A DNA stretch of 64,000 nt from a virus: positions 18,212 through 82,211 of IMG/VR virus record IMGVR_UViG_3300017613_001944; one strand, written 5' to 3'. Below are positions 1-64,000 of the stretch, piece by piece (positions within the stretch are counted from its first letter, which is position 1; the number at the start of each line of letters is the position of its first letter). Both the position numbers and the translations under genes were made by a program. The notes under the pieces are model-generated. The model made no database searches and was not told the origin of the DNA. It was given only the letters and a program-made list of their open reading frames with translations.

Positions 1-23
1 GAGCGCCAAGAACAAATCAGAAC

Positions 24-60
24 GCCCCTGAGCGTCGTGAGCTCAGGGGTCTTTTTATTT
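24..60 (+). terminator. Intrinsic terminator-like hairpin upstream of the structural operon
   Basis: Stem CCCCTGAGC/GCTCAGGGG (25-33/41-49) with a 7-nt loop, followed by CTTTTTATTT. Confidence 0.6.
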
Positions 61-72
61 CAGGAGGATCAG

Positions 73-1473
73 ATGACAGGAAACAGGAAGTATCTACAAA
101 CCGCAGCAGCAGCGACAGGAAATGGCAGTCCCTTTGAAGTGAGGGGTTATGCCACAACGGTGATACAGATCACCGGAACCTTTGTCGGAACAGTCACATT
201 TGAGAGCTCTCTTGACGGGGCTAACTGGGTTGCTGTCCAGGCTGTCAATCTCAATGATGGCACGGTTGGAACCACGGCAACCGCCCCTGGACTTTACAGG
301 ATTCCAACGGCAGCGCTAGCAGACATTCGCGCCAGGGTCTCCGCTTGGACCAGTGGCACTATCACTGCTCAGGCTCGTGGCGTCAAGCAGGGCGCAGGAT
401 TGAGCTTGGCTGACGTTGACATCGGCGATGTGGAAGATGTCATCATCACAGACATCGAGGGCTTTGATACCGTCAAGGGCCAAGCTACGATGGCAGAGTC
501 TCTCCCCGTAGTAGTCGCCAGCGACCAACCTGGGCTGTCTGTGGTAGGCGGTGGCACAGAGGCGGCTGCCCAGCGGGTCACAATAGCCAACGATTCAACC
601 GGCCTGGTAAGCGTAGACGATGGGGGAGGGGCGCTCACGGTAGACGGAACCGTGACGGCAAATCTTAGCGTAACGGACAACGCAGTCCTAGATCAGATAG
701 AGCTTAATACTGATCCATTGCTGGTTGTGGGCGGCGGCACGGAAGCAACCGCGCAAAGAGTCACTATAGCCAACGATTCAACCGGCCTTGTAAGCGTAGA
801 CGATGGTGGTGGTTCTTTCACTGTAGATCAGGCCACTCACGACAACCTCAACGCAAATGCAAATCTCCAGGTAGCCGACGCTGATGTAGCTGCTGGCAAC
901 CCTGTATTCACAGACATGCGTGCCATCTCGGGGATTGCCCCGGTACTATTACTTCTCGATGGTGACAGGCATGGTCAGATGGACGTGCTCACTATTGCCG
1001 CCGGGGAAAACCACATAGGCCAGGTGGGCAGTACGGGGATATCAATCGCCCAGATACCCACCGTTACAGCAGGGGCTTACGCTGCCGACGATAATGTCGG
1101 TGGGCTCTTGACCTTCGCCAATGCCGCCAGAGTTAGTGGTGGCGGTGGGGTCATCAAGACTGTGACTATCGTAGATGACGCCGAACAAGATTCCCAACTG
1201 GAGTTGTGGCTCTTTAACCAGACCTTTACCCAGGGGGCTGACAACGCTGCTTGGACGGCGGTGGAGGCTGATCTCGAGAACGTGGTAGCTATCATCAGCA
1301 CTACGGGGGGAGAGTACTTCTCGGGTAATGGAAACTCTGTTTGCACCATAGAATGCTCTCTAAGATTTGACCTGGACGCCACAAGCCTTTTCGGAAGACT
1401 GGTGACCAGAGACACACCCACCTACGCGGCAACAGATGATGTCACGGTGATAGTTGGACTACTCCAGGACTAA
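73..1473 (+). CDS. Virion structural/decoration protein with an internal 30-aa repeat
   Basis: GGAGG RBS then ATG at 73 (the ORF track starts at 37); G/A/T/V/D-rich beta-type sequence; VVGGGTEA.AQRVTIANDSTGLVSVDDGGG occurs twice. Confidence 0.6.
   Translation: MTGNRKYLQTAAAATGNGSPFEVRGYATTVIQITGTFVGTVTFESSLDGANWVAVQAVNLNDGTVGTTATAPGLYRIPTAALADIRARVSAWTSGTITAQARGVKQGAGLSLADVDIGDVEDVIITDIEGFDTVKGQATMAESLPVVVASDQPGLSVVGGGTEAAAQRVTIANDSTGLVSVDDGGGALTVDGTVTANLSVTDNAVLDQIELNTDPLLVVGGGTEATAQRVTIANDSTGLVSVDDGGGSFTVDQATHDNLNANANLQVADADVAAGNPVFTDMRAISGIAPVLLLLDGDRHGQMDVLTIAAGENHIGQVGSTGISIAQIPTVTAGAYAADDNVGGLLTFANAARVSGGGGVIKTVTIVDDAEQDSQLELWLFNQTFTQGADNAAWTAVEADLENVVAIISTTGGEYFSGNGNSVCTIECSLRFDLDATSLFGRLVTRDTPTYAATDDVTVIVGLLQD
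541..813 (+). repeat. Intragenic duplication (~90 nt, two copies at 541-630 and 724-813)
   Basis: Shared core ATAGCCAACGATTCAACCGGCCT.GTAAGCGTAGACGATGG. Confidence 0.85.
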
Positions 1474-1479
1474 AAGCAT

Positions 1480-2184
1480 ATGTTATCAGGAATAGGCGCT
1501 TATCACGACGTAGTAAACACGGTACTGGCTACAGACCCCATAGCTTTCTGGCCGTTGTGGGAGGGGACTGGTGCAACAGCTGCCTGTCTCATCAACCCTG
1601 CTCAAAACGGCACTTACACAGGAGTGACTCTTGGAGATACTCTGACGCCGTGGGGAGAGCAAGCACCGTTCTGGGATGGAGCTACCGACTTTTGTTCCAT
1701 CCATTCGGCAACTCTTGAGACAGCATTTAACGATGATGAAGGATCTGCTGCGATATGGGCACAAGTGTTCAATGCCGGTGTATGGACTGATGGTGTGACA
1801 CGCAGGGCATTACAGATCCGAGACAGTGGCGCAAACCAACTGTTTTTCACTAAAGTGGTTGCGAATGATACACTCACGTTTTCATACACGGCAAAAGACA
1901 TCGCTAAGAACCCCATATCTACGACCTCTTGGATGTTTCTTGGTATGAGCTGGTCGCTATCTGCTAATGAAGTTAAGTACTTTTATAACGGAGCTCAGGA
2001 AGGCGCTACGCAAATCTATGCTGGTGGATGGACAGGATCAACTCCGACACGTTGGAATATAGGCTGCTTTGATAACTCTATCCCCAACCTAATTTGGCAC
2101 GGCTGGCTTGCCGGTGTTACTCTTTGGGACACGGTACAGGCAGAGGCCACGCTATTATCCATCTACAACACAGGGACACCCTAA
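1480..2184 (+). CDS. LamG/concanavalin-A-like lectin domain protein
   Basis: PIAFWPLWEGTG, WMFLGMSW...VKYFYNG, IG...WHGWLAGVTLW pattern typical of LamG_3 domains. Confidence 0.7.
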   Translation: MLSGIGAYHDVVNTVLATDPIAFWPLWEGTGATAACLINPAQNGTYTGVTLGDTLTPWGEQAPFWDGATDFCSIHSATLETAFNDDEGSAAIWAQVFNAGVWTDGVTRRALQIRDSGANQLFFTKVVANDTLTFSYTAKDIAKNPISTTSWMFLGMSWSLSANEVKYFYNGAQEGATQIYAGGWTGSTPTRWNIGCFDNSIPNLIWHGWLAGVTLWDTVQAEATLLSIYNTGTP

Positions 2185-2239
2185 TGAGAAGTGATCGCCC
2201 AGGGTTTTTGCCCATTAAAGAAAAAGATCAAGGAAATAA

Positions 2240-5200
2240 ATGGGACTTCTAACAGGAACAAGACGCGGATTAATAGGCGGAACAAGAATAAGACCCTTCG
2301 ACTTCGACCTGGATGCCACCACCTTCACCGCAGGGATGGCAAAGCGTACTGCGCCAGGCCCCTTCACCGCCGCCCCGATTGTGCAGGGGACTTGGGCATC
2401 TGAGGTGACGACCAGGGACCAGCTTACCGGTCCCGTTGCAACAGCTGTCCATGATCTTTTTGAGGACACTGGCGACGCCTATCAAGGCACTTTTGTTTTT
2501 TGGGTAACGCCAGAGTGGGACGGTGATGATGGAAAAGAGCACCGGTTAGTTGGGTTAGGCAATCATGCCTACGTTTTCAAGAGTACTGGTGGCTACCTTG
2601 TCTTTATGTTCAACGATGATGGAGCTTGGTCTAGTACGAGCGTTGATATTTCTGGCTGGTCGGCAGGTGCTACTTATAATGTGGTGGCCAGATGGGATGT
2701 CAAGAACACGCTAGATGGGACTAATTATGCCTGCATTTCCATCAATGATGTTCATTCTTTTGGATACACAACAGCAATAACTCCAGCCGACATGGATAGG
2801 GTGCTGGTTGGGGATTACTCAAACAACAAGCCACCCAATGCCATCATCGAAGGACTCACCATCTACCGCCGCCCCCTCTTCGACGGCACTTACGGCGTGG
2901 ACGCCAACAGCGGAGTGGATGAGATCAACGCCATCTACGCGGCGGGTGCTGGCGCAGACCCGTGCTTGATAACGGGTTCGTGGGATGCGGTGTTCTGTCT
3001 GCCCACTGACAGCGCGGTAGGCGCGTTGGCGACGGGAACGGGTGAGGCGTGGAGCCACCCGCACAGTTCGGCGGTACTGAACCACTGGATAGCGGAGGAT
3101 GGCTATTACGGTGGTGGGCAGTGGGCGCTTATCGGTAACGCATCCAATACAGGGGTCAACTGCGGAAGCGCGGCGGCTTTGGATGATTTACCACTGGCTG
3201 ACTTTACCGTGGAAGGTTGGTTCCGCTGTGATGGGGGTGGAAGTGGTCACGACGGGGCGCTTGTATGGAAAAGCGGTGGATGGGACACTGACGGATTTTA
3301 TCTTAATATCTACAATGGATATATCTCTGTAAGAATCAATTTTAACAATACTGATGTCGTGATGAACACTACCCCGACCTACAACGACAGTGCTTGGCAT
3401 CACTGGGCGCTAGACTGGGATCAGGGAACTCTCACTGCCACACTATACGTGGATGGTAAAGAGGAGGCCACCGGCACGGCTGTCGGTGCGTATCAATCAG
3501 ATGCAGCCGCAGAGTTCAGGATTGGAGTAGAGGGTGATTGGGGCAATCCGTTCAATGGCGCTATGGGTTGGGTGCGTCTTTCTGATGTTAGGCGCTACAC
3601 AGCCGATTTCTTACCTTCCCGCGCATTTCCTGGTGCTGACGGTAACACTGTTGAGGCGTGGAATATAAACGACGGAACCGGCGCAACAGTGGTTGCACAA
3701 GTCACATCGCCGGGGAACGACGGAACCGCTGCCAATCCCGAGTGGGAGCAACAGTGGTGGCCCACCGGCACGCCGGTGATCGCGCCGTGCTTGAACTTGA
3801 CAGCAGATTGGGCAAATGTGAATGGTGGATCAGGGGCCAATATTGACGATATGCCAACAGGTGATTTTACGGCAGAGCTTTACTTTTGCTATACAGATGC
3901 TGTTGCCTGGAATGTTATTGCTCAGAAGAAAACGGGGGGACTGGGCTGGTCCCTTAGTTTTGGCAGCAGTAATAAAACGCTCTTTACTACTTTTGAATTT
4001 AATACAACAGATGCGGCTTCAGAAACAGTGGCTAATACAGTCCAACCTGGTAGATGGTATCACATCGCAGTCACTTTTGATGGCGGCACAACCGATACGC
4101 CTATAATCTATGTGAACGGAATAAACAGATCGTCTTATTCGACTGCTGGTGTTGGTGTGTACCAAGCTGATGCTGCACAGAACTTTCTTGCCAGTAATGC
4201 AGCGACTAGAAATTTTAGATATGGCTGGCTTCGCCTCTCTGATTCAATTCGATACACTGATACCTTTGTTCCCAACAGCAGGGCCAACCCGCCAGGAAAT
4301 GACGCCAATGCACAATTGCTTTGGAATATGGACGACGGAGAAGGCACAACCGTTACAGATACAAGTGGAAACGCTTATCACGGCTCTATGTCGGCGGCAA
4401 CTTCCGAGGGCTGGCTCAACACCCCCGACATGCCCACAGTCGCACCCGGCGCACGCGAATACCAGTGGGGCTACGCCATCGGCAGCGACGGCGCTAACGA
4501 CGGGGTGATCCAGAACTTGGCAGGACTGAGCGCGGGTGATGATTTCGTGGCTCGCATCCCCATTCGGTATGAGGATGTGAACGCGCAGCCGAGCATCCTT
4601 GTGTACGACGAGATTGGCGCGGCTAATATCACCAACTTCCTTGGACCCAAGCTCACAGGCGTTCACAGCGGTGGGAACAACAGCGCAACTCTCATCGTCG
4701 CGACAGGCGCTTTCCCTCAGAGCCTAATAGGAGCTGCACTATACAACATCACCGATGGATCAAGCACTACCATCACCGCTGTGTCAGGAGACATGACGAC
4801 GATCACAGGTGTGTTGTCTGGCGGCACCGACGACGATTGGGACACGAACGATGTGTTTATGATCGTCCCTGATCCGACGTGGGTGTGGTGCGAGACGTTC
4901 ACCTGGGAGCTTCCGGCAGGCTGTACGGAGATGAGCGTGCATCTGCGTAACGCGGCGGGGTTGGGCGTGCTGTACTGGAACCAGGCGGAGGTTCAGGAGA
5001 ATCTTGTCACTAATCCGTCAATGGAAGATCAGCGGTTGTGGGACATTGATCTTGAAACAGCAGACTTTTCCCAGTTCGACGCCACCACGGATGTGGACGG
5101 AGATATGACAGTGGGAGGCGCTGGCGCATTAGCCGGTTCTTCTAACGGCATCTCGTTCCTTGTTGATGATGCTAACGTCATGTATGCTGACAAGAACCAG

Positions 5201-6571
5201 ACTAACCCAGCGTCTGACGAGTTTAGGCTCCGCTTTTTTGTTGACCCTAACGGGTATACGCAAAACGACACTCAGGAAACAAGGTTGGCGCAGTGGCTGG
5301 ATACCGGGGCTGGACTTTACACATGCATTATCGCTCTTAGGGATGATGCAGGAGCGCCGTCCTTCAAGATGCACTATTGCGATGACGCCGGTTACGGAGG
5401 CGGTGACGTTTCGGCAGAAATCACGGATGATCCACACTATGTAGAGTTCCACGTTGTTAGAGCGACAGGCGCTGTCGCCGCTGATGGGACGGTACAGTGG
5501 TGGATTGATGGAGTGGACCAGGGGACAGTCACAGGTATAGACAACTGGGACCTGTTCGCAAACATGGACGTAGTTCGTGTGGGGGCAGAAGCAGTTGGGA
5601 CTGGCGGATCAGGTACGATCTTTATTGACGAGATCACGGCTAACGACACAGGAGAAGAAATTGGACCTACGTACATTCCGATGGGGTGGAGTAATTCAGG
5701 TCTTGGTGCAGGGGATTCGGTTCAAGATAATGCAGAGCCGCATTCTGACTCGTCTTGCGTGGAATTTGTTACCGCACCGAACGCTTCTGCACTTTATTAC
5801 AGCGTTAGTTTTGCTCCGGCTCCGGCGTTCGTTGGCATAGGTGGGTGGGCGCGTGAAACCGCAGGCAATATTATGTTGCGCGATGCTAGTCAACGAGCGA
5901 TTCAAAACACACTCAGCACTAGAGCAGAGCTTGAAGCCTCTGGCGATGTGTGGCAACACCTTACTGGTGTTGTGAGACAAGATAGTGGCGGTGGCTGGTT
6001 TGCTTTGCGTAGTCATGAAGCCAGCTCCAGTGGTCGTTTTGATGACGTTTATGGTTTCCGTCTCGACGACGTATCCCTCACCGTCACCCCCGCGTCGGAG
6101 GCGAACAGCCTGGAAAGCGGCGGGATTCGGGTGGATGGAACGGATGACTTAGCTCAGCCCCTTTTAGGAATGACGCCAACGCGATTCCGCATTCGCTGGC
6201 GTTGTATTCCAAGGCACGGCGCAGGCGATTTTGAAAAGTTCGGCGGTGATGTATGGATGTATGCTTGGCAGGGTGTGGGCGGCGAATATCTCTATGTGGA
6301 TTGTGTGTCTGACACAACCATTAGGCTCGGTTTTGACGATGGCGGGGGTTTTCACGGCGCAAACTGGGACGCAACGGGAGTTATTGCAGCCGATACGGAA
6401 TACCTGTTTGAGATTAGAACTGTTCCTACTCGAATGCAGCTTCTTGTTGATGGTGTTGTAAGGTCTACAATAAATACACCGATAAACTTTGGTGACTTTC
6501 CCGCCAATATCCATTGGGGTGTGGATGCTTGGTCGCTGGGTCAAATTGACGCCGTATTCCTTGAGCCATAG
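2240..6571 (+). CDS. Large multi-LamG/carbohydrate-binding virion adhesin (1443 aa)
   Basis: Repeated LamG signatures (DFTVEGWF..WHHWAL..LYVDG; DFTAELYF..WYHIAVTFD..IYVNG; RLSD..RYT), NLVTNPSME CBM-like start. Confidence 0.7.
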   Translation: MGLLTGTRRGLIGGTRIRPFDFDLDATTFTAGMAKRTAPGPFTAAPIVQGTWASEVTTRDQLTGPVATAVHDLFEDTGDAYQGTFVFWVTPEWDGDDGKEHRLVGLGNHAYVFKSTGGYLVFMFNDDGAWSSTSVDISGWSAGATYNVVARWDVKNTLDGTNYACISINDVHSFGYTTAITPADMDRVLVGDYSNNKPPNAIIEGLTIYRRPLFDGTYGVDANSGVDEINAIYAAGAGADPCLITGSWDAVFCLPTDSAVGALATGTGEAWSHPHSSAVLNHWIAEDGYYGGGQWALIGNASNTGVNCGSAAALDDLPLADFTVEGWFRCDGGGSGHDGALVWKSGGWDTDGFYLNIYNGYISVRINFNNTDVVMNTTPTYNDSAWHHWALDWDQGTLTATLYVDGKEEATGTAVGAYQSDAAAEFRIGVEGDWGNPFNGAMGWVRLSDVRRYTADFLPSRAFPGADGNTVEAWNINDGTGATVVAQVTSPGNDGTAANPEWEQQWWPTGTPVIAPCLNLTADWANVNGGSGANIDDMPTGDFTAELYFCYTDAVAWNVIAQKKTGGLGWSLSFGSSNKTLFTTFEFNTTDAASETVANTVQPGRWYHIAVTFDGGTTDTPIIYVNGINRSSYSTAGVGVYQADAAQNFLASNAATRNFRYGWLRLSDSIRYTDTFVPNSRANPPGNDANAQLLWNMDDGEGTTVTDTSGNAYHGSMSAATSEGWLNTPDMPTVAPGAREYQWGYAIGSDGANDGVIQNLAGLSAGDDFVARIPIRYEDVNAQPSILVYDEIGAANITNFLGPKLTGVHSGGNNSATLIVATGAFPQSLIGAALYNITDGSSTTITAVSGDMTTITGVLSGGTDDDWDTNDVFMIVPDPTWVWCETFTWELPAGCTEMSVHLRNAAGLGVLYWNQAEVQENLVTNPSMEDQRLWDIDLETADFSQFDATTDVDGDMTVGGAGALAGSSNGISFLVDDANVMYADKNQTNPASDEFRLRFFVDPNGYTQNDTQETRLAQWLDTGAGLYTCIIALRDDAGAPSFKMHYCDDAGYGGGDVSAEITDDPHYVEFHVVRATGAVAADGTVQWWIDGVDQGTVTGIDNWDLFANMDVVRVGAEAVGTGGSGTIFIDEITANDTGEEIGPTYIPMGWSNSGLGAGDSVQDNAEPHSDSSCVEFVTAPNASALYYSVSFAPAPAFVGIGGWARETAGNIMLRDASQRAIQNTLSTRAELEASGDVWQHLTGVVRQDSGGGWFALRSHEASSSGRFDDVYGFRLDDVSLTVTPASEANSLESGGIRVDGTDDLAQPLLGMTPTRFRIRWRCIPRHGAGDFEKFGGDVWMYAWQGVGGEYLYVDCVSDTTIRLGFDDGGGFHGANWDATGVIAADTEYLFEIRTVPTRMQLLVDGVVRSTINTPINFGDFPANIHWGVDAWSLGQIDAVFLEP

Positions 6572-6651
6572 GAGAGTATGAGTGAGTGGATCGTGCGGTA
6601 TTTTATCTAGTAGAGGAAAAGACTTTTCTGATAATTTTCAGGAGGGACAAA

Positions 6652-7062
6652 ATGACAGAGTATGATTTCAGATATCAGTTGGAGGCTCTCGAGGCCAAGA
6701 ACGATGGGACTGGAGTAATCAAGCATCAAACTGCTGCGGTGTCCAGACCATCCGACGCTTTGCCAGAGGATGGTTGGAGTGTGATTGGCGGAAGACGCAA
6801 AGAGATTCAGATCCATCACGTTGACTTGGCTGTGGTTAATGCCATGGACCCCGGCGCTGCGCGGAACCAGGCTTACAAGGCGTTGCTGGTGTCAAGTCTT
6901 AACTCAACCTTTGAGCCGGTGCTTGGGTGGGATGGGGATTCTTTGGCGCTCTTCATGGCAGAGAATGATGCTGCTATGTCGGTGTGTGAGGATGCTGTGG
7001 CATACCTGGCTACCATCGGGGCTTTCAATTTCCCAGAAAATCCTATTCCCTTTAACGTGTAG
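6652..7062 (+). CDS. Hypothetical protein (possible fibre-associated)
   Basis: GGAGG RBS then ATG at 6652. Confidence 0.55.
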   Translation: MTEYDFRYQLEALEAKNDGTGVIKHQTAAVSRPSDALPEDGWSVIGGRRKEIQIHHVDLAVVNAMDPGAARNQAYKALLVSSLNSTFEPVLGWDGDSLALFMAENDAAMSVCEDAVAYLATIGAFNFPENPIPFNV

Positions 7063-7071
7063 GAGGTCGGT

Positions 7072-7440
7072 ATGATTGTGCCAGATGCGTATTCTCTTAA
7101 AATGATTATCAATATCCTTGCTGATGGGCGTACTGTCTCGTCACCAGGTCCCAGGGCGGCGGAGACAGGTACTTTAACGGAGGGGTATGGCGGCTTACCG
7201 TTCCTGGTGAGCCCCGGCTCAACCACGCCTGTTGGCCTTGGCACGATCACTAGACCAAAGTTTGTCGGGGTGTGGGGGGATGAGGGGATTAGCTTCAAAA
7301 CCTCTGGCAGCGGAGATGAGATCAGCGCCAACCCCTTCGCCTTCATCGCGAATATCAGTGATGGTATGGATGTCGTCAGTCTTCAGATTGTTAACGCAGA
7401 TACAGTCTCTCATAACGTGATAGTTATGGCGGCAGAGTAA
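7072..7440 (+). CDS. Hypothetical structural protein
   Basis: AGGAGG RBS; in the operon. Confidence 0.55.
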   Translation: MIVPDAYSLKMIINILADGRTVSSPGPRAAETGTLTEGYGGLPFLVSPGSTTPVGLGTITRPKFVGVWGDEGISFKTSGSGDEISANPFAFIANISDGMDVVSLQIVNADTVSHNVIVMAAE

Positions 7441-7673
7441 TGACTAAAAGAAAGACCACTAAGAAAAAGAAGTGGATCGGCAAGGCTTCCAAGAGTATCA
7501 AGAAGAGGGGTACTGCTGGCAGCTTTACCGCATATTGAAAGAGGGTGGGATATGGTGGCGTGACCACCGCCTGTATCGCCCAAGGTCTCAGGAGTAAAAA
7601 TCCGTCTATCCGTAAAAAGGCACAATTCGCCAAGGCAAGTAGGACTATAGCGCGGAGGAAAAAGAAGAAATGA
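7440..7673 (+). CDS. Small Lys/Arg-rich protein (77 codons) with in-frame TGA at codon 33; candidate selenoprotein, readthrough or nonsense allele
   Basis: Absent from the ORF track. MTKRKTTKKKKWIGKASKSIKKRGTAGSFTAY*KRVGYGGVTTACIAQGLRSKNPSIRKKAQFAKASRTIARRKKKK; TAATG overlap upstream and ATGA overlap downstream. Confidence 0.65.
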
Positions 7674-8065
7674 TTCCGGTTATTAAGACTAAAGAGGATA
7701 TCCTGACTGTGATGCGGCAGAACCGGCGATGGCGTCGGCGTCAGCGCATCTTTGCACTGCGACAGTGTGTGAAAACCCTGGGGCTCCTGCGCCAAAAGCT
7801 GGAGATAGATGCCAACGAAGGCTTTAGCATCCGTAGGCCATTACTCCTTATGTTGAAGAGGGAGGAAAAGATCTGGCAGGAACGGGGCGGCGAATGGCCT
7901 TTAAAGAAAGGGAAAAAACTGCCAGCAGAGAAGAAAGTAATAACAACGGGTCCCGCTAGGAAAATGGCTAAAGAGCATGATGTACCACTAGCCATACTTG
8001 AAGGGACAGGAAAGAATGGAAAGATCACCGTGAAGGATGTAAGGGAATATGTCCAAGCCCAGTAG
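7670..8065 (+). CDS. Protein with C-terminal E3-binding (peripheral subunit-binding)-like domain
   Basis: TGPARKMAKEHDVPLAILEGTGKNGKITVKDV matches the PSBD pattern. Confidence 0.65.
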   Translation: MIPVIKTKEDILTVMRQNRRWRRRQRIFALRQCVKTLGLLRQKLEIDANEGFSIRRPLLLMLKREEKIWQERGGEWPLKKGKKLPAEKKVITTGPARKMAKEHDVPLAILEGTGKNGKITVKDVREYVQAQ

Positions 8066-8402
8066 TGTCAAGATAGTACAGGGTGACACGGTTTATGATA
8101 CCGTACATGCTGCGTGGCTGTCCAATGGTCAGCCATCTCAGTTTGAGCGTTACGGAGAGTTTGGTGGAGCTCTATACAGGGTGCTAGACACCACAGAAAC
8201 GTATCCAGATTTCTACCAGTTCGGTTCACTGGGGCCAACAGTGTTCAGTGAGGACAGCGCCAGTGAAAGGCCAACCGAAAGAGGTTGGCATATCCTCAAT
8301 AGACGTTATCACTACTTGAAGGCGAAGTGGAAGTTCAATGGGAGGGTCAAGATAACCGCCCCCGAACTTCCGAATGAGTTGAGTCCAGATGAAACAGCGT
8401 AG
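8049..8402 (+). CDS. Hypothetical protein
   Basis: ORF overlapping its neighbours in the operon. Confidence 0.5.
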   Translation: MSKPSSVKIVQGDTVYDTVHAAWLSNGQPSQFERYGEFGGALYRVLDTTETYPDFYQFGSLGPTVFSEDSASERPTERGWHILNRRYHYLKAKWKFNGRVKITAPELPNELSPDETA

Positions 8403-8697
8403 TGATACTCTCAGGTTCAACAGCGAAGGCCAGGTAGTTCTTGGTGATATAAGAAAACCTGGACATGACTATCTGTGTGATATGTGCGCCGAGTTATTTG
8501 AGGTGAGATACAGCCAGGACAAGAAACCTATTGCCGTGACCTGTCCCATCTGCGGTTCTGGACGCACAAACAAGGTGTTGAATATGCCAGCCACCAGCAT
8601 TTGGTGGAAAGATGCTATGTCTAGCAGTGATGTGGGGGACTTGACTCCCAGAATGAGACGTGCATCAAAGAACAGGCATATTCAAAGAGATGAGTAG
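8389..8697 (+). CDS. FmdB-like zinc-ribbon protein
   Basis: DYLCDMC..FE..CPICGS..KVLNMP. Confidence 0.65.
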   Translation: MKQRSDTLRFNSEGQVVLGDIRKPGHDYLCDMCAELFEVRYSQDKKPIAVTCPICGSGRTNKVLNMPATSIWWKDAMSSSDVGDLTPRMRRASKNRHIQRDE

Positions 8698-8706
8698 GAG
8701 GGTTGT

Positions 8707-9090
8707 ATGGCAACTACTACCAGTTTTCTACAGTCTCGAGCCGTAAGAGAAGCGACGTTTACACTTGTCTTTGGTGATATAGCTGCTGCCAGGATGTTTA
8801 CTCTCCCGGCGGGAGCGCGGATCATCCACTGGATTGTAAATGTCAAAACAGCCTTTAGTGGCGGTACAACTACCATAGATGTTGGTACTACCAGTGCCAG
8901 CAGCAATGAGATTATCGACGGTGAGTCGGTAGCCGCAGTAGGAAATATTGACATTGGGGTTCATCTTCTTTTACCGGGTCACGAGACGACGGCGGTTACC
9001 GATATCTATGCGGTAGTCGGCGCTTCAAACTCAGCGGGTGAGGTTGATGTAAGCTGCGTGTTCTCACTAGAAGTAGACACGCCGAGATAA
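8707..9090 (+). CDS. Putative capsid decoration protein
   Basis: TLPAGARII..V.V.TAF.G..TIDVG motif; upstream of scaffold and capsid genes. Confidence 0.55.
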   Translation: MATTTSFLQSRAVREATFTLVFGDIAAARMFTLPAGARIIHWIVNVKTAFSGGTTTIDVGTTSASSNEIIDGESVAAVGNIDIGVHLLLPGHETTAVTDIYAVVGASNSAGEVDVSCVFSLEVDTPR

Positions 9091-9103
9091 GGGAGGAATA
9101 AGT

Positions 9104-9670
9104 ATGGCTGATGCGATTTTTGCACGCAAAGAGAGGGCCACTGATACCACATACGTGACCTTCAAACAAGTCCATTCCTACCGTGATGTCCTGGAAGGCG
9201 ACGCCTCCAGTGATGTCGATACCGGCAAGTCCCCAGTTACTCGCTGGCTCACGTATGTCTTTGACTACGCTGACCTCGCCAGCAATACTGGCGGAACTGC
9301 TGTTGTAACCAACTGTCTGGTTCCACGCGGATCTCTGATCGTAGACTGCTTCTTGCGTCTCGATGAGGCATTCGATGGCGACGGTGCGGATACAGTCGAT
9401 ATCGGTGACTCCAATGTCGCTGACGGATATGCGGTGGACTTGGACCTAACCACAGCTCCAGGTACTACGGCTCTGTGGTTCCGAGATGCGAATGCCGTTT
9501 ACATTAACAAGGCAAGCGACATTTCGGCGGGGGCCACTGGCGCTCAGTACTACAGAGAGGGTGGCGCAGTAATTGTCGCCATCGGAGAAACAGTACCTAC
9601 TCAGGGTAAAGCCATCGTGTTCTTGGTATCACCAAGCTACAACGAGCCGCTTAACTCAGAGTGGACCTAG
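9104..9670 (+). CDS. Putative capsid decoration protein (distant paralogue of the previous gene)
   Basis: LVPRGSLIVD..LDEAFDG...TVDIGD. Confidence 0.5.
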   Translation: MADAIFARKERATDTTYVTFKQVHSYRDVLEGDASSDVDTGKSPVTRWLTYVFDYADLASNTGGTAVVTNCLVPRGSLIVDCFLRLDEAFDGDGADTVDIGDSNVADGYAVDLDLTTAPGTTALWFRDANAVYINKASDISAGATGAQYYREGGAVIVAIGETVPTQGKAIVFLVSPSYNEPLNSEWT

Positions 9671-9682
9671 CAGGAGAGTTAA

Positions 9683-10465
9683 ATGACTGAAGAGCAGACC
9701 ACGAATGTGACGGATGGAAATGCTGCACCGGCAGTAACACCTGTTCCTGCTGTAACTACTCCCACTCCGCCGCCTTCAGGCCAGCAAACTACTTCTTCCA
9801 AGCCGAATTCAGATGTTGTGGATGCCGACGGGAAAAAGTGGAAAGATAAGTTTTATGGTCGCGAAGGTGCGATTGGGCAGTTGCAGAAAGAAAAAGCTGA
9901 GTTAGAGGGGATGTTTAAAACCCGCCTCGATTCCGCCCAACAACAGTTGGACGAAAGAGATGCGAGTATACTCGTCCTGCAAACCCAGGTTGGAGATCTA
10001 CAACCCCAGATCGAAGCCATTGGCGACCTCCAGGAACAAATCGACAATCTTAGTAAAGAAGCCGGGTTAGCCACCAAATACAAAATATTGACTGAGTACC
10101 CAACGCTGCTTGGTATGCAGGTAGAAGAAGAGATCCCCGCAGAGGGAGAGGGAGAACCCACGAAAGTGTTAGTTAACCCTCTAGTAAATCTCGTGGAGAA
10201 CTCAACTTTAGAGGGAGATGCACTGCGTGCAGAGATTGCGCGTCTTGCAACCCTTTATAGTAGCGTCCCCCAGCAAGAGACGCCACCTCCTGCTGCACCA
10301 GTAGCTCCCACACCCGCTGAACCCGTTCAGGACAGTCCTCAGTTCCATTACAACAAAGCAATGGAGATAAAGGACAGAATGAACTCGGGAGAGGGCGGGT
10401 TGATGGATGAGTTTAGGGAGGCTTGGGAGCAGTACAACAAATCGAATGCGGCAGCAACCGGCTAA
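9683..10465 (+). CDS. Capsid scaffolding protein
   Basis: Pro-rich ends, central acidic coiled coil, directly before the capsid gene. Confidence 0.65.
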   Translation: MTEEQTTNVTDGNAAPAVTPVPAVTTPTPPPSGQQTTSSKPNSDVVDADGKKWKDKFYGREGAIGQLQKEKAELEGMFKTRLDSAQQQLDERDASILVLQTQVGDLQPQIEAIGDLQEQIDNLSKEAGLATKYKILTEYPTLLGMQVEEEIPAEGEGEPTKVLVNPLVNLVENSTLEGDALRAEIARLATLYSSVPQQETPPPAAPVAPTPAEPVQDSPQFHYNKAMEIKDRMNSGEGGLMDEFREAWEQYNKSNAAATG

Positions 10466-10477
10466 GGAGGATTAAGT

Positions 10478-11932
10478 ATGGCAGGCGAAGTTGAAAAATA
10501 CCTCGACTCCCATCCATTTCGGATCTGGGATCAAAATAGTTGGGATGAGCGTTCTGCCTTGATCGACGTAGCTTTTCACGGCACCGACGTGTTGTTCACC
10601 CCTCTCATTGGCTCGACAATGACGATGCCAGCGGGGGTTGGTTGGAACGACTATTGGTACGCGGGAGCTGAGTTGGTCAAAAGCCATGTGAACCACGAAA
10701 CCATTGGTCGATACCAGAGAATGATGAACCCGCTATACGTGGACACACGACAGCGCAGGCTGCGTGCACGTTATCGCTGGGGCGTTAAGGCTCAGTACGA
10801 TCAAATGGATGAGATGGTCACACGGTACGGCAACGACAGCGATCAGTTCATCAGCCGAGTATTGCAAGCTCAGTTAGCCGACCAGATCGTCGGCATTACC
10901 GAGAAGGTAGCTCGTGACGGCATTCTCGACAACGCTCTTCACAAGTTTATCTTCGACGGTAGGGCCTTCGTGAATGGCACTGCTGACTATAGCGATATCG
11001 GCACCACCGCCGCAAGTGCCTTCAGCGTCAAGATGTTGGAAGACATCGCCCTCCGCATGAGCTATCGTGCAGAGGAGACTACGAAGGCTTGGGGCGACTA
11101 CGCACAACCCGTCCCTGGAAGCAACTTCCGAGGCTCAGTACTCGTGATGGTCACCACTGGTGTCTATGACAGTATCTGGAACTCTGAGGAGCAAGACTGG
11201 ATGATCGACCTGCGACAGTTGCAGGATGATCGGATCATCAATGGTGGTCGTGTGCAGTATCGCAACATGACTATCCAGGATACGGGGCACACCATGGTGC
11301 AATGGAATGCTGGCAATATCACCAGGCAGGTAGGCGTTAACGCTCCCATTCAATGGGGAGATGGCGCACCTGATCCTGATAGCACACTGGTTGACAGTGT
11401 GTGGCTGGCAGGACAGAGCTCCAGTGACATGGTTCACTATGTGAGCTGTACGGATCTAGGCACGTCCCAGTTTGCTGCTGGTGACTTTGTCTCGATTCAC
11501 ACACAGCGCACCAGTGCAAACGGTGTCACGAACGCTTGTGATCCTCTACACGGTAAGACCTTCCTTGCGGAGGTTTACAGTGTTGATGAGGATAACGAAC
11601 GCTTGACGTTCCGCAAACCCATCACCGAGCAGTATCTCGATGCGTTCAATGATGCTACCCATGGTCAGGTGTATGCTTACGTGACCAAGGCCCAGCACAT
11701 TCACCCCATCGTCATAGTCGCTGCAAGGGAAATGGTGCAGTTCGTAAAGCGCAATCACACTGATGGCAGCTTCATCCAGTTCAACCGCCCCACCGATAAC
11801 GACGTGGACTTCCCGTCGATTGAGCGTGTGACGGCTAACTGGTATGGCGAAGTCAACCCGTGGTCACTGGACCTCTTTGAGGTTTGGTACGCCGCTGGAC
11901 GCTTCGGAAACCGTGGTGCTGTGAGCTACTAG
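10478..11932 (+). CDS. Major capsid protein
   Basis: 484 aa after the scaffold, strong RBS; HK97-like segments with an apparent insertion domain; assigned mainly by synteny. Confidence 0.7.
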   Translation: MAGEVEKYLDSHPFRIWDQNSWDERSALIDVAFHGTDVLFTPLIGSTMTMPAGVGWNDYWYAGAELVKSHVNHETIGRYQRMMNPLYVDTRQRRLRARYRWGVKAQYDQMDEMVTRYGNDSDQFISRVLQAQLADQIVGITEKVARDGILDNALHKFIFDGRAFVNGTADYSDIGTTAASAFSVKMLEDIALRMSYRAEETTKAWGDYAQPVPGSNFRGSVLVMVTTGVYDSIWNSEEQDWMIDLRQLQDDRIINGGRVQYRNMTIQDTGHTMVQWNAGNITRQVGVNAPIQWGDGAPDPDSTLVDSVWLAGQSSSDMVHYVSCTDLGTSQFAAGDFVSIHTQRTSANGVTNACDPLHGKTFLAEVYSVDEDNERLTFRKPITEQYLDAFNDATHGQVYAYVTKAQHIHPIVIVAAREMVQFVKRNHTDGSFIQFNRPTDNDVDFPSIERVTANWYGEVNPWSLDLFEVWYAAGRFGNRGAVSY

Positions 11933-11933
11933 T

Positions 11934-12605
11934 ATGGCAACTGGAACATGGGATTCAGTTAACGATAAGCTGGATTTGTTTCTGGGTAAATCCTGGGAGG
12001 CAGATGGCACGAATCTAAAGTCATTGCCTCTCAGGATAGAGGCGTGGAACTGGGCACAACGGGTGTTTGTGCACCACACGCCGCTGCAACAATATGCCAC
12101 TCTGTCCTTCCTAGCAGGAGGGCGTTCAGCGCTTTTACCAGAAGACTACTATGCTATAGACGGCATATACGATTCTACGGAGGAGCGTTGGTGGAAGCCT
12201 ATGCGCCGTCGTCCAGGCGACATTAGGTACGTAGATGATGAGGTACTGGAGTATTGGGTGTGGGCTGACAAGATCATTCTCGAGAATGAATACACTGTCG
12301 GTGCTACGGATCTTACCCTTTACTACTGGGCTTATTATCCAGACGTTACTTATAATGTCGAGACGGTTGGCGAAGATGTGCTGATGACACCAAGATGGGC
12401 AGAGTTGGCATTGGCGCACCTGACCACTGCTAATATCATGCAGCCGATGGAGGTCTTTGCATCTGATATCAATCAGTACAAGATCCGCATCGAGTCAGGC
12501 AACCCGGAACACAATCCAAGAGCACAATCTGCACTATACCATCTCAATTGGTACAATATGCTGTTGTCTCTACACCCACCAGCAAACATGGAGAGGTCTG
12601 GATGA
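11934..12605 (+). CDS. Head-tail adaptor
   Basis: LPEDYYAI..., LTLYYWAY; follows the capsid gene. Confidence 0.55.
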   Translation: MATGTWDSVNDKLDLFLGKSWEADGTNLKSLPLRIEAWNWAQRVFVHHTPLQQYATLSFLAGGRSALLPEDYYAIDGIYDSTEERWWKPMRRRPGDIRYVDDEVLEYWVWADKIILENEYTVGATDLTLYYWAYYPDVTYNVETVGEDVLMTPRWAELALAHLTTANIMQPMEVFASDINQYKIRIESGNPEHNPRAQSALYHLNWYNMLLSLHPPANMERSG

Positions 12606-13156
12606 CACGTCCCGATAACGTGCCGACCACTCTCGAGGCGATGATTGCCGATGGATTGGAGGGTGCATGTACTGAGTACTGCATCACTAACGTCGATGAC
12701 GACGATCCATCAATGTCAGACCACGTTATTCTTGGTAAGCCTACGGAGGAGTTGGCTGACGAAATCGTAGTATCTATTCACATGCAACACCCTTTTGGCC
12801 CAACGATGGACAAAGACTCGGCTATCACAGGCAAGACTGGTGTTACAGGCTTTCACTTCCCGGATGAGACTATCGGTGGTGGGCGAGTGGATCAGATAAT
12901 GGGAGCCGTGCAAGTTAATATACGTCAGGATCTAGAATATGCTGACGCTATGTGGATTAGCGCGGTAGTCGTGGAGCGTGTCAAACAGGCCATCAATCTC
13001 CATCCAGATGTGCGGAGCTTGACGGATAGTTACGGTAATGTCATGTTCAAACTGCAAACTTTTAGAGCGATTGGCTATGCTAGCGGCGGTGGCGATGTCT
13101 CTGTCTATTTTAGATGGGTTGACTTTGTCGCTTACGTCAGCTACACCAATTGCTAG
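12602..13156 (+). CDS. Tail terminator/completion protein
   Basis: ATGA overlap; position before the tail tube. Confidence 0.5.
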   Translation: MTRPDNVPTTLEAMIADGLEGACTEYCITNVDDDDPSMSDHVILGKPTEELADEIVVSIHMQHPFGPTMDKDSAITGKTGVTGFHFPDETIGGGRVDQIMGAVQVNIRQDLEYADAMWISAVVVERVKQAINLHPDVRSLTDSYGNVMFKLQTFRAIGYASGGGDVSVYFRWVDFVAYVSYTNC

Positions 13157-13168
13157 GAGGGATAGGTT

Positions 13169-14356
13169 ATGGCTGGGTTACAAATGCCAAATGAGACCAG
13201 GTTTGGCTTGGGCATTCAACAGGGAGGTGGAGGCCAAGGTGTCTCTGACTACTTGAAGATGGCCCTGGGCTATGAGCATGTGGTCTCGAACAACGACAAC
13301 TTTTCATATTTCCCTCTAACCGACGTTGGTATCTCCCCTGTTAAAACTATGGGAACTCTTCCACCGGAGATTGGTGGACGAGCCCTGGCGACAGGAGCTT
13401 ATGCAACCGGCACTTGGGCTGCTGGCCCAGTGACAATGATCCCACGCTTGGACAATCGGCTGGGGTGGTTGCTATTGGCTGGAATGGGGGATGTCAGCAC
13501 AGTTGCGGATACGAAAGCTGAGAATCTCGCCATCCTTGGCGGGGTACACGGCGCTGATGCTGGTATCAACAGCCACATCTTCCAGTTCAACATTGACGAT
13601 CAGTACTTCGTCCCGTGGCTCACGCTACGTCGTTTGCTTCCGCATTCGACCACGGCGCTGCGCTTGGGCGAGACGTTCCAAGATGGAAAGATGGCTACCT
13701 TCACGCTCACGGCAACCGCCGGAGCGCCCTTGCAAGTAGACGTTGACTTCCTGGCTAGATTGAAGCAGAGTAACTACATCTTTGACTTTGATCCAAGCTG
13801 GGGTACGTTCGTCAACGATGACTTTGACAAGTTCGGCGTTACGAGTTGTGATGGTCACTTTAACGTGGAAGACGTGGCATTCGATGTCACTGCGGTTACG
13901 ATCACGGTAGGTAACATCTTGTTGCCTCCAACCCAATCAATCATCATAGGAACCACACATCCTGTTGACTTCCCGAATCTCAACAGGACGATGACGGTGA
14001 CGGCTTCCTTCCTGGTGAGCACTTGGGACTTCTATGTCAGCACTTTCGCTGGGTCTGCGGTTACGGCTACAGATTCCAATGTTGAGTGTGCGGTTTACAA
14101 GGCAGACATAGATGTGATGTTGGCGAGTCAAGTTAACATCACCGGATCTGAACCGTATCGTATTCGGATACTGTCCAACCCGAACGAGGATAATGCGGCT
14201 TGGACTGTTCAACCCGTTAGGATCATGCCTAACAGACCAGTGGTTGTTCAGGCTAACTGCACCGTCCTGGCGTTGGAGGGATCAAGTTGGGAGAACCATC
14301 CGGTTTTCATCGTTCTTCAAAACGACAAAGCCGACTACAACCTTCCAACACCATAG
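13169..14356 (+). CDS. Tail tube (major tail) protein
   Basis: Beta-rich 395 aa, synteny before the chaperone and tape measure. Confidence 0.65.
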   Translation: MAGLQMPNETRFGLGIQQGGGGQGVSDYLKMALGYEHVVSNNDNFSYFPLTDVGISPVKTMGTLPPEIGGRALATGAYATGTWAAGPVTMIPRLDNRLGWLLLAGMGDVSTVADTKAENLAILGGVHGADAGINSHIFQFNIDDQYFVPWLTLRRLLPHSTTALRLGETFQDGKMATFTLTATAGAPLQVDVDFLARLKQSNYIFDFDPSWGTFVNDDFDKFGVTSCDGHFNVEDVAFDVTAVTITVGNILLPPTQSIIIGTTHPVDFPNLNRTMTVTASFLVSTWDFYVSTFAGSAVTATDSNVECAVYKADIDVMLASQVNITGSEPYRIRILSNPNEDNAAWTVQPVRIMPNRPVVVQANCTVLALEGSSWENHPVFIVLQNDKADYNLPTP

Positions 14357-14368
14357 GGGGTTAGAGAA

Positions 14369-14677
14369 ATGGTACTGACTGTGGGCCAAATGCTCCAGTT
14401 GGTGCGTGCTGATCTTGAGAGTGAGACAGTTTCCATGAGCAGGAATGCTTGTATAAGGAAACTGTCTCATCTCGAGGGTCAGCTTGGACCTAGACTGGGG
14501 AAAGGGATTAACATCCCGGTAGAAGAAAAGGATGAGAGGCTTGTCCCATCTGAGGATTTTTCAAAGCGCTCTCAGAAGCAGAGCGTCGTCGCGGAAGATC
14601 CAAAAGATGCGGAAACTGTTGAGGAAAAAAAGAAACCAACCAGAAAAAGAAGGACATATACTAAGAAAGAGGTGTAA
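14369..14677 (+). CDS. Hypothetical protein
   Basis: ORF in the operon, basic C-terminus. Confidence 0.5.
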   Translation: MVLTVGQMLQLVRADLESETVSMSRNACIRKLSHLEGQLGPRLGKGINIPVEEKDERLVPSEDFSKRSQKQSVVAEDPKDAETVEEKKKPTRKRRTYTKKEV

Positions 14678-14679
14678 TA

Positions 14680-15165
14680 ATGGCTATCAAAGTCGCGCCT
14701 ATCTTCTCGGAGCCGCTGTATCTCGGTGATCTGAGCGAAGAAGTGGCTAAGATGGAGAAGGATTGTGACCAAAACGACAGAGCATGGATAAAAGCACGGC
14801 AAGCGACAGAATCTGATGAGATGGAGATCAGTTCACTGTACTCTAAATCAAAGACTGTGTGGACTGGTGAGGCTACGGAACAGGTCCAAGAAATCAACCC
14901 CAGGGAACGGCAGGCCATGGAGATCTACCTGTGTATGGTAGACGCCGGTAACATTGACGATGAAGATGGCCCACTGTTCACCTTTGTAGAAAATGGACCT
15001 TACGCCAAAGTGGACGGAGGCTTCCAGATATTCAAGGAAGCATACGGAAGACTTCCATCCGAGGCCACATTAGCTATGTTGCGTGCCGTGTATACTGTTA
15101 ACCCCGGCTGGGGTTGGTGGTTGAGCCAAGAGAAATCGGAGGGGGAAGCGAAGACGGGGGAGTAA
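14680..15165 (+). CDS. Tail assembly chaperone (gpG-like)
   Basis: Between tail tube and tape measure; slippery G GGG GAA near the 3' end. Confidence 0.65.
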   Translation: MAIKVAPIFSEPLYLGDLSEEVAKMEKDCDQNDRAWIKARQATESDEMEISSLYSKSKTVWTGEATEQVQEINPRERQAMEIYLCMVDAGNIDDEDGPLFTFVENGPYAKVDGGFQIFKEAYGRLPSEATLAMLRAVYTVNPGWGWWLSQEKSEGEAKTGE

Positions 15166-15506
15166 ACCCCCTTCTACAGCATCTCGATGTACTGGAGAAC
15201 GCAGTTCTTGAGTGGTTAGAGAGGAGCTTCTATGAGACGGCTGACCACGAGCTCCAGAAAGCTCTACGTAAACAAGCGCTGCTCCCAGTAAATATGCAAG
15301 CCGAAATGCCGGAGGCTTACCGCATCTGGCGTACCTGTCAAAGACATAGTGAGTTGTTCTGGCCTGGTGGTATAGCCAATCAACCGGCAACCCTTATGTT
15401 AGAGATGGAGGCTTGCGAGAGAGTTTCAAACCAGTTCCAGGATCAAATCAAGCGAATGTACGGCATTATCGAGGATAAAGGCAGTGGCGCTTCGCCCATC
15501 GGATAA
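15114..15506 (+). CDS. Tail assembly chaperone -1 frameshift extension (gpT-like)
   Basis: Open in the -1 frame across the end of the previous gene; no convincing start of its own. Confidence 0.6.
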   Translation: MVVEPREIGGGSEDGGVNPLLQHLDVLENAVLEWLERSFYETADHELQKALRKQALLPVNMQAEMPEAYRIWRTCQRHSELFWPGGIANQPATLMLEMEACERVSNQFQDQIKRMYGIIEDKGSGASPIG

Positions 15507-18500
15507 CCCAGGGAGAGCTCTGCAAGACAGGGCAGAACAACGCGCTCAACAGCTTATGCGTGAGCGGCGTGGTTGGTCTTATTCTGCTGCACTCAACTTT
15601 GCTATGAATGAGTTGACGTATCAGCAGCAGCATGTCGTCCTGGATGTTGAGACAACGGGTGTAAAGAAGGGCGAGAACGAGCTCATCCAGATTGGTGCCA
15701 GGAAGTTTGGTCCTGGTGGAAAACCCGGAGAGACCTATCAAACCTTTGTTGATCCAGGTGGTCCAATTCCCCAGGACATCACTAATCTAACCGGCATCAG
15801 CACCCAGATGGTAATGGGTGCTCCCTCTCCACAACAGGCAGTCTCAGAACTGTCTCAGTTTGTAGGCAATCTCCCCGTCGTTGGTCACAATGTTGGCTTT
15901 GACATTGGCTTCCTGGGGATGCACGGCTTTGAAGCATCAACAGCAGCAGACACTCTAGCTGCATCCAGAGCCGCTATGCCACAACGTCGCAGCCACTCTC
16001 TTGCCAACATCGCCGCAGAGCAGGGGTGGGGAATACAACAGCACGAGGCCATGGCTGATGTTGGCATGACCTCCTTACTTCATAGTCAGCTAGCAACAAT
16101 GTATCAAGGAGGTGTTCCTCCACCGAGTGGACCACCTCCACCTGCAAACATCTCCCGCTCCATGGGACCCACGCAAAGGGCGTTGCCCCCAGCAGTGCAC
16201 GGCGCTGCTATGCAGTTGGGGATAGACGCACAGCAGGCTTCTGAGATCGTCAGCTCGGCTGGTGGTGGATCTATCCGCCAGCAGATAGAAGCCGTACAAC
16301 AGTTTGTATACAACAAGATAGGCAAACCCGCCCCCTTTGGCGGTAGTGCAGATCCCATGCAGGCTCTCTCCCCCACACAGTGGGTGCAAACCACAGAGAG
16401 TGGGCGTGCGATGACACGCACCATGACACCCTTGCCATCATCCTTTGATCCAGCTAAAGCGCAGGAGACATGGGACCCAGGGCAGATATCCTATCCTGGG
16501 AACAAGATGCAACTTGATCTTGAGCGCAGTCTTGGTGCTTCGATATGGCCTGTTCGAGGTGGGGCGATTCAGACGGGACTAGAAAAGCCTGAACAATTCC
16601 CCAAGCGAATTAAGCAAGCAATCTCGAACTATCAGCAGATTTATCTCAAGGACATGGAGATAGAGGAGGCTCCGTGGTTGACAGGGCCAACCTCTCAAGC
16701 TCCCGAGAAGGGGCAGACTCTTCGCACTGCTGTGGTGTTTGGCGGCTTTGCTCCCGAGGGCATGTCCTACATTAAGCAGGATCTGGGCTCCGCCGGGGAC
16801 TTCAAGTATCACAAGCTCCCTATTCCAGCAGGGGTGGTGCCAGAGGATATAGCTCCTGTCGGAACTGCATTTACTAGATCTCAGGGGGCACAGCTATTCA
16901 AGGGGCACACCGGCATCAAGTTTGGTGACTGGGAAGAGCAGCATGTTCAGGACATTAGATTTGAGCCTGGAGCCATCAACCAGCCAGGCGCTCTACACGT
17001 CAGAATGGGAAGGGGCATTCCTCTAACACGCGGTATCGGCTACTCGATGCACTCTGGTAAGGAGTTGCTGGTGGGTGCCGATGTCGAGAAGATGACTGGC
17101 AGAAGCGACATCCAGGTGGTGAAAGCTGGTCCCAGGGATGTGCTTGGTCTGGCATTCCAGGCATACAGCTCCATGGCTCCAGCCGAATACGAGAGGGTAA
17201 CTGGCAAGCCGCGCCCTGCCACTTGGCAACAAGCTGCCGCAGATGAAGAGTCTATGGCAGCTTTTGATCGGATGGCTAGTGACAACGCCACGATGCTCCA
17301 GTTCCCCGACCAAATTATCTCTAAAGCCAACCTTGAGGCTTTTAAAGAGGGCAATAGGATAGTTCCCGGCACATTAGAAGAGCTCGGCGGCGAGAGATAC
17401 CGTGCCACCCTGGAGTATCCAGCGGTGGTAATGGATCTCTTTACCCAGTTCACCCGTGGGGCCTATGAGCATGGTCAACCATTTGTTGGGGAGGGTACTC
17501 TCCGGCGAATAAGAGACGCCAACCCTCAACTCTACAACCAGATGATGGGTGAGGGAAAGCAGCAGCGTGAGTGGAGACAGCAAAACGTCCAGGCATACAC
17601 TGCCAGCAGAGGAATACCGGGATTAAGGCAAGCTCCAGACCAATACACTATGGCAAGGGATCTTCCCTGGACTAACATTACACAAGACGCTACTCGCAGA
17701 GCCATGAAGATCAGCGGTGTTGATCGCCCCGAGGATATCCCTTACGGCGCAGAACAAGCAGCACTGTTACAACGAATCCCTCTAACTCACGAGGGTCGAG
17801 CCACAGGAGCTCTCGCCTTCGAGAGCCGTGGCAAGGATTATTTCTTCCCCCATCCCAGGCATGTCCCCGCCGTACCAGGGACCTTGGGCTATGAAGAACG
17901 AAGCGCCTATAGGCACCGCTACGCAAATCTACTCCAGGAACAAATGAGGTATCAAGAGACTGGTGAGGAGGAGCCGTATCGCTCTGCCCTTGCTGGTACA
18001 ATGCTAGCTAGTCACCGTCTTGTAAGCTCCGGCGAATTTCTAAAGCGCACGCTGGGCGTAGAGCCACGAAGTCTATATGGTGGCATGGGTGCTGCATCTT
18101 TCGCCAATCTTCCCGAAGAGCTGTATATGCCAACAGAGGCTGCTGCAAGAGCCAGTGGTATCAAGGTTGGCACTCCCGAATATGAAAGATTCCAGCGCAA
18201 TTTCGAGTCAGGCGGTTATCAGTTTGCTGCCTCTGTATTCCGGGAGCCTACCACTGATACGGCGGGAGTGCTGGTGAAGGGACTGGTCAAGTGGATAGGC
18301 ACACATCCAAACGAAACTCTTCGGGACGCACGTATACCAGTCTTGTCTGCGGAGATGGGCCAGACACTAAGAGGCGACTTTGACAAGGACGCCTACACCA
18401 TTGCCAGGGAGTGGGGCATTGATCTAGCAGATGCCCAAACTCTCAAGATACAAATGCGCGACTTCAATCTTTCAAATGCCCAGGCTGACAAGGCAGGACA

Positions 18501-21500
18501 GCGAGACAAGCAATTCAAGGAGATTGGAAAGTTTGGCACTATTAGATCCATGCTGGATAGAATAGGCCAGAGAACAGCAATACCTCTTAGAGATGCTATT
18601 GGGCAGATGAGCGAGAGGTCCAGTGTCGGCAGACAGATGGGTTATGGCTACAATATTCAGCAAGAGCTAGAAATGTCGGCGGTAGATCCAGAATCCAAGG
18701 CAGCAGCAGAGCTATTGGGCTCCAATATGTATATGCAGGGCCAGGACTTTGAGAAGTGGAGCAAGGAGCTTGAAAGTCTGGTAGTGCATCGCAGTGCCAA
18801 CCTTGCAACAGGCGGTGCATATAATATCATTACTGGTGAGCCGTCACGCATCCCATTCGGCAGGTCAGAGACGGGAATGATGCTCTCTGCCATTAGGATG
18901 GGATCAAATCTCCCAGGCTTGAGCTCCAGAGAGAAGGCAGCAATGATGACCCCTGCTGGTAATGAGGGGCTTCGTGCAGCAGTGGAGGGAGCTCTTGAGT
19001 CTGGTGACATTGACTCAATAGCACACTTATTGGAGGGTGCTCTTCCCGGCGGGGCACAGGAATGGGGAGAGAATACATTATTAGGGCGACAAGTGTTAGG
19101 TCGCGCAGCAGATTTAGGACAAAGGAAAGGTGCCAAAGGAATCCGTGAATCACTAGCAGAAATCGGCAGATCATTAAGGTCTGTCGGTGCAGTAAGACGT
19201 TCTTATCCATTTAAGGGACGTGTGGAGGCGCTTAGAGAAAGAATGCGTCTAGGCGGAGAGCCTCCATCACCCGTTATGCAGGCTCTCTTGCCTGGCAGCG
19301 AAGCGCCTCTGGATGTCTCAGGTATGACACCAGAGGAGCAAGATGCTATGGCTATAAAAGCAGCCTCAGCCTCCTCTGGTAGGGGGCAAGGGCAAACACC
19401 AGAAGAAACAAGACGATTCGCTGATCGACAAATGGAGTGGCAAGCTGAGATAGCAAGAGGTACCGCTGACCCAGCAAACTATCCCGATCTATTCCCAACG
19501 AAGGAAGAGTACGCGAGATACGCGGCTCAAAGAGCCGGGGCACCCCCACGCCCACCCGATCCGGCACGTTCTGCCGGTTCAGGCGGTATGGGAGGTGGAA
19601 GATTACCGCCTGTCACCACCGCTACCCCAGATCCGTCAGATCCACGTCAGTCTGGTGAAGGTGATCCCAAGAAGTGGGTTGTCAACCTGAACTATGGTGC
19701 TGTGAAGATAGGAGACTTTAACCGAGCAATTGAGACAATGACCAGCCGACTTGGTGATTGGTCTGAAGAAATGGACCCGATTGTCACCGGCGGTAAGCAG
19801 TTCACAAAAGCCCAGCAGCAGATGACTGAGAAGTTAATCTCTGCACGCAGAACTCTCGAAAGAGCAGATAGAGGCGAGGGGGATTTTACGTCTGCACAGA
19901 TACAAGCTGCCCAGCAAGCTCTTGCCACGCCTGGTATGGGTGTTCTTGGGCAAGCAGAAGAGCAGATCACCAATCGCTGGTGGGGCCAGAGAATGGATCA
20001 GGGCGCAAGAGGGCGCGTAGGTCGCTTCTATGAGCGCTTTGGTTCACGAGGAATGGGAGACGCCTCACCAACAGAGCGCATGGAGCGCGGATTCAGAAGT
20101 GTATTCTCTGGATGGGAGCTCATGCGCTTACAGCGTATGTGGGGTCTGACTGGTGGACGAGCGTTTGGCGCTATGCCAGTTGCCGCAGAAGCACAGCAAG
20201 GTGCTATGCAAGCCGCCATGGTTGGACAGCCTATGGGCCAGTTTGGGATGGGCGATATCACTGCTGGCTTACTTGAGACGGGTGCAAGACAACAACAGTT
20301 CCAGGTTCAGATGGGCACTGCTACTAACCAGGCTTGGGGCTGGATGCCTAGAGCTATGGCAAACACAGGACTGGGCACAGCGGCTGGCATTGGATTACCT
20401 GCACTTGGCATGGGTGCTGCTGCTGGATGGGGAGCTGGGGTACTTGGACTTGGCGCTCTTTCTACTCCCCTTGGTTTAGGGGTTGCAGCAGGAGCGGGTA
20501 TATATGGCGGGATCAACTATCTAAGAAATAGGCCAGAAGAGGACATAGATGTTGCGGCAGCGGAGCAACGAAAGCGAGATCTGACGCGACAAATAGCGAC
20601 ACCTCAAGGGCTGGAGCGCTTCAGGCCACCGGGATGGATGGGTGGTGCCTTTGGCCCAAGCGTTGAAGGCTACTCTGAAGAACAAGCAGAGAGAGGCGAA
20701 ACGATCCTTAGCGGAGAGCTAACTGGTCTTTCTGTTCCACAACGGATGAAGGCCATTCAGGAAGCATATCAATATGCTCCGCAATGGATGGAGCCAACGG
20801 CTGCACAGGGCCTTGCTCAACAGTGGATGCGCTATGATCCCGAAGCAACTAACATCAGAGAAATCTACGAGGACCCACGCTTCGAGGCAATGGCTGCACG
20901 CGGCACTGATGTTGAAACCTACGCTAAAATGGCAGAGGGTTTTGGTATGCGCCCAAGCCAAGCCTTTGATATTTACAGTATCATGGCTGGCGTGTCAGAG
21001 CAAGAGTTTGGTCCAGTTTCTGAGACTGCTCAATCGTGGATGGGACTTGGTAGAGCTGCTGGCATGAAGCCAGAAGACATCTTAAGTCGCTCCAAGCCAA
21101 GAACACAGACTCCTGGGGATACCCGGTGGGGTGATGTATATAATCCTGAGCGACTGGCGGGACCAAGATTGGAGCGATTGTCAGGCGATCCGATGGTACA
21201 GCAAAGAGCGCAAGCTATCGAAGGTATGATGATACAGCGGCGCACAGCAGGGATGGAGATCCCGTTTGAACCCCCCACCACTGAAGCGGCGGTGATGGAT
21301 ATCTACCAAGGTGGGCAGATGCAGCTAGGCACTGCTGGATTGGGGCTTGCCAATCAGTTTATGGGAATGGGAGCTACTCCGCTAACTGCCGGGGCTGGTG
21401 CTGGTGCCGCAGAGCGTTACGGTATGATGGGGGTACGAGGTGTCAGTGGCTTTATGGGCGGGGACAGGAACATAATGGCTATGCTTGGTCAGGCCAATGT

Positions 21501-30749: not shown

Positions 30750-31059
30750 TGGATTGAAACCAGATACAGGCAGTCTCCAAGCAGAGTGGATGAGGCGTGT
30801 CTCTAGCGAGTTGGCAGAGATGAACGTCAATAGCAAGAATGAGGCGGAGAAACTCCACGAGCTCGACAAAGACATCATTCGCCTCCAGGTTAAAACAGGC
30901 ACCCTAAATGAGACTGTCAGTAAAATCACTGTACTCGAGGAGAGAATTGCCGCACTGGAAAGTGGGCAAGCCGCTCTCAACGTCAAAGCTGGTGTGTTCG
31001 GGGGCCTAGCAGGCTTGATATCGGTTGCTATAGCGTTGGCTGCTGGGTTGTTAAAGTAA
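30742..31059 (+). CDS. Coiled-coil protein with C-terminal transmembrane helix (lysis-module type)
   Basis: Heptad region followed by a hydrophobic tail. Confidence 0.55.
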   Translation: MPSGLKPDTGSLQAEWMRRVSSELAEMNVNSKNEAEKLHELDKDIIRLQVKTGTLNETVSKITVLEERIAALESGQAALNVKAGVFGGLAGLISVAIALAAGLLK

Positions 31060-31078
31060 CTCTCAAAGGAAAACACTA

Positions 31079-31924
31079 TTGACTGTCATACTTGCTGTAA
31101 ATGCGGATAAGCACAGTGGATCAAGGCTGGGCTTATGTCCTCCGTACTTTGAGTTCACTGATGGGGGGATGTATAGGGCCAACAAGGGACAATTGTGGGC
31201 CTGGGAGAGGTGGCTAGGCTACTGGGATTACGTGGCTGCTCTCAAAGAATCTCTGCTGGCAGTTGATCCAAGTACAGAGGTGTGGTCTATTGACAATGGT
31301 GATGCTCAGGAGAGGGGAAAGCATGCCTCTCATCAGTATATCACCTCAAATAAGACAGATGTTGAGCGGTTGGCTGTGAGGGTAAATGAGCCAACCGCTC
31401 CTGTTGTGGATAAGTACTGGTTTTCCCGTGGAACAGGCGCTCACGATGGTAAGAGTGGCTGGATGGCGGAGTGGCTAGCCGAGGACTTGGGCGGAGAACG
31501 CCCCGACGATAAGGCTTGGTCGTGGTGGTACATCCCTATGGAGATAGAGGGGATACTGATAGACTTCTACCATCGCCCTCCGACCAGCGGAAGAATGCCC
31601 TGGACGGAGAATGCTGCTGCATCCAGGGCTTCAGCCATTATCAGGACACGCTGTGTAGAGATAGGAGATCCTGTGCCGGATCTGTGTGTCTTCAGCCACT
31701 TTCACTACTACGCTGACAGTGGTAGGGCCAAATATCCACGGGTTCTCTACACTCCTAGCTGGGCGCTGCCCTCTGACTGGATTCACGATATTGGAAAGGG
31801 CGTTTACCCACCAAGAATTGGTGGGCTTATTTTTGTTATCACGGAAGGAACATACAAGCTAGATGATAGCCAGTTGTTCCGACCCAAGAGGACACCAAGA
31901 TGGAGTTTACAGAGCAGGAACTAG
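31079..31924 (+). CDS. Calcineurin-like metallophosphoesterase
   Basis: ADKH, NGD, GTGAHD, SHFH metal-binding motifs. Confidence 0.7.
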   Translation: MTVILAVNADKHSGSRLGLCPPYFEFTDGGMYRANKGQLWAWERWLGYWDYVAALKESLLAVDPSTEVWSIDNGDAQERGKHASHQYITSNKTDVERLAVRVNEPTAPVVDKYWFSRGTGAHDGKSGWMAEWLAEDLGGERPDDKAWSWWYIPMEIEGILIDFYHRPPTSGRMPWTENAAASRASAIIRTRCVEIGDPVPDLCVFSHFHYYADSGRAKYPRVLYTPSWALPSDWIHDIGKGVYPPRIGGLIFVITEGTYKLDDSQLFRPKRTPRWSLQSRN

Positions 31925-32154
31925 CTGATCTGGTAGCCGCCATAAAGGAGGAGTACCCCGAAGGATTTACATCTCGGGAGTACTGCACTGCTCGTGGGTG
32001 GGATTACGACATTAGCTACCGTGCCGCTAAAGCAAGAACAGAGCTACGAAAGCTCTGTTCTAAGGGAAAGATAGAAGCGGTGCATGTTACTCGTGAGGAT
32101 ATTCATGGGCGAGAGTATCCAGCCCTTGGTTTTCGGATTCTAGGTCCTTTCTAA
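31900..32154 (+). CDS. Small winged-helix-like protein
   Basis: GFTSREY...ARTELRKL..GKIE. Confidence 0.5.
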   Translation: MEFTEQELADLVAAIKEEYPEGFTSREYCTARGWDYDISYRAAKARTELRKLCSKGKIEAVHVTREDIHGREYPALGFRILGPF

Positions 32155-33127
32155 TCAGGTTTATCTTTTCGGGGTGTTCCTCTATATGATTCATCACACC
32201 CCCCTCACTCTCCCATCCCTTTAAATGGAAACCAATCTCTTCGTCGGGACGCCAATCGTACCACGCCCCCCTCTGCTCTATGACTGTGCCCTTGGCGGTT
32301 TCCATCACGTCAAAGTTTACGTCTAGTCCCCTGTCAAACTTGATTCTATAATTGGCCTGTAGGTATGGGGGTCCTGCTTGGTTCTTCTGGAAGTAGGCTC
32401 TGGCGTCAATGCCAATGGTGTTTTTGCCCCTCTTTACTCTACCCACCTGCTGTAGTTTCATTATCATGATGTTATCCTGCATGACGACCCTTCCGCCGGG
32501 GATGGTCTCGGGGTTGGCTCCAGGCATCGACGCAAACTTATAGCGCATCTGATTGGTCATTAGGAACACGCAGTTACTAGCTCCCAGTATGGACTTCAGC
32601 GCCTTCATGTTGGGGCTCAGGAGCTTGGAAAGGTGGGCAGGAAAGTTGTCACCGGCTGAGTTAGCATCAAGCACATTGGCGGGGACCAGGTGATAGATGC
32701 TATCCAGTATCACTGCATCCACTACGGGGACCATTCCCCTGATGACATCCAGGGCCTGGGGGCCTGTCTCTGGTTGAGCGATATAAAGCTCATCGGGGTT
32801 CACATCGTACTGAGAGATGCAGGTACGTATCCAGTCCTCTGATCCCTTCTTCTCCATATCCACAAATAGGGGTGTCCCTCCGCCACGGATAACACTGGCG
32901 GCGAAGCATTGGGCCAGTGTGGTCTTACCGCCATTCTCTTTGCCCCAGTACATGACTGAATGTTTTCGCGGAAACCCCCCTATTCCCGTCGCCTGGTCAA
33001 TAGCCATACATCCCGATGAGATCACATCGAACTTCATGGGCTTGTCTTTTAGCTTGAGGATAATGTCACCCCCAAACTTTTTACGGAGTGTCTTTAGCTG
33101 GGCCTTTACCTTGCTTTGATCCGCCAT
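32087..33127 (-). CDS. recA: RecA-family recombinase
   Basis: ISSG..IDQATGIGGFP, Walker A GKENGGKTT, ILDSI, TNQMR, PGG. Confidence 0.9.
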   Translation of the reverse strand: MADQSKVKAQLKTLRKKFGGDIILKLKDKPMKFDVISSGCMAIDQATGIGGFPRKHSVMYWGKENGGKTTLAQCFAASVIRGGGTPLFVDMEKKGSEDWIRTCISQYDVNPDELYIAQPETGPQALDVIRGMVPVVDAVILDSIYHLVPANVLDANSAGDNFPAHLSKLLSPNMKALKSILGASNCVFLMTNQMRYKFASMPGANPETIPGGRVVMQDNIMIMKLQQVGRVKRGKNTIGIDARAYFQKNQAGPPYLQANYRIKFDRGLDVNFDVMETAKGTVIEQRGAWYDWRPDEEIGFHLKGWESEGGVMNHIEEHPEKINLIRKDLESENQGLDTLAHEYPHE

Positions 33128-33878
33128 CTTCTTCCTTTCCGCATACCAGATCAGCGATTGTGCTGTCAGGCCATCCCGTGTCTGAGGTGATGTCGATTAA
33201 CATTGACTCTGGGTCCCCCAGACTTTTCAATAGGTTGTGTCTATCCTTCGCCAGATAGCGTATGTTCCCTCTGGTTAGAGGTTGCTTTACTACATAGCGC
33301 TTTGCCTTTTCCTCCGCAATGACGTGTAGAGTGAGAGAGAACCATCCTGGTAGCTCATCCCTTAAAGCACCCTTCACTGCCAGCATAGCATCCTTCACTC
33401 TGGCGTCATCGTCTCCCCTCACCTTTACGTGCCCCACCACGACTACTGTGATAGGCAGTCCCGACCACTCGAGAACGATAGGGTACATGGTGTTTAGCAG
33501 CGTACCCCAGTCTCGCATCTGCATGGTGGTCTTGGTGCCCAGGATCTTAGTCTCGGCGGCACGCTGTATTTGATCTATGGGGTCAATAACCAGTGTTCTC
33601 ACAGGTCCAGTCTCTAGCTGGTAGGCCCCATTCTCAAACTTGCTGCTCTTGAGCCTCTTGATAGCAGCGATGGTGTCCTGGACGGTGTTGGACGATAGTG
33701 GTAACACGATTCGCGGGGTTGGTACTGGTCTGGCAGTGGTAGCGCCGTCACTCTCAATGTCGATGAACAGTGGATCGGGGAATGTACCGGCAAGACGCGT
33801 CTTGCCTGTACCCGGTTCTCCTAAGATGAGCACTCTCGCAGGGTCTCGCTCTCCCGATTCAGTTAATACGATCTTCAT
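33081..33878 (-). CDS. AAA_24/Sak4-like ATPase
   Basis: GEPGTGKT, LFIDIE, TLVIDP, DWG. Confidence 0.8.
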   Translation of the reverse strand: MKIVLTESGERDPARVLILGEPGTGKTRLAGTFPDPLFIDIESDGATTARPVPTPRIVLPLSSNTVQDTIAAIKRLKSSKFENGAYQLETGPVRTLVIDPIDQIQRAAETKILGTKTTMQMRDWGTLLNTMYPIVLEWSGLPITVVVVGHVKVRGDDDARVKDAMLAVKGALRDELPGWFSLTLHVIAEEKAKRYVVKQPLTRGNIRYLAKDRHNLLKSLGDPESMLIDITSDTGWPDSTIADLVCGKEEDGGSKQGKGPAKDTP

Positions 33879-33881
33879 TTA

Positions 33882-33931
33882 ACACCTCCCATACTTTTGT
33901 ACAGTATAGCATGGGGTATGGGAGGTGTCAA
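33882..33931 (-). promoter_or_regulatory. Sigma70 promoter with TGTACA box and a 13-bp inverted repeat
   Basis: TTGACA(33931-33926)-17nt-TATACT(33908-33903); IR ACACCTCCCATAC/GTATGGGAGGTGT. Confidence 0.8.
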
Positions 33932-34109
33932 GTTTATGTTCCAAACACTGCCATGATTATGATGAACACCAACAGTGCAGCAACCGCCGATCCCACCATG
34001 GCCTTGAGAAAGTCTCCCTTGGCAAGGTAGTACGGCGCTCCCCTGGGGTATTCGTCACGCCAGCAGTCCCCAGCATAATCATAATCTACATCATCGTAAC
34101 CATTGTCAC

Positions 34110-34310
34110 TCATTTTGCCTCCTCCATTGCAGTATTCAGCTTTGCTTGTAGCTCTCGTGCTTCTCCGAATGCTTGTTGCATTATCTCTAGTGTGTATTCA
34201 GACTGGATGTCGAGCTCTTGCTTGGCCCCGTACATCTCACGAAACCATCTTGCCCAGAACAAAAGATACAAGCCAATCACGACAAGCGAAAACACTACCT
34301 TCAGCACCAT
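34110..34310 (-). CDS. Small membrane protein
   Basis: N-terminal TM helix. Confidence 0.5.
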   Translation of the reverse strand: MVLKVVFSLVVIGLYLLFWARWFREMYGAKQELDIQSEYTLEIMQQAFGEARELQAKLNTAMEEAK

Positions 34311-34311
34311 T

Positions 34312-34968
34312 TCACAATCCCATCAGGTACTCTAGCCAGTACCCTTCATCTAGTAAGAACCTCACTCTACCTGTGTCTATCCCTGCCCATGTCTTGGGGA
34401 CAGAGCCTTTTGCCCACTTGGGCCTACTCCCCTGCCAGCGGGTCACGATCAATGCACGGATGTCTCTAGCTCGAGATGTCCCTGGTTGATCTATCCACTC
34501 TTCATCAGGCGGGAGGGTAGCGCCATGCAGGTGTGCACCCAGTTCAAGATATTTGAATGAAGTACTCATGCGTGTATGCTTTGGATCGAGTAACAACCCT
34601 TTTGGTACATGTAGCATCATCTCTTCCCAAAGACTCTTGTACCACCTACCAACTCTGCTGGCAGTTATTCTTTGGGCGACCATGAATAAACACTTCTGTT
34701 TCGTCCCCCTGGTTTGTCCTTCTTGCATGTGGCAAGTCGCACATACAGGGCAGCAGTTTTCTGGAACGAAGATGAGATGCTGTTTTCCCTTCGGGACTGC
34801 ACTCCTCTTGACAAGGTATTCGTGGAGGTGCCACTCCCCGGCGCGAACGCCACAGATGGGACAGTCAACACCTGACCCCTTTCCAGTATCCCACCTGCTA
34901 TAGAGGTGTTGTACCTCTTGCTTTAATGCGTTTCTTCTATCGGCAACATCCATATCGTTCTTCCACAC
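34312..34968 (-). CDS. HNH-like endonuclease
   Basis: CPICG..HLHE..ENCCPVCATCH. Confidence 0.6.
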   Translation of the reverse strand: MWKNDMDVADRRNALKQEVQHLYSRWDTGKGSGVDCPICGVRAGEWHLHEYLVKRSAVPKGKQHLIFVPENCCPVCATCHMQEGQTRGTKQKCLFMVAQRITASRVGRWYKSLWEEMMLHVPKGLLLDPKHTRMSTSFKYLELGAHLHGATLPPDEEWIDQPGTSRARDIRALIVTRWQGSRPKWAKGSVPKTWAGIDTGRVRFLLDEGYWLEYLMGL

Positions 34969-35168
34969 TCTGGGCAGAGATCAACTGCTAGAAAACCAAG
35001 CAAGTTAATCCCCACTCCAGAGTTCCTATCTCCACAGGTACAGAATCCATAGAATAGCTGTAGGTTGAGATCCTGTGCTTCTTCCTTCGCCGTTGCGAGT
35101 GCCTCATCAAAGACACTCTTCGGCATTACAGGTAACTCAACTGGGTCCCGAACGTCTCTGTCAGCCAA
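34923..35168 (-). CDS. Small zinc-finger protein
   Basis: CTCG..CPECG. Confidence 0.5.
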   Translation of the reverse strand: MADRDVRDPVELPVMPKSVFDEALATAKEEAQDLNLQLFYGFCTCGDRNSGVGINLLGFLAVDLCPECGRTIWMLPIEETH

Positions 35169-35464
35169 GATTCAAGCTCCTTTCCATTTTCCTTCGCCCA
35201 CTTCTCAAGATAGTGTAGCTCGGAATCGGTGAGTTGATTGTAGCTCTGGAGGCTCTCTTTATTTAGAGCGTCCTTTGCTAGCTTGATCCTAGCATACCGG
35301 AATCCGCCGCCAAATTCAAGGGGTGGGGAGAGTCTAGCCGCAGCCCTCTCTAAGGCATCGTCTATGCTGCCCACACGCCAGCCTCTCCCTCCCTTGGTGA
35401 GTTCGTAACCTAACTCCTTCTTGGCGTCTCTACGAATCAGTCTTGCTCTTTGATCGAGCTCCAT
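35126..35464 (-). CDS. Hypothetical protein
   Basis: ORF in the operon with an RBS. Confidence 0.5.
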   Translation of the reverse strand: MELDQRARLIRRDAKKELGYELTKGGRGWRVGSIDDALERAAARLSPPLEFGGGFRYARIKLAKDALNKESLQSYNQLTDSELHYLEKWAKENGKELESWLTETFGTQLSYL

Positions 35465-35753
35465 CCTTCTCCTTTGCTGGCGGGTAGCGCCACGTCTCTA
35501 TAGCACCTCCGCAACTTGGGCAATCGTGCCCTTCCTCCAGCCCACCACGCCCAACCGTGCTATTCATCATGCCCATGCACCATGGGCAGATGGGAGGGGA
35601 CAGTAGCTTGATTACGTCTTGGTCTAGCATAACCTCTACTGCTGGTATCCCCTCGGGGAGTAGCTGCCTACCCTCTATCGCTCTGATGGTGATCCCTGCA
35701 TTCTGTATCGCTTCATAGTCTTCCAGGCTCATACGAAATTCTATTATCTGCAT
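35430..35753 (-). CDS. Zinc-finger protein
   Basis: CPWC..CPSC. Confidence 0.5.
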   Translation of the reverse strand: MQIIEFRMSLEDYEAIQNAGITIRAIEGRQLLPEGIPAVEVMLDQDVIKLLSPPICPWCMGMMNSTVGRGGLEEGHDCPSCGGAIETWRYPPAKEKDGARSKSKTDS

Positions 35754-35762
35754 ATCATTCTC

Positions 35763-36578
35763 CTAGTAATCTTCTCCTTCTATGAATGGACCTTCGCCCA
35801 GTTGAGGCCAGCATTTATGGAACCATTGGCAAGCAACTGCCTTTCCCTTCAGGGCCTTCACGTTCTTTGTGCAAGCAAAGTTTTCTGTAAATGGGCTATC
35901 GTATGTGGGCGGCAGCTCTGTCTCCCCCCAATGCTCTTCGTAGAGGGACATCTCTGCTGGCAGTGTTGTGTCCAGTGACCCTGATCTTATCCTTCGGTTA
36001 ACCTGCCCCTCATACCCGATACCGTCATCAGTCTCGAACACTTCAAACTGGGCGAAGTTGTTCCAGCAGCGATAGTATAGGACCACCGGCAGCATCCCGC
36101 CATGGGTCTCGTAGTACAGCTTCTGGTAGGCCAGCGCAGATAGAACGTGGTGCTTGTAGGGTAATCTCTTGGCGTGGAAATTCCAGGGGGCAGTACCCTT
36201 GTGCTCGATGATGACACCACTGGGGAAGTCTTCGCAGGTCTCGACCACGAAGTCAATTCTCCCCGACCAGATGTCATTCCTCACACTTACCTGCTCGTGC
36301 AGATTGTCTTTGAAGATCCAGCGGAAGGTCTCTTGACTGTTGAGCTCGAGCTCGGTGCCCATACGCATCACCTCGATGACGTAATCATCGAACGGATTGG
36401 TCACCTTGTTACCCGTCCTTACCCTGAAAGCGTCCAGGTATGCCTTCCTCACGCACATCCCTAGACTGGATACGAATAGCCGGGGGTCAGTGCCGTCGTG
36501 CTCAATCTCCCATGCCTCGTCCCTCAGTCTTGACGCATCCTTGTACTCCTTTACCATCAAGTCATGTAATTGAATCAT
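35763..36578 (-). CDS. Cas4-like PD-(D/E)xK exonuclease
   Basis: SSLGMCVRK, SGRIDF, IIEHK, C-terminal Cys cluster. Confidence 0.75.
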   Translation of the reverse strand: MIQLHDLMVKEYKDASRLRDEAWEIEHDGTDPRLFVSSLGMCVRKAYLDAFRVRTGNKVTNPFDDYVIEVMRMGTELELNSQETFRWIFKDNLHEQVSVRNDIWSGRIDFVVETCEDFPSGVIIEHKGTAPWNFHAKRLPYKHHVLSALAYQKLYYETHGGMLPVVLYYRCWNNFAQFEVFETDDGIGYEGQVNRRIRSGSLDTTLPAEMSLYEEHWGETELPPTYDSPFTENFACTKNVKALKGKAVACQWFHKCWPQLGEGPFIEGEDY

Positions 36579-36824
36579 TTACTCCTCCATCTTGTTTAGC
36601 AGATATACTCCGTATGTGTCTCGTGGAACCCAGATACCCTCCTCAACCTCCACGAAGCACCCGTTGATGAGCCTGAACTTGACATTAAGATCAATATCGC
36701 CCTCCAGAGCCCTGCATGCAACGTAGTTTCCCGTCTTCTCAATTGTTATCCCCAGTGCGATCAGTGCTACTAAGAAGAGAGCCACTATTAGCACTGCACA
36801 TGTTACAGAGTACGACTCACTCAT
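36579..36824 (-). CDS. Small membrane protein
   Basis: GGAGG RBS, TM helix. Confidence 0.5.
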   Translation of the reverse strand: MSESYSVTCAVLIVALFLVALIALGITIEKTGNYVACRALEGDIDLNVKFRLINGCFVEVEEGIWVPRDTYGVYLLNKMEE

Positions 36825-37159
36825 CTTCCCTCCTTTAGCCAGTATATCATCAGCAGGACAATTAGTATAATGTCCAGCCCACACAGAAACATCGCCATAA
36901 CTCTATCTCTTTTCATGGTGGAGGAAACAGTATCAGCAGACTAATCACAATAATAGTCAAAAGCAATGCTGCGACGATGTACTTTTCCATTGTTTTATTC
37001 ATCATTCCTCCTTATACCAGACTAGCTCTTATCGCCCATAGGATTACGAATGCAACTAACCCAACACCTATAGACAGATCCAGTGGTACCCCGAGATTGT
37101 ATGCAATTGCCCCTGCCAAAAGTGCCCCTGCTCCCATGCCAATAGCATCTTCTACAAAC

Positions 37160-37957
37160 TCACGTAGCATCTGGTAATCCCTCCTGACTGAGTGCCTCCC
37201 CGTCTGTTGTCACAATCTCTACTAGTGGACTTGCCTTCCTGAACTCGAAATCTCTTGTGTCCAGCGAAGAGGTTTCTATGATCCCTCCAGTAGCCTTCTG
37301 CCACTTCTTGTATACTCTGGAGTTGGTTGGCCCATGGTGTGGCGTACTTAGCCCATATTGACAGCTCATTTGCGGCATAATCATCACGCCTCCGCGTTCT
37401 GCAATACGGATGGAGATCTCTGCCACCATCAGGTCTGCCTTGCCTTGATATGACAGCCAGTCTGTAAGATCCTTGTTAATCCCTGGCGGATTGCCAAATG
37501 GTGGATTACTCACTGCAACATCGAATGGTCCATAGGCTTGCTTTAAATGCTGAAGCAGCGGGAGATCAAACACGTCTCCTTCCACCCACATTACGTCTGG
37601 GAACAGTCGCTTGCCCACCTTTACAAACTCTGGGTTGATCTCAATGGCTGCTACTTCATCGTAGTCCTTTCTCCAGGGATCTGAATGGTACAGCCCATAG
37701 ATCAGAGATCCTATCCCCGCGCAGAGATCAATCACCCTGGCGACATCATGGTTGATCTCGAGTTGCATCATTGCCAGACTCATCTCTACCGGCGTGAAGA
37801 ATGATGCACCTATTGTTTGAATGTTCTTGGCGTCGGGATACCAATGGCGGAGGACAAACTCAATCTCCTCATCCTTCAATATCCTACCATTGGTATCCCA
37901 CAGGATAGCCTCAGCCTCCTGAAATAGCTTGGCCTCCTGTTTAGTCAGCTTTGCCAT
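37160..37957 (-). CDS. Amino (probably N6-adenine) DNA methyltransferase
   Basis: FFTP, DLCAGIG (SAM binding), NPPF catalytic motif. Confidence 0.8.
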   Translation of the reverse strand: MAKLTKQEAKLFQEAEAILWDTNGRILKDEEIEFVLRHWYPDAKNIQTIGASFFTPVEMSLAMMQLEINHDVARVIDLCAGIGSLIYGLYHSDPWRKDYDEVAAIEINPEFVKVGKRLFPDVMWVEGDVFDLPLLQHLKQAYGPFDVAVSNPPFGNPPGINKDLTDWLSYQGKADLMVAEISIRIAERGGVMIMPQMSCQYGLSTPHHGPTNSRVYKKWQKATGGIIETSSLDTRDFEFRKASPLVEIVTTDGEALSQEGLPDAT

Positions 37958-38979
37958 TACCGTTGTTGACTCCTCGTCACCAGTACTGCCCCTGCCATCA
38001 ACTGCATATCAGCCGCCTCGGTGGGGTCATCCATCCTGTTGGCAGCGTGACTAATACCCTGCACCACACCAAACAGAGACTCGTGACCCTCACTGCCGAT
38101 CAGAATCTCGTCACGGGTCTCAGTCGTGAAGCTGTATTCCTCTGCTAGACTGTCGATGTAATCAGCAAAGTCAGGAATCTCCTGCTCTTCAGCCCTTAAT
38201 AGAAGATCCAATCCTTCGGCAGCGCCCTTCAGCACTTCAAAGATAGCCCCCATAAAGAGGCTACGAAGTACTGCCCTACTACCAGTGTGGTTGTGCTCCC
38301 AGCTAAACTCATCTTTGGGGATCACGATGGAGTTGGTGCAACTGTGCCTCTGGATCAGTGGATATGCGCCAATGCGCCGGTTACCGATCTCCCCGGTGGT
38401 GAAGTACCCACCAACAGCATAGCCTCCATCATTGACATCCTTGAACAGCACCCGCAGGTGCAAGATGTCTGGTGTGACAATGGGGTTATGGATCACTGGT
38501 GTCAAGCCATTACCCTTGGAATCGAGAGCTTGCTTCACCCAGCCAAGTGTCTCCGTTACGTCAACGACGGAGAACCTATTGGACAGTACAGCCCTACAGG
38601 TGCTGCCATCGTCATAACCCCTGACAAACCACTCCTTAGCCGTACCGTTCTGATTGTCGGGTAGTCTCTTGACCCAGTGGTTGAGTTGTCGTGCCCTCAT
38701 GCTGGAGGGGCACTGAAGTAGATACTCTCCCGGCAGAGATTTATTCTCCCCAGGCCAACAAGCTACACCCAGCTTCTGACAAATCTGGTTCTTGAATGCC
38801 CAGTCAGTGGGTAGCATTCTGACTTCACTCTCGCCGCTCATGGTGCTCATCAAATCCGGCGGAAGCACTAGCTCTGCGGTGACATCATCAAACTGCACCA
38901 TCTCTCTAGCTGGCACTGGTCCATAGTCCCTTTTCAACTCATCGAACTCGCAACTGGTGTTAATCAATTCATCTAACAT
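37957..38979 (-). CDS. DUF932-like protein
   Basis: RAVLSNRF, GEIG, SCTNS motifs; GGAGG RBS before ATG 38979. Confidence 0.6.
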   Translation of the reverse strand: MLDELINTSCEFDELKRDYGPVPAREMVQFDDVTAELVLPPDLMSTMSGESEVRMLPTDWAFKNQICQKLGVACWPGENKSLPGEYLLQCPSSMRARQLNHWVKRLPDNQNGTAKEWFVRGYDDGSTCRAVLSNRFSVVDVTETLGWVKQALDSKGNGLTPVIHNPIVTPDILHLRVLFKDVNDGGYAVGGYFTTGEIGNRRIGAYPLIQRHSCTNSIVIPKDEFSWEHNHTGSRAVLRSLFMGAIFEVLKGAAEGLDLLLRAEEQEIPDFADYIDSLAEEYSFTTETRDEILIGSEGHESLFGVVQGISHAANRMDDPTEAADMQLMAGAVLVTRSQQR

Positions 38980-39382
38980 TCTGCACCTCCTGTAGAAAAT
39001 CTGCAAACTGTTCGGCTTGCTCTTGGGTGAGAGATATAACAGTGTGTTTGTATCCGGGACGTACATCTAATCCCTCTATTGGAATTAGATCTTTTATCTT
39101 GTCGCTTAGTTTCTGCCTTTCTCTTGATCTTTCTCTTGCTTTTTCGTGCTTTTTCTCTCTCTCTTCTACTAGCTCGACTTCCTTATCCCACGTATGCTTT
39201 AGGTTGCGTGCAGGGATATTTCTCTCTGAGAGACTTCTGACATCCTGTACCCTTACACCTGGATATGTGTAATAACCCAGCTTGACACCTTTTTCTATTA
39301 CCATCACTCTGTTTGGCTTCCAGTCGCCTCTCCATTTGCAGTAGGCGTACTCTTTCCCGACCTCTATATCTGTGTATCTCAT
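38969..39382 (-). CDS. Hypothetical protein (SH3-like N-terminus)
   Basis: DIEVGKEYAY start; coupled to its neighbours. Confidence 0.5.
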   Translation of the reverse strand: MRYTDIEVGKEYAYCKWRGDWKPNRVMVIEKGVKLGYYTYPGVRVQDVRSLSERNIPARNLKHTWDKEVELVEEREKKHEKARERSRERQKLSDKIKDLIPIEGLDVRPGYKHTVISLTQEQAEQFADFLQEVQNVR

Positions 39383-39649
39383 TTGGTCTCCCACTTATAC
39401 CAGCCGCACATCTTGCAGCGATACCAACCGTCCCTCCACTCGAATGGCCTAGCACGTTTACATCCCTCACAGTACCAGATAATCATTTATCTTGACTCCA
39501 CTCCGCCGCGACACAGGCTTCGTCAAAGAGCAGTTCCATCTGACAAAAGTCACACATCTCAAGATGTTCTACCCAGCAATCCAGACACATATTGGATCTG
39601 AATGGATTCTCCATTCCCTCTTGCACATGCACACAGGTGTCTTCGCAGT

Positions 39650-40075
39650 TCACTGGCGCTCCTTTATAGCATACTCTTCAGATGTCTCTACTACATATTC
39701 TGCGATGGCACTTCTCATCTTACGCATCGCCTTCCATAATGGGGTTTGATCTGCCGTACCCTCACTGCATTGGTACAGCCAGCTTCTCAGGAATTTGTAT
39801 ATTTGCATGGTTGTGACGTTAAGAGTGAATGCCCACTTGAAGTTGAGCTCCCTGAACTCACTTGCTTGCCCAGGGCCATATCTAGCATCGACGGCTCTGA
39901 CATTCAGGTCAAACATATCATGAGCTAGTCTTGCCTCATCTCCGCTCTCAAGATGGTAACCAATGGGCTCCAGGATGGTTCTATAGCTGCGCTCAAAGTG
40001 AGGATCTCTCTGCTTGAGTATCAGCCAAGACACTACCTCATTGATAACTCTATCGTCCACTACAAAGGCGCTCAT
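39650..40075 (-). CDS. Conserved phage hypothetical protein
   Basis: MSAFVV..LN..AV..RY..YQCSEG pattern. Confidence 0.55.
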   Translation of the reverse strand: MSAFVVDDRVINEVVSWLILKQRDPHFERSYRTILEPIGYHLESGDEARLAHDMFDLNVRAVDARYGPGQASEFRELNFKWAFTLNVTTMQIYKFLRSWLYQCSEGTADQTPLWKAMRKMRSAIAEYVVETSEEYAIKERQ

Positions 40076-40323
40076 TCTTGCCCCGCTATCGTGTTCCAGT
40101 TCTCAAAGAAGTAGTCGTAATAGATACAGCCGTAGTATGCAAATGAGGTTGACATACTACCATCATCCTCCTCATCAGGGCGTGTCTCAAACCGAATGTC
40201 TATAAAGCGGTTGTCCTCCATGTTCTTGACGAACCAAGCCATGTCTTTCAGTAACTCGGCGGGGTCTCCATTCAAAAACTCTACACTCTTTGATCTGCCG
40301 TATCTATACGTTATCTTCGTCAT
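40072..40323 (-). CDS. Hypothetical protein
   Basis: Coupled ORF. Confidence 0.45.
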   Translation of the reverse strand: MTKITYRYGRSKSVEFLNGDPAELLKDMAWFVKNMEDNRFIDIRFETRPDEEDDGSMSTSFAYYGCIYYDYFFENWNTIAGQE

Positions 40324-40481
40324 CTAGCACCTCCATAAACTCAGGCCATAGGTGTACCGAGTACATGCTAACCTTGTCCCACAGCCCCATCCTTGCCTTT
40401 TCTATTGCTACCTCTTTACTGAATGCGGATACGTGAAGGATAAACTCTCGCCGGTACTGTATCAGATATTCTTTTTGCAGC

Positions 40482-40907
40482 TTACTCTTCGACACTCGGG
40501 TTTGTCCTTTCCATTTCGTAGAATGGACCTAGCTTGTTGGGATGCTTTCTAATTGTGAGAAACTTCTTCACATTCTCTCCTGCCCTCCACTCCCAATAGT
40601 GAGACTCTGTCTCACATTTCCAGAAAGGTCCCTGACATCTGAATGGGAATGTCACTTCAATGTCATGTCCACACACTGGGCACGTTTCTGGAATATTCCG
40701 AATGAGAACCTTCCCTTCGACGCGGGTAGCTCTCTTCCCGCCGTCCTTGAGGTAATTCTCAACTGCTTTGATGTGCTTGCACACTGCATACTCTGTCCCG
40801 CCGCAACTGCACTTCTTATCGGTATTGACAGAGTGCATGTGCAGCATGGTACCATCCCACTCTGATGTGAAGTAGTGCCACGTTCTAGGCGTTACGTCTA
40901 TCGTCAT
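40482..40907 (-). CDS. SWIM-like zinc-finger protein
   Basis: CSC...CKHI plus CPVC. Confidence 0.55.
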   Translation of the reverse strand: MTIDVTPRTWHYFTSEWDGTMLHMHSVNTDKKCSCGGTEYAVCKHIKAVENYLKDGGKRATRVEGKVLIRNIPETCPVCGHDIEVTFPFRCQGPFWKCETESHYWEWRAGENVKKFLTIRKHPNKLGPFYEMERTNPSVEE

Positions 40908-41191
40908 GTTTTCTCCCAGCAGTCCCGGTATATGGGATTGTGGCTCACTATTCTTGCCTCTCCATCAAGCCCCTTCTCGATGATCTTACAAGAGAACTTT
41001 GGCATATCTAGGATGCAGGGCCAGGTACCGTAAGAATTGTCATTCTTCCAGGCCAGGTACCTGGCTTGACTGTGGTTTCTGGCTATCACCAACTCCGCTA
41101 TGCAGTATGGCTCATAGTAGAATACGTTACCCTCACGGCATATCCACATCTTATCCTGTAGTTCTTCTGATAGCACGAAGTATAGATTCAC
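40904..41191 (-). CDS. Hypothetical protein
   Basis: Coupled ORF. Confidence 0.45.
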   Translation of the reverse strand: MNLYFVLSEELQDKMWICREGNVFYYEPYCIAELVIARNHSQARYLAWKNDNSYGTWPCILDMPKFSCKIIEKGLDGEARIVSHNPIYRDCWEKT

Positions 41192-41384
41192 TAGTCCTCC
41201 TCTTCGTCATCTTCTTCAAGGTCTTTACCGCCGCAGTTGGGACAGTAGCTAAAGTCCTGGTCATCCAGATCATCAGTCAGAGCAACCAGTTCGTCTGGTT
41301 CCCCTTGCCAAAGGCACTCATTGCATATCAGATACACAGTCATCATATTTCCTTTCACCCAACCCCCGCCGGAGGCGACAACGG

Positions 41385-42746
41385 TTACACTATTGCAATC
41401 CCCTCCACAATACGGCGGTGCCTGGTCTCAATCCAGTAGTCCTTGTACTTCTCGCGTGGGTCTATGGTATGTCCATTCTCATCTACAAGGATGGTTGCTC
41501 TCGCCTTCCAGCACTTCCCTCTCATCATCTTGTTACCCATGGCGTCGATGAGGTTCATCGACCAGAGATGGATCATCGTTGACGCAATGTTTTGGACTAC
41601 TGATCCACCAAACTGGGCGTCAGGTCCCCTCTCCTCCTCCTGCCGAGCCCCCTTGGTGTACTGGTTTAACATCACACCGACGTGATTGTTTCTGCTAACT
41701 GCTTGCAGAGTTTTTGAGAACAGGGATATGTACCTTTGGTACTCCCTCATATTGCTAGCTGCCTCGCTTTGTCCTACGATAGCGAAGGCGTGGTCTATTA
41801 TCACTAGGCTTGGTTCTGTAATGGATGAGACGATTGATACTACTTCGTCCTCTCCACGGCTAGTCCTGTATATTCTTATTGGCAAATCTCCGTAGTACTC
41901 ATCCCATAAGTCACGCACTTTCTTTAGATTGTTCTTGGTTCTGTATCCAAAGTCGTAGCGTATTCTCTGGGCGAAGCTGGCATCCAATTTGCCTGTCTGT
42001 AATAGCATACCCATCTTGATCTCGAGCTGATCCGTCTCTGCTGCAATTATCACAGTTGATACAGGTGGACGCGGCTTGAAACCTGGCGGGTCCATGATGG
42101 TTATACCTCTAACGTTGGCTGTCGCCATCTGGATAGCACCAGTAGTCTTACCTGCCCCCGGATCTCCCGCTATGAAGTGGAGTTCTCCCGACACTAAACG
42201 TAACCACTCATCAATGAACGGTATTCCGGTGAAGGTGAACCATCCATCGGCACCCTCCAACTGATCTGCTGGGTTGGTGGTGAGAGGATTCCTCATCCTC
42301 ACGTAGCGTGTACTGAGCCTGTCTAGCTCTGACTGAGAGACAACAATCCTCTCCTGGGGATCTGTCTCCTCATCGTAGGCTGATGTGATTAGCTCCCTGC
42401 CCACCAGGATCTCCTCCCGGCGCACAGCCTTGCTGATTACAATCTTGATCCAAGTCTCCACTTCATCTAGTGGTACCTCTGGCGGCTCCTTCAATAGCTT
42501 CTGTACTTTAGTGTTCCACCTGTCTCTTATTACCAGGTATTCATACAGTGTCTCTGGTGTAACTACATCACCATCGTCCCTGAGTGCCACGATGCCCTCC
42601 CACATCCAGCCAAGGTATATCCAGTGAAAATCTTCCACACTCAGCCCTCTTCCCTGAGCCATGGGGATCACTTTGTCTGGATAGGACAGCCCTGCTGTTA
42701 CAAGTCTTCTCTCTGCCTCAATGCTACGTGGTTGTTCTCTTGGCAT
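41385..42746 (-). CDS. DnaB-like replicative helicase
   Basis: PRSIEAE N-terminus, TGIPFID, GDPGAGKTT, VIIDH, LNQ. Confidence 0.8.
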   Translation of the reverse strand: MPREQPRSIEAERRLVTAGLSYPDKVIPMAQGRGLSVEDFHWIYLGWMWEGIVALRDDGDVVTPETLYEYLVIRDRWNTKVQKLLKEPPEVPLDEVETWIKIVISKAVRREEILVGRELITSAYDEETDPQERIVVSQSELDRLSTRYVRMRNPLTTNPADQLEGADGWFTFTGIPFIDEWLRLVSGELHFIAGDPGAGKTTGAIQMATANVRGITIMDPPGFKPRPPVSTVIIAAETDQLEIKMGMLLQTGKLDASFAQRIRYDFGYRTKNNLKKVRDLWDEYYGDLPIRIYRTSRGEDEVVSIVSSITEPSLVIIDHAFAIVGQSEAASNMREYQRYISLFSKTLQAVSRNNHVGVMLNQYTKGARQEEERGPDAQFGGSVVQNIASTMIHLWSMNLIDAMGNKMMRGKCWKARATILVDENGHTIDPREKYKDYWIETRHRRIVEGIAIV

Positions 42747-43123
42747 GATGCTCCTTCCTGTACTTTATACCAGTCAGCCCACTGCCCACAGTAGCCGTGT
42801 CTCTTCTGCCCTGACACCGCCTCGCCGGGGTTAATTGGCTGTAAACATATCCAGCTATGCTTGACTGCCAGGTCCTTGTATTGCCAGTGACAATTGCAGC
42901 AGCATTTCCCCAGTATCTCAAGTCTACACTCCGGGTCAGTGATACGCTTCTTTGTTGATCCGATCACGCGCCATATAGCACCCGACGCACGCTCCTTAAT
43001 CACCATCCCAATAGGCCAACAGCCTATTGACAGTGTCTCTGCGAAGTCTAGCTTACCAAACTTTGCCCCACTGTACATCCTGTCGGGGCAGTAGATCACC
43101 TTGAACGCATTACTTGTTGTCAT
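42698..43123 (-). CDS. Hypothetical Cys-rich protein
   Basis: ORF in the operon. Confidence 0.45.
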   Translation of the reverse strand: MTTSNAFKVIYCPDRMYSGAKFGKLDFAETLSIGCWPIGMVIKERASGAIWRVIGSTKKRITDPECRLEILGKCCCNCHWQYKDLAVKHSWICLQPINPGEAVSGQKRHGYCGQWADWYKVQEGASCQENNHVALRQREDL

Positions 43124-43729
43124 TTACTCCTCGACTATGAAGGTGTAACCGTATTGTCTGCTCTTGGCTAGTCCCAGTGAACGACCATTCTGGCGACCAT
43201 CTCTGTTGTGCCAGTACACCAGGACAGGAGCATAGAGGATGAGATCATCTACTTCTTGATCCCGTTGACTGTATGAAAAGTTAATTATCTGTGAGTGGTG
43301 GACAAAGAACACAATATGTCCTTCGTCTCTCATTGTTCTTGCCAAGATCCCAGCGTACTCACTGGAGTCCTTGCTTGGTGGCTTGAGCATTGGCTCCTTG
43401 CTAACCCCCAAGGGGTTTCTCTCCAGGCCACTGTAGTATTCCTCTACTTTGATCTTGGCTGTGGATGCTATCCTGCTCTTGTTCCATATCTTTGGGATTG
43501 GATAGCTTAACCCGGCAGCTTGAATTGCCCACTGTGCTTCTTTTGATCGGTGTTCCCACTCGTGATAGGGGCAGCGCCGGGGCTCATTATCTACGAATAG
43601 ATTGGGCCATGTACCTTCTGCGTTATCACAGGCACACGTTGCTCTCTCTTTATAGAAATGTATATACGATAGGCAGATGCTGCGGATCACGGGGGTCTTT
43701 ATGGTGGCGTAATCAAAGGATGTTGTCAC
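43124..43729 (-). CDS. Degenerate DnaC/IstB-like helicase loader
   Basis: Zn-finger N-terminus, DnaC-like layout, no intact Walker A; synteny. Confidence 0.4.
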   Translation of the reverse strand: MTTSFDYATIKTPVIRSICLSYIHFYKERATCACDNAEGTWPNLFVDNEPRRCPYHEWEHRSKEAQWAIQAAGLSYPIPKIWNKSRIASTAKIKVEEYYSGLERNPLGVSKEPMLKPPSKDSSEYAGILARTMRDEGHIVFFVHHSQIINFSYSQRDQEVDDLILYAPVLVYWHNRDGRQNGRSLGLAKSRQYGYTFIVEE

Positions 43730-44159
43730 CCACTTTCTCCTCTCTAATTCCTTGCTTACGTGCTTTCTTGTGAAGTGTGTTGATGGTGAAGGCCATGGTA
43801 CCTCTGCCCTTGCGTTGCTTTACGCAGTAGTCTATGGTTCTACGTACATCAGAATCACTTAGCGTGGACACCGCCTCACTCCAGCGGTGGTACTGTGCGC
43901 CATTCTTGAATTTCTCTGTCCCTACTTGTTCCATCAGGTATATAGCTAGATCTGTTTCTGGAAAGAGGAAAAGTTGGTCCCACTCTTTGCTGTAGAGCCA
44001 CACTACCCGCTCATCACACACTTCACATCTGTCTACCTGTTGTGTCAGTTGTTCCCCGCATTTGCAGTACCCCGTGTATTCGGATGCGATGAACGGATCG
44101 TAGTGGTCCCCGAGTCCTCGTGTGATATTTCGTAAGTTGAGTGTTGTGTACTTCCGCAT
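43713..44159 (-). CDS. Zinc-finger protein (replication module)
   Basis: CKCG..CEVC. Confidence 0.45.
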   Translation of the reverse strand: MRKYTTLNLRNITRGLGDHYDPFIASEYTGYCKCGEQLTQQVDRCEVCDERVVWLYSKEWDQLFLFPETDLAIYLMEQVGTEKFKNGAQYHRWSEAVSTLSDSDVRRTIDYCVKQRKGRGTMAFTINTLHKKARKQGIREEKVGDNIL

Positions 44160-44243
44160 CTACATTTACACCTCATCGCTTCACTATAGGATCTGCACGG
44201 TTCTTTCCTTTGCTTGCCGCAGTTCAGACAAGTCACATAGATC

Positions 44244-45125
44244 TCAGGTGATGACAATTTCCACGCTCCCTTTCTTCCGACGGATGTCTGCTACTACCAG
44301 GTCCCACTCTACTTGCTGGCCCAGTAGTCTAACCGCTGGACCAATGCTATCCTTGTCGGCAAAGTGGACGACTATGAAAGCATCCTCTCCATTCACGTTC
44401 ACACTGGCGTGACCAGGCTTGTCTCTCTGCTGTCGAAACTTGGTCCTCACCGCATCTCTCGTGGGGATCTTCTGTATTTCCTCGAGTACCTTTGCAATCC
44501 TCTTGGGCGATTGCTTCTCTTTCACCATCCCACGGATAGCGGATACCGCCTCCATTGTCTTGCCCAGGTGCTCCTTGGTGAGGTTGTCCTCAATGGCTAC
44601 GTCACCTGCATCCAGGTAGGGTACGATTTGTGACAGGGCTACCAACTCATAGAATCTACTGGTGCCCTGGATACCGGCATTCCTCATGAAGTCTTTGATG
44701 TCCTGCATCTTATCGGGGTACATCGCGGTGGGGGGATGGTATAACCATAGCTGCTCTCTTGCCACCTTGAGGACTACTGCTACTTGCATCTGACCAAGAC
44801 TGAGCTTGCGGTTCTCGATCTCGGTTAGCATATTCATTGCCACCTTGGATTGATATGTCCTCGCCTCAGCGTCTGGGTCATCAGCGGTGGCGGTGAGCTC
44901 TGCCTCTGCGGAGATCTCCAGATAGGTACGCTCTAGCTGTGTCATGCGTACTATTTCCTCTGCTGGCAGTTCTCCCATATCCACTTCTAAATACTCAGTA
45001 CCCCCTCCCATTCCTGCCGCCTTCTTCGCTTCCTTCTCACTATCGTATAAGATGGGTGCGTTGTCCTCATCCGTCAATGTCAGACCCTCAAAGTCAAAAG
45101 CATGCCATCTGTCAACCTTTACCAT
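44244..45125 (-). CDS. Hypothetical protein
   Basis: 293-aa ORF with a strong RBS. Confidence 0.6.
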   Translation of the reverse strand: MVKVDRWHAFDFEGLTLTDEDNAPILYDSEKEAKKAAGMGGGTEYLEVDMGELPAEEIVRMTQLERTYLEISAEAELTATADDPDAEARTYQSKVAMNMLTEIENRKLSLGQMQVAVVLKVAREQLWLYHPPTAMYPDKMQDIKDFMRNAGIQGTSRFYELVALSQIVPYLDAGDVAIEDNLTKEHLGKTMEAVSAIRGMVKEKQSPKRIAKVLEEIQKIPTRDAVRTKFRQQRDKPGHASVNVNGEDAFIVVHFADKDSIGPAVRLLGQQVEWDLVVADIRRKKGSVEIVIT

Positions 45126-45133
45126 AGCTCCTC

Positions 45134-45688
45134 CTATGTTGCTGGGTGTGTGTAAGGTACGGTGATCTTTCCGCCCTCGTAGACTAGCTTGTAGTGGTAG
45201 AACTGTGAGACAATATCGTATCGTACTATCGGGGATTCCTCTCCCTTCTTCAACCTAAAGGGGATTGACTTTTCGCCCAGGGATTCCACCTCTTTCCAGA
45301 AAATCCATGGCACAAGATAGGCTGCAACTAGCGTGTCTTTACTCTTCTGTTTGTCGATGATCCCCAGCCCAATGTAGGCTATCTCCTCTATCTTATCTAG
45401 CTTGTCCCTCTGGTCACTGGTGATACGCCCAAACGCAAATGACTTGGCATCCTTCAGCTTGAGAACCTTAGCCTCCATCGCCATACCCACTCCCTGCTCA
45501 CGAAGGAACAGGACATCGGGGACCCCGCTGGGCGGGACTATCAGGGTGCCGCACTTGTAGCACTTGGCGGCATCCCGTTGCTTGTACCATTCATACCCAT
45601 GCTCATGTAACCCGTGACAAATCTTCAGTCTGACAAACGCTTCGTCCATTGACTGCCTTGTACCTTCGTGCACACCCCACCTCTCCAC
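45134..45688 (-). CDS. RecU-like Holliday junction resolvase
   Basis: GVPD..MEAK..FAFGRITSDQ..L. Confidence 0.65.
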   Translation of the reverse strand: MERWGVHEGTRQSMDEAFVRLKICHGLHEHGYEWYKQRDAAKCYKCGTLIVPPSGVPDVLFLREQGVGMAMEAKVLKLKDAKSFAFGRITSDQRDKLDKIEEIAYIGLGIIDKQKSKDTLVAAYLVPWIFWKEVESLGEKSIPFRLKKGEESPIVRYDIVSQFYHYKLVYEGGKITVPYTHPAT

Positions 45689-45842
45689 ACTCTTCTACCA
45701 AGCCCTGCTCCTGCAACTTGAGGATGGTATGACGTGCACTACTTCGCCAATTGATCTCGTCCACTGCTTCTACTATCTCCGCCAGCGTCGGAGGCATTTG
45801 ATTCTTCTGCTGGTACTCCACCATAAACTGATATACTGACAT
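45603..45842 (-). CDS. LexA-type DNA-binding domain protein (no peptidase domain)
   Basis: YQQKNQMPPTLAEI..SSARHTILKLQEQGLV. Confidence 0.7.
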   Translation of the reverse strand: MSVYQFMVEYQQKNQMPPTLAEIVEAVDEINWRSSARHTILKLQEQGLVEECGEVGCARRYKAVNGRSVCQTEDLSRVT

Positions 45843-45857
45843 ACTTCCCTCCCATTT

Positions 45858-45891
45858 TGTACAGTATATCATAGGGAGAAATGAATGTCAA
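45858..45891 (-). promoter_or_regulatory. Sigma70 promoter with TGTACA box
   Basis: TTGACA-17nt-TATACT-GTACAAAA, the same 3' end as the 33.9 kb promoter. Confidence 0.8.
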
Positions 45892-46232
45892 CACTTGGCA
45901 GTATCCTTTGGTACCTCGACACCGTATTTCTTTTGCAGCTCCTCACAGAACTCAGTAAGCTCAATAGCTATTTTATCTCTTGTCTCAGTCCTCCCTTCCG
46001 GCAGCGAGAATATTACTCTAATCACAGGCCACTTATCAGCGCCGCCAAAAGATTCCTTTCCGCTGCCGTTGTAATGGTAGATGGCGGAGACTCGAATGCC
46101 GTTACTGCTCAGGTGTCCAGGCCCTGCCGCCCACGCAGGGAGATCATAGTAGTATCTGTCTGGTATGTCTTCCCATTCTGGTGGGTGTGTTTCTACACTA
46201 TATTTTCGCTCGTACTGTTTGATGTATGTCAT
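45888..46232 (-). CDS. Hypothetical protein
   Basis: GGAGG RBS. Confidence 0.5.
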   Translation of the reverse strand: MTYIKQYERKYSVETHPPEWEDIPDRYYYDLPAWAAGPGHLSSNGIRVSAIYHYNGSGKESFGGADKWPVIRVIFSLPEGRTETRDKIAIELTEFCEELQKKYGVEVPKDTAKC

Positions 46233-46244
46233 GCTACCTCCACG

Positions 46245-46718
46245 TCAACGGTACTTTTCTAGTGGGTCTTTTTCGTACTCAGCTATTTTCTCTAATAGCT
46301 TCACTCTTCTTGCGCCGATAGTTCCAACTGGTGCTCTTCCAAAAAGATGGTTGGGCCATCCGTTATACGTCTCTGGCCCTGTGCGAAATACGTCTTGGAA
46401 TGTTGCATCGTTCCACATCACACACATTCTCTTGGCGGTATGGTTTATGCCACGGTAGTGCAGGGCGGTTAGCCACTTCACCTCTGTCACTCCCTCCATT
46501 TTGACAGTCCATAGCTCCCATGGGAGAGTGTCCAACATCTTCACCCAGTCAAGCACATAGTCCATACTTACTGCCTCTTTGTTAAAGCAGATTATTGGTC
46601 CATATTTTCCCTCAATCCATCGCCCCTTTCTATACCAAACTGCCCACCTTTCCTCCGGCATCATAAGTGACATTCGCCTTCCCTCATAGATCGACACCAG
46701 CTTGAATGCTGTATTCAT
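46245..46718 (-). CDS. Hypothetical protein, paralogue family A
   Basis: AFKLVS..GPIICF..WELW..PVGTIGA.R.KLLE. Confidence 0.55.
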   Translation of the reverse strand: MNTAFKLVSIYEGRRMSLMMPEERWAVWYRKGRWIEGKYGPIICFNKEAVSMDYVLDWVKMLDTLPWELWTVKMEGVTEVKWLTALHYRGINHTAKRMCVMWNDATFQDVFRTGPETYNGWPNHLFGRAPVGTIGARRVKLLEKIAEYEKDPLEKYR

Positions 46719-46719
46719 G

Positions 46720-47388
46720 TCACCTCCACGTCCAGAGTAGACCCAGCCGTAATTCCTTTCTCTCTAGCGGGTGGAACCCCAGTATCCTGTTGAAGAACCA
46801 ATAGGCACAGTCAATGTAGCCATCCGAGTATCTGTAGAATGTGTTGTATAGATGCTTGTCATCTAGTCTGCGTTGATACTCACTCACCATGTGCGGGTAT
46901 GGCACAGTAACTCCAGCCTTGCTTGCCTTCCACCAGTAGGCATCCTCTGCGGCGTTGTCTTCTGTCTCCACTTGGGGAATTTCTATAAAGGACGATCTAG
47001 TATGGTACTCGGGGTGGATGGCGGCTAGTGCCCATAGGCAGTCGTGGTCATAGGGCAACTGCCTCAGTACATAGAACGCCCAACCCGGTATACCGTACTC
47101 ATTATCGAACTCGAGATAGTCGTCCACTCTCCTGGGGCAGTGGTTAAAACCATTCGCCATCCAGAGGTACATGTCCCAACGGAACTTCTCGCTGTTCTCC
47201 TTATCCGCTTTGTATTCCTTGTGTGATCTGTCCATCTCCTCTTCGCTGGGACCAAATACAGGCTTGTTCCTTGTACCCTCTGGTAGATACCAGCGCTCAT
47301 CTGTTATTGTGCACTTGCCTTCCTTCTCGTGGTAATTGTGCAGTAGCTTCAGCCCAACTACAAAGCTGAGTCGTGGTCTAATTCCCAT
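46720..47388 (-). CDS. Hypothetical protein
   Basis: 222-aa ORF. Confidence 0.5.
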   Translation of the reverse strand: MGIRPRLSFVVGLKLLHNYHEKEGKCTITDERWYLPEGTRNKPVFGPSEEEMDRSHKEYKADKENSEKFRWDMYLWMANGFNHCPRRVDDYLEFDNEYGIPGWAFYVLRQLPYDHDCLWALAAIHPEYHTRSSFIEIPQVETEDNAAEDAYWWKASKAGVTVPYPHMVSEYQRRLDDKHLYNTFYRYSDGYIDCAYWFFNRILGFHPLERKELRLGLLWTWR

Positions 47389-47886
47389 CTAGGTATAGCT
47401 CCTGACTGGCTTCTGAACCCTCTCCAGCAACCTAATCCTCTTAGCTCCTATTGTTCCGTCTGGTGGTTCCCCAAATTGCCAGTATCCCAGTGGCCCTGTC
47501 CAGTTCCCTGCGTTGTGATATGTATTGAAAGCCGTCTTCTTGAACAGTTCGTCACTCCATAAGATTTCCATTCTCTCGGTAAATCTCTTCTCATCATATA
47601 GATCCATCACCAAAACCCAGTCAACTGTTACCGGCTCCTCTATCTCGACAATCCACAGCTCCCACGCAATATTGCCGTATTCCTCTTTCCATCCCTTACG
47701 TATCTTTTTTGCCCAGCCCCACACCCCCCAGCTTGATCTTATATCTCTATCAAAGCAAAGAATGGGGCCAACACCACTCTCCGTCCACTCTTCTGTACTA
47801 TATTCCAGTGCCCACTCCTGGTCTGGAGTAACAAACGATTTGCGTTTGTCGCCCACCAGTGATACTAACTTGTACGCCGTTAACAT
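47389..47886 (-). CDS. Hypothetical protein, paralogue family A
   Basis: AYKLVS..GPILCF..WELW..PDGTIGA.R.RLLE. Confidence 0.55.
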   Translation of the reverse strand: MLTAYKLVSLVGDKRKSFVTPDQEWALEYSTEEWTESGVGPILCFDRDIRSSWGVWGWAKKIRKGWKEEYGNIAWELWIVEIEEPVTVDWVLVMDLYDEKRFTERMEILWSDELFKKTAFNTYHNAGNWTGPLGYWQFGEPPDGTIGAKRIRLLERVQKPVRSYT

Positions 47887-47887
47887 T

Positions 47888-49159
47888 TTATTTCCTCACT
47901 GCATACGATACGATGATCCCACCGGCAATCTCTGCAATCTTATTGGCTATGTCATCGCCGGGACCTGCGCCCTCTGCGTGGGCCATCTCATGTAGCAGGA
48001 TAGCTACTGCCTTAGCGCGGTTATCTTCCCGTAACTGGGTGAAAGAGATCCTCACATTTCCCTTGCGCTCCTGCCCTAGGATATTATCCTCCAGCACATA
48101 GGCGTCCACCTTCCCGCCGAAACCCGCCCTGTTAGCCAGTCTCCTCAACATATTCAAGGTGCGCTTGTGAGAAGTGTCTAGCTTCTTATCAGGGATGAAC
48201 ACCTTCTTGTTACCCTGCATCTCTTGGATGTACTGTCCATCGGTACCCACTGCCTCAATGACAGCAGCCTCTAGTGCGTGGCCTATTCTCACCGGCTTGG
48301 CACCTATGTGCTCTGCCATGTCAGCAGCAGATTTGTCTGTCTCAACCACTGCCCACTTGCCGTGTACCCGCTTGAATGCCAACTCAAAGGATGCACGATT
48401 GGTCACTTTATGTGAGCCTACCTGTGCGCCATTCTCTGCACAGCCATCGTCAACTGCTATGAAGAAGCGCTCTAGCAGATCCACATCTGTGACAGAGGCC
48501 CATATCTTCCCGGCTTCCCAGTTTACATTCCATCCACTGACAACGCCTCTGTCCCGATTCATCTCGGCGTCGATCAGGTTGTACCCAAAGTGATAGGGGT
48601 TGCCGTAGCCCTTGGCCTTCTGTACCCACACACTCTTGACGAAGATATCGGGATCGTCCTGCTCTAGTACAGAGCGCCCATACACATCGGTGTATAGAAT
48701 ACGGGGATCTCCAGGTCTAATGAATCTGTCCCCATAGGTGGGATGCTCCCAGCCCTTAATGGTGAGCACAGTCTCGAAAGTCTCCTCTTTCCCGTTCTCC
48801 CACACTATCTTGAAGACATCCTCACCCTCCAGTGTTGCTGGCTCGTTCCACAGTATCCTAGTCCCACTGCGAATCTCTGCGCGCAGTCCCATACGGGTCA
48901 GCATCAACAGGGCTAGCTTCAGGCCCTCACCAAACTGCCCAACAGCATTCTCTTTCTTCTCCGACACACCAAGTAGCAGGTGTCTGATTGCCAAGCCCTC
49001 ACCCAGACTCCTAATGGTGAGCACATCGCCGGAGAGATTGATCGTAAAGTTGGGGTCTTCATCCAGAGCATTGGTTACTAGCTCTCTAACAATGAACCAC
49101 GCCTGGTCATCGACGTGGTCCATATACTCCATAGTGATCGGATACAATAACTCAGGCAT
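47888..49159 (-). CDS. GHKL-type ATPase fused to an HExxH metallopeptidase-like domain
   Basis: RELVTNALD, GQFGEGLKLA, LLHEMAH. Confidence 0.7.
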   Translation of the reverse strand: MPELLYPITMEYMDHVDDQAWFIVRELVTNALDEDPNFTINLSGDVLTIRSLGEGLAIRHLLLGVSEKKENAVGQFGEGLKLALLMLTRMGLRAEIRSGTRILWNEPATLEGEDVFKIVWENGKEETFETVLTIKGWEHPTYGDRFIRPGDPRILYTDVYGRSVLEQDDPDIFVKSVWVQKAKGYGNPYHFGYNLIDAEMNRDRGVVSGWNVNWEAGKIWASVTDVDLLERFFIAVDDGCAENGAQVGSHKVTNRASFELAFKRVHGKWAVVETDKSAADMAEHIGAKPVRIGHALEAAVIEAVGTDGQYIQEMQGNKKVFIPDKKLDTSHKRTLNMLRRLANRAGFGGKVDAYVLEDNILGQERKGNVRISFTQLREDNRAKAVAILLHEMAHAEGAGPGDDIANKIAEIAGGIIVSYAVRK

Positions 49160-49171
49160 TGCTACTCCTTT

Positions 49172-49399
49172 CTAGTCCCCTATCACAATGAGACGCCGGG
49201 GGAAATAGATATGCTTCACTGCGCTCTCTTTAAACGTGATCTCAAAATCAGCTTTGATACTTGCTATAGTGTCCTTGACACTCCATAGTCCAGATGGGCA
49301 GTTTACTAGAGGCCCATAGAACAGCCCCTTGCTAGTGTATAACGCCACGACTCGGTACTTATCATGTTCTATCTGCTTGAGCTCATCATGCACAGACAC
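49172..49399 (-). CDS. Hypothetical protein
   Basis: RBS plus GTG start. Confidence 0.45.
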   Translation of the reverse strand: MSVHDELKQIEHDKYRVVALYTSKGLFYGPLVNCPSGLWSVKDTIASIKADFEITFKESAVKHIYFPRRLIVIGD

Positions 49400-49980
49400 T
49401 ACCAGCCTCCTCTAGCTTCAGCTATACCAACTGCCATGTGGTTACAGTAGATGTCATAACAGATCTCGCATAGGGTAGTACCGTCTTCCAGCTCATAGTA
49501 TTTCATTGGGCACTCTCTTACTTCATCTTTCAATGACTCGGTTCCACACTCCTCGCAGTGAAACTCCACAGCTAGTCCTCTCCTTTCACCCTCTTTCCAA
49601 GGCCAACCAATCTATTACCCAGACCAACCAACCCACCTCCAACCATCGACCTGAACGTGGACATGCCTGTGATAACTATACTTCTCCAAGTGGACATTCC
49701 TTCTGGTTCATTCATTACTCTGTCTCCTTGCTAAATTTTTCTATAACGGCTATCGACATCTTGTGCATTATATACATGAATGGAAAGCACAAGGCTATCC
49801 CCATTACCAGGGCAGCCACTTCTCTTGTGCCTATACTGCTGGGCATCCGGCTGCTATCTCTGCAAGCTTGATGACCAGAGCGACCAACATCATGAGTCCC
49901 AAGAGCCCAAATATCAAGCACCCTTCTATGTTTTCATTAAGCACTTCCCAGAATCCCATCGCTATCTCCTTATAAGAGTG

Positions 49981-50090
49981 GGGGCAGTGGCCCCCATGAC
50001 CACTGCCCCGCTATTAAGTTGTACTCCCGACTCCCCGTGAACCGACCTAGCTTGTCGGGAGTGAATAGCAGTACCCGAAGGCACTGTCAA
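49981..50090 (-). other. Intergenic triple-hairpin element
   Basis: Stems CAGTGCC-TTCG-GGTACTG, ACTCCCGAC/GTCGGGAGT, GGGGCAGTGG/CCACTGCCCC. Confidence 0.55.
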
Positions 50091-50121
50091 TTCCGTCTTA
50101 CTTGTTGTTGTCTGGCGTTCA

Positions 50122-50538
50122 TCAGAGCTCACTTCTGAGCTCATTCCAATCTATTTGCTGAGTCTCGTACTCGTGCGGATTGCCCTTTATCATTGCACGA
50201 AAGCTAAAGTACTCACTTGATATCTTTATGATCGAGTAGTCTGTATACAGCTCATGTGCATCCGGTGCCGGGTCTTCTAACATTATGTCCCATCCTGAAT
50301 CACTGTCCACAGACTCCTCAAGATCTTCAGGCATGTCATCGCAGAATACAGGCAAGCAATAGAAGTATTCTATACAGTAAAAGTCACCATCTGTATCTGC
50401 TAAGAACTTGACTAGGCCCATCTGTTTTTCTATCCAGTCTACTAGGCGATCTCCAATACAAAACTTGGCAAACCGTGGACCACCATCTGGCCCCCACACC
50501 CTTGTCACTACCCACTTATAACTCATTAGTGTGAACAC
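50122..50538 (-). CDS. Hypothetical acidic protein
   Basis: Coupled ORF. Confidence 0.45.
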   Translation of the reverse strand: MFTLMSYKWVVTRVWGPDGGPRFAKFCIGDRLVDWIEKQMGLVKFLADTDGDFYCIEYFYCLPVFCDDMPEDLEESVDSDSGWDIMLEDPAPDAHELYTDYSIIKISSEYFSFRAMIKGNPHEYETQQIDWNELRSEL

Positions 50539-50783
50539 TCCTCTCTATGACAGATGCTGCACCGATACCTGTATGAAATCACAGGCTCATCGGGTGAGCA
50601 GTCATCACAGGTAAACAGTGCTGGCTCAAAGCTATCGAACTTCTCACGGAACACCCATAACAGGACATAGAACTCTTTGCCACACACCTCGCAGGTGACA
50701 GGGACTTGCCCCACCTCTTCGTGGTCGTCAGGGTGATTATCATAATCTAGTTCTGCGTTGGATCTAGCTGACAGATATGACAT
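50526..50783 (-). CDS. Small zinc-finger protein
   Basis: Three CxxC pairs. Confidence 0.5.
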   Translation of the reverse strand: MSYLSARSNAELDYDNHPDDHEEVGQVPVTCEVCGKEFYVLLWVFREKFDSFEPALFTCDDCSPDEPVISYRYRCSICHREECSH

Positions 50784-50918
50784 CAGTCTTCCTCGTATGG
50801 ATCTTGTCCAGAGATTATCTTAGCCATAGCACGGAAGGCACCTGCCTCATTGTGCTGTCTGAAGGCTGCAAGCACCACTGTCACGACGAATCCGAACGCC
50901 AGTGAGAAGCCACACAAC

Positions 50919-51164
50919 TCAATTGTCTTCATATTTCTCCAGGCAGCTACTCAGTTCGTCTCTGAATGCCACTAGCACGTCTATGAACTCGGGGAGGATG
51001 TCGTGCCTGATCTTAAACTCTGATCCAGTGACACTTACTGTTATGTCTGTTGGCTTTCCATCAGTTACCACCGTCTCTGCCTTTATAGGTCTGCCCTCTG
51101 CGCCGACATAGACTGTCTCACTTATGATTCTTGTTACCTTCATCTCTCTCCCTTCTAGTTGCAC
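50919..51164 (-). CDS. Hypothetical protein
   Basis: ORF in the operon; start uncertain. Confidence 0.45.
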   Translation of the reverse strand: MQLEGREMKVTRIISETVYVGAEGRPIKAETVVTDGKPTDITVSVTGSEFKIRHDILPEFIDVLVAFRDELSSCLEKYEDN

Positions 51165-51925
51165 TCTAGGTGGATACTGTCCACAATGAAATCCTCATGC
51201 TTGAGAGGCCAGTTGGTCCTCACTTCCAGTATCCATATCACACTACCCACTGCTGGTACCTCTGGGCTCTCGACCCTGTACCATACCGGCTGTAGCCCAT
51301 TGCCGTAGCCCTCAGCCCACTCACCCCAGTTGACGTTATCATCTGGGGGATTGAGGAAGCCGTGATCTGATATGCCAATCCTCACGCGCATGTGAGAATC
51401 GAGCAAGGGTGTTTCACAGTCATCGCCTAGCGGCGGGGCAAAGGGTTTCTCTGAGCACTGAGAGAACCAGGATGAGAACTCTGCTGTTACTTTACAGGAC
51501 TTTGTAACTGCCAGCAGAGATTGCTCGGGGCCAAGTCTGATCCTTTGCATGATACCCGCTTGCTGACATCTCCAGAACGTGAACCAATGGAGGCTCCAGT
51601 CCCCGGTGAATACCCTCTCCTCCGCGCTCTCCCATTTCATCTCCGGCTGACCAGTGGACCACGGTGGACAGATGTTGTAGTTATCTGATATCCACCAGGC
51701 AGTGATCCCGTTGATGGGCCTCACCTCTTGGGGACATACCCAGTGCATCCCGAACTTATCCCAGTACTGGCAATTCCCTGGCTTGTCGTTGTTCTCTAGC
51801 TCCCCATTCAGGAGATAGGTAATGGTGGTCGGTGCCACAAAATACCCGTGCTCCTGAGTGTCGTCGGCAAACGATATACACATACCCGCCGCCAACAGTA
51901 TCAATACAGTCAAGACTATCTTCAT
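51155..51925 (-). CDS. Secreted protein with carbohydrate-binding-like domain
   Basis: Signal peptide MKIVLTVLILLAAG; LLNGELE, QPEMK, RVFTG..AGIMQ. Confidence 0.6.
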   Translation of the reverse strand: MKIVLTVLILLAAGMCISFADDTQEHGYFVAPTTITYLLNGELENNDKPGNCQYWDKFGMHWVCPQEVRPINGITAWWISDNYNICPPWSTGQPEMKWESAEERVFTGDWSLHWFTFWRCQQAGIMQRIRLGPEQSLLAVTKSCKVTAEFSSWFSQCSEKPFAPPLGDDCETPLLDSHMRVRIGISDHGFLNPPDDNVNWGEWAEGYGNGLQPVWYRVESPEVPAVGSVIWILEVRTNWPLKHEDFIVDSIHLECN

Positions 51926-52331
51926 AGTGTCTCCTTTACCAGCTTGGATGTTTCCTTGCACGCTTAACCACCTGGAGGATAACAAACACCGCCAGGGATA
52001 GTAAGCCCAATACCAGAATAAGATCAGTGTTCATGAGCACCCCTTTCTTACCAGTGCATCTTAATCAGTGGCTTTTGTGTAGTATATCTGTACTCTCCCC
52101 AGAATGCGTTATACTGTTTGTCTTGGAGCCACCAGACTTCTAGCTTTTCCTTGTTCCATGTAAGCACGAAACGCCAGATCCGTTTTGTGCTGAACATCTC
52201 GATCCTGATCCCCGACATAGTTGGCCTTTCTTACCAGATTCTAACCGGATCTCAATACTTCTTTTATAGCTTGGTGGTATACTGGAACTGGGAAAGGTGT
52301 AACCATCGCACATCACTCTTGACTAGCGCAC

Positions 52332-52610
52332 TCATTCTTCACCGCCGCCTGTTACATCTTTCTTCTTCAACTCATTCATATCGTTTATGGCACACTCCCA
52401 CGCTAATTGAGAGTCAAGTCCTGTTTTATGTGCTTCTGTATATCCATTGATAGCTGCCTGAACACACTCATCTATGATCTCGTTGCGGGAAATGTCAGCC
52501 TCAACAAATCCAATAGTCGGTTCACCCCACGCCCACTTCCATCTAAGAGCATAGACACCTAGATATTGGACTGACTCACCCTCTTCTAATTCTACTGCTC
52601 GGTAGTGCAT
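52332..52610 (-). CDS. Hypothetical protein
   Basis: GGAGG RBS. Confidence 0.45.
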   Translation of the reverse strand: MHYRAVELEEGESVQYLGVYALRWKWAWGEPTIGFVEADISRNEIIDECVQAAINGYTEAHKTGLDSQLAWECAINDMNELKKKDVTGGGEE

Positions 52611-52846
52611 TCATCCTCCCCGGCGCGGTTCTTGTCGATGGTGCGCTGGACTTGGTCCATTGCACATTCGAGCTTTGCTTCTGGCATGAGAGTAATTACT
52701 GCCTCAATTGATAATGTCAAGTCTCCACCAGCATACAGCCGTTTGAAGAAGTGCTGTTGCTTTTCCGTACACAACATCAATCCTTTCTTCAATTCGTGTC
52801 TTGCTGTTTGAGACGACTCGTCTTGTATCTCCCGATAGCTTTTCAC
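52592..52846 (-). CDS. Hypothetical protein
   Basis: Coupled ORF. Confidence 0.5.
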   Translation of the reverse strand: MKSYREIQDESSQTARHELKKGLMLCTEKQQHFFKRLYAGGDLTLSIEAVITLMPEAKLECAMDQVQRTIDKNRAGEDECTTEQ

Positions 52847-53130
52847 GTTACCTTCTCCGCCGTGCTGGCGTCGAGCGCGGCGTGGGCATTGCGATAAGCC
52901 TCACACCTGTCACAATCGCAATTTAGCTTTGGTTCGTGCATCCAGTCGATAGCATCGCGCAACGCCTCCCGCAGCGCATCGCGTTCGGCGCGGAGGGCGG
53001 CGTTATCTCTGCGGATATTGATATTTTCAACTCTCCATTCCTTAATGACAAAATCCGTAACATCTTGTAGGCACGACTTACACAATGGAATGCCTTCGCT
53101 TAATTCTATCTCGCACTTTTCGCAGTTCAT
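52843..53130 (-). CDS. Mosaic small protein with ALRAERDALR..ALDAS module
   Basis: Shared repeat module. Confidence 0.6.
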   Translation of the reverse strand: MNCEKCEIELSEGIPLCKSCLQDVTDFVIKEWRVENINIRRDNAALRAERDALREALRDAIDWMHEPKLNCDCDRCEAYRNAHAALDASTAEKVT

Positions 53131-53135
53131 CCTCC

Positions 53136-53408
53136 CTACCTCCCATCCGTATCGCTGGCGTCGAGCGCGGCGCTCAGTTTGATTACAGCCGTAATAAATT
53201 GTTCATCATCCGAGCCGAGCCAGTCCATCACCTGCATCCTTAGCCGTATTGGGCCTTTGCTAATAGCAGCGATCACATCCTGTGCGGCATCCCGCAGCGC
53301 GTCGCGTTCGGCGCGGAGAGCAGCGCATTCAAAAACGAATGTCTCAAATATCTCTAGGCGTTCCTCATCTAAGCAGTTTGCTACCCTATCAAAACCTTTT
53401 TGGTCCAT
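53136..53408 (-). CDS. Mosaic small protein with ALRAERDALR..ALDAS module
   Basis: Shared repeat module. Confidence 0.6.
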   Translation of the reverse strand: MDQKGFDRVANCLDEERLEIFETFVFECAALRAERDALRDAAQDVIAAISKGPIRLRMQVMDWLGSDDEQFITAVIKLSAALDASDTDGR

Positions 53409-53412
53409 CTCT

Positions 53413-53625
53413 CTACCTCTCATCCACCACGCTCCACGCCCCGGCGTCATCGTCGCCACTCTTCACTACGTCCACGTCCCCCGCGTCGGCGTCTTCGCGC
53501 TGTCTGCGCCACATACGATACCGTATTAGAAGATTTCCCAACCAATAGCGGGGGCGATAGACATACCACCAGAATCGGTAGCGCCAGTCTTTCATCAGTT
53601 CGGCATGTAAGTCGCGATGTTTCAT
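53413..53625 (-). CDS. Small protein ending in a VVKSG module
   Basis: GGAGG RBS; shared module. Confidence 0.5.
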   Translation of the reverse strand: MKHRDLHAELMKDWRYRFWWYVYRPRYWLGNLLIRYRMWRRQREDADAGDVDVVKSGDDDAGAWSVVDER

Positions 53626-53627
53626 TG

Positions 53628-53933
53628 CTACTCCTCCCCCGCGCCACTCTTCACTACGTTCGAGTGCTCCGTGGCGTCTTCGTCGTCATCTGATACTTCA
53701 AAATCTCCACTTATCCATTTTTCAAAAGCGTTTGCCAAGTCAGCGGCGGCACCTATGATAAAGTCGGTGTTATGAGGATCATGGCGTCTATGCCACGCCT
53801 TTTTTGCTTCACACTCTGCAAAACACTCAGACGTACGAGCGAGACAGTCTACACACTCAATCCACCACCACTTTTCTAGATGACGAATCTCTGCTTTTCC
53901 TCCACAAAATGGACAACTAGCTAACTCACTCAT
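53628..53933 (-). CDS. Lar-family restriction-alleviation-like protein
   Basis: LASCPFCGGKA..IECVDC..EAKKAWHRR. Confidence 0.7.
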   Translation of the reverse strand: MSELASCPFCGGKAEIRHLEKWWWIECVDCLARTSECFAECEAKKAWHRRHDPHNTDFIIGAAADLANAFEKWISGDFEVSDDDEDATEHSNVVKSGAGEE

Positions 53934-54321
53934 ATTCTCCATCCTCCCCCGCCCCGCCGTCATCGTCGCTGGCGTTGAGCGCGGCGCTATTTATTTCCGC
54001 GATGGTAAGGACCACCACTTTTAGAGCCGACTCTGGTACAACGCCGCGCTCTATCAATTCGATCAATGTGGTTTTTGCCGCCTCACACGCCTCCCGCAGC
54101 GCATCGCGTTCGGCGCGGAGGGTGTTCGTTTCTTCTTCGTAGAAAATAACTGAGTTATCATTGGCTGGATGTAGCGGCGTGTCTAGCTCAAAATCGCCAA
54201 CCAACATCAATTCACCGCAACTGAGGCAGACACAATAAAGCAATCCACCATCGGCACTTTCGGCGTATCCAATAGCGTCTGCTGCATCACACTCTAAACA
54301 TTGGTAAACAAGGGTATCCAT
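53926..54321 (-). CDS. Mosaic small protein with zinc finger and LRAERDALR module
   Basis: Shared repeat module. Confidence 0.55.
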   Translation of the reverse strand: MDTLVYQCLECDAADAIGYAESADGGLLYCVCLSCGELMLVGDFELDTPLHPANDNSVIFYEEETNTLRAERDALREACEAAKTTLIELIERGVVPESALKVVVLTIAEINSAALNASDDDGGAGEDGEYE

Positions 54322-54323
54322 CT

Positions 54324-54701
54324 CTACCTTCCTTCGTCGCTGGCGTCGAGCGCGGATTTTGCCACGCCAAGCGCATCAAACAGCGGGATGTCACTGAGGT
54401 TTGTTTCGGGGTTTGCTGCAATATACAGTTCTTGCAGCGCTCCCCGCAGTGCGTCCTGCTCAACGACTGCCGCGTCACGTTCGGCGCGTAAATCTTTTAA
54501 TGCACCTGTTGTCATTATTCGCCAACCCTCAAAATCTTTATGGAATGCTGATAGTTGTGTGTCCAGGTGGTCATAGGCACGGTTTAGCTTTTCATTCTCT
54601 GATTGCAGCGCGTCACGTTCGGCGCGGAGGGCGTCGAGTTCTTCATGCCTCGCCTTGGTCACCATTATCAGATCGTCTGCCACACTTTTGTCAATTTTCA
54701 T
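54324..54701 (-). CDS. Mosaic coiled-coil protein with two LRAERDA modules
   Basis: Shared repeat module. Confidence 0.6.
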   Translation of the reverse strand: MKIDKSVADDLIMVTKARHEELDALRAERDALQSENEKLNRAYDHLDTQLSAFHKDFEGWRIMTTGALKDLRAERDAAVVEQDALRGALQELYIAANPETNLSDIPLFDALGVAKSALDASDEGR

Positions 54702-54757
54702 CTATCCTGCCTCCCATCCGTACATCCAGTTTATCTTTTCCAGCCTCACCTTGTCGA

Positions 54758-54961
54758 TCATCTGCGTAACCTTCCTATCAAGTATGGGGATGCTCCGATA
54801 AGGGCCAGTAAGGTAAGGGGCCACAACAGGGCTATCCCCGTCGATACTATTAGTGCTGTGATAACTTTCGTGGTGTTGCTGTCATGGATAGGGGCCAAGA
54901 GGTACATCCAAAGGCACACTGCTATGGGGTACCCCAAGATGTAGATCTGAAGCAGGTTCAT
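54758..54961 (-). CDS. Small membrane protein
   Basis: Two TM segments, GGAGG RBS. Confidence 0.5.
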   Translation of the reverse strand: MNLLQIYILGYPIAVCLWMYLLAPIHDSNTTKVITALIVSTGIALLWPLTLLALIGASPYLIGRLRR

Positions 54962-55057
54962 TCTTCCTCCGCAAAGGGGCAGGAGATGCCCAGTCCCCTG
55001 CCCCCTTCAGAAAGGAGGTACTACGGGACGTTACTAGAGATCCCCGAGCACATAGAA

Positions 55058-55086
55058 ATAATATCACACTTTGTACAGTGTGTCAA
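55058..55086 (-). promoter_or_regulatory. Sigma70 promoter with palindromic TGTACA-containing spacer
   Basis: TTGACA-CACTGTACAAAGTGTGA-TATTAT. Confidence 0.8.
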
Positions 55087-55201
55087 GCATAGATCTTACG
55101 ATCAATATGACCACACATATCACAGCAGTACCAACGATAGATGATGCCGTTCTCTTCGTCGGTTGCGTATGGTTTCATCTTGCATCCACACATTCTACAC
55201 T

Positions 55202-55444
55202 TCATGATACCCCCTCCATCCATCGCCCAAAGATTATCAGTCCCTTGGCGACAAGAAAAGATATGATTACAAACCACACCAGGACAGCCATAACCTGCCA
55301 CGCAGCACACCATGAATCTGCGGCGGGTTTTATTGAACCCCGGTGTTGTCTGATTAGTTGGACTGTGCCATAGATCACCCCAATTACTGCACCGATGAGT
55401 AGCGTTCCAACAAGGCCAGTAAAGAGAGCGTCGATGTCTGTCAT
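55202..55444 (-). CDS. Small membrane protein
   Basis: AGGAGG RBS before MTDIDALF; two TM segments. Confidence 0.55.
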   Translation of the reverse strand: MTDIDALFTGLVGTLLIGAVIGVIYGTVQLIRQHRGSIKPAADSWCAAWQVMAVLVWFVIISFLVAKGLIIFGRWMEGVS

Positions 55445-55458
55445 GATAAACCTCCTAT

Positions 55459-55490
55459 AAAAACAAAAGACCCTGCAAATGCAGAGTCTT
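55459..55490 (-). terminator. Intrinsic terminator closing the large ncRNA
   Basis: AAGAC.CTGCA/TGCAG.GTCTT stem followed by TTGTTTTT on the - strand. Confidence 0.65.
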
Positions 55491-56365
55491 GTTTGATCCT
55501 TAGTTAGACTTCCTTTGGATCTGCCTAGAGCTTTTGCCCCCGTACCCGTTGATTGCGAGTCTTCGGTTAAGGGCTTATCCGGTAGTCTTACGACCACCAC
55601 CCCGGCACAACCGCCTTTTAGTTTACGGGTCTGGCGTTCGACCCATGCAGCAGGTTTACTCCACACTCTAGCGCACTCTTGCCCTGGCCTGGGAAAGATG
55701 ATTGCCTCGGCATGAACCCCCATCAACCTTGCGGGTATCAGGGGACCCAGATTCGCAATGCGTCTGGGCTTAGGTTATTTTTCTACCTGCCCTGGAGTCA
55801 GTCTTTGCATTTTACAGTACGATCCATATTCGTATGCTTGATTGCTCAAGCGATGCAACCAACAGCGACGTGCTGACCCCAGTGGTGGCGTGACTGTCTC
55901 CAGCCACGATATGCCACACGCCACTTGTGTTTCGGGGGAGCTACCCCTACCGCACCGTCCTTCGCGATCCCTGGCCTGGGCCAAGATCCACTTGAACTGC
56001 TACCCGCCCTCACCCGCTACGGCTTGGACTAAATAACTACCCTTTGGTGTACCTCTTCGCAGTTTGCTAGGTAATCTCTCCTGCCGGAGAGAAAAGCCCC
56101 TTACAGTGTTACCCTCGGGAGCCCTGTCCCATCTGCTTCAGAGTTAGCTTCTCCCCGGAGGAGAAGCCAAGCACCTCAGCTTGCCTGAGTGGACCACTTT
56201 CGTGGTGACGGTATGTTGGCTTTCCGTCTTTGGGCAACTTACGTTGCTTATCCTCAAGGATGTCAGGCCACCCTGTGTACTACCTATTCAATTATTAAAG
56301 ATTCCTGGGCTAAGAGATCGACCAGTTACCTTATCTCTTAGCCCACTTGCAAAGTGGTCCTCTAC
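55491..56365 (-). ncRNA. Large structured ncRNA (GOLLD-like), ~870-900 nt including leader
   Basis: Own promoter and terminator, no credible ORF, many hairpins with GNRA loops (GAAA, GUAA, GCAA), boxA-like leader. Confidence 0.65.
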
Positions 56366-56371
56366 GCGACT

Positions 56372-56400
56372 ATCTTATCACACTATGTACAGTGTGTCAA
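56372..56400 (-). promoter_or_regulatory. Sigma70 promoter driving the large ncRNA
   Basis: TTGACA-CACTGTACATAGTGTGA-TAAGAT; near-identical to the 55.07 kb promoter. Confidence 0.8.
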
Positions 56401-57052
56401 GCCGTGCTGAACTTTGCCGTACTTCACATCACCGTTGCAATGTGTCACGGTTCTCAGCTTTGCCATCGCTCGACTTCACACCGAACCGCCGCGCCCATCC
56501 ACTGCGTGACCCAGCTGCACTCAGTATTGCCCTTGCTTGGCTTTACTTGACTTGGCTTCGCCCTTGCTATGCTCTGCGGTACTGCGCTCGGCAGTGCCTT
56601 TGCACTACTTCACACGGATGAATCACGCCCTTGCATAACTGCGCCCCACCCGGATGAGCAACGCCGTCGCCTCGCTTTACTCAGTGTTACTATGCCAAGC
56701 CGTTGCCACGCCTCACCGAGTATTATGGCGCTAGGCCCTTGCTATACGCAGCCCTGCCACACACCGTGCCGCGCCACCATCGCACTGCTCCACTCCACAC
56801 TACCAGGCCATTGCTGTGCCGTGCCACGCCTGATTGTGCACTGCCATTGCTACACTTAGCACCACGCGACGGCACCTCGCCATTGCTGGACTCCGTGGTG
56901 CAACACCCCGCCATTGCTGCGCGGCACTTTGCCTTACCATCGCTTCACGCCACTAAGCGCAGCTATGCCATCGCTCTACATAGCTTGGTGGAGCTATGCA
57001 ATACCACTGCCGTGCGTCACCCTGCGGCACCTCGTGGGGCTAGGCCCTAGCT
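56401..57052 (-). repeat. Pentamer-phased non-coding array (candidate guide-RNA array) directly downstream of the Cas7-like gene
   Basis: 19 anchors (+ strand RCCnnnGC) spaced 26/31/36/41 nt; 96 of 101 intervening pentamers start with RY on the + strand. Confidence 0.85.
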
Positions 57053-57637
57053 TAGTTCCTCTAGAGTGTACGTGAAGCTTCCCCATCCACCATTCCGCCA
57101 CTGACCCAGACCACGCAACTCGCCATAGTACAGCCACTCTGTTAGCAGAGATTCATCCACCACACCCAGGATACTCACCTTAAACTCCAGCGTCGTACCT
57201 GGAGGACAAGTGTGTGAGTGCGCCAGTGCCACTCGGGGACCCCGTGGCGTGTCGATCCTAATGGGACGCTCATTGGTACCCATCTCAGAGCCGTTGAGAT
57301 TCAGTAAGATCTTGCGTGGTGCTATGAATACCACACCATCAACCACCTTCTTGTAAGCCGTGAGCTTCGATGACTTTGTGCCAGCACAACGTCGTAGCAT
57401 GCCACAGGCGTCTTTGAAGAAACCCTTGATAACATAGTCATATAGGAATGGTGTGCCATCAACCATATGAAAGCCAGTCCACCCCTTGTCTAGATTCTCT
57501 GGTACTGTCTCGAGCTCTCCTTCTAGCTGCTCCTCTGGGAGATCGTTCCCAATGTGGGCTTTGTAGATGTCCTTATCGGGAACAGTTCCTAGAATCTCTG
57601 TTGTAAGCATTAACTTCACATTGTACTCGTCCATCAT
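57047..57637 (-). CDS. Solo Cas7/RAMP-like RNA-binding protein
   Basis: TTEILGTVP N-terminal strand, YVIKGFFKDAC helix, C-terminal Gly-rich loop GLGQWRNGGWGSF. Confidence 0.75.
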   Translation of the reverse strand: MMDEYNVKLMLTTEILGTVPDKDIYKAHIGNDLPEEQLEGELETVPENLDKGWTGFHMVDGTPFLYDYVIKGFFKDACGMLRRCAGTKSSKLTAYKKVVDGVVFIAPRKILLNLNGSEMGTNERPIRIDTPRGPRVALAHSHTCPPGTTLEFKVSILGVVDESLLTEWLYYGELRGLGQWRNGGWGSFTYTLEELS

Positions 57638-57643
57638 TCCTCC

Positions 57644-57805
57644 TTACTGTAAATGTTGCTGGTCCATAACTGCCAGCAGAGAATAATCTTTCGAGAAGAT
57701 CATCAGTTCATCCACGTCCCCGCCGGAGGCGACAAGAGCCAGATACTCCTCTAGCGTGAGCTCAGTTTTCACGGCGATGGTCTCCGGCAATTTCTCTTCA
57801 CTCAT
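57644..57805 (-). CDS. Small hypothetical protein (53 aa), upstream of the Cas7-like gene
   Basis: MSEEKLPETIAVKTELTLEEYLALVASGG...; ATGA overlap with the previous gene; below the ORF-track cut-off. Confidence 0.45.
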   Translation of the reverse strand: MSEEKLPETIAVKTELTLEEYLALVASGGDVDELMIFSKDYSLLAVMDQQHLQ

Positions 57806-58194
57806 GGAAACACTCTCCTTACAAGCGTGATGTCATCACACAGCACAGTTCCCGCAGGTACAGGCCATGTCATCCCCTCATTCTCTCCCGCTTCCCAGAA
57901 ATACATGATATTTCTCATCGACGTGACCAGTGAGGGGATTCGTGTCTCCCTATCAGTGCGTTGACATTGGGTTGTTTCGGCTTCCCACACCTGTGTTGGT
58001 CTGACTATATCATTGATAAACTCTGCTGCACACCAACGATGCTCGAATGCAAAGAGCTTTCCGACCTTGGGTACAACCATCTCCCCCGGTACATACTCTA
58101 CCTCAAGATCCTTTGTATGTACGGTAGCTCCGGCTTGAGCCGAGACTAGCTTGCCGTTGAAGGTGCGATGTACCACTTTATATATCGTTGTCAT
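57802..58194 (-). CDS. Hypothetical protein, distant member of family A
   Basis: IYKVV..GKLFAF..VWEAE..PAGTV. Confidence 0.5.
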   Translation of the reverse strand: MTTIYKVVHRTFNGKLVSAQAGATVHTKDLEVEYVPGEMVVPKVGKLFAFEHRWCAAEFINDIVRPTQVWEAETTQCQRTDRETRIPSLVTSMRNIMYFWEAGENEGMTWPVPAGTVLCDDITLVRRVFP

Positions 58195-58423
58195 CTTCCA
58201 CCTTTGGCTTAACTATCATCTCCAGATCAGCAGAGCCTGGGTTTACTGCTACAATGCTACCCTCAATGGCCCACTCGCCTTGCTCAACATTAACGTAGTC
58301 CATGGCCTCAATGTACCACATATCTCCAGTGTCTGATGGCGTGTGTAATACCTTTCCATAGATACGGCTACTGTCAGTCCATATCACAAATACAATGTCG
58401 CCTATCTTGATTGGTCTAGTCAC
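58178..58423 (-). CDS. Small SH3-like protein
   Basis: IKIGDIVFV..GKVLHTPSDTGDMW. Confidence 0.5.
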   Translation of the reverse strand: MTRPIKIGDIVFVIWTDSSRIYGKVLHTPSDTGDMWYIEAMDYVNVEQGEWAIEGSIVAVNPGSADLEMIVKPKVEDDNDI

Positions 58424-58703
58424 TCTCCACCTCCCTGGCCTCCATCACATCCACCCATCTACCCTCATACATCTCATAGGGTACCTCCATGGCGTGTTCA
58501 CAACTAATGGCATCCACCACCATGACAGTGTTCGTGTCCTCAAGCCAGAACTGTACTCTATACTTGTGGGTCTTCAGGATAGCACACCCCTCTAGTAGCT
58601 GTGTTATTTCTGTAATGGTTTGGGGTGCCAGGTGCTCTTCGCTGTCGTCCCACTCCTGCCAGAAGTAATCAATCTTCTTCTGTATCTGTGCTTTGATGTC
58701 CAT
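58416..58703 (-). CDS. Hypothetical protein
   Basis: Coupled ORF. Confidence 0.45.
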   Translation of the reverse strand: MDIKAQIQKKIDYFWQEWDDSEEHLAPQTITEITQLLEGCAILKTHKYRVQFWLEDTNTVMVVDAISCEHAMEVPYEMYEGRWVDVMEAREVESD

Positions 58704-58920
58704 GTAGAATCCTCTCTGCCTCTATAACGGCAAGTTTCCTTGAGGCACCATCATACATCTCTTTCCCATACTCGTACACAAACGCCATCATGATGGACTC
58801 TGTGCCTAGCATCACGCTTGCCGCTAGGACGCACACCACATTAGCAACATCTGGGTACTCTGGCCTGAGCTCCTCACCCAAGTCTGCAAGTCTCTCAGCT
58901 AACCGCTCTCTCTCATCCAT
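58669..58920 (-). CDS. Small helical protein (tandem paralogue)
   Basis: LAERLADLGEEL..EYPDVA.V..LAAS. Confidence 0.55.
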   Translation of the reverse strand: MDERERLAERLADLGEELRPEYPDVANVVCVLAASVMLGTESIMMAFVYEYGKEMYDGASRKLAVIEAERILHGHQSTDTEED

Positions 58921-59122
58921 CAGATTCCTCTTTCGCAGCCGTTATCCCTGCGACAAGCATCTCTGCTAGCGGAGTCAGGATATCAACCATAACACTCTCT
59001 AGCTCAAGTGCGGTACTGGCAGCAAGCAAGCCCATCACCCGTGCCACATCTTCATACTCATCTGCTACCTCATCACCGAACTCGCCTATCCTCCGCGCAA
59101 GTTTGAACCTATCTGTGGTCAT
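58913..59122 (-). CDS. Small helical protein (tandem paralogue)
   Basis: LARRIGEFGDEV..EYEDVA.V..LAAS. Confidence 0.55.
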   Translation of the reverse strand: MTTDRFKLARRIGEFGDEVADEYEDVARVMGLLAASTALELESVMVDILTPLAEMLVAGITAAKEESDG

Positions 59123-59131
59123 GCTACCTCC

Positions 59132-59160
59132 TTGACATCTGCGTGCAAATAGATTATAAC
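59132..59160 (+). promoter_or_regulatory. Sigma70 promoter, probably giving a leaderless mRNA
   Basis: TTGACA-17nt-TATAAC, ATG 6 nt downstream. Confidence 0.7.
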
Positions 59161-59166
59161 TACATT

Positions 59167-59832
59167 ATGGATACTTCTGATACCCCTACCACACTGGAAA
59201 AAACTGGACCCATCCCTGCCAAGCTGAAAGATGGCTTCTTGGTGGCGCTGACTGCCAGATATGGCAATGGTCTACGCATCAATCAAGCCTTCGAGCTACC
59301 CGACACTCCCGATAGGACCACATACTACCGCTATCTCAAGAGTCATGCTGATGAGATGCACCTCATTGATAGTGAGGCGAGAGAGACGGCGATGTATGGG
59401 CAGTCGGGTGAGCAGATGTCCTTTGACGCCGAGCAGTTCCTTGTCTCAACAGAGCTACAGCGTCTCGCTCGAGATAGTCTGGCCCCCATCATTGAGCACA
59501 TGGCAGAGCTAGCACAGGGCCTGCCCTACACTATGGGCTCTGGTGATAACGAACGCCAGGTTACTCCTCATCCCCGTGACAGAGTTGACGCCGCCAAGGT
59601 GGTCGTGATGATTGCCAAGGAGGGCGTGATGAACGGTGTTCAGGCTTGGACCAGGGGCATGGAGAGAGCAATCTCTGCTGGCAGAGCTTCTGGTAAGATA
59701 GAGCAGAAGTCACTACTCCCCATGCTTGGTGTATCACCTGACTTCTCCAGGGTTGAAGCCACCAAACCCGACGGCACTAAACTCATAGCTGCCGTCGAGT
59801 ATGGTGCTGATGTCATCGACTCAGAAGATTAG
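59167..59832 (+). CDS. HTH protein, possibly terminase small subunit
   Basis: PDRTTYYRYLKSH helix-turn-helix followed by helical region; lone + strand gene. Confidence 0.5.
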   Translation: MDTSDTPTTLEKTGPIPAKLKDGFLVALTARYGNGLRINQAFELPDTPDRTTYYRYLKSHADEMHLIDSEARETAMYGQSGEQMSFDAEQFLVSTELQRLARDSLAPIIEHMAELAQGLPYTMGSGDNERQVTPHPRDRVDAAKVVVMIAKEGVMNGVQAWTRGMERAISAGRASGKIEQKSLLPMLGVSPDFSRVEATKPDGTKLIAAVEYGADVIDSED

Positions 59833-60233
59833 AATGGGATCGAATCACCGTCATCGTCCTGAGCTGGGGCATCGCCGTCTTGACGACCACCCAAGAACAG
59901 AACGTTCCGAGCACGAAGCTCAAACGACGCGCCGTAGGTGCCATCGCTCTTCTTGTAGACCTTGGGACCACCATTCTCGGGATCGTGGACAAGCGTGCCG
60001 ACGACCTGCACCTGACGACCCTTCGACAGGTACTGATTAGCAGCCTCTCCCTGGGGACCCCACACTGAGACACGGAACCACTTGACTGACTCCCTGGTCT
60101 CGCCGTCCTGGGTCTTCCACTTGTTATTGACAGCCACCGACAGGTTAGTCACTGGCGTACCGTCCTGGGTGTACCGCATCTCGGGATCACGACCTAGGTT
60201 ACCAACAATAATCATTTGTTCAAAACCAGACAT
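59829..60233 (-). CDS. ssb: Single-stranded DNA-binding protein
   Basis: IVGNLGRDPEMRYT, WFRVSVWG, YLSKGRQV, acidic tail DSIPF. Confidence 0.95.
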   Translation of the reverse strand: MSGFEQMIIVGNLGRDPEMRYTQDGTPVTNLSVAVNNKWKTQDGETRESVKWFRVSVWGPQGEAANQYLSKGRQVQVVGTLVHDPENGGPKVYKKSDGTYGASFELRARNVLFLGGRQDGDAPAQDDDGDSIPF

Positions 60234-60319
60234 TTTATATCCTCCTGGATATGTGTGATATGGAACCGAATATTTTATCTTTCACAAAAACCCCCGCCGG
60301 AGGCGACAAAGATAGAAAG

Positions 60320-60604
60320 CTATCTCAAGCGGGAAACAATTCTCTCGAGAATACCCTTTGTCGGTGGTGCAGCCACCGACTCTTCCTTCAATACCTTACC
60401 TCCCTCGTCATTGATACTGGCAACAAGAGCCTCTCTTCCCTGCTCTTTATAGAAATCGGCTATTCTCTTCGCAGACTCCTTTGAGTTGATGAGGGTTATT
60501 CTTGGAGAGCCAAAGGATGTGAGCCCTGGTTCTGCGCCTACTCCCACGCTCTTAAACACTTTGTAACTCCCGTCCTGTGTCTGGATGACTACGATATACT
60601 TCAT
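60320..60604 (-). CDS. Hypothetical protein
   Basis: ATGA-coupled ORF. Confidence 0.45.
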   Translation of the reverse strand: MKYIVVIQTQDGSYKVFKSVGVGAEPGLTSFGSPRITLINSKESAKRIADFYKEQGREALVASINDEGGKVLKEESVAAPPTKGILERIVSRLR

Positions 60605-61068
60605 CCCTCTCTCTCCTTGATGATAATCTCTGAACACACATCCACTACCGACTCACTCTTGAGTGAGCGGTTGGCGTAATGGCGATGGAGCTCCTTGCCC
60701 TCCTCGCTAGTAATCAGGTAGCCGTGGATTACCTTGGTGTGCCTATCTCCTCGGATGCTATGGTGATGGAATTGATATAGCCACACTGGTCGGTAGTGTG
60801 CTAGCTTCTTTACCTTGGCACTCACCTCTATGGGGATGTCGTTCTGATAGGGCAGTCCATCCCACCATCCAAGATCCCACTCTCGGTGTTGTCCTGGCTC
60901 CACTGCGATGATCCCCATGTTGGGGGTGATGTCGATGTACGCTCTGACATGACGCCCATACATAGTGGGTGCAGAGATGTTACCGTATGTGATGATACTG
61001 GTTTGCTTATTGAATGTCTTGTGCTCAGTCACCACTATCATGTCACCATTCTTGTCATATTTTGTCAT
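60601..61068 (-). CDS. Hypothetical protein
   Basis: Coupled ORF. Confidence 0.5.
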   Translation of the reverse strand: MTKYDKNGDMIVVTEHKTFNKQTSIITYGNISAPTMYGRHVRAYIDITPNMGIIAVEPGQHREWDLGWWDGLPYQNDIPIEVSAKVKKLAHYRPVWLYQFHHHSIRGDRHTKVIHGYLITSEEGKELHRHYANRSLKSESVVDVCSEIIIKEREG

Positions 61069-61451
61069 TTCGTGTCATCTCCCAGTAATCTTCTCAGTCC
61101 AGCATCACGCTCACCCATGTCGTAGCCGATGCAGGCCATCATCCCAAGCAGACCCATTAATCCGTCTGCTCTTACACTTGCGGGGGCCTTGCCATCACTC
61201 AGCACGATATCTATCGCTGCCGACAGTATCATTCTAAACGTGCTAGTTTCTATTCTTACTGTGCGGTAGCGCTCAGTATTAATCTTATCTTCAATAGCGA
61301 CTATATCCATACTTATTGCCGACATACCCAACAGGGCATCGAATACTGGTGCGATTTCCTCTTTGGTAATTTTACCTGAGTCAATACCCTCCAGTATCTC
61401 GCTAATGGGTGCCTCTTCCACTTCTTTTGTAACCAGCTCTAACAGATCCAT
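61065..61451 (-). CDS. Hypothetical protein
   Basis: Coupled ORF. Confidence 0.5.
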   Translation of the reverse strand: MDLLELVTKEVEEAPISEILEGIDSGKITKEEIAPVFDALLGMSAISMDIVAIEDKINTERYRTVRIETSTFRMILSAAIDIVLSDGKAPASVRADGLMGLLGMMACIGYDMGERDAGLRRLLGDDTK

Positions 61452-62713
61452 TATTGTGCTACTCCTCTCGTATCGAATGCCTCTTGCACCTGCTCACGCA
61501 CCCTTGGCTCCGCAAGGATTGCCTTGGGCATTTGAGCGCCCAGTTTACCAAGGTACTCCCAACTGAAGAACCTGCCGTTGTCATTGCTAATCCCAGCGGG
61601 ACCTATGGTCCTGACCCTCAAGCGACCAAGGCGATTACGCTTGGACTTGGACTTGGTATCGCTCTTGCGATACGCCTCCCATCCAGCCGTGGTGCACTGA
61701 CCAAGCGGCTCCCTGCTTTCCAGGAACCTACCACCCTTGATGAAATCCTGATCGTTCTTGGGATTCCATTTGGGGTGCTCTGGTGGCAGACAGATCATGT
61801 TAGCCAGAGTATCAGTGTCCTCTTGCGTGCCCTCAAACTCTATCGCCGGGATCTCTTCTGTGTCCCTATCCTCCAGGTAGTAGGCCACGTCCTCATCAAG
61901 CAGGTTAAAGTCAAACGCCTGGAAGCACAGTGCCTCTATCATCTTGGGGTTTGGATTCCACTCTTTGAGATGGCTTGTCATACAGGCCAGCTCTACATCC
62001 ATTAAACCCTCACCGGCTTTCTTTAAATGGGCGACGGCAACTGCCCACTTGTCGAGATTCTTGGCGACGTAGGCAAAGACACCCGAGTTCATCTTGCACG
62101 CTGCCTTGTATGCTAGATCGTAGTCAAGGTCGGGTGTCTTGTAGATAGGGGTGTACTCATCGTACTCACCCTCTGCCACCGGCTTATCGAAGGAGAGATA
62201 CCCTGCTCCCCCGGCGCTAGCTTTCAGTGCTTGCTCACGCTGGGCAAGGTTGGGATAGGCACTCTCTATGGACTGTTCAACAGCGGTGTCTGGATTGATC
62301 TCAAAGACAGTCATCGCCTCGGGGTGGAACTCATCAAGAGTTACTTCCCACTCCCATAGAGCACGCTGGATCTCCTGCGCCCTCTCGTTATCATCCTCAT
62401 CAATCGCATCCATCATAGCGTTGATGGCTAGCTCTTCGAGATACACACCACCATCACGGTAGTGATCGAGTGCTGCCTCGATCCCCTCAAGCACGGTGAT
62501 GTCCTCATACTGACTCTCGTTCCAGCCGATGCGACCAAACTCCCGGAAGGCATCGCGAATGGCGCGTGCCACATCTCTGCCGTGCTTGCCATCGTGCATG
62601 GCCTCAACAGCACGAACCATAGCGAGAGACACAGCATCCTGTGCCTCATTACCGAAGCTCCAGGCATCTACCATTCGAGTGAGACTTTTCCTAAGTGTGA
62701 TCCAGCTATTCAT
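61451..62713 (-). CDS. Hypothetical acidic protein (420 aa)
   Basis: AAGGAG RBS before ATG 62713. Confidence 0.6.
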   Translation of the reverse strand: MNSWITLRKSLTRMVDAWSFGNEAQDAVSLAMVRAVEAMHDGKHGRDVARAIRDAFREFGRIGWNESQYEDITVLEGIEAALDHYRDGGVYLEELAINAMMDAIDEDDNERAQEIQRALWEWEVTLDEFHPEAMTVFEINPDTAVEQSIESAYPNLAQREQALKASAGGAGYLSFDKPVAEGEYDEYTPIYKTPDLDYDLAYKAACKMNSGVFAYVAKNLDKWAVAVAHLKKAGEGLMDVELACMTSHLKEWNPNPKMIEALCFQAFDFNLLDEDVAYYLEDRDTEEIPAIEFEGTQEDTDTLANMICLPPEHPKWNPKNDQDFIKGGRFLESREPLGQCTTAGWEAYRKSDTKSKSKRNRLGRLRVRTIGPAGISNDNGRFFSWEYLGKLGAQMPKAILAEPRVREQVQEAFDTRGVAQ

Positions 62714-63528
62714 AGTATCTCCTTTCATAAGAAAATCCGCCGAAGGCGACAAACCTGACGGTGATACGGCTCAACGATCATCATCCACCGGAGGGTAGAG
62801 CCGTCCTCTATCGCTCAGAATCTTGCCAAAGAATGGTGCAGCTACCAGGGCAGCTATCAACCATAGAGCACCACACTTCAGTACCAGTACCCAATCCACT
62901 AACGCCCCTCCTTGTTGAGTAGATAGCCTAGTTGTATGAGTGCCAGAACCCCTAGCCCTATCCAGATCAGGCTAAGATTCACCGGCATCTCTCTGCTGGC
63001 AGTGTTGCATCATCGCCTAGAAGAAGTGATTGCCCAAGACGGGGTGCCTCTCATCAAGGATTCTAATCTCAACCTGATCCCAGTCATAGCCAAGCGCATC
63101 GTCAAGTCCCCTCACGCGCCTGGGATTCTCGACCTCACCCCGTTCAAGAAACTCCTCATACTGCTTTTGATCCCTAGCTACTACCAAAGTCTTCATCTCA
63201 TTCCCACTCCTAACAGCCTATCCAGGCTCTTTTTACTGAGCTCATCTTCAACGCCAAGGGGTCGGCTATCATTAACCGTGGTGATCTCATAGTTATCACC
63301 TATAACCATGACCTCCACGATGTGAACCTTGAAGATATAGTGTGTGTTACCGCGCAAGTCCACTACTTTAACAGTGTCTCTATTCATGTGATCCTCCAGA
63401 TGATCTCGACAGCAAGTATAGCAAGTGCCCACTGACCTGTTACAAAGAGAGCTGCCTTGATATCTCCCAGGAGCACTCCTGCGGTGATAACTCCAACGAA
63501 AACACCAACACACCATGCCTTATACGCA

Positions 63529-64000
63529 TTACTCATTCTGACTCTCCTCGCATTCAATGACCTCAACCAGGTTATACACATTGGACATAGAGCCTGTTGA
63601 GAACCTATAGCAAGCACCTTTTACAACCAGCTTGCTCACTCCCTTATTGATAGCCAACCAGCTACCATCGGCTAGTCCTACGGCGTAGTCGCTAGTGCTT
63701 ATACTTTTCAGATTGATTACATCAACAACCTGTCCCTCAATGGGCCTACGATTGAACATTGATGCGGTACATGCCCCTATGAGTAGTGCGACAATCGGCT
63801 GACCGAGGAAATTGATAAGAGATGTGATATCTCCATCACCGAATGGTTGTACCAGATTGTTAAAGGATCTAAAGATGATGAGAAACAGCGGTACGATAAT
63901 AGGGAGGATTGATTTCGATGCAGACGGGGCTTCCAATTCGAGACTAACTGGCTCCTCGTTTTGTGAGTTCGTATCGCCGTGTATTACAACCCTGGATGCA
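63529..64000 (-). other. Chimeric ORF: GntP-like permease fragment joined in frame to a phage-type C-terminus
   Basis: Frame open to the window edge; PSASKSILPIIVPLFLI...FLGQPIVALLIG resembles GntP-family internal helices, then the sequence becomes a soluble beta-rich tail. Confidence 0.45.

Follow-up and report, generated by a model that had tools for sequence, protein, structure and literature searches.

The gene at positions 7440-7673 (plus strand) of the window, by which we mean the whole 64,000-nucleotide stretch of DNA, from an uncultured sediment phage, analysed here, probably encodes a selenoprotein of 77 residues, in which selenocysteine (Sec) would be inserted at an internal UGA by the SelB-dependent machinery of the host and would form a Sec-Cys pair in what is likely an internal virion protein. 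The first-pass annotation had proposed a phage selenoprotein with a UGA at a cysteine position followed by a bacterial-type SECIS; this proposal finds support in an alignment with Cys-containing homologues, in the existence of six further lineages carrying the same TGA and in the conservation of the hairpin among them.

The open reading frame lies tightly between two genes of the same strand. The stop codon TAA (7438-7440) of an upstream gene of 122 amino acids (7072-7440) shares one base with the ATG at 7440 (TAATG), and the true stop of the small gene, TGA at 7671-7673, overlaps the ATG at 7670 (ATGA) of a downstream gene of 131 amino acids (7670-8065). The deduced product is strongly basic, with 27 Lys plus Arg and no Asp or Glu, and both the overlaps and the basic composition, first noted from the sequence, held when all coordinates were rechecked. 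Likewise, we confirmed the in-frame TGA at codon 33 (7536-7538), in the context FTAY-TGA-KR, which is the proposed Sec codon, and the Cys codon TGT located 12 codons further on (Cys45, 7572-7574). The genomic setting is one of structural genes: a fibre-like Laminin_G gene lies upstream and one for a tail tube downstream. Two relatives, L024 and C13, have also conserved the upstream 122-aa gene. When the 484-aa neighbour was used to look for related loci, L024 alone was retrieved, and there the slot is occupied by a different ORF of 87 amino acids. Blastn comparison of positions 6586-8700 with 50,697 phage records yielded no match, indicating that the window genome is not a crassvirus.

The TGA was also checked in sequencing data. 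A Logan contig of 223 nt and depth 2, obtained in a sequencing run on marine sediment, spans positions 7460-7682 without any difference and reproduces the TGA; this run is possibly the source sample of the window itself, and the read support at 7538 consists of this single depth-2 contig. This was the only run listed for the stretch, of which it covers little beyond the 223-nt contig, and no RNA sequencing run was listed. As a separate observation, a crude scan of the record for TGA-bridged frames outside long ORFs returned 23 places, the TGA of this gene among them.

Profile searches place the product in a large family of small basic phage proteins, in which 1339 representative clusters reach E ≤ 0.001 and 221 of them E ≤ 1e-10. 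The window protein meets the family motif, G-x-F-T-x-[YW]-C ... V-T-x-x-C-I ... R-K-x-A-x-[FL]-A, whose two Cys are near-invariant, and its TGA aligns with the first of them. In an alignment of 119 rows, this position is occupied by Cys in 116 (four of these being TGA forms translated as Cys) and by Ala in the other three; for instance, P0004, P0005 and further homologous loci read FTAYC where the window has FTAY-TGA. At the nucleotide level, the codon is TGY in 44 and TGA in two of the 46 viral loci that contain the motif. The statement in the first-pass annotation that similar phage proteins have Cys at the position of the UGA was thus borne out. Only four rows lack one or both Cys, and both are gone together in three of them, so that residue 33 probably pairs with Cys45.

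No Pfam or PHROGs family could be assigned to the small protein. A weak match to Fusello_VP2_Capsid in two of the 11 rows of alignment A3 (best E 2.9e-4) was taken as compositional similarity. The AF2 model contains four helices, with a mean pLDDT of 75, and Foldseek comparison with the PDB retrieved nothing at E ≤ 0.001. The family profile does match residues 376-424 of gp45 from crAss001 (E 2.6e-14), including both Cys (FTAYC...VTEAC). In the available part of its description, gp45 (cargo protein 1) is reported as detected in crAss001 virions, inside capsid and tail (PMC10172136). The window protein is probably also an internal, cargo-type virion component, an inference drawn from its place among structural genes and made without virion data; the role as a DNA-condensing core protein put forward in the first-pass annotation is purely hypothetical.

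Codon 33 is TGA in seven distinct lineages, including the window, that are represented by 11 contigs and range from 39 to 60% GC. All five matches obtained in metagenome contigs with a DNA pattern for TGA at codon 33, in which the hairpin arms were left unconstrained, were true members of the family. A protein-profile scan of viral contigs added the two TGA forms found among the 46 motif loci, and a third pattern, which required the Thr codon ACC, added one further lineage (L072) present in three contigs. The first TGA pattern gave eight matches in viral contigs, all of them due to chance, and none in genome contigs; it required FTAY and therefore missed the FTRY forms that were found later. 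In a tree based on only 44 columns, four of the seven TGA lineages fall in one supported clade, so that, as far as can be judged from this tree, the seven are not independent origins. A Cys form, L026, nests inside the main Sec clade and retains the ACC codon; the tree is too short to show the direction of changes between Sec and Cys.

Immediately downstream of the UGA, at 7554-7568, there is a SECIS-like hairpin with a stem formed by GGTGG (7554-7558) and CCACC (7564-7568) and a CGUGA loop (7559-7563), which begins 20 nt past the UGA and has G at position 2 and U at position 3. The stem, spacing and loop G were thus as described on first reading. In the minimum free energy (MFE) fold the stem-loop extends over 7543-7581, with a lower stem that is not conserved in other lineages. 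According to the portions available of a recent review, the bSECIS consensus comprises a loop of 3-9 nt, a stem of 4-16 bp and an MFE ≤ -7.5 kcal/mol (PMC13188914, Fig. 2 legend), together with a G among the first two nucleotides of the loop, usually with G or U coming next, and a spacing of 16-37 nt (PMC13188914). The window hairpin, with -13.8 kcal/mol over 45 nt and -18.6 over 60 nt, meets every one of these criteria. On its own, however, it does not stand out from shuffled sequence in stability: the 71-nt stretch folds with -18.6 kcal/mol, versus -17.4 ± 3 for the shuffles (z -0.39), and 60 of 200 shuffles were as stable. The signal comes instead from the relatives.

Indeed, the six other TGA lineages share both the TGA and the hairpin. 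All seven have a 5-nt N-G-U-N-A loop, which is CGUGA in six and AGUUA in one, situated 20 nt past the UGA (7/7) on a stem of 5-6 bp with compensatory changes. In the TGA rows 90.5% of 42 cells are paired, with changes on both sides at three stem pairs (6 cells), and none of 500 shuffles attained this level of pairing or of covariation; slid controls were 21-55% paired. The six TGY rows compared have 53% of their cells paired, and pair 22-30 is broken in all six. Counted over all distinct 45-nt stretches, five of seven TGA forms but none of 42 TGY forms have every pair of the core stem (5/5); the two remaining TGA lineages have four of the five core pairs plus three further pairs, and four of five core pairs are also found in seven of the 42 TGY forms, including L004/L030 and L044. 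The weakest hairpin is that of lineage L031/L074 (4/5 pairs, -6.0 kcal/mol over 45 nt), the only one of the seven that does not reach -7.5 kcal/mol. The Thr codon is ACC in 7/7 TGA forms versus 4/42 TGY forms; leaving out L072, for which the search pattern had itself specified ACC, the unbiased count for the TGA forms is 6/6. The GU of the loop, on the other hand, makes up positions 1 and 2 of an invariant Val codon that Cys forms have as well, and is therefore not independent evidence. Together, the alignments indicate that the hairpin is specific to the UGA forms and maintained by covariation. No Rfam family matched it, and a permissive threshold retrieved only three rows at chance level.

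We did not find selA, selB, selD or a tRNA-Sec gene in the phage record, so any Sec insertion would depend on the host. The host of the window phage is unknown, and host Sec genes could be examined only for the syntenic TGA-form relative L072, which was binned into an Anaerolineales MAG. This MAG contains selA (562 bits), selB (329 bits), selD (380 bits) and a tRNA-Sec with anticodon tca. It also encodes a Sec-type FdhA with one in-frame TGA, whose SECIS has a 6-bp stem and a 5-nt GGUCU loop starting 18 nt past the UGA. The link of L072 with the MAG rests on binning only; contig C13 looks phage-like throughout, without bacterial flanks. Besides, selB was above the cut-off in 40 of 61 Anaerolineales genomes, and being so common in this order its presence in the MAG discriminates little.

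Several other explanations for the internal TGA have to be weighed. The first-pass annotation had itself raised that of a single TGY-to-TGA change, giving a recent pseudogene, or of a sequencing or assembly error. Only one substitution would be needed and the read support for the window is thin (depth 2), but the Logan contig has the identical TGA, which is moreover common to seven distinct sequences in 11 contigs from different assemblies, and no other internal stop occurs in the translated core of any of the 46 viral motif loci. In the 33 codons past the UGA, pS ranges from 0.66 to 0.91 and pN from 0.20 to 0.32 in all six pairs among four lineages, the other three TGA lineages having been checked by translation only; the codon and the frame thus persist between lineages whose synonymous sites are saturated. 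Retained residues after the UGA include K, G at +4 and F/Y at +5. These substitution patterns indicate that the frame past the UGA is open and under purifying selection, and leave mutation or error as a very unlikely origin of the TGA. We give still less credit to a genome-wide code in which TGA is a sense codon, be it table 4, table 25 or a phage late-gene recoding. Some phage groups are known to recode stop codons, among them the crAss-like phages, where distant homologues of the domain occur. Nevertheless, in the complete 82-kb record TGA ends 30 of the 101 long ORFs, this gene among them, no tRNA gene, and hence no suppressor tRNA, was found there, and the other contigs with the TGA form have normal long ORFs under table 11. 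The stop-codon usage of the record thus refutes a genome-wide reassignment in it, in agreement with the early reading of TGA as an ordinary stop elsewhere, which we confirmed at 12605, 23166, 26453 and 27679.

The remaining explanations accept the UGA as functional. Should it act as a terminator, the gene would produce an N-terminal peptide of 32 residues, either as the only product or accompanied by a C-terminal peptide translated by reinitiation. The window offers a GTG at 7545 for this, three codons past the TGA and preceded by AAGAGG, but the spacing between the two is zero, and in L019/L020 there is no in-frame start codon until +18. Furthermore, the stretch from the UGA to any codon at which translation might restart is conserved as protein, the two Cys positions act as a pair that spans the UGA, and a simple split leaves unexplained why the hairpin is confined to the TGA forms. 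We consider termination improbable as the function of the UGA; SelB-type recoding is usually inefficient, so that some truncated product would be expected anyway. It is also possible, if unlikely, that a programmed readthrough or recoding of the UGA inserts a standard residue, either Trp or Cys by a near-cognate tRNA or Cys by a variant Sec-type system, with the hairpin working as a stimulator or pause and not as a SelB site. The conserved frame and hairpin demand continued translation without identifying the residue, the loop GU would be fixed by the Val codon regardless, and we have no direct evidence, in the form of selenium data, that Sec is inserted instead of another residue. Yet the UGA replaces a near-invariant Cys that is mostly lost (3/4 rows) with its partner, which fits Sec or Cys but not Trp, and for the insertion of Cys a standard Cys codon would be simpler. 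The geometry of the hairpin, in turn, is that of the bSECIS consensus and resembles the FdhA SECIS of one candidate host genome.

Under the selenocysteine reading, which we favour, host SelB carrying Sec-tRNA(Sec) would bind the mini-hairpin at 7554-7568 during infection and deliver selenocysteine at the UGA (7536-7538), after which translation would run on to the stop at 7671-7673. Sec33 would then stand in for the leading Cys of the conserved Cys-x11-Cys pair by which two short helices are predicted to be joined, and the mature protein would probably contain a Sec33-Cys45 selenylsulfide in place of a disulfide. Inference alone supports the dependence on SelB, the nature of the residue inserted at the UGA, the selenylsulfide and the virion location.

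More speculatively, phages of Sec-competent, largely anaerobic hosts might use SelB to obtain a Sec33-Cys45 staple or redox latch between helices of an internal virion protein. Such a bond could form or persist where a disulfide fails to do so, and entry into the next host could open it, with the quality of the particles tied to the selenium of the host. In this tentative proposal the site is pre-adapted, because the conserved Gly-Val-Thr codons already provide GG-GU-AC at the distance of a SECIS; this would explain that the Sec form has arisen or persisted in several lineages spanning 39 to 60% GC.

Selenocysteine insertion is well understood in cells, and the gene, if it does encode Sec, would establish a new family of selenoproteins, one not obviously made up of redox enzymes, and would tie the production of virions to a trace element. 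Gene callers would systematically split such phage genes and, as only a Sec-competent host could translate it in full, the UGA with its hairpin would serve as a sequence marker for host range. The family also constitutes a natural experiment, with Sec and Cys forms side by side and a hairpin that appears and decays along with the UGA.

Our results can be compared with several known systems. As in bacterial genes for selenoproteins read by SelB, of which fdhF from E. coli is the prototype, the UGA is located where homologues have Cys and is directly followed by a hairpin within the ORF; the likeness to a bacterial SECIS extends to the 5-nt loop with G then U at positions 2-3, the stem of 5-6 bp, the 20-nt spacing and the compensatory changes in the arms. 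Unlike in those genes, the carrier is a phage without Sec machinery, the product is a very basic, helical protein of only 77 residues that is no recognisable oxidoreductase and matches no Pfam or PHROG family, and the loop GU is already supplied by the conserved motif coding for Gly-Val-Thr. In crAss001 gp45 (PDB 7qog, 7qoi, 7qoj, 7qol and 8ckb), the domain is embedded in a protein of 842 residues, with Cys instead of the UGA and a shorter spacing between the Cys. The part of the structural report available places the matching stretch, itself unresolved, just before the resolved portal-bound domain 425-552 (PMC10172136).

We found no phage selenoprotein in the literature. Neither the word phage nor the word virus occurs in the available parts of two reviews of prokaryotic selenoproteomes (PMC9312934, PMC13188914), and an article seen as an extract reports two tRNA-Sec genes annotated in a Salmonella phage, with no selenoprotein named in that extract (PMC8879037). 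As virus-encoded selenoproteins, the accessible section of a further review names only two poxvirus glutathione peroxidases, from molluscum contagiosum and fowlpox viruses (PMC8310308). These are likewise viral genes that rely on the Sec machinery of the host and, according to the same section, the fowlpox SECIS lies within the coding sequence (PMC8310308). However, they are GPx genes captured from eukaryotes, with SECIS elements of the eukaryotic type, whereas here a bacterial-type SECIS is found in a gene of a phage structural module, for which we found no cellular counterpart. Finally, conversions from Sec to Cys and from Cys to Sec, with remnant SECIS elements, are known in bacterial families (PMC1794560). 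The family described here resembles them in that Sec and Cys forms are mixed, with L026, L004/L030 and L044 keeping either the ACC codon or four of the five pairs, and differs from them in being viral.

The small basic gene (7440-7673, + strand) is a single 77-codon frame, whose sole interruption is the TGA at 7536-7538 (codon 33) and which ends with the terminal TGA at 7671-7673; it shares bases with both neighbours, through its ATG with the upstream stop (TAATG) and through its stop with the ATG that follows (ATGA), and its product contains 27 Lys plus Arg and no acidic residues. The hairpin GGTGG-CGTGA-CCACC (7554-7568, + strand) has a loop that starts 20 nt past the UGA, with G at loop position 2. 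Re-inspection of the sequence bore out the ORF, overlaps, TGA, hairpin coordinates and loop spacing on which the first-pass annotation had based its candidate phage selenoprotein.

The gene sits in the structural module of the phage, downstream of a 1443-residue Laminin_G fibre-like gene and upstream of both a tail tube gene and an ORF of tape-measure size (2415 residues). The window is the final 64 kb of an 82,211-bp IMG/VR virus record (GC 51%, CheckV completeness 84%), in which no tRNA genes were found. The structural genes of this phage (window 1-16000) are very divergent. A PHROGs scan of 15 structural-region ORFs matched a single one at the thresholds used, to a family of no known function; the downstream gene (7670-8065) had no PHROG match, and blastn of the 2.1-kb region around the small gene found no match in 50,697 phage records. 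A crude scan of the record, confined to regions without long ORFs, also showed 22 further in-frame TGAs that each join two open stretches 25 or more codons long (for instance at window positions 40434, 42888, 52611-52704 and 55839-55891, with several in the 55-56 kb region), which were not checked for Cys homologues or hairpins.

Comparison of the read-through protein with phage records by tblastn retrieved crAss-like cargo proteins, matching an internal domain with FTAYC at the site where the window has FTAY-TGA. The protein database contained two small relatives, at 76% and 71% identity, that each carry Cys at the codon-33 position, and IMG/VR contained more small basic ORFs sharing the same core. 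The first-pass annotation had placed Cys at this position in similar small basic phage proteins, and the homologues bear this out. An 11-member profile matched 1339 representative clusters (E ≤ 0.001; 221 at E ≤ 1e-10), most of them proteins of 57-110 residues and some of them domains within larger proteins; neither Pfam nor PHROG has a family for the small protein.

Importantly, the UGA recurs. A DNA pattern that required G-x-F-T-A-Y, TGA, G at +4 and V-T at +8/+9, and left the hairpin arms unconstrained, gave five hits in metagenome contigs, all genuine family members, representing three distinct sequences (L019/L020, L021/L022 and L023), and no match in GTDB genomes. An earlier, shorter TGA pattern had given eight hits in viral contigs, attributable to chance only. 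A profile-based scan of viral contigs retrieved 47 loci, 46 of them with the motif: 44 have a Cys codon (TGY) and two have TGA (L025 and L031, both FTRY). A pattern adjusted to FTRY added one lineage on three contigs, L072 in an Anaerolineales metagenome-assembled genome (MAG) and L073 and L076 in IMG/VR, the latter two 100% identical to L072 over the fetched parts. Including the window, 11 contigs with a GC range of 39-60% carry seven distinct TGA sequences. The search for homologues with Cys or TGA at codon 33 and a conserved hairpin, proposed as a check in the annotation, turned up six other lineages with both TGA and hairpin, and many TGY forms. The L023 and L072 contigs are syntenic with the window phage (neighbour genes with 33-65% amino-acid identity), and the remaining TGA-form contigs have no detectable neighbour in common with it. 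Another syntenic relative, L024, has a 484-aa neighbour with 64% identity; in it, an unrelated 87-aa ORF (L024:2288-2551) occupies the slot of the small gene. In a tree that is weak, with 44 columns, the window, L019, L025 and L023 form one supported clade together with a Cys form, L026, and L021 and L031 are placed outside it; the supported branches require at least two state changes.

The hairpin is tied to the UGA. Numbering columns from the T of the TGA, columns 19-23 pair with 29-33 around a 5-nt loop in all seven TGA lineages, with the loop CGUGA in six and AGUUA in one, and RNAalifold predicts the same helix. In the seven TGA rows, 90.5% of the 42 cells of a 6-pair helix are paired (95% in an earlier four-row count), with two-sided changes at three pairs (6 cells); none of 500 shuffles matched the observed pairing or covariation score, and sliding the partner by 1-3 columns lowered pairing to 21-55%. 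Codons +6 and +10 are reverse complementary despite encoding different amino acids (GGT/ACC, GGC/GCC, AGC/GCT and (T)CT/AG(T)). In the same columns, six TGY rows had 53% of cells paired, and the 22-30 pair was broken in all six. Among distinct 45-nt stretches, the core stem was fully paired in 5/7 TGA versus 0/42 TGY forms (Fisher p = 1.1e-5), at least four of the five stem pairs were present in 7/7 versus 7/42, and the Thr codon was ACC in 7/7 versus 4/42. Because the pattern that found the L072 lineage required GG..ACC, the unbiased counts are those without it: 4/6 fully paired (p = 7.7e-5) and 6/6 ACC (p = 1.7e-5). These p-values overstate independence, since the TGA lineages are related. 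The Cys forms L004/L030 and L044 keep four of five stem pairs, and L026, nested in the main Sec clade, keeps the ACC codon; judged by sequence alone, the former resemble SECIS elements that are either remnants or just emerging, and the same may hold for L026. Remnant SECIS elements have been described for bacterial families (PMC1794560).

As summarized in the legend of Fig. 2 of PMC13188914, the bacterial SECIS consensus has a loop of 3-9 nt, a stem of 4-16 bp, a G within the first two loop positions followed mostly by G or U, 16-37 nt from UGA to loop, and a minimum free energy of -7.5 kcal/mol or lower. The window hairpin satisfies all five criteria; six of the seven TGA lineages pass that on energy, L031/L074 reaching only -6.0 kcal/mol over 45 nt. 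By itself, the window hairpin region is unremarkable in stability (-18.6 kcal/mol versus -17.4 ± 3 for shuffles, z -0.39). No Rfam family matches the hairpin, which is not unexpected because bacterial SECIS elements are diverse in sequence, as described in the sections of the review PMC13188914 available. The loop GU coincides with the first two bases of the invariant Val codon, so the loop sequence cannot count as independent support; Gly GGN and Thr ACC supply the closing G-C pairs. The G-V-T motif of the family thus offers a preformed SECIS core with suitable spacing, which may explain the existence of Sec forms in this family.

A genome-wide code change, in which TGA would be sense throughout, is excluded because TGA is the stop at all four places named in the annotation and terminates 30 of the record's 101 long ORFs. 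The annotation had also allowed for a single TGY-to-TGA change or a sequencing error; such a decayed gene or artefact is excluded in practice, because the TGA recurs across lineages, a Logan contig reproduces it, and the sequence after it is under purifying selection: in the 33 codons past the UGA, the four lineages identified earliest show differences at 66-91% of synonymous sites but at only 20-32% of non-synonymous ones. Termination at the UGA followed by restart does not fit either. Conservation extends to the residues immediately past the UGA (K, then G at +4, F/Y at +5, and G-V-T), and L019/L020 lack any in-frame ATG, GTG or TTG before codon +18, therefore restart cannot explain their conservation. 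Within the translated core, no further internal stop occurs in any of the 46 motif-bearing viral loci. The main residual alternative is readthrough assisted by the hairpin with insertion of a standard residue, which cannot be excluded in silico. Overall, the feature is real, and we consider it quite probable that it is a SelB-dependent selenocysteine codon carried by a gene of the phage structural module.

Selenocysteine decoding would depend on the host, as yet unidentified, because selA, selB, selD and tRNA-Sec are all absent from the phage record. The only named genome holding a TGA form is the Anaerolineales MAG (L072, on the 105.7-kb contig C13), which has selA (562 bits), selB (329 bits) and selD (380 bits), each above the curated cut-off, and a tRNA-Sec with anticodon tca. 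Its FdhA gene contains one in-frame TGA in the usual ...CARL-U-HS... context, and 18 nt past this UGA starts the hairpin GUGACC-GGUCU-GGUCAC, very like that of the phage in architecture. As C13 is phage-like end to end, its link to the MAG rests on binning only (GC 58.8% versus 63.3% in a sample of other contigs). Among 61 sampled genomes of the order, 40 have selB above the cut-off, so its presence is consistent with the selenocysteine reading without discriminating. C13 also contains two diverged copies of a tail-tip/tape-measure module, located towards its opposite ends (at about 2.6-15.2 kb and at 97.8-105.7 kb), which are not a simple terminal repeat because homologous proteins differ in length (e.g. 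1019 versus 1060 residues); possible origins are a chimera of the assembly, phages in tandem or duplication of the module.

Both Cys of the protein are among seven nearly invariant columns of a 119-row alignment, with joint states CC in 115 rows (four of them TGA forms read as C), AA in three and CA in one. The two are thus mostly lost jointly, as would be expected of a bonded pair, and this pattern suggests one; a selenylsulfide pair in the small protein is our inference. AlphaFold2 with this alignment predicted four helices (mean pLDDT 75, core about 88-90), with residue 33 in helix 28-36 and Cys45 in helix 43-51, and Foldseek found no similar solved fold. The sole solved relative is cargo protein 1 (gp45) of crAss001 (residues 376-424, E 2.6e-14). 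In the text of PMC10172136 available, mass spectrometry detects gp45 in virions; within the capsid its residues 425-552 contact the portal, and its residues 214-245 occupy the tail barrel. The stretch matching the small protein belongs to the unresolved segment that immediately precedes the portal-bound domain. A virion location for the small protein is likewise inferred.

Literature searches for phage, bacteriophage or viral selenoproteins retrieved only animal-virus papers, and no phage selenoprotein. In the available parts of the review PMC8310308, virus-encoded selenoproteins are limited to two poxvirus GPx genes; those of the prokaryotic selenoproteome reviews PMC9312934 and PMC13188914 do not contain the words phage or virus, and in those of PMC8879037 tRNA-Sec genes are merely annotated in a Salmonella phage. 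On the selenocysteine reading, the small gene represents a new selenoprotein family, with a known mechanism in a new setting.

Follow-up and report, generated by a model that had tools for sequence, protein, structure and literature searches.

A viral vipr gene and its adjoining array of 19 pentamer-coded RNA units: a probable VIPR system with three variable letters per repeat

We describe a gene for a 196-amino-acid RAMP-like protein and an adjoining array of 19 short units built on a five-nucleotide repeat, both located on the minus strand of a 64,000-nucleotide stretch of viral DNA (the window), which belongs to a viral record 82,211 bases long. Judged from its sequence, the locus is very probably a phage-borne VIPR system, in which the Vipr gene and 19 short vrRNA units would be carried on the same transcript. 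VIPR (Viral Interference Programmable Repeat) designates RNA-guided systems presented in preprints from 2026 (bioRxiv 10.64898/2026.04.26.720920,.720927).

RESULTS

Units of four to seven pentamers are closed by a hexamer

The region was cut into 5-mers and 6-mers by dynamic programming on the minus strand, which is the RNA sense. Segmentation and autocorrelation delimited a vrRNA array at 56401..57049, consisting of a leader hexamer (57044-57049) that overlaps the stop codon of the gene, followed by 19 head-to-tail units. Because this first hexamer includes the stop codon, the array starts at the vipr stop, where the first-pass annotation of this DNA had placed it. The segmentation defines unit 1 (57003..57043, 41 nt, seven pentamers and a hexamer), unit 2 (56967..57002, 36 nt), unit 3 (56936..56966, 31 nt), unit 4 (56910..56935, 26 nt, the shortest, with four pentamers and a hexamer), unit 5 (56879..56909, 31 nt), unit 6 (56843..56878, 36 nt), unit 7 (56807..56842, 36 nt), unit 8 (56776..56806, 31 nt), unit 9 (56735..56775, 41 nt), unit 10 (56699..56734, 36 nt), unit 11 (56663..56698, 36 nt), unit 12 (56627..56662, 36 nt), unit 13 (56596..56626, 31 nt), unit 14 (56560..56595, 36 nt), unit 15 (56529..56559, 31 nt), unit 16 (56493..56528, 36 nt), unit 17 (56462..56492, 31 nt), unit 18 (56431..56461, 31 nt), and unit 19 (56401..56430), all on the minus strand and each starting at its higher coordinate. 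Unit 19 has six pentamers and no closing hexamer, and it extends into the -35 box of the promoter that follows. The 18 spacings between unit starts are, in order, the lengths of units 1 to 18, and every one equals 5n+1. The 19 anchors noted by the first-pass annotation, with 18 spacings of one hexamer plus four to seven pentamers, are the same ones after a shift of one base.

The grammar of a unit is thus four to seven NNNGY pentamers and a closing RANGGY hexamer, and the array holds 107 pentamers in all, with 18 hexamers. Of the pentamers, 93/107 have G as their fourth letter and 105/107 have C or T as their fifth; the full NNNGY motif fits 91 of the 107 pentamers, and the looser NNN-RY fits 102, compared to the hand count of 96 of 101 RY-NNN pentamers made earlier on the opposite strand. 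The canonical NNGGY repeat (GGY/NN, YNNGG) is found in only 23/107 pentamers, as many as chance would give for a G at position 3. Entropy at positions 1 to 3 is 1.88 to 1.97 bits, the third free letter (N3) being somewhat enriched in A (44/107). As the first-pass annotation had stated for the variable triplets, the variable strings are distinct in all units (19/19). The hexamer R-A-N-G-G-Y has GG in 18/18 cases and is preceded by a pentamer ending in GC in 17 of the 18, and the combined motif GC-RAN-GGY has 16 matches.

The five-nucleotide period is specific to the array and to one strand

Autocorrelation of the array reached 0.39 at lag 5, the peak that had been predicted, and 0.26 at lag 3. 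At longer lags the signal moved to 5n+1, with values of 0.42 and 0.44 at lags 31 and 36, respectively, compared to 0.24 and 0.22 at lags 30 and 35. The segmentation score of the array was 227, compared to 59 ± 7 (maximum, 84) for 200 shuffles and to 38 ± 11 (maximum, 84.5) for 496 other windows from both strands of the same 82-kb genome. Scored on the opposite strand, the array gave 127.5. The six top period-5 windows genome-wide all fall within the array; another region of the genome, at 11.4 to 11.9 kb, shows a weak signal of period 5 but is not an array. Tandem Repeats Finder did not detect the array, the array RNA folded no better than shuffles (z = -0.31), and neither Rfam families nor ribozymes were found in it or in the 8 closest loci.

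The adjoining gene encodes a protein of the Vipr family

The vipr gene (57047..57637, minus strand), identified as an open reading frame and by homology, encodes a 196-aa predicted minimal RAMP with a C-terminal glycine-rich loop, GLGQWRNGGWGSF. A sequence search returned 2114 homologues at E ≤ 1e-3, with 2011 cluster representatives. We compared a profile of the window's family (A3, 80 sequences) with one of the family of Vipr from Escherichia phage SUSP1, whose RNA carries GGY repeats (A2, 30 sequences; the reference sequence corresponds to PDB 36pp, "SUSP1 Vipr protein", match E of 2e-130). With hhalign, the two matched at 94.3% and an E value of 1e-7 over 187 collinear columns, which is the full length; when a shallower profile (A1) replaced A2, the values were 58% and 9.7e-5. 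In the direct comparison of the two proteins by BLASTP, the match was confined to the G-loop (E of 0.029). The G-loop is present in the window protein and conserved across the family, and it is also where the family profile matched Cas7 (21bh_B, E of 5.4e-5) and Csm4 (E of 2.3e-4) among PDB sequences. The ESM Atlas model of the protein (pTM 0.76) had TM scores of 0.68 to 0.71 to a PF03787 RAMP cluster, and the Atlas clusters nearest to this model were 88 to 98% viral. The position of the thumb in the protein could be assigned with low confidence only.

A single-protein phmmer search of PDB sequences gave no match, Pfam and PHROGs searches found no family for Vipr or its neighbors, the Pfam RAMPs model had no match anywhere in the virus genome, and blastn against phage records was also negative. 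On the evidence of the profiles, we assign the protein to the minimal RAMPs of the Vipr type. Its family is large, consists mostly of viral members, and has homology to SUSP1 Vipr, for which a structure has been solved; this agrees with the RAMP assignment in the first-pass annotation.

The window's family has other residues in place of those that read G1 of GGY in SUSP1 Vipr

According to the text of the preprints, cryo-EM of SUSP1 shows that the Vipr subunit grips G2 and Y3 of GGY, and that the first G (G1) is read by His17 and Asp177 (bioRxiv 10.64898/2026.04.26.720920,.720927). In the GGY family these residues are well conserved (H17 in 27/30 sequences; D177 in 25/30, plus 4 with E), as are W or Y178 (29/30) and R179 (30/30). 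The window's family has T, S, or A at position 18 in 77 of 80 sequences and no histidine there, Q179 in 71/80, W180 in 77/80, and R181 in 78/80. The alignment of His17 is ambiguous, since it pairs with T18 in two alignments and faces a gap in the A3-A2 hhalign. The window protein has histidines at 140 and 142, and the family has E or D at 142 in 72/80 sequences. Replacement of both G1-reading residues across the clade, as seen in this comparison of two clades, fits the loss of G1 from the repeat.

Homologous loci carry similar arrays with different free letters

To look at the surroundings of the gene in other genomes, we used 115 homologous loci, 70 from phages and IMG/VR and 45 from genome contigs, whose Vipr proteins are 32 to 59% identical to that of the window. 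A pentamer array, co-oriented with the gene in nearly every case, adjoins the gene in 112 of them: the period-5 region abuts the gene in 70/70 phage and IMG/VR loci, and an adjacent array is found in 42/45 genome-contig loci. Of the 70 phage and IMG/VR loci, 65 have G or R as the fourth letter when read on the gene strand and also give a stronger signal at lag 5n+1 than at lag 5n. The free letters are entirely different between loci. Together with the segmentation controls, these loci support the pentamer-coded guide array proposed in the first-pass annotation, which had also asked whether homologues carry arrays of this kind. Among 54 near-identical unit pairs, mismatches at pentamer positions 1 to 5 numbered 35, 17, 30, 2, and 11 of 252, a pattern that we read as selection on the array.

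No conserved accessory gene (vap) was found near vipr in the 70 loci, to which only vipr is common, nor was a nuclease or other effector gene conserved near vipr among them. The upstream 53-aa and 130-aa open reading frames of the window belong to no Pfam or PHROG family, and the latter had no DNA-binding look-alike in the Atlas. The Cas1 profile (PF01867) had no match in the genome and no CRISPR-like direct repeats were found in the window, as the first reading of the DNA had maintained for both. This viral context without a CRISPR array or Cas1 fits membership in VIPR.

Decoded guides match phage DNA at chance level

The free letters of each unit were decoded as NNN with target steps of 3 to 6 or as N1N2 or N2N3 with steps of 2 to 5. 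When 369 units were searched against 68 loci and the genome of the phage itself (0.6 Mb in all), no decoding rule stood out. A single metagenome supplied 14 whole phage contigs with 93 units; searched against these contigs (0.61 Mb), the units performed like permuted guides under all 12 rules. We also took 236 windows of ten repeats that crossed unit boundaries and allowed for either no or one additional target base at the hexamer; their best matches in 1.5 Mb had 5 to 7 mismatches of 30. The target search suggested by the first-pass annotation thus returned only chance-level matches with 8 to 12 skip rules. These results say little, because the searched set was small (0.6 to 1.5 Mb of related and co-occurring phage DNA).

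Stop triplets in the N1N2N3 register were fewer than expected (113 versus 156.6; in a second set, 76 versus 107.8), and TAA was rarer there than TAC and TAT. With a dinucleotide-aware expectation, the depletion shrank to z values of -2.1 and -1.2. The effect is genuine, although weak and in part due to avoidance of TA, and it gives a hint that N3 is not free. No motif was recognized by eye in the decoded peptides of the 19 units. On balance, we lean slightly toward a role of the third free letter in recognition, since two letters per repeat would specify only 8 to 14 bases in a unit of four to seven pentamers.

DISCUSSION

The first-pass annotation had likened the locus to phage VIPR systems with GGY/NN repeats. 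Such systems are indeed the subject of the preprints, and the closest one is the type II VIPR of phage SUSP1, with Vipr, vap1, and four vrRNAs (PDB 36pp). The two have in common a phage Vipr protein (about 195 aa) that agrees in length, in the order of its domains, and in the G-loop (…G-x-G-[D/Q]-W-R…), an RNA of 5-nt repeats adjoining the gene in which fixed letters alternate with hypervariable ones, and the lack of cas1 and of a CRISPR array. However, the repeat is NNGGY in SUSP1 and NNNGY here, with two fixed and three free letters, and the His and Asp that read G1 are replaced. Type II vrRNAs are described as having 9 to 16 repeats and a conserved structured 3' tail or pseudoknot (bioRxiv 10.64898/2026.04.26.720920,.720927), whereas the units found here have four to seven pentamers plus a hexamer and no structured 3' tail. 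Likewise, the vrRNAs of SUSP1 are about 100 nt long and separated by nonrepeat sequence, whereas the 19 units abut without spacers. Because the units are short and devoid of a structured tail, their biogenesis and the capping of the filament may differ from those of the tested vrRNAs. VIPR loci are said to have "typically" two genes, with six vap genes named for seven types (bioRxiv 10.64898/2026.04.26.720920); unlike in SUSP1 with its vap1, no vap homologue was found here.

The absence of the canonical GGY/NN repeat is compatible with VIPR membership, since the preprint admits "a related consensus," and its Methods ("VIPR type classification") list the alternative repeats NNNGG, YNNNG, and NNNNG (bioRxiv 10.64898/2026.04.26.720920). 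YNNNG is the NNNGY of this array in another register. Furthermore, the legend of its fig. S18 mentions "staggered" vrRNA arrays and "individual processed vrRNAs" (bioRxiv 10.64898/2026.04.26.720920). That legend has "1 nt overlapping positions," whereas the array described here has one extra base per boundary (5n+1); the 5n+1 hexamer grammar is likely the published staggered form, as judged from preprint text and legend. The first-pass annotation had called the locus a distinct variant; this overstates its novelty, because the preprint text already names YNNNG repeats and staggered arrays and so largely anticipates it. In the same text, confirmation by sRNA-seq concerns the ribozyme and single-vrRNA forms only (bioRxiv 10.64898/2026.04.26.720920).

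VIPR motifs found with a genomic language model also place Vipr-like folds by period-5 arrays, with a fixed trinucleotide degenerate at one position, for example WGT/NN or TGH/NN (bioRxiv 10.64898/2026.10.21.760802). Those arrays were modelled with three fixed and two free letters, and their motifs are reported to occur 10 times in a row, whereas in the present array the leading letter of the trinucleotide is completely free and runs are 4 to 7 long. A further likeness is to the Cas7 backbone filaments of class 1 CRISPR systems (Cascade, Csm/Cmr), with which the protein appears, from its sequence, to share the RAMP fold with a G-loop. By analogy, one protomer per fixed RNA step and a thumb that flips bases at regular intervals may be common to both. 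However, the step here is 5 nt rather than 6, the guide is interleaved with fixed letters instead of being a contiguous spacer, and CRISPR repeats, Cas6 handles, a Cas5 cap, large and small subunits, and adaptation genes are lacking, the search having covered Cas1 and direct repeats.

Based on the SUSP1 structures, one Vipr protomer would bind each pentamer. G4 and Y5 would correspond to G2 and Y3 of GGY, flipped out and locked by the conserved W180 and R181 of the G-loop, in line with the first-pass picture of a subunit that holds the fixed GY and displays the free letters. These letters would be offered for gapped pairing with double-stranded DNA in a competing mobile element, and the pairing would silence transcription of that element. 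The letter that replaces G1 would no longer be read by the protein, because the equivalents of His17 and Asp177 are both replaced across the clade. At the end of each unit, the extra base of the hexamer would break the 5-nt register, and we infer that the long RNA is therefore divided, by cleavage or by interruption of the filament, into 19 guides. Separate guides would hold 5 to 8 protomers each, about one helical turn. The grammar that this suggests for the clade, which we advance tentatively and regard as doubtful in its entirety, would combine three read and two gripped letters per protomer, one-turn guides arranged head to tail, and a one-base shift at AAnGGY as delimiter or processing signal, with neither tail nor accessory protein.

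It is possible, though less likely than not, that the same VIPR system instead follows the published two-letter code, in which N1 and N2 pair, one target base is skipped per repeat, and N3 is flipped out like G1 and unconstrained. Central to the mechanism set out in the preprint text are gapped recognition of double-stranded DNA with a 1-nt skip, a pocket in the thumb bundle by which each protomer extrudes one base of the target, and a codon-matched period of 3 (bioRxiv 10.64898/2026.04.26.720920,.720927). The enrichment of N3 in A, as might befall a free position under mutational bias, points the same way, and between near-identical units N3 varies about as much as N1 (30 versus 35 of 252). 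Yet the 8 to 14 bases specified per unit are few, and short units would therefore need to act jointly on one target region to be specific. In 1.2 Mb of unrelated phage DNA, patterns of this size had a perfect match for about half of the units, whether these were real or permuted, and the mild depletion of stop triplets gives a hint against an unconstrained N3. It is unlikely, in our estimation, that the array stays uncut as one long Vipr-coated RNA with hexamers as register breaks or hinges, serving as a multisite scaffold or as a sponge or decoy for the Vipr of a rival. Units of 26 to 41 nt are admittedly too small for promoters, terminators, ribozymes, or structured handles of their own, none matches Rfam, and solo vrRNAs in satellites are reported as redirecting decoys. 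However, the array has its own vipr gene beside it in almost all homologous loci, as would suit guides that are cognate to that gene, processed vrRNAs are named for staggered arrays in the fig. S18 legend, and ten-repeat windows across boundaries gave no continuous target.

That the complex targets RNA, as the type III CRISPR RAMP complexes do, or has a function other than guiding, seems to us very improbable. Beyond Vipr, the sequences of solved structures that match best come from a Cas7 chain and from Csm4 chains of type III, but these matches are limited to the shared G-loop, whereas homology to the DNA-binding SUSP1 Vipr spans the full length, and no nuclease or effector gene is conserved nearby. 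The chance that the region is coding sequence or a set of DNA-level repeats, such as protein-binding iterons, is close to nil. Mechanical open reading frames of 53 to 146 aa do cross the array, but period 5, which the first-pass annotation had called incompatible with codon structure, prevails over period 3, and no reading frame can be kept in a 5n+1 register. In addition, the pattern is specific to one strand, both in the window and in the homologous loci, and the free letters differ wholly between those loci.

VIPR is a newly described form of RNA-based reading of DNA, of which only the GGY/NN type II form is bench-tested. As a discovery, the locus is no longer surprising; by its sequence it is a genuine member of VIPR, of a sub-form with three variable letters and a six-letter step, and a compact natural case of the three-free-letter form, with one gene and a 650-nt array. 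If the third letter is read, the code would be denser and the guides shorter. If that letter pairs with the target, the code would differ from NN with a 1-nt skip, a contiguous-codon or 3+1 code being possible, and the D-to-Q and His-loss changes would be a switch between codes. The locus thus raises the questions of how a one-base shift may delimit guides without handles and whether two residue changes, in the G-loop and the first strand, retune the RNA letters that are gripped. Resolving these questions would extend the rules by which a very small programmable DNA binder can be designed.

A pentamer array punctuated by hexamers adjoins vipr

The 196-aa gene vipr (57047-57637, minus strand) is the last in a series of small overlapping minus-strand ORFs. 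Reading the minus strand onward from its stop codon to approximately position 56401, we found that the sequence resolves cleanly into pentamers interspersed with occasional hexamers. A leader hexamer overlaps the vipr stop codon and is followed by 19 units, each consisting of four to seven NNNGY pentamers and, in every unit except the last, a closing hexamer RANGGY. In total, the array contains 107 pentamers and 18 hexamers. Position 4 of the pentamer is a G in 93 of 107 cases and position 5 a C or T in 105 of 107, while the entropy at positions 1 to 3 is 1.88-1.97 bits. Since only 23 of the 107 pentamers fit NNGGY, the canonical GGY is not retained in this array. A GG is present in all 18 hexamers, and the pentamer preceding the hexamer ends in GC in 17 of 18 cases. 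The units measure 26, 31, 36 or 41 nt and their 19 variable strings are all distinct.

As anticipated in the first-pass annotation, the autocorrelation of the array peaks at 5, the first maxima lying at lags 5 and 10. Values at lags 26, 31, 36 and 41 (0.37-0.44) exceeded those at 25, 30, 35 and 40 (0.22-0.28). The array obtained a segmentation score of 227, compared to 59 ± 7 in shuffled sequences (n = 200, maximum 84) and 38 ± 11 in a further 496 windows taken from this genome (maximum 84.5). When the windows of the 82-kb genome are ranked by the strength of their period-5 signal, the top six all fall inside the array region. A second, weaker period-5 signal elsewhere in the genome was examined and is not an array. 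The RNA structure of the array was not above that of shuffled sequences (z = -0.31), and an Rfam search found no family inside it.

The window protein is related to SUSP1 Vipr

Searches of window Vipr against Pfam and PHROGs, and a single-sequence search of PDB chains, gave no match. The family is nonetheless very large: a set of 5.8 billion proteins contains 2114 members at E ≤ 1e-3, and a separate count gave 2011 cluster representatives (50% clusters). Its members share an invariant glycine-rich loop (GLGQWRN-G-G-F) at its C terminus. Among PDB chains, a profile of 80 diverse sequences (A3) hit one of Cas7 (21bh_B, E = 5.4e-5) as well as chains of Csm4 (E = 2.3e-4), in both cases within this loop. 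The ESM Atlas model of window Vipr (pTM 0.76) has structural neighbors that include a PF03787 RAMP cluster (TM 0.68-0.71); the nearest Atlas clusters are 88-98% viral, one being auto-named "Cas system-associated RAMP superfamily protein."

The annotation had pointed to a resemblance to phage VIPR (Viral Interference Programmable Repeat) systems, and rightly so: these are described in three 2026 preprints (10.64898/2026.04.26.720920, 10.64898/2026.04.26.720927 and 10.64898/2026.10.15.759431). As a reference, we took from the SUSP1 genome record a 195-aa gene with long intergenic regions on both sides. Downstream of this gene lie pentamer repeats as published for SUSP1, with tails between them, and residues 1-195 of its product are identical to the PDB chain 36pp, "SUSP1 Vipr protein" (E = 2e-130). 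Profile-profile alignment of the window and SUSP1 families was collinear over 187 columns (probability 94.3%, E = 1e-7), the probability being 58% with a shallower alignment and 24% against the single SUSP1 sequence. BLASTP between the two proteins aligned the G-loop alone (E = 0.029).

The suggestion that the array represents a distinct variant is largely anticipated in the literature, where the kind is already published. In the available text of 10.64898/2026.04.26.720920, the Methods list YNNNG, NNNGG and NNNNG repeats and the supplement shows staggered arrays. Non-canonical VIPR motifs are also listed in what is available of a language-model preprint (10.64898/2026.10.21.760802). The accessible portion of 10.64898/2026.04.26.720920 does not use the term "hexamer," and that of the satellite preprint 10.64898/2026.10.15.759431 does not contain "staggered," "YNNNG" or "processing"; a wider literature search yielded nothing more on this point. 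We regard the window locus as representing a sub-form within the published VIPR kind. Several features count against our reading: the locus has no vap accessory gene, its units lack a tail, and the units are shorter than every tested vrRNA. We also count against it the histidines at residues 140 and 142 of window Vipr. Close relatives have R (30/33) and D (30/33) at these positions, and residue 142 is acidic (E/D) in 72 of 80 members of the wider family; the two histidines are an unusual pair of changes in the putative thumb region.

Putative RNA-reading residues and a possible role for the extra base

According to the accessible text of the SUSP1 structural study (10.64898/2026.04.26.720927), one repeat is bound per protomer. 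His17 and Asp177 read G1 of GGY, Arg138 and Trp178 hold G2, and Y3 is gripped by the next protomer, including by Arg179. The NN pair faces the target, and one target base is extruded per repeat. These residues are well conserved among 30 SUSP1-type sequences: H17 in 27, D177 in 25 (plus 4 E), W/Y178 in 29, and R179 and R138 in all 30. In the window family, the G-loop aligns as Q-W-R (Q179 in 71/80, W180 in 77/80, R181 in 78/80), and in the first strand, the residue flanking the conserved L-G is T/S/A in 77 of 80 sequences and His in none. We infer that this family has retained the G2 and Y3 residues and lost both G1 residues, in agreement with an RNA that keeps G-Y without the first G, in a comparison of only two clades in which the His17 column is ambiguous, being placed differently between alignments. 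In near-identical unit pairs from related phages, which are not independent, mismatches numbered 35, 17 and 30 of 252 at free positions 1, 2 and 3, compared to 2 at G4 and 11 at Y5.

A two-letter reading would specify 8-14 bases per unit and a three-letter reading 12-21. Read as 8-14-base patterns, about half of the units had perfect matches in unrelated phage DNA (1.2 Mb), and such matches were just as frequent for permuted controls. No guide targets were found in a small phage DNA set, one probably devoid of rival elements. In the N1N2N3 register, we counted 113 stop triplets, where position frequencies predict 156.6 and a dinucleotide-aware model 137.9; in an independent set, the count was 76 and the predictions 107.8 and 87.0, respectively. 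TAA was depleted relative to TAC and TAT. This weak depletion, which partly reflects TA avoidance and comes from units that are not independent, fits with free triplets shadowing codons in some guides. On balance, we lean slightly toward three letters being read in each repeat.

Because the extra base of a hexamer does not fit a strict 5-nt step, the hexamer would mark either the point where one Vipr filament stops and the next begins or a site of cleavage. In 10.64898/2026.04.26.720920, the fig. S18 legend describes staggered arrays as containing "individual processed vrRNAs"; no experimental test of such arrays appears in the accessible text. A turn of the SUSP1 filament is described as taking six subunits in the free state and five on DNA (10.64898/2026.04.26.720927, available part). 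A typical unit of five to six repeats would thus approximate one SUSP1 filament turn, which may or may not be meaningful.

Transcription and neighboring elements

The sole promoter-like site on the minus strand between 55300 and 58400 lies at the distal end of the array (56400-56372; TTGACA-17-TAAGAT with TG), so the array is most likely transcribed together with vipr, as a 3' extension of its mRNA. A GOLLD-like RNA lies immediately downstream of the array (55467-56400, minus strand) and matches RF02032 at 55500-55926 with 96.8 bits (E = 2e-25), under the family gathering score of 150. This match, together with the promoter-like site at 56400-56372, which is the RNA's own, and a terminator-like hairpin (55490-55467, minus strand), accounts for the structured RNA of about 900 nt noted in the annotation. 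GOLLD RNAs form RNA-only cages, according to the available text of PMC12286853. As the match is absent from all eight closest vipr loci, its adjacency to the array looks incidental.

The 130-aa ORF upstream of vipr is an uncharacterized phage protein. A 134-aa ORF (59829-60233, minus strand), which by eye may resemble a single-stranded-DNA-binding protein, has homologs near vipr in 6 of 70 loci (27-54% identical), as does no further gene of the window apart from vipr itself. Five consecutive small ORFs (52843-54701, minus strand; 95-131 aa) each contain the peptide RAERDALR once or twice and are otherwise dissimilar in sequence, a cluster that the annotation had likewise remarked on.

The architecture is shared by homologous loci

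We recovered four homologs (L001-L004) from phage records by tblastn, 66 loci from IMG/VR (L006-L071; proteins 32-59% identical to window Vipr) and 45 from one-genome-per-species contigs (L072-L116). The last lie in metagenome bins labeled Chloroflexota, Anaerolineae, Planctomycetota, Clostridia, Coriobacteriia, Prevotella and others. Two of them, L095 and L097, carry the same vipr and array about 48 kb apart on one 86-kb contig (JAGCAN010000001.1) with identical statistics, possibly a concatemeric assembly of a single phage genome. Besides vipr, no gene is common to the 70 phage and IMG/VR loci, indicating that the clade lacks a conserved accessory gene.

The clade yielded 672 distinct units and then 438 more; those of the first set comprise 4-12 repeats, most commonly 5-6 including the hexamer. 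The delimiter is AAnGGC in the closest relatives (L007, L009 and L014) and AAYAGC in L006 (4605-5100), whose Vipr is 59% identical to that of the window, so the base added in the six-letter step need not be a G.

Similar arrays, which the annotation had proposed to look for, do accompany the homologs. A strong period-5 region abuts vipr in all 70 phage and IMG/VR loci, and 65 of these additionally show G/R at position 4 on the gene strand and a lag signal stronger at 5n+1 than at 5n, with 38 arrays downstream of vipr, 25 upstream and 2 loci in which vipr is flanked by arrays on either side. The remaining five fail one of these strict criteria. Among the genome contigs, 42 of 45 loci have an adjacent array, and two of the three exceptions are contigs ending inside vipr. 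The register-shifted (5n+1) architecture is thus a property of the whole clade and not a peculiarity of the window phage.
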